From positions 1 to 12,769 of the forward strand of contig JBHLPR010000064.1 in assembly GCA_048939245.1 (NCBI GenBank): DNA of 12,769 bases, given 5' to 3'. Within the stretch, counting starts at the first letter, position 1; each line of letters opens with the position of its first letter. The translations under genes and the position numbers were made by a program. Below the pieces are notes generated by a model. The model searched no databases, had not been told where the DNA came from, and was given only the letters and a program-made list of their open reading frames with translations. Source of the stretch: Promethearchaeota archaeon (GTDB taxonomy: Archaea > Asgardarchaeota > Hermodarchaeia > Hermodarchaeales > Hermodarchaeaceae). This document shows, piece by piece, positions 1 through 12,769 of the stretch.

Positions 1-4
1 TGCT

Positions 5-128
5 GGGTGGCGCGGTCATAGAAGCTGGGTCACACCCGGTCTCGTCAGATCCCGGAAGTTAAGCCGGTTTCGTCGCCCTGAGTACTGATATCCGAGAGGT
101 GTCGGGAAAAGTGTGAACTGCGCCACTT
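5..128 (+). rRNA. 5S ribosomal RNA
   Basis: Helix I: 7-15 GTGGCGCGG pairs with 118-126 CTGCGCCAC (9 bp, one G.U). Conserved 5S blocks are present: GGTCATAG (14-21), CCCGGAAGTTAAGCC (51-65) and GAGTACTG (80-87). Length is ~120 nt, G+C-rich, followed by a T-rich tract. Ends are approximate to +/-3 nt. Confidence 0.85.
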
Positions 129-139
129 CTTTTCCTTTT
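127..139 (+). terminator. Oligo-T tract after 5S rRNA (archaeal-type terminator candidate)
   Basis: TTCTTTTCCTTTT lies directly after the 3' strand of 5S helix I. Archaeal RNA polymerase terminates at oligo-T runs (established knowledge). Function here is inferred. Confidence 0.4.
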
Positions 140-230
140 ATTAAATTGAGTGGTAAGGGTTGACTATAAGCAAAGGTTTTTATTTTGCGTTGAAACCGTT
201 CCGACACTAGCCTGTACTATGTGACGCAAG

Positions 231-1331
231 ATGTTGCAATTCATTGATTTCAATTGGGTTTTCCAGATTATTTTTCTGGTCTTTTTCATGTTCATCTACC
301 TGTACGGAACTCGGTTACAGTCGTATATTTGGCAAAGACAAGCAGAAGCGGGTCTGAAGCAACTTGAAGTGTTGGCTACACAGGGTAAGAAAATCGCCTC
401 TAAAGCTTTGAAGGATTTGAAAATCGATGAAAAAACCACGAAATCGACCTTGGACAAATTTTTGGAATTTTTTGTTATCGAACCTGTGAATCTGGATCCA
501 GCTGGTGTATTACACCGATTAGAACACGTTCTTGATGTGCGTACTAAACGGTATGAGGATCATATCGCAAAGATTGCACCAAAAGCATCTCCTGAAAAAC
601 AGGCAAACGCGGAAGCGGTTCTTTCGGGCGCGCAAGCGTTGAATTATGTCTTTCGTGTTGTGCGTCATTTCTATCTTTTAGGCAAAAAGACTAAGAGTAT
701 ATATTACACGATGCAGCTGCAAATGCAGCTTCCAATGATTATTCAAATGGCTAAAGCCTATTTTGATGCAACTCGGGCTTTTGCTGATGGAAAGCCCATT
801 GGTGATGGAATGGGTCCCTTAGCTGTCGCCCATTTTGCACGCGAAATCAAGGCCAACGACCCCGAAGATATCGCCGAGCATACAATTGCGTTTTCTGGTG
901 AATTCGAGGGACGTACTTTATGGTTTGTCCGTGCCAAAGGATATGGTAGCCAAGTCGGAAAACCTGGCGAGGGTATTAAGCGTATTGTTGAAAAGAAAAA
1001 AGGCAAAATTGCTCGAATAATCACAGTGGATGCGGGTCTAAAACTCGAAGGGGAAGATACAGGCCATGTAATTGAGGGAGTCGGAGCCGCGATTGGAGAT
1101 CCTGGACCAGAAAAATTCAAGATGGAAGATTCGGGCGTGAAGTATGAAATCCCCATTGATGCCATAGTGATTAAGGAATCGTTGGAGGACGCATTGGCAC
1201 CGATGAAAAAATCTCTGGTAGATGCTGTTCCTAAAGTCGTAGAAAAAATGAAAGAATATGTCCTCGATTTCACAGAGAAAGGAGACTCGGTGATTATCGC
1301 AGGTATCGGCAATACCATTGGCATCGGGTGA
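231..1331 (+). CDS. DUF1512-like conserved archaeal protein with N-terminal transmembrane helix
   Basis: 366-aa ORF ending in TGA with a hydrophobic N-terminus (FNWVFQIIFLVFFMFIYLY). Size and architecture match my recollection of the archaeal DUF1512 family. The family call is from memory and unverified. The antisense ORF 758-1324 is low-complexity and rejected. Confidence 0.65.
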   Translation: MLQFIDFNWVFQIIFLVFFMFIYLYGTRLQSYIWQRQAEAGLKQLEVLATQGKKIASKALKDLKIDEKTTKSTLDKFLEFFVIEPVNLDPAGVLHRLEHVLDVRTKRYEDHIAKIAPKASPEKQANAEAVLSGAQALNYVFRVVRHFYLLGKKTKSIYYTMQLQMQLPMIIQMAKAYFDATRAFADGKPIGDGMGPLAVAHFAREIKANDPEDIAEHTIAFSGEFEGRTLWFVRAKGYGSQVGKPGEGIKRIVEKKKGKIARIITVDAGLKLEGEDTGHVIEGVGAAIGDPGPEKFKMEDSGVKYEIPIDAIVIKESLEDALAPMKKSLVDAVPKVVEKMKEYVLDFTEKGDSVIIAGIGNTIGIG

Positions 1332-1409
1332 TCGGTGCGTACTGTTCGAATCTTGGGTTGTGCTAAAGCTTTTTCAGCTATATGTTAGAGCAAGAGTGAG
1401 GATTAGGTC

Positions 1410-1901
1410 TTGTCTGAAGCTCCGTATGAATGGGCGGCCATTGGTGGAACCTTCGATCAACTCCATAAGGGACACAAAACGCTTTTGCGCAGGGCATTTG
1501 AGCTGGGTAAAAATGTACTAATTGGACTTACAACTCAAGACATGGTAACACACAAGCCTGATTGGAAGAGCATCGCGAGTTTTGACGACCGCAAACAGGA
1601 GCTAGAAAGATGGCTAACAGCGGAAGGCTATGATGACCGGTATATCATTCGACCACTCCACAACAAATACGGACCAGCCATTACCATGCCTGAACTTGAA
1701 CTGATTGTCGTAAGTGAAGATACATGTCCTGTCGCGAAAGAAATCAATGAAATTCGTCGCGAACACAAGCTGCCCCTTCTGCATATAGCTGTACTGACCA
1801 TGGTCAAAGCAGAAGATCAAATCTCAATCTCCTCAACTCGCATACGGGCTGGGCAAATCGACCGTGATGGTCGAATCATTTACCATGGCGTTCCAAGCTA
1901 A
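1410..1901 (+). CDS. coaD: Phosphopantetheine adenylyltransferase, archaeal type (cytidylyltransferase fold)
   Basis: 163 aa with the nucleotidyltransferase signature GGTFDQLHKGHKTLL near the N-terminus and ISSTRIR near the C-terminus, typical of archaeal PPAT (COG1019-like). TTG start preceded by GAGGAT. Confidence 0.8.
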   Translation: MSEAPYEWAAIGGTFDQLHKGHKTLLRRAFELGKNVLIGLTTQDMVTHKPDWKSIASFDDRKQELERWLTAEGYDDRYIIRPLHNKYGPAITMPELELIVVSEDTCPVAKEINEIRREHKLPLLHIAVLTMVKAEDQISISSTRIRAGQIDRDGRIIYHGVPS

Positions 1902-1941
1902 TAGTGGAAGCGTTTATGAGGCGCCGTTGTTGTTTTGATGT

Positions 1942-2240
1942 TAGCAATGAAAGGATATTCGCCATTATCGAGGACGAATCCGAGGAATTCCTTCTGATGA
2001 GGATTCGTGCAAAATTATGGCAACACTGGAGCAGCGTTGAGGGTAATGCGGCATGTGACAGGCTCCCGCAAGATCTATGACGTGGTGTCAAGAGGTGACT
2101 GTGGGGGCAACCCACGATGTCCACACTTCAACGCGGGGTCGCAAGATGCTCAACATGCCCGGCATATTAAGAGAGGACCTGTCGGAGGAATCAAGGCGTT
2201 CTGCCCACCGGTGATGATGGGGCGTTAGTGTATCGGTCAG
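1942..2240 (+). ncRNA. G+C-rich structured RNA candidate, possibly RNase P RNA (identity unproven, ends approximate)
   Basis: No credible ORF; both 70-80-aa ORFs here are Cys/His/Arg/Gly-rich junk. By hand count 2101-2160 is 37/60 G+C versus 20/60 for CDS segment 2401-2460. Long-range closing helix: 1964-1970 with 2212-2218 (7 bp), 1960-1963 with 2221-2224 (4 bp), 1954-1958 with 2230-2234 (5 bp). Internal hairpins: 1974-1981/2001-2008 (8 perfect bp), 2087-2090/2096-2099, GTGGG-GGCAA-CCCAC at 2101-2115, GCAA-capped stem 2138-2147, and 2159-2164/2180-2185. The GCAA loops favour the plus strand. The order hairpin, GTGGGGGCAACCCACGA, GTCCACA, GCAA hairpin, TTAAGAGAGGACC, CGGAGGAATCAAGGC loosely resembles the RNase P specificity-domain order as I remember it, but no clean GAGGAAAGTCC / ACAGAAnCCGGCTTA pair is present. 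Confidence 0.4.
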
Positions 2241-2285
2241 CAGAGCAGGAGCGACCCATCACTTCTTCAACCCACCAACTTTCAG

Positions 2286-3149
2286 GTGAAAATAATACCC
2301 CGTCGTCACCGCAAAACATATCATCAGTTCCTTCAATCCGCGTTGGGTGAGCAGATTCCTGCAGAGCTCTTACCTCGCCGAATTCGAATATTAGGGCATG
2401 TAGCGATTCTATGGCTAGACCCCAAAATTGTAGATTATAAAGAACAGATTGGAGAAATTACACTGGAGTATAGTCCGAAAATTCAGTCAGTGCTCCGGCG
2501 GACGGAAGCAATTGCTGGACCGTTTCGACAGCCGGGAGTAGAATTAATTGCGGGTTCACCGGAAACGGAGACGGTGTTCAAGGAGAACCAAGTGATTTTC
2601 TGTCTAGATCCAATGAAAGTAATGTTTTCGGTTGGTAACAAAGCCGAACGGCTTCGGATGAGTAAACTCGGCACGAAGGAATTTGTAGTTGATATGTTCG
2701 CCGGTATTGGACAATTATCACTCCCAATGGCTGTTCATGCAAAACCGGCAATTATCCATGCCATTGAATGGAACCCGGATGCATTTTATTATCTGAAAAG
2801 AAATATCGAGGCCAATAAGGTCTCTGAGATTCTAAAGCCCCATTTGGGGGATACTCAACTGATTACGCCTCAACTGGGTCAACGGAAGGCAGATCGCGTT
2901 ATCATGGGTTTAATTCAAGGTACTGACTTGTATCTAAGAGAGGGAATAGAGTGTGTCCGTCCTGGCGGTATGATGCATATTCATGAAATTGGTCCTAAAG
3001 GAGACATGGAGACTGAGCTCTTACACAAATTGGCGACAATGGGCTCATCGATGAAGCGGAATATCGAGTTAGTGGATAGTCGACTTGTGAAAACGTACAA
3101 TCCAAGATACAATCACTTTGTCCTTGATGTTCAAGTAAATGGTTCTTAG
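2286..3149 (+). CDS. Trm5/TYW2-family SAM-dependent tRNA-G37 modification enzyme (Taw2/Trm5a-like, lacks N-terminal D1 domain)
   Basis: 287 aa, GTG start. SAM-binding motif VVDMFAGIGQLSLPMA. DRVIMGL followed by GGMMHIHE, and a C-terminal YNPRYNHFVLDV, resemble the remembered DRI(V)MGY...IHYHE...YAPGVWHVVxD of archaeal Taw2. Which subfamily member (Trm5a/b versus Taw2) is not resolvable by eye. Confidence 0.75.
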   Translation: MKIIPRRHRKTYHQFLQSALGEQIPAELLPRRIRILGHVAILWLDPKIVDYKEQIGEITLEYSPKIQSVLRRTEAIAGPFRQPGVELIAGSPETETVFKENQVIFCLDPMKVMFSVGNKAERLRMSKLGTKEFVVDMFAGIGQLSLPMAVHAKPAIIHAIEWNPDAFYYLKRNIEANKVSEILKPHLGDTQLITPQLGQRKADRVIMGLIQGTDLYLREGIECVRPGGMMHIHEIGPKGDMETELLHKLATMGSSMKRNIELVDSRLVKTYNPRYNHFVLDVQVNGS

Positions 3150-3158
3150 ATCAAGTTG

Positions 3159-4265
3159 TTACCGTGTTATTTGGAACTCGGCAATTTCTTGGTAAATCTT
3201 ATTTGCCTCAGGATTTTTCTCAAAGTATTCCCGTATGGGTTCAAGAAAATCACACAAGGCGTTAGTTGCAGCTTCTTTTAAGTCCAATGGGTGGATACCC
3301 CCAGCCGAATAAAGGGACTCAAGTTCATCAGCACTGGTGATACTTAAGGAACCACCATACTTTTCTGCCCGGTCTATGTGGAGCGTGTAATCTTCTTTGG
3401 CAAAGAGAATATTGCGAATATAAGCAAGAATGGGATTGTTTTCAACATCACCCGCAGGACAGTATGCGTTTTTGATTTTGCGTTTAATCTCCCGTGGGGA
3501 ATCATGAATAAATATTGCATCGCCAGGTTTTGATTTGGACATCTTAATGTCAATAGCAAGATCTTGTGCGGAAAATTCTGTTGCGACATCCATACGGGAT
3601 GTTCCCGTGAGACCAGGAAGAAGTGGCATATGGATGCCAATTGGTTTCCATCCCAGTTTCATCTTGTCAGCTACTTCACGGGCTAGAACGTGTGCTCGAC
3701 GTTGATCCATTCCTGATAGACAGATTTCGTATTTCTGATCGATAATATCTGTGACTTGTAAAAGGGGATAAATGAGCTTAGAAAAGTCGATTGCCGCTTC
3801 TTCTTCTGTGCGACCCATTATATCCGTTGATCGTCGAACTCGTGCGAGGGTGAGATTTTTTGCAACACGCAGTATTTTCTCCCAGTATTCTAATCGTCGC
3901 ATTAAATCCTCAGCAGATATGATATGGACCTTGGTGGTATCTACTTTTAGAGCCACGAAACAGTGACGAAGATATTCGGCACATTGGCGAATTTTTTCTA
4001 TGTTGCCTCCAAATTTGTCGTTAACTTGGGCATGCCAGGTAGCGAGAAGAATTTCCATTCGAACACCTAAATCAACGAGCTGATTGAGCTTCATTACCCA
4101 ACCAATCCAACCAATATGGAAAAGACCACTTGGCTCTACACCTATGTAACCTCGAGGTTTTTCTTGCCGAGTGAAAATCTTCGTCAAATCTTCAATAGTG
4201 AGTACTTCTTGAGTATGCTGAACAATTTTTTCGACACTCGGGGAAAGACTATTCACTGGTAACAC
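3159..4265 (-). CDS. tyrS: Tyrosine--tRNA ligase (class Ic, long crenarchaeal-type form)
   Basis: 368 aa, GTG start. Contains YIGVEPSGLFHIGW (HIGH-motif variant), LATWHAQVNDKFGG, KMSKSKPGDAIFIHDSPREIKRKIKNAYCPAG and HPLDLKEAATNALCDFLEPIR. These are colinear with remembered M. jannaschii and A. pernix TyrRS. TrpRS is less likely. Confidence 0.85.
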   Translation of the reverse strand: MLPVNSLSPSVEKIVQHTQEVLTIEDLTKIFTRQEKPRGYIGVEPSGLFHIGWIGWVMKLNQLVDLGVRMEILLATWHAQVNDKFGGNIEKIRQCAEYLRHCFVALKVDTTKVHIISAEDLMRRLEYWEKILRVAKNLTLARVRRSTDIMGRTEEEAAIDFSKLIYPLLQVTDIIDQKYEICLSGMDQRRAHVLAREVADKMKLGWKPIGIHMPLLPGLTGTSRMDVATEFSAQDLAIDIKMSKSKPGDAIFIHDSPREIKRKIKNAYCPAGDVENNPILAYIRNILFAKEDYTLHIDRAEKYGGSLSITSADELESLYSAGGIHPLDLKEAATNALCDFLEPIREYFEKNPEANKIYQEIAEFQITR

Positions 4266-4294
4266 ATCTTTGTCTTTCGGGCATGTTCTGAGTG

Positions 4295-4302
4295 ATATAA
4301 AA
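4295..4302 (-). promoter_or_regulatory. TATA box candidate for tyrS
   Basis: The minus strand reads TTTTATAT, centred ~33 nt upstream of the tyrS GTG (4265). This spacing fits a short-leader or leaderless archaeal promoter. Inference only. Confidence 0.4.
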
Positions 4303-4386
4303 GTACACCGATATTCGTTACCAGTTAAAAGAGAGTTATTAGGAAATGACCGACTGGTATTTCAACTGATGTGTTAGGCGAATTCT

Positions 4387-4806
4387 ATGTCCCCACAACG
4401 GAAAGCTACGCAATCGAAACAAGAGAGATTAATCGAACGCTTTGAAAAGGGACTTCAGCTATTACGTGATATCTCTAATGATGACGTACCAATAGTGGTG
4501 GAAGGGATTAAGGATATTACTGCATTGCGTGGATTAGGATTAACTGGACCAATTCATGCATTAGCAGGACACAATATCGTGAGTTTAGCTGACGAATTAG
4601 CTGATTCGCGTCGCTTGCTCATTTTGTTTGATTTTGATAGACGAGGGGGGCAGCTTACTCGCCATTTGATTAAGCAGCTCGAAGGCCGAGGAGTGAGCGT
4701 TCTTCATAAAGAACGCCATCAGTTAAGGCGGGCGTTTTGCTGGCGTGTCCGAGTGATAGAAGGTTTGAAACGAATTAATAAATCTCCGAAAGGCGCAAGA
4801 TTTTAA
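4387..4806 (+). CDS. Small Toprim-domain protein (COG1658 / RNase M5-like primase-related family)
   Basis: 139 aa with the Toprim catalytic Glu motif IVVEGIKD and the acidic motif LILFDFDRRGG, and no other domain. Confidence 0.75.
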   Translation: MSPQRKATQSKQERLIERFEKGLQLLRDISNDDVPIVVEGIKDITALRGLGLTGPIHALAGHNIVSLADELADSRRLLILFDFDRRGGQLTRHLIKQLEGRGVSVLHKERHQLRRAFCWRVRVIEGLKRINKSPKGARF

Positions 4807-4943
4807 TGCGGTTTCTTCGTGTGGTCATCTACATCACTCTTACCATATTACCTAATCATAATCACAGATCTTACGGAAATTGCGTGTTCAATATCACACG
4901 CCCACACCAAAATATTACTAATCACTCTTACTAGGTGACGATT

Positions 4944-6249
4944 ATGGGAGCAAATGCAGAAAGTACTGGAACTACTAAATATTGTATTCGTGGAAAAATC
5001 GAAATTGATGGAATAGTTGAAACCCCTGATGTGGTTGGTGCTCTCTTTGGCCAAACTGAGGGCCTACACTTCATGTCAATGATATGAAGGGGTAATCGGT
5101 GAAGATTTGGATCTAAGAGAGTTACAGCAATCAGGGCGAATTGGTCGAATAAAAGTTGAGCTGCACTCTGAAGGTGGAAAATCCCAGGGTACGATCACAA
5201 TTCCTTGTAGCCTTGATAGAACCGAAACGGCAATTCTTGCAGCAGCAATGGAAACCGTCGATCGGGTGGGACCTTGTGCTGCAAAAATCACACTAGAAAA
5301 ATTGGAAGATGTCCGAGAAGAAAAGCGGAAACAAATCATTGATCGTGCAGTCCATTTATTACGAGATTGGGAAGGAGAAATCTCACCTGATTCGCAAGAA
5401 ATGACTGATACAGTTCTCCGTGGAGCCCGTACAGCTGAGATAATTAAGCTTGGGAAAGAAAAACTTCCCGCAGGTCCAGAAATCAAGCAAGCTAAGACCA
5501 TTATAATTGTTGAGGGAAGAGCTGATGTGTTAGCCCTTCTGCGATCTGGTGTTAAGAACGCGGTTGCAGTTGAGGGAACTTCAATCCCTAAGTCTATTTC
5601 AAATATTGCCAAGGATAAAACAGTGATTGCGTTTTTAGATGGAGATCGGGGTGGAGATCTTATTCTGAAAGAACTTTCCCAGGTTATCGACGTTGATTAT
5701 ATTGCACGAGCACCAACGGGGAGAGAAGTCGAAGAATTAACACATAAAGAAGTAACAAAGGCGCTGCGGAACAAAGTTCCAGCTGAGCAAGTCATAGGAA
5801 AAGCCAAACGCCGGACCCCAACTAAAACTCCTGAAAAAACAAAAGCCAAGAAACGTAGTCGCCGGACCCCAACTAAGAAAACGAAGGAAAAACAGCGCAC
5901 TGAGACCACTACAACTCGAAGAAAACCGGTTGAAAAACCAGAACCCAAACCTAAGGATTTGGGTATCCCGAAAACTGTTCTTAGCTCGGCTGAAAAAATA
6001 CAGCAAACTATGATGGCAATTATCATGGATAGCAAATATAAAGAGCTCAAAGAGACACATGTCGGTGAATTAGCGAACGACTTGCAGGAACTTAAGGAGG
6101 CTAATGTGCTCATACTTGATGGAGTTGTGACACAGCGACTAATCGATATTGCTGAAGAACGCGGTGTCGACTTAATAATTGGAGTGCGGGTTGGAAATAT
6201 TGTCAAGAAACCAGCTAAAATGCGTATTCACACATTCGATGAATTGTAA
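4944..6249 (+). CDS. dnaG: Archaeal DnaG (Toprim primase / exosome-associated protein); ORF interrupted by a 28-nt insert at 5068-5095
   Basis: Exon 1 (ATG 4944, GGTGA 5 nt upstream) encodes [41 protein letters not shown], the conserved DnaG N-terminus. Exon 2, in the +1 frame, continues [60 protein letters not shown]. The Toprim motifs IIIVEGRAD and FLDGDRGGD follow. The ORF track's 5107 TTG start is an artefact of the interruption. The joined CDS (4944-5067 plus 5096-6249) is 1278 nt, or 425 aa plus stop. Confidence 0.85.
5068..5095 (+). other. Candidate bulge-helix-bulge (BHB) intron inside the dnaG coding sequence
   Basis: Central helix 5062-5065 GCCT with 5090-5093 GGGT (G.U, C-G, C-G, U.G). 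3-nt bulges at 5066-5068 ACA and 5094-5096 AAT. Inner stem 5069-5074 CTTCAT with 5084-5089 ATGAAG (6 perfect bp) and a 9-nt loop. Cutting after the 2nd nucleotide of each bulge removes 28 nt, shifts the frame by the required +1, and gives CTA C|TC GGT, which reads L-L-G. The outer helix is weak (only G5061:C5097). Confidence 0.55.
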
Positions 6250-6630
6250 ATGTGGAGAAAGCCTGTCAAGTCAGCAATGCTTAAATATCGAACCCCCGCA
6301 TTTTCGCTTCACCCTTATCAACAAAGCGAGCGTGTAGTTGTGGCTGAAACTAACACCAAGCTCATTCGAATCTTACAATTTGTTGGAGTCTTATTCATAT
6401 TTGCAGCTGGATTCCTCATCATTACAAATCTAGTGATAGAATCGGTTCCATGGGACCAAGCGTCAGCAATTCTTTTACTTTCTTATTTACTAATTTGTGG
6501 GCTCTGCTTTGGAATGACCGGATTAATGAGTGAGAACCCGGAACGGACCCCGAAGTTATTAGCTGAATGGATTATTGTTGTTGCAGCGATTCTTATTTGG
6601 GTTGTAGGAGTGTATTCTTTACTTCCTTGA
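6250..6630 (+). CDS. Hypothetical small membrane protein (about 3 predicted TM segments)
   Basis: 126-aa ORF whose ATG directly follows the dnaG stop (TAAATG). Hydrophobic segments: IRILQFVGVLFIFAAGFLIITNLVI, ILLLSYLLICGLCFGMTGL, WIIVVAAILIWVVGVYSLL. No family recognised. Confidence 0.5.
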   Translation: MWRKPVKSAMLKYRTPAFSLHPYQQSERVVVAETNTKLIRILQFVGVLFIFAAGFLIITNLVIESVPWDQASAILLLSYLLICGLCFGMTGLMSENPERTPKLLAEWIIVVAAILIWVVGVYSLLP

Positions 6631-6639
6631 GGGATTTCC

Positions 6640-7293
6640 TTGTCTGAATCGGCCGGAATAATTGCAGGTGTTCGTCCAACACGGATGGAATTGCTAACCC
6701 TCAAAGAGCGGCGTGAACTTGCCGCTCGTGGCTATGAACTACTCCGTGAAAAGCAAGACGCCTTAGTTCGTGAATTCTTTACGATTCTATCGGAAGCAAA
6801 AAAACATCGAGAGGATATGGAAACCACCCTCAAAGTAGCATTTACTTCCTTAATGAATGCGAAATTAGTTGAGGGAGGGGCAAAACTTGAGGAATTGGCG
6901 TTGGGAGCTAAAAGCCCTCTAGATTTTGAGGTAGAAACACGAAATACCATGGGAGTGTCAGTTCCGATTTTTAGAATCACTGAACAAGAAGAAGTTGTGC
7001 AGTTGCACTATAGTCTTGCTGGAACATCGGCTACTGTTGATAAAGCCGCACAAAAAGTTAGATTAGCCCTTGACAAAGTTGTTCGATTGGCTGAAATTGA
7101 GGCAACAGTGAAGAGACTAGCAGCTGAGATTGAAAAGACCAAACGACGAGTGAATGCACTTAACTACGTCGTTCTTCCTCGGATTAATAATACAATCCGA
7201 TATATCGAGCTCATGCTAGAAGAACAGGAAAGAGAAGATCTCTTCCGAATGAAACGCGTAAAAGCAATGTTAGAGCGAAAGGAAGAGAAATAA
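6640..7293 (+). CDS. atpD: A/V-type ATP synthase subunit D
   Basis: 217 aa. N-terminal VRPTRMELLTLKERRELAARGYELLREKQDALVREF and C-terminal KRRVNALNYVVLPRINNTIRYIELMLEEQEREDLFRMKRVK are the hallmark coiled-coil ends of subunit D. TTG start. Confidence 0.85.
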   Translation: MSESAGIIAGVRPTRMELLTLKERRELAARGYELLREKQDALVREFFTILSEAKKHREDMETTLKVAFTSLMNAKLVEGGAKLEELALGAKSPLDFEVETRNTMGVSVPIFRITEQEEVVQLHYSLAGTSATVDKAAQKVRLALDKVVRLAEIEATVKRLAAEIEKTKRRVNALNYVVLPRINNTIRYIELMLEEQEREDLFRMKRVKAMLERKEEK

Positions 7294-7299
7294 CGCAAA

Positions 7300-7692
7300 C
7301 TATTTTTCTGTCAACACTATTATGGCTTTAGCCAGATTGCCGTCAGCACTGCGTAAAGCCTCGCGTGCCTCGTCTTCTGATACATTGGCTTGGCTAGCAA
7401 CCAGTTGGACATCTTCATCAGTGAATGTTTGAACAGGTGTAGGAGCAGAGACTTCTTCAGATTCTGTTGATACCGTAAGACCTCTTTCCTCAGACTTACC
7501 CACTACTTGGTAGATATCGTCTCCTTGCGCCTGCATCACTAATACTTGGGCTTGAGGGATAACTAATTCCTTATCTGGAAATCGAATGAGAACTTCAGTT
7601 ACGTCTTCAAGTTGTTGGAAGTCAACGCCCATTCGACGCATTTGACGCTCCATTGACCGTTTTTTTGATTTTACCTTTTTTACCTTCACCAA
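7300..7692 (-). CDS. nac: Nascent polypeptide-associated complex protein (archaeal NAC alpha, NAC plus UBA domains)
   Basis: 130 aa. Basic N-terminus, NAC domain (MRRMGVDFQQLEDVTEVLIRFPDKELVIPQAQVLVMQAQGDDIYQV) and C-terminal UBA-like SEDEAREALRSADGNLAKAIIVL. TTG (7692) or GTG (7689) start. Confidence 0.85.
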   Translation of the reverse strand: MVKVKKVKSKKRSMERQMRRMGVDFQQLEDVTEVLIRFPDKELVIPQAQVLVMQAQGDDIYQVVGKSEERGLTVSTESEEVSAPTPVQTFTDEDVQLVASQANVSEDEAREALRSADGNLAKAIIVLTEK

Positions 7693-7735
7693 GATATATC
7701 CCTCTTAACAGAATCGGATAATCGGCTGAATCAAT

Positions 7736-8083
7736 TTAGGTTTTCCGCTTTTTTATTGCATGTCGGACTTTTACTGCAACTCCACGTGTAAGGTCTAGCA
7801 TCTCTTGGGGACTAAGATTGGCTTTTCCCACAGCTAGAAGAGTGTCTTTGTTATCGACCACTAAAACCTCATCACCCGCACGGAGGTCAGAATCGACCAA
7901 ACTAACATGTTTTGCAAAAACACTACGTCCCTTCGCGATAAAATGTCCCACATCCTTTTGAATCATTACTCTACGTTTGGGATAGGGAAGCGATTGGTGC
8001 AAGCGTTGTCCCCCTGCAATTGTTAGAACAATCATTCCATCATGCGCGCGAATAGTTGCAAGAATTATTGAGTTTAATTTCAC
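7736..8083 (-). CDS. Stand-alone pre-PUA/PUA domain RNA-binding protein (ArcTGT C-terminal-like); true N-terminus probably upstream of the listed GTG
   Basis: The C-terminal part (FAKHVSLVDSDLRAGDEVLVVDNKDTLLAVGKANLSPQEMLDLTRGVAVKVRH) is a typical PUA domain. The same frame stays open upstream to 8233 and encodes RRATSQINEKLYRLRGIANYQFNAPIGHLLFPDKCTVEVSKSSGRIRRV, the conserved pre-PUA segment (RxIADYQFG...SxxTGRIR motif from memory), but without an in-frame ATG/GTG/TTG. See the finding at 8084-8245. Confidence 0.8.
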   Translation of the reverse strand: MKLNSIILATIRAHDGMIVLTIAGGQRLHQSLPYPKRRVMIQKDVGHFIAKGRSVFAKHVSLVDSDLRAGDEVLVVDNKDTLLAVGKANLSPQEMLDLTRGVAVKVRHAIKKRKT

Positions 8084-8245
8084 CCGGCGAATTCGCCCAG
8101 AACTTTTTGAAACCTCAACTGTACACTTATCAGGAAATAGGAGATGACCTATCGGTGCATTGAATTGGTAGTTAGCAATCCCTCTTAGTCGGTATAACTT
8201 TTCATTGATTTGCGATGTCGCTCGCCTCGTCTTTTAAACAACGAC

Positions 8246-9460
8246 CTATCCATAAATGTCTGTTGTGTCGCCTCGATCACTAATGGAGCCTAAGACCTTA
8301 GTAATGGCTTTGTCAAAATCATCTTTGCAAACAACATCACGAAGTTCGCGAATTGCAAACATTCCAGCTTCGGTGCAGATGGCTTTCAAATCCGCTCCTG
8401 AGGCACCAGGAGTTTTGGTTGCGAGCATACCAATGTCTACATCAGAGCTAATATTCATGTTTCGCATGTGAATCCGAAGAATTTGGATACGTGCGTTTTT
8501 ATCAGGAAACGGAAACTGGATAATGCGATCAAAGCGTCCTGGTCGAGTAAGGGCGCTATCAAGAATATCAGGACGATTTGTAGCAGCAAGTATTCTCACA
8601 TCTCCTCGTGGATCGAAGCCGTCTAGCATACTTAGAAGTTGCATGAGAGTTCTTTGAACTTCCCGATCTCCGCTTGTGGCAATATCAAGACGTCGACTGG
8701 CGACAGCGTCTAATTCATCGATAAACACGATGCTTGGTGCTCGTTTACGAGCCATGTAGAAAATCTCTCTTACAATTCTTGCTCCTTCACCAATGAATTT
8801 CTGTACAAGTTCAGAGCCAATAACTCGGATAAACGTAGCTTTCGTTTCATGCGCAACGGCTCGTGCCAATAGTGTTTTCCCGGTCCCCGGAGGACCGCAA
8901 AGAAGAACGCCCTTTGGTGGTTCAATACCCACTTTTTCAAAGAGCTCCGGGTGAAGGAGTGGAAGCTCAACGGTTTCACGAATTTCTGCGATTTGTTCTT
9001 CTAGGCCACCAATATCAGCATAAGTAACATCAGGGCTTTCTTCAACATTCATGGCTTGGACAAAAGGATCAATGGAAATTGGTAAGACATCAACAACTGC
9101 AAGAGTTCGTTGGTTCAACGCCACCTTAGCCCCTGATTCAAGTTGACTACCAATTACTGATTCAGGATAATTAACAACAAACTGGGGACCTGTGCTGCTC
9201 TTCACAATTACTCTCCCATCGTCAAGAACGTCGATTACCGTAGCAGACACTAAAGGAGGTTGCCGTAATTTATTGAGTTCAGCTTGAAGAATTCTAACTT
9301 CGTTCTCCAGCCGAGTACGTTCAGCGATAATTTGATCTCTTTCAACTTCGAGTTCTCGAACCCGTTGCTCAAGCAACAGTGTACGCTCAGCTAAACTCAT
9401 GTAATCATCGGTAGAGACTGTTTTTTTACGGAGATCTGTTGAATCAGTCATTGCAAGCAT
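8246..9460 (-). CDS. pan: Proteasome-activating nucleotidase (AAA+ ATPase, Rpt homologue)
   Basis: 404 aa. N-terminal coiled coil ([40 protein letters not shown]), OB region, Walker A GPPGTGKT, Walker B IVFIDELD, and a second region of homology with [20 protein letters not shown]. The C-terminus ends in IYG, resembling the HbYX-type tail. Confidence 0.92.
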
Positions 9461-9591
9461 CCTGAGTTAAACGCGCTAAAAGCTTTTTTTATTACTCCAC
9501 CGAAACTTGTAAACCTTCTGAGATAAAGTTAGAATAAAACACTTTTTTAGATAATGGCGGGTAAAAGATAGATTGGTGGCGAATACAAAAA

Positions 9592-10110
9592 ATGCCAACT
9601 TGTGAAATTTGTGGTCGAGAATGTAAGTCCACCAAAGAAATTGCACTCGAAGGTGCACACCTCTATGCTTGTAGCCGCTGTGCAGAATTAGGTAAGCCAG
9701 TACCCCGCAGTAAGAAAGCAGGTCCCCCGTCTCCAACAAGAAGCCTCCCAGTCTCCAGACCTCGCGCCTTCTCATCAACTGGGCGGAGGCGAGGCCCATC
9801 TCGATCTCAACCTCGTGAATTGGTGCCCGTCGAGGATTTTACAAAATTAATACGAAAAGCACGAGAACAGAAAGGCTGGGCACAAAAGGACGTAGCTAAC
9901 CAGCTTCATGAAAGAACGTCAGTGATAACTAAAGTCGAAAGTGGTAAGATGCCCCCTACGATTAAATTAGCTCGAAAATTGGAGCGGTTATTTAAAATCA
10001 CCCTACTTGAGGAAGCAGAATCGATTGATCTTTCACCGGTTCCTTCACATAGTTCAGCGACATTAGGAGATGTAGTTCAGATTAAACGAAAGAAGCCGTC
10101 CTCTCAATAG
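9592..10110 (+). CDS. mbf1: Archaeal multiprotein-bridging factor 1 (Zn-ribbon plus XRE-type HTH)
   Basis: N-terminal CEICG...CSRC zinc ribbon and C-terminal HTH (IRKAREQKGWAQKDVANQLHERTSVITKVESGKMPPTIKLARKLERLF). A Pro/Ser/Arg-rich linker separates the two. Confidence 0.8.
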   Translation: MPTCEICGRECKSTKEIALEGAHLYACSRCAELGKPVPRSKKAGPPSPTRSLPVSRPRAFSSTGRRRGPSRSQPRELVPVEDFTKLIRKAREQKGWAQKDVANQLHERTSVITKVESGKMPPTIKLARKLERLFKITLLEEAESIDLSPVPSHSSATLGDVVQIKRKKPSSQ

Positions 10111-10154
10111 ATTGTATCAGCCATATCATTGAAGTTGATAGGTAGGAGATTCAG

Positions 10155-10703
10155 ATGAATCCAGCAGAACAAAAAATCATTGTCTTGAAGCTGGATCATC
10201 GTCCCGAACGTGATAAACGCCTTACAACTCATGTAGGTTTAACTGCCCGGGCATTTGGGGCAACAGAGTATTGGATATCGGGGTTAAAGGATCCTAAAAT
10301 TTCAGAAACTATAGAGCAGGTATCAATTCAGTGGGGAAACCAAGGTTTCACAGTGATAACCGGCATAAAATGGCGGAACCGTATTCAGCAATGGAAAGAA
10401 GAAGGAGGAGATGTCATTCACCTTACCATGTACGGAATTCATGTGGATGATGTTATATCTTCGATTCGCAGCTCAGATCGTTCAAAGCTAATTATTGTCG
10501 GAGGACCTAAGGTACCCATTGAGGTCTTTCAGCTAGCAGATTATAATGTAGCAATTGGTCATCAGCCACATAGTGAAGTGGCAGCACTTTCTCTTTTCTT
10601 GGATCGACTCTTTGAAGGGCGAATGCTCCATCGAAAATTCTCTGATGCGACTCTTGAAATTGAACCAACGGCTCACGGTAAGCGGGTCAAAGAAACAGAT
10701 TAG
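10155..10703 (+). CDS. trm56: tRNA (cytidine56-2'-O)-methyltransferase aTrm56 (SPOUT family)
   Basis: 182 aa. [28 protein letters not shown] matches the remembered aTrm56 N-terminus ([26 protein letters not shown]). The later ...IIVGGPKVP... and ...[23 protein letters not shown] segments fit the SPOUT knot region. Confidence 0.85.
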   Translation: [182 protein letters not shown]

Positions 10704-10775
10704 AAATACCAGCGATTTAATTCTTGAATTTTCGTTGTTAAACAAAAAGGTCTTTATCCAATGCAAGACTAGATA

Positions 10776-11297
10776 ATGTGTAAATCTATGTCTGGACGTG
10801 AGATGCTAATTAAGCAGGTTGTCATTGAATTCGCCGGCGAAGACGCGTTTGAAGTAGTTACACGTTTGAAAGAGGATGAAGAAACCACCGATGAGGAAAT
10901 TGCTAACGAAACAGGTATGCGCCTCAATGCGGTTCGAAAAATCCTCTACAAGCTCTATGACCTTCATCTAGCCTCATATCGTCGTACCCGCGATAAACAA
11001 ACCGGATGGTTTGTCTACTATTGGATATTAGAACCGGAACGCATTCATGGCCTTCTCCGTGACAAAAAGACCAAGGTGCTTGAAAAACTAAAGCAACGAC
11101 TACATTATGAAACAGAAAACACCTTCTACCATTGTAGTAATAATGGATGTCCACGCCATACCTTCGAGGAAGCCATGACCAACGCCTTCAAATGCCCTCT
11201 GTGTAATAACCAACTTGTTCATGTTGACAACATACAAATTATTAACTTGCTTAAAAAACAAATTACGGTCCTTGAGCAGGAAATTGAACATAACTAA
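10776..11297 (+). CDS. tfe: Transcription factor E (TFE-alpha, TFIIE-alpha homologue)
   Basis: Winged-helix part (DEEIANETGMRLNAVRKILYKLYDLHLASYRRTRDKQTGWFVYYWILEPERI) followed by a Zn-ribbon (YHCSNNGCPRHTFEEAMTNAFKCPLCNNQL). The start may be ATG 10776 or ATG 10788. Confidence 0.85.
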   Translation: MCKSMSGREMLIKQVVIEFAGEDAFEVVTRLKEDEETTDEEIANETGMRLNAVRKILYKLYDLHLASYRRTRDKQTGWFVYYWILEPERIHGLLRDKKTKVLEKLKQRLHYETENTFYHCSNNGCPRHTFEEAMTNAFKCPLCNNQLVHVDNIQIINLLKKQITVLEQEIEHN

Positions 11298-11330
11298 ATT
11301 TTCTAAGCTAAAGGTTGGATTCAAGAAGCC

Positions 11331-11338
11331 TTTTTTAG
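11331..11338 (+). promoter_or_regulatory. TATA-like box upstream of tRNA-Val
   Basis: TTTTTTAG is centred ~32 nt upstream of the mature tRNA 5' end and resembles the box upstream of the SRP RNA (TTTTATAG). Inference only. Confidence 0.35.
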
Positions 11339-11366
11339 GGAGAGATTGAACATCTCACGAATGATT

Positions 11367-11477
11367 GGGCCGATGGTCTAGCTATCTTCAAGAGGATTGA
11401 CACCTCTAAGACTAGAAGGCTATGATATCGCGCTTACACCGCGATGGTCGGGGGTTCGAGTCCCTCTCGGCCCACCA
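11367..11477 (+). tRNA. tRNA-Val (anticodon TAC) with a 34-nt intron in the D-loop; CCA genomically encoded
   Basis: Acceptor GGGCCGA / TCGGCCC, discriminator A, then CCA (11475-11477). Anticodon arm TCGCG-CTTACAC-CGCGA (11428-11444). Variable loop TGGTC. T arm GGGGG-TTCGAGT-CCCTC. D arm GTCT-AGCT|GGCTA-TGAT is formed only after removing 11384-11417. The mature length is 74 nt plus CCA. Confidence 0.9.
11384..11417 (+). other. Canonical hBHBh' intron of tRNA-Val at a non-canonical position (D-loop, about 17/18)
   Basis: Outer helix 11373-11377 with 11419-11423 (5 bp, two G.U). Central helix 11378-11381 CTAG with 11412-11415 CTAG (4 bp). 3-nt bulges at 11382-11384 CTA and 11416-11418 AAG. Inner helix 11385-11388 TCTT with 11408-11411 AAGA, then 11391-11395 AGAGG with 11403-11407 CCTCT and a 7-nt loop. 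Cleavage after the 2nd bulge nucleotide leaves the D-loop AGCT|GGCTA with the conserved GG. Confidence 0.8.
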
Positions 11478-11546
11478 AAGCTTTTATTCCTATAGGAGGT
11501 TCCCTCTCTTCTTTTAAAACCGCCCTATTATTTGAGGTAGAAGAAT

Positions 11547-11789
11547 ATGAAACAATGGTTTGCCCGATTCGTGTTGGTTGCAGGTCTATATGATCTCTTT
11601 TTAGCCATGATTTTTCTCTTTGCATCACCACTTGTCTCAGTCTTTCTTCAGTATCCACTTTCAATTCTCTCTGGAGCACTTCTTCAGATTATGGGAGTAT
11701 TTTTGTTGGCTTTGGGGTTCGCATTAAGTATTGCATCGAGAAATCTCGAACACTACCTCATTATTCCAATTGCGAACACCCCAGCGTGA
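11547..11789 (+). CDS. Small multi-pass membrane protein; ORF continues in frame past TGA 11787-11789 to TAA 11952-11954
   Basis: ATG preceded by GAGGT. 80 aa with two clear TM segments, ending inside a third hydrophobic stretch (LIIPIANTPA*LIALVIMMYYVV). The downstream in-frame 54 codons are equally hydrophobic. This may be a disrupted gene or a read-through gene. Confidence 0.5.
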   Translation: MKQWFARFVLVAGLYDLFLAMIFLFASPLVSVFLQYPLSILSGALLQIMGVFLLALGFALSIASRNLEHYLIIPIANTPA

Positions 11790-11955
11790 TTAATTGCTTT
11801 GGTAATAATGATGTATTATGTGGTATTGGGACTGCCGTTTGCACTTCTGATATTAGGAATCATAGACCGGGTAATTGGGATTGTTTTTATCATCTTCATC
11901 GTTGCTTTTCCTGAGTATCAGTTTCTTTCGGTGTTCAAGCAGGTGGCATCATAAC

Positions 11956-11967
11956 TTTATTAAATAT
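11956..11967 (+). promoter_or_regulatory. TATA box candidate for tRNA-Ser
   Basis: TTTATTAAATAT is centred ~34 nt upstream of the mature tRNA-Ser 5' end. Inference only. Confidence 0.4.
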
Positions 11968-11994
11968 GGCGAGTTACACAAGCAAACACTTCAT

Positions 11995-12080
11995 GCCGAG
12001 GTATCCTAGCCTGGTAGGGAGCAGGCCTGCTAAGTCTGTGTCCATTGGACTCACGAGTTCAAATCTCGTCCTCGGCGCCA
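11995..12080 (+). tRNA. tRNA-Ser (anticodon GCT), class II with long variable arm; CCA encoded
   Basis: Acceptor GCCGAGG / CCTCGGC, discriminator G, then CCA. D arm TCCT-AGCCTGGTA-GGGA. Anticodon arm CAGGC-CTGCTAA-GTCTG. 14-nt variable arm TGTCCATTGGACTC. T arm ACGAG-TTCAAAT-CTCGT. No intron. Confidence 0.92.
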
Positions 12081-12113
12081 TTCCTTCCCTAATTTCAATC
12101 GCCTCCTTTAGAG

Positions 12114-12617
12114 TTGGATAAAATGCCGTTTACTCCCTTTCATCTGGGTCCAGGTCTACTGATTGGATTGATTTTATTTCCTTACCTATTCCTACCAAGC
12201 ATTCTTTTGGGGAGTATTATTGTTGACCTTGAACCGCTAGGGTTTCTTCTTCTCGGTTTGCCTGTTTTGCACCTATTCTTTCATACTTTCTTAGGAGCAA
12301 CAATCGTAGCCCTTATTATGTCGATGGTTCTCTTCTTTTTAAGAGGAGTCTTCGAGAAATTAATGGCGCTCTTCTTACTTCCTCAAATAAGCTCCCCACT
12401 GAACGTGGCTATAGCAGCCCTAATTGGCGCCTATTCGCACATAATATTAGATGCCTTCTTGTATCCGGAGATGCAACCCTTTTGGCCATTATTAGGAAAT
12501 CCCTTCCTGGGTCTTGTATCTTCCTCAACAATATACCTCTTCTGTGTTTTGTGCTTCATTATTGCAATTCCAATCTATCTTCTCCAGATTTGGCGAATAA
12601 AACGGCGTACTAAGTAA
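12114..12617 (+). CDS. Integral membrane protein, DUF4184 / YdjM-like putative metal-dependent hydrolase
   Basis: Very hydrophobic ~165-aa ORF. The MPFTPFHLGPG N-terminus (ATG 12123 is a more likely start than TTG 12114) and a later HIILDAFLYPE His/Asp motif recall the DUF4184 family. The family call is from memory. Confidence 0.6.
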   Translation: MDKMPFTPFHLGPGLLIGLILFPYLFLPSILLGSIIVDLEPLGFLLLGLPVLHLFFHTFLGATIVALIMSMVLFFLRGVFEKLMALFLLPQISSPLNVAIAALIGAYSHIILDAFLYPEMQPFWPLLGNPFLGLVSSSTIYLFCVLCFIIAIPIYLLQIWRIKRRTK

Positions 12618-12620
12618 ACG

Positions 12621-12628
12621 TTTTATAG
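12621..12628 (+). promoter_or_regulatory. TATA box candidate for SRP RNA
   Basis: TTTTATAG is centred ~26 nt upstream of GGACGGTGAGCC (12651), the proposed SRP RNA 5' end. Confidence 0.45.
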
Positions 12629-12650
12629 CATGGTATTATGTGAGCTGATT

Positions 12651-12769
12651 GGACGGTGAGCCTAGGCGGGGGGCTAGAAGCCCCGCAGCACTGCTACGGG
12701 CTGGCTAAGGCTCCCCTGTACCGCAGATGCTCTATACGGCGGGCTGAATGCCGACGCTAGGCTTTCTGA
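12651..12769 (+). ncRNA. Signal recognition particle RNA (7S RNA), 5' Alu-domain portion, truncated by window end
   Basis: Strongly G+C-rich and non-coding. Helix-2-like closure 12659-12665 AGCCTAG with 12757-12763 CTAGGCT (7 bp) encloses a hairpin (12666-12671 GCGGGG with 12681-12686 CCCCGC) and a second long arm. The CCCCTGTACCGC segment (12711-12722) matches the conserved CCUGUAAC-type turn motif of SRP Alu domains as I remember it from archaeal 7S RNAs. The 5' end is approximate. Confidence 0.75.

Follow-up and report, generated by a model that had tools for sequence, protein, structure and literature searches.

Introduction

IRE1/RtcB-dependent splicing of the HAC1/XBP1 mRNAs is a eukaryotic, stress-regulated process in which RtcB is the ligase in metazoa. 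In archaea, introns of a protein-coding sequence are described for cbf5 in Crenarchaeota (Aeropyrum, Sulfolobales and Desulfurococcales; Watanabe 2002; Yokobori 2009, PMC2738675); these introns are 16–44 nt long, mostly display unconventional bulge–helix–bulge (BHB) motifs and are cut between the second and third bulge nucleotides (PMC2738675). Asgard archaea are reported to possess an (alpha-beta)2 splicing endonuclease (EndA) that bears an L1 loop and has a broad specificity, extending to relaxed motifs (PMC5829648). Abundant non-canonical tRNA introns are also reported in these organisms (PMC11291895).

Here we analyze a short insert in the dnaG gene of a member of the Hermodarchaeia. A sequence-only reading of this DNA had proposed that the insert is a BHB intron and had held cbf5 to be essentially the sole archaeal mRNA with such an intron. 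The latter view is too narrow, since the 5'-UTR intron of HVO_1309 from Haloferax is also documented (PMC7714728, PMC10485636). We found no report of an mRNA intron in dnaG or in Hermodarchaeota in open-access papers and bioRxiv preprints, and the dnaG insert is probably the first coding-sequence BHB intron to be reported in Asgard archaea. On the basis of sequence comparisons, we put at roughly 80% the probability that it is an EndA-type intron excised from the mRNA, with a relaxed BHB motif of the HBh' class.

Reading frames of the dnaG locus

The window, that is, the whole stretch of DNA that was analyzed (12,769 nt), corresponds to positions 1–12,769 of the forward strand of contig JBHLPR010000064.1 from a Promethearchaeota archaeon (GTDB Hermodarchaeia; Hermodarchaeaceae; assembly GCA_048939245.1). 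The contig carries genes for 5S rRNA, a DUF1512 protein, Trm5/TYW2, a class-I aaRS, DnaG, V-ATPase subunit D, NAC, PAN, MBF1, aTrm56 and TFE-alpha. As read previously, translation from ATG 4944, which is preceded at a distance of 5 nt by a Shine-Dalgarno-like AGGTGA, gives MGANAE...ALFGQTEGL, then HFMSMI and a TGA stop at 5085–5087, and the remainder of DnaG is encoded in the +1 frame, which is open from 5083 through to 6249. We divide the gene as follows:

4944–5067, + strand: dnaG exon 1, consisting of 41 codons from the ATG (M1–L41) and C5067, the first base of the split Leu42 codon.
5068–5095, + strand: putative BHB-type (HBh') intron, 28 nt, ACUUCAUGUCAAUGAUAUGAAGGGGUAA, shared by 28 loci at this position.
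5096–6249, + strand: dnaG exon 2, consisting of bases UC of the Leu42 codon and then G43 to the stop; it carries the Toprim domain.

In the database, the locus is annotated as a 47-aa 'hypothetical protein' and a 380-aa 'DnaG' (P0001) begun at TTG 5107; an exact look-up in the protein collection retrieved the 47-aa exon-1 ORF under the former name. The Toprim domain of exon 2 was recognized as Toprim_4 (E=5e-12), and the Toprim core is the sole part of DnaG covered in a PDB sequence search. In the model of the DnaG homologue P0058 (mean pLDDT 80.7), the motif into which the insert falls belongs to an ordered segment, with helices of the N-terminal domain on either side.

Predicted splicing of the dnaG transcript

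The putative intron would be located between bases 1 and 2 of the Leu42 codon, within the invariant GQTEGLLG motif. Applied to this site, the standard cut rule excises 5068–5095, restores the frame and recreates the invariant L42–G43, as the sequence-only reading had claimed: the codons brought together are CUA-CUC-GGU (L41-L42-G43). The spliced product would be a 425-aa colinear DnaG (...FGQTEGL-L-GEDLDL...). Its in silico version aligns without gaps with 25 full-length Asgard DnaG proteins, and residues F35–G43 (FGQTEGLLG) are invariant in the 26 sequences. As expected of a BHB intron, a colinear product is obtained by cutting between the second and third bulge nucleotides. When both cuts are moved by one nucleotide in either direction, the sequence reads LIG or LHG; therefore, the sites defined by the structure are the only protein-compatible ones. 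The predicted joined mRNA, 5067 to 5096, reads ...GGCCUAC/UCGGUGAAG... (the slash marks the junction), with FGQTEGLLGEDLDLR as the junction peptide, while the unspliced mRNA would give the 47-aa peptide only.

When a junction-spanning 120-aa query was compared with the protein collection, the best match was 73% identical and belonged to other lineages; likewise, seven in-silico-spliced full-length DnaG proteins had no exact match in that collection. We take both results as uninformative rather than contrary.

Structure of the insert

In the pre-mRNA, exon 1 bases 5062–5065 and intron bases 5090–5093 would form a 4-bp central helix, with the intron hairpin 5069–5089 stacked below a 3-nt ACA bulge. 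The elements of the predicted structure are:

5062–5065 (GCCU) / 5090–5093 (GGGU), + strand: central helix H, 4 bp, with pairs G.U, C-G, C-G and U.G.
5066–5068, + strand: 5' bulge ACA, 3 nt, with the predicted cut between 5067 and 5068; invariant in all loci.
5069–5089, + strand: intron-internal hairpin h', with a 9-bp stem (5069–5077/5081–5089, one G.U) and a 3-nt loop (5078–5080).
5094–5096, + strand: 3' splice-site region AAU, to be cut, by prediction, between 5095 and 5096; it counts formally as a 3-nt bulge, with G5061–C5097 as its only closing pair.

An (alpha-beta)2 splicing endonuclease would cut after the second nucleotide 3' of each H strand, i.e. at both predicted sites, and the exons would be joined by an RtcB-type ligase.

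The sequence-only reading had described a BHB fold with a 6-bp inner stem (5069–5074/5084–5089) and a second bulge at 5094–5096. Helix H (2/4 wobble pairs), the 5' bulge and the coordinates of the stems were recovered, but the fold is not a strict BHB, only its 5' half (H, bulge and h') being canonical, and the six inner pairs belong to a stem that is really 9 bp long. As to the second bulge, it exists only if G5061–C5097 forms, and closure by this lone pair costs energy according to the nearest-neighbour model: the minimum-energy fold has instead a 2x2 internal loop (GG/AA) and an outer helix (5055–5059/5096–5100), which places the 3' site at the edge of the loop. We do not regard this outer helix as conserved, since 9 and 12 of 20 sequences disrupt two of the five pairs. 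The insert departs from the strict hBHBh' definition (two 3-nt bulges, H, an outer h and an inner h') because the outer helix h is essentially missing, with G5061–C5097 as a single pair and an alternative that is not conserved. It agrees with the relaxed HBh' definition, with a 4-bp H, one 3-nt bulge, h' and a second site two nucleotides 3' of H; since the 3' splice site lies in no clean bulge, we assign the motif to the relaxed HBh' type.

Considered alone, the structure of the insert is not beyond chance, because the fold z-score is modest (-2.08 only) and HBh' motifs with a long h' are common: in a motif scan, loose HBh' motifs numbered ~170 per random window, and for an h' of at least 9 bp ~3.5 were expected and 3 observed. 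It is the exact placement of the insert, its conservation and its covariation that are beyond chance. Region 5040–5110 had no match in Rfam at gathering and E-value thresholds. A group I/II intron or an intein was rejected, as the insert is 28 nt long, out of frame and devoid of an Rfam match, while such elements need a ribozyme core of >200 nt or an in-frame domain. We also rejected a reassignment of the stop codon: beyond the UGA, frame 0 encodes no DnaG and meets more stops.

A tRNA intron on the same contig

The contig carries a second candidate substrate:

11367–11479, + strand: gene for tRNA-Val(UAC), interrupted in the D-loop by a 34-nt intron (11384–11417) with a strict hBHBh' motif.

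ARAGORN does not detect the precursor, which also scores below threshold in Rfam. Once 11384–11417 had been removed by the same cut rule, ARAGORN called a tRNA-Val, as anticipated from the sequence-only reading, and all pairs of the 4-bp h, H and h' helices were verified. The presence of this intron on the same contig therefore indicates that the organism depends on BHB splicing.

Distribution of the insert

For comparison, DNA was retrieved for 13 loci from genomes, 12 from metagenomes and 7 from additional contigs. Every one of the 28 loci obtained from the lineage carries the insert at the identical position in dnaG, and 19 distinct sequences are represented; these loci encode DnaG proteins that are 65–100% identical, and they come from independent MAGs and metagenomes of many projects. 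In 27 of them the insert is 28 nt long. Locus L028, which is the most divergent of the insert-bearing loci, has an insert of 31 nt, with another upper stem (CAUG/CAUG) and a 9-nt loop. In four more distant loci (L013, L022, L023 and L029), the insert is absent and dnaG is colinear. No intron-less member of the insert-bearing lineage was seen among the sampled loci, and the distribution of the insert is consistent with one gain at the base of this lineage. The insert is single-copy in the window and occurs once per fetched locus, and a repeated mobile element was rejected after a search of these sequences.

The protein collection gave a concordant picture when searched with the in-silico-spliced protein. 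The 52 closest DnaG proteins (65–100% identical), whose labels include Hermodarchaeia and Promethearchaeota, all lack the N-terminus or have a wrong-frame start (52/52), as expected if the same disruption is present in them. The 68 more distant matches listed are all full-length and read GQTEG-LLG in 67 cases and LLE in one, in line with the earlier statement that archaeal DnaG proteins are colinear at this site, without insertion.

Evolution of the exons and the insert

Selection was analyzed in 24 distinct loci, over the last 32 codons of exon 1 and the first 32 of exon 2. The synonymous:nonsynonymous codon differences amount to 3032:137 in exon 1, with 3/3/29 variable sites at the three codon positions, and to 3538:940 in exon 2, with 12/6/31. 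Over the first 18 codons of exon 2, the protein is unchanged in 22 of the 24 loci, with third positions that vary; the exceptions, L028 and L032, have one substitution apiece. Both exons are under strong purifying selection, which is as strong on exon 1 as on exon 2 and which argues that exon 1 is translated. We therefore infer that both exons are translated and constrained, in different frames.

The variation of the insert displays no codon-position pattern. The pairing analysis relied on an alignment of 20 sequences, with slid partners and 500 shuffles as controls. The proposed structure is paired in 97.1% of cells versus 37–53% in the slid controls. Helix H is paired in 98.8% of cells (20 sequences), and where it varies only one side changes and the pair is preserved (GC/GU at 5062–5093, CG/UG at 5063–5092). 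In hairpin h' (96.1% of cells paired), compensatory changes are observed in three pairs: C-G/U-A, U-A/U.G/C-G and A-U/G.U/G-C. Two-sided changes, which concern three pairs and five cells, were reached in 0–4 of the 500 shuffles, a control that is lenient given the relatedness of the sequences, and numbered 0–1 in the slid controls. The helices are thus maintained by compensatory change, as in a BHB intron. The two most variable positions of the intron, with four bases each, are within the 3-nt loop 5078–5080. At the junctions, A5066 is invariant although it occupies a four-fold degenerate third codon position and nearby synonymous sites vary; similarly, C5097 is four-fold degenerate yet fixed, and the G5061–C5097 pair is found in 20/20 sequences. 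The insert evolves like a structured RNA. The comparison of orthologues and sister dnaG loci, proposed in the sequence-only reading as a check, supports an intron: the insert is present in 28 loci, with covarying stems and a free loop.

Alternative explanations

Two other explanations deserve consideration, both of which we regard as very improbable. According to the first, a programmed +1 ribosomal frameshift would occur at the sense codon that directly precedes the frame-0 stop (AUA-UGA-A here, the site named in the sequence-only reading) and would produce a DnaG with ~9–10 extra residues (HFMSMI/EGVI) in the GQTEGLLG motif. Such a shift is formally possible in 18 of the 19 distinct inserts, where the last stop of the exon-2 frame is upstream of the first frame-0 stop, and the hairpin could in principle be a stimulator. 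Both insert lengths (28 and 31) are of the form 3n+1, which is needed by frameshifting and not by splicing; this is a weak argument, drawn from two lengths only. In L031, however, the frame-0 TAG (intron nt 9–11) precedes the exon-2-frame TGA (nt 13–15), and therefore no single +1 shift can join the frames there. A frameshift site is expected to have an overlap in all members and a conserved slippery or hungry codon. Besides the lack of overlap in L031, the codon at which the shift would occur varies (AUA, AUG, AUU, ACA, GCA or UCA), and the permissive window is a single codon in 12/19 inserts, unconserved (AUA, AUG, AUU, ACA), with none of these codons able to re-pair in +1. Furthermore, the insert is without codon periodicity and has V/A/E changes at a would-be second codon position, and its translation would break nine invariant residues.

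According to the second explanation, dnaG would be a split gene: the N-terminal part would be made as a 47-aa peptide, translation of the C-terminal DnaG would be initiated separately, e.g. at TTG 5107, and the two would associate non-covalently. Gene callers, NCBI and JGI annotate the locus in this manner (the 47-aa 'hypothetical protein' and the 380-aa 'DnaG'), and an RBS-like GGTGA lies 4 nt 5' of TTG 5107. But this TTG is TTA or CTG in L021, L026, L027, L028, L030 and L032, and GGTGA is replaced by GGCGA in 9/20 loci. Moreover, residues G43-E44-D45 must be translated because they are invariant with synonymous variation, and in the window the exon-2 frame contains no ATG, GTG or TTG from the stop at 5080–5082 to G43. 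A split gene would also leave unexplained the covariation of the stem and the invariance of the junction nucleotides, and the break would fall within an invariant motif, in a compact domain that is modelled with confidence.

Less credible still is translational bypassing (ribosome hopping), of which T4 gene 60 is an example and which, to our knowledge, has never been described in archaea. The ribosome would skip 28 nt, taking off for instance at GAG/GGC (5058–5063) and landing at GAA/GGG (5086–5091). The 10 nt preceding each junction are alike (GAGGGCCUAC and GAAGGGGUAA), hopping would give a product of consensus length, and a hairpin lies inside the gap. By contrast with gene 60, no matched and conserved codon pairs are found 28 nt apart: L008 has AAA and L027 has GAG in place of the landing GAA, and a single tRNA-Gly would be poorly suited to both GGC/GGU and GGG. 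Nor is there a stop directly after the take-off codon, the next codon being a sense codon at every candidate take-off site, and the invariant L41–L42 would become V/A/E and I/F/V.

Finally, a pseudogene (also raised in the sequence-only reading) or a sequencing or assembly artefact has a negligible probability even though the gene is formally disrupted and the contig metagenome-assembled, since the insert is at the same position in 28 loci from MAGs and metagenomes of many independent projects and absent in four distant ones, both exons are under strong purifying selection without further disruptions, and the fetched loci keep their synteny and contain no second dnaG.

Implications

If the dnaG transcript is spliced, dnaG would be, as far as we found, the second archaeal protein-coding sequence with an endonuclease-type intron, and this intron would be the first of its kind in Asgard archaea, the closest known relatives of eukaryotes. 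It would then follow that introns of this type can be retained under selection throughout a lineage of class rank, in a gene of core information processing. All inspected public Hermodarchaeia DnaG sequences are mis-annotated, either as a 47-aa 'hypothetical protein' and a truncated DnaG or with a wrong-frame start, which touches phylogenomic marker sets and domain inventories. For further mRNA introns in archaeal MAGs, this case provides a search image, in which a conserved gene is split, an HBh' motif is present and the cuts bring back the consensus.

More speculatively, and on balance we think it unlikely, the intron might not be neutral: it might act as a conserved checkpoint that ties the synthesis of DnaG (exosome cap subunit and primase) to EndA/RtcB, or be the tip of a wider set of Asgard coding-sequence introns. 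In the case of a wider set, frame-restoring mRNA splicing of the HAC1/XBP1 kind, performed by the tRNA-splicing machinery, would already have been present in the archaeal relatives of eukaryotes.

Comparison with known systems

The predicted processing of dnaG resembles HAC1/XBP1 splicing in that a short intron is removed from a coding mRNA by a protein endonuclease acting at stem-loops, with sealing by a tRNA ligase and a change of reading frame. The resemblance is an analogy only, as the HAC1/XBP1 endonuclease is IRE1, the recognition loops are different and the process is stress-regulated.

HVO_1309 of Haloferax volcanii is, as dnaG would be, an mRNA substrate of an archaeal splicing endonuclease (PMC7714728; PMC10485636). 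However, its intron is in the 5' UTR and not in the coding sequence, so it has no frame-restoring role, and it is processed by an EndA of the alpha2 type, which needs a strict BHB.

The dnaG insert follows the structural pattern of the non-canonical tRNA introns of TACK and Asgard archaea, whose motifs are strict (hBHBh') or relaxed (HBh') and in which H has 4 bp, the bulge has 3 nt and h' is a hairpin (Marck and Grosjean 2003; PMC5829648; PMC11291895), and the tRNA-Val D-loop intron provides a strict hBHBh' example on the dnaG contig itself. In dnaG, by contrast, the host is an mRNA, without a tRNA body to aid recognition, and the outer h is essentially absent.

The cbf5 introns differ from the dnaG insert by their host, a gene of Crenarchaeota instead of an Asgard (Hermodarchaeia) one, and by the evidence for splicing, which was provided by cDNA and in vitro cleavage for cbf5, whereas we infer it for dnaG. 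In addition, the dnaG intron hardly varies in length, and all members of the lineage among the sampled loci carry it. In other respects the two cases are closely alike. Both concern a very short intron of a coding sequence (16–44 nt in cbf5, 28 or 31 nt in dnaG) that splits a codon within a highly conserved motif, which is catalytic in cbf5, and both involve mostly relaxed BHB motifs with a cut, predicted in the case of dnaG, between the second and third bulge nucleotides. The cbf5 introns depend on the heterotetrameric EndA of broad specificity found in their host lineage, and such an enzyme is also reported for Asgard archaea; the introns are lineage-restricted, in genes often mis-annotated or taken for frameshifted. 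Finally, both hosts function in RNA metabolism, Cbf5 as a pseudouridine synthase and archaeal DnaG as a subunit of the exosome (PMC7667871).

Divergence of the putative dnaG intron and resemblance of the sequences before its splice sites

Among the related DNA loci fetched, L028 is the most divergent of those that bear the putative dnaG intron:

L028 1540-1570: 31-nt dnaG intron

The upper stem of this intron, CAUG/CAUG including one bulged C, and its loop of 9 nt differ from those of the window. Its central helix H, ACA bulge, CUU/AAG lower stem and GGGUAA at the 3' end are all kept.

In the window, the 10 nt preceding the 5' splice site (5058-5067, GAGGGCCUAC) are similar to the 10 nt preceding the 3' splice site (5086-5095, GAAGGGGUAA), and as a result the exon-2 frame encodes, across the intron end, EGVIG, a mimic of EGLLG. 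This likeness could be a relic of the origin of the intron by local duplication, or else a side effect of the pairing that forms helix H.

Database annotation of dnaG

The DnaG entries closest to the in-silico-spliced product are mis-called in 52 of 52 cases (the observation concerns database proteins P0001-P0052 and P0062), in one of two ways: the protein is started either at an internal codon, or at a codon in the exon-2 frame that is read across exon 1 and the intron. The 47-aa exon-1 ORF forms a protein cluster of its own (that of database protein P0241), whose 20 members are labelled 'hypothetical protein' or 'DNA primase'. A 393-aa PrpF from Neisseria, unrelated to the others, is also listed in this cluster, probably as an artefact of the clustering.

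Other features of the window

Two small ORFs flank dnaG:

4387-4806, + strand: 139-aa ORF directly upstream of dnaG, weak Toprim match (PF01751, E=1e-4)
6250-6630, + strand: 126-aa ORF between dnaG and atpD

The former, whose place in the syntenic loci L026-L030 and L032 is taken by a counterpart of 123-138 aa, could represent a small Toprim protein that stands alone and is paired with DnaG. The 126-aa ORF has no Pfam match; its position is occupied in relatives by an ORF of 89-94 aa.

Three further features lie downstream:

7736-8083, - strand: 115-aa ORF, PF14810 and PF01472
11367-11479, + strand: tRNA-Val(UAC) gene, interrupted at 11384-11417 by a 34-nt intron
12654-12769, + strand: weak, 3'-truncated match to archaeal SRP RNA (RF01857)

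Of archaeosine tRNA-guanine transglycosylase (ArcTGT), the 115-aa ORF has nothing but the C2 patch domain and the PUA domain, and it may encode the stand-alone C-terminal portion of a split ArcTGT. The RF01857 match (18 bits, E=0.016), located in a G+C-rich segment at the contig end, covers positions 1-86 of that RNA and probably corresponds to the 5' part of an SRP RNA gene truncated where the contig stops.

The tRNA-Val(UAC) intron interrupts the D-loop at position 17/18 within a strict hBHBh' motif (two 3-nt bulges and helices h, H and h'). ARAGORN did not call the precursor at 11367-11479, and the unspliced sequence scores 26.7 bits with Rfam, under the gathering threshold of 29 bits: the tRNA becomes detectable only after in-silico splicing.
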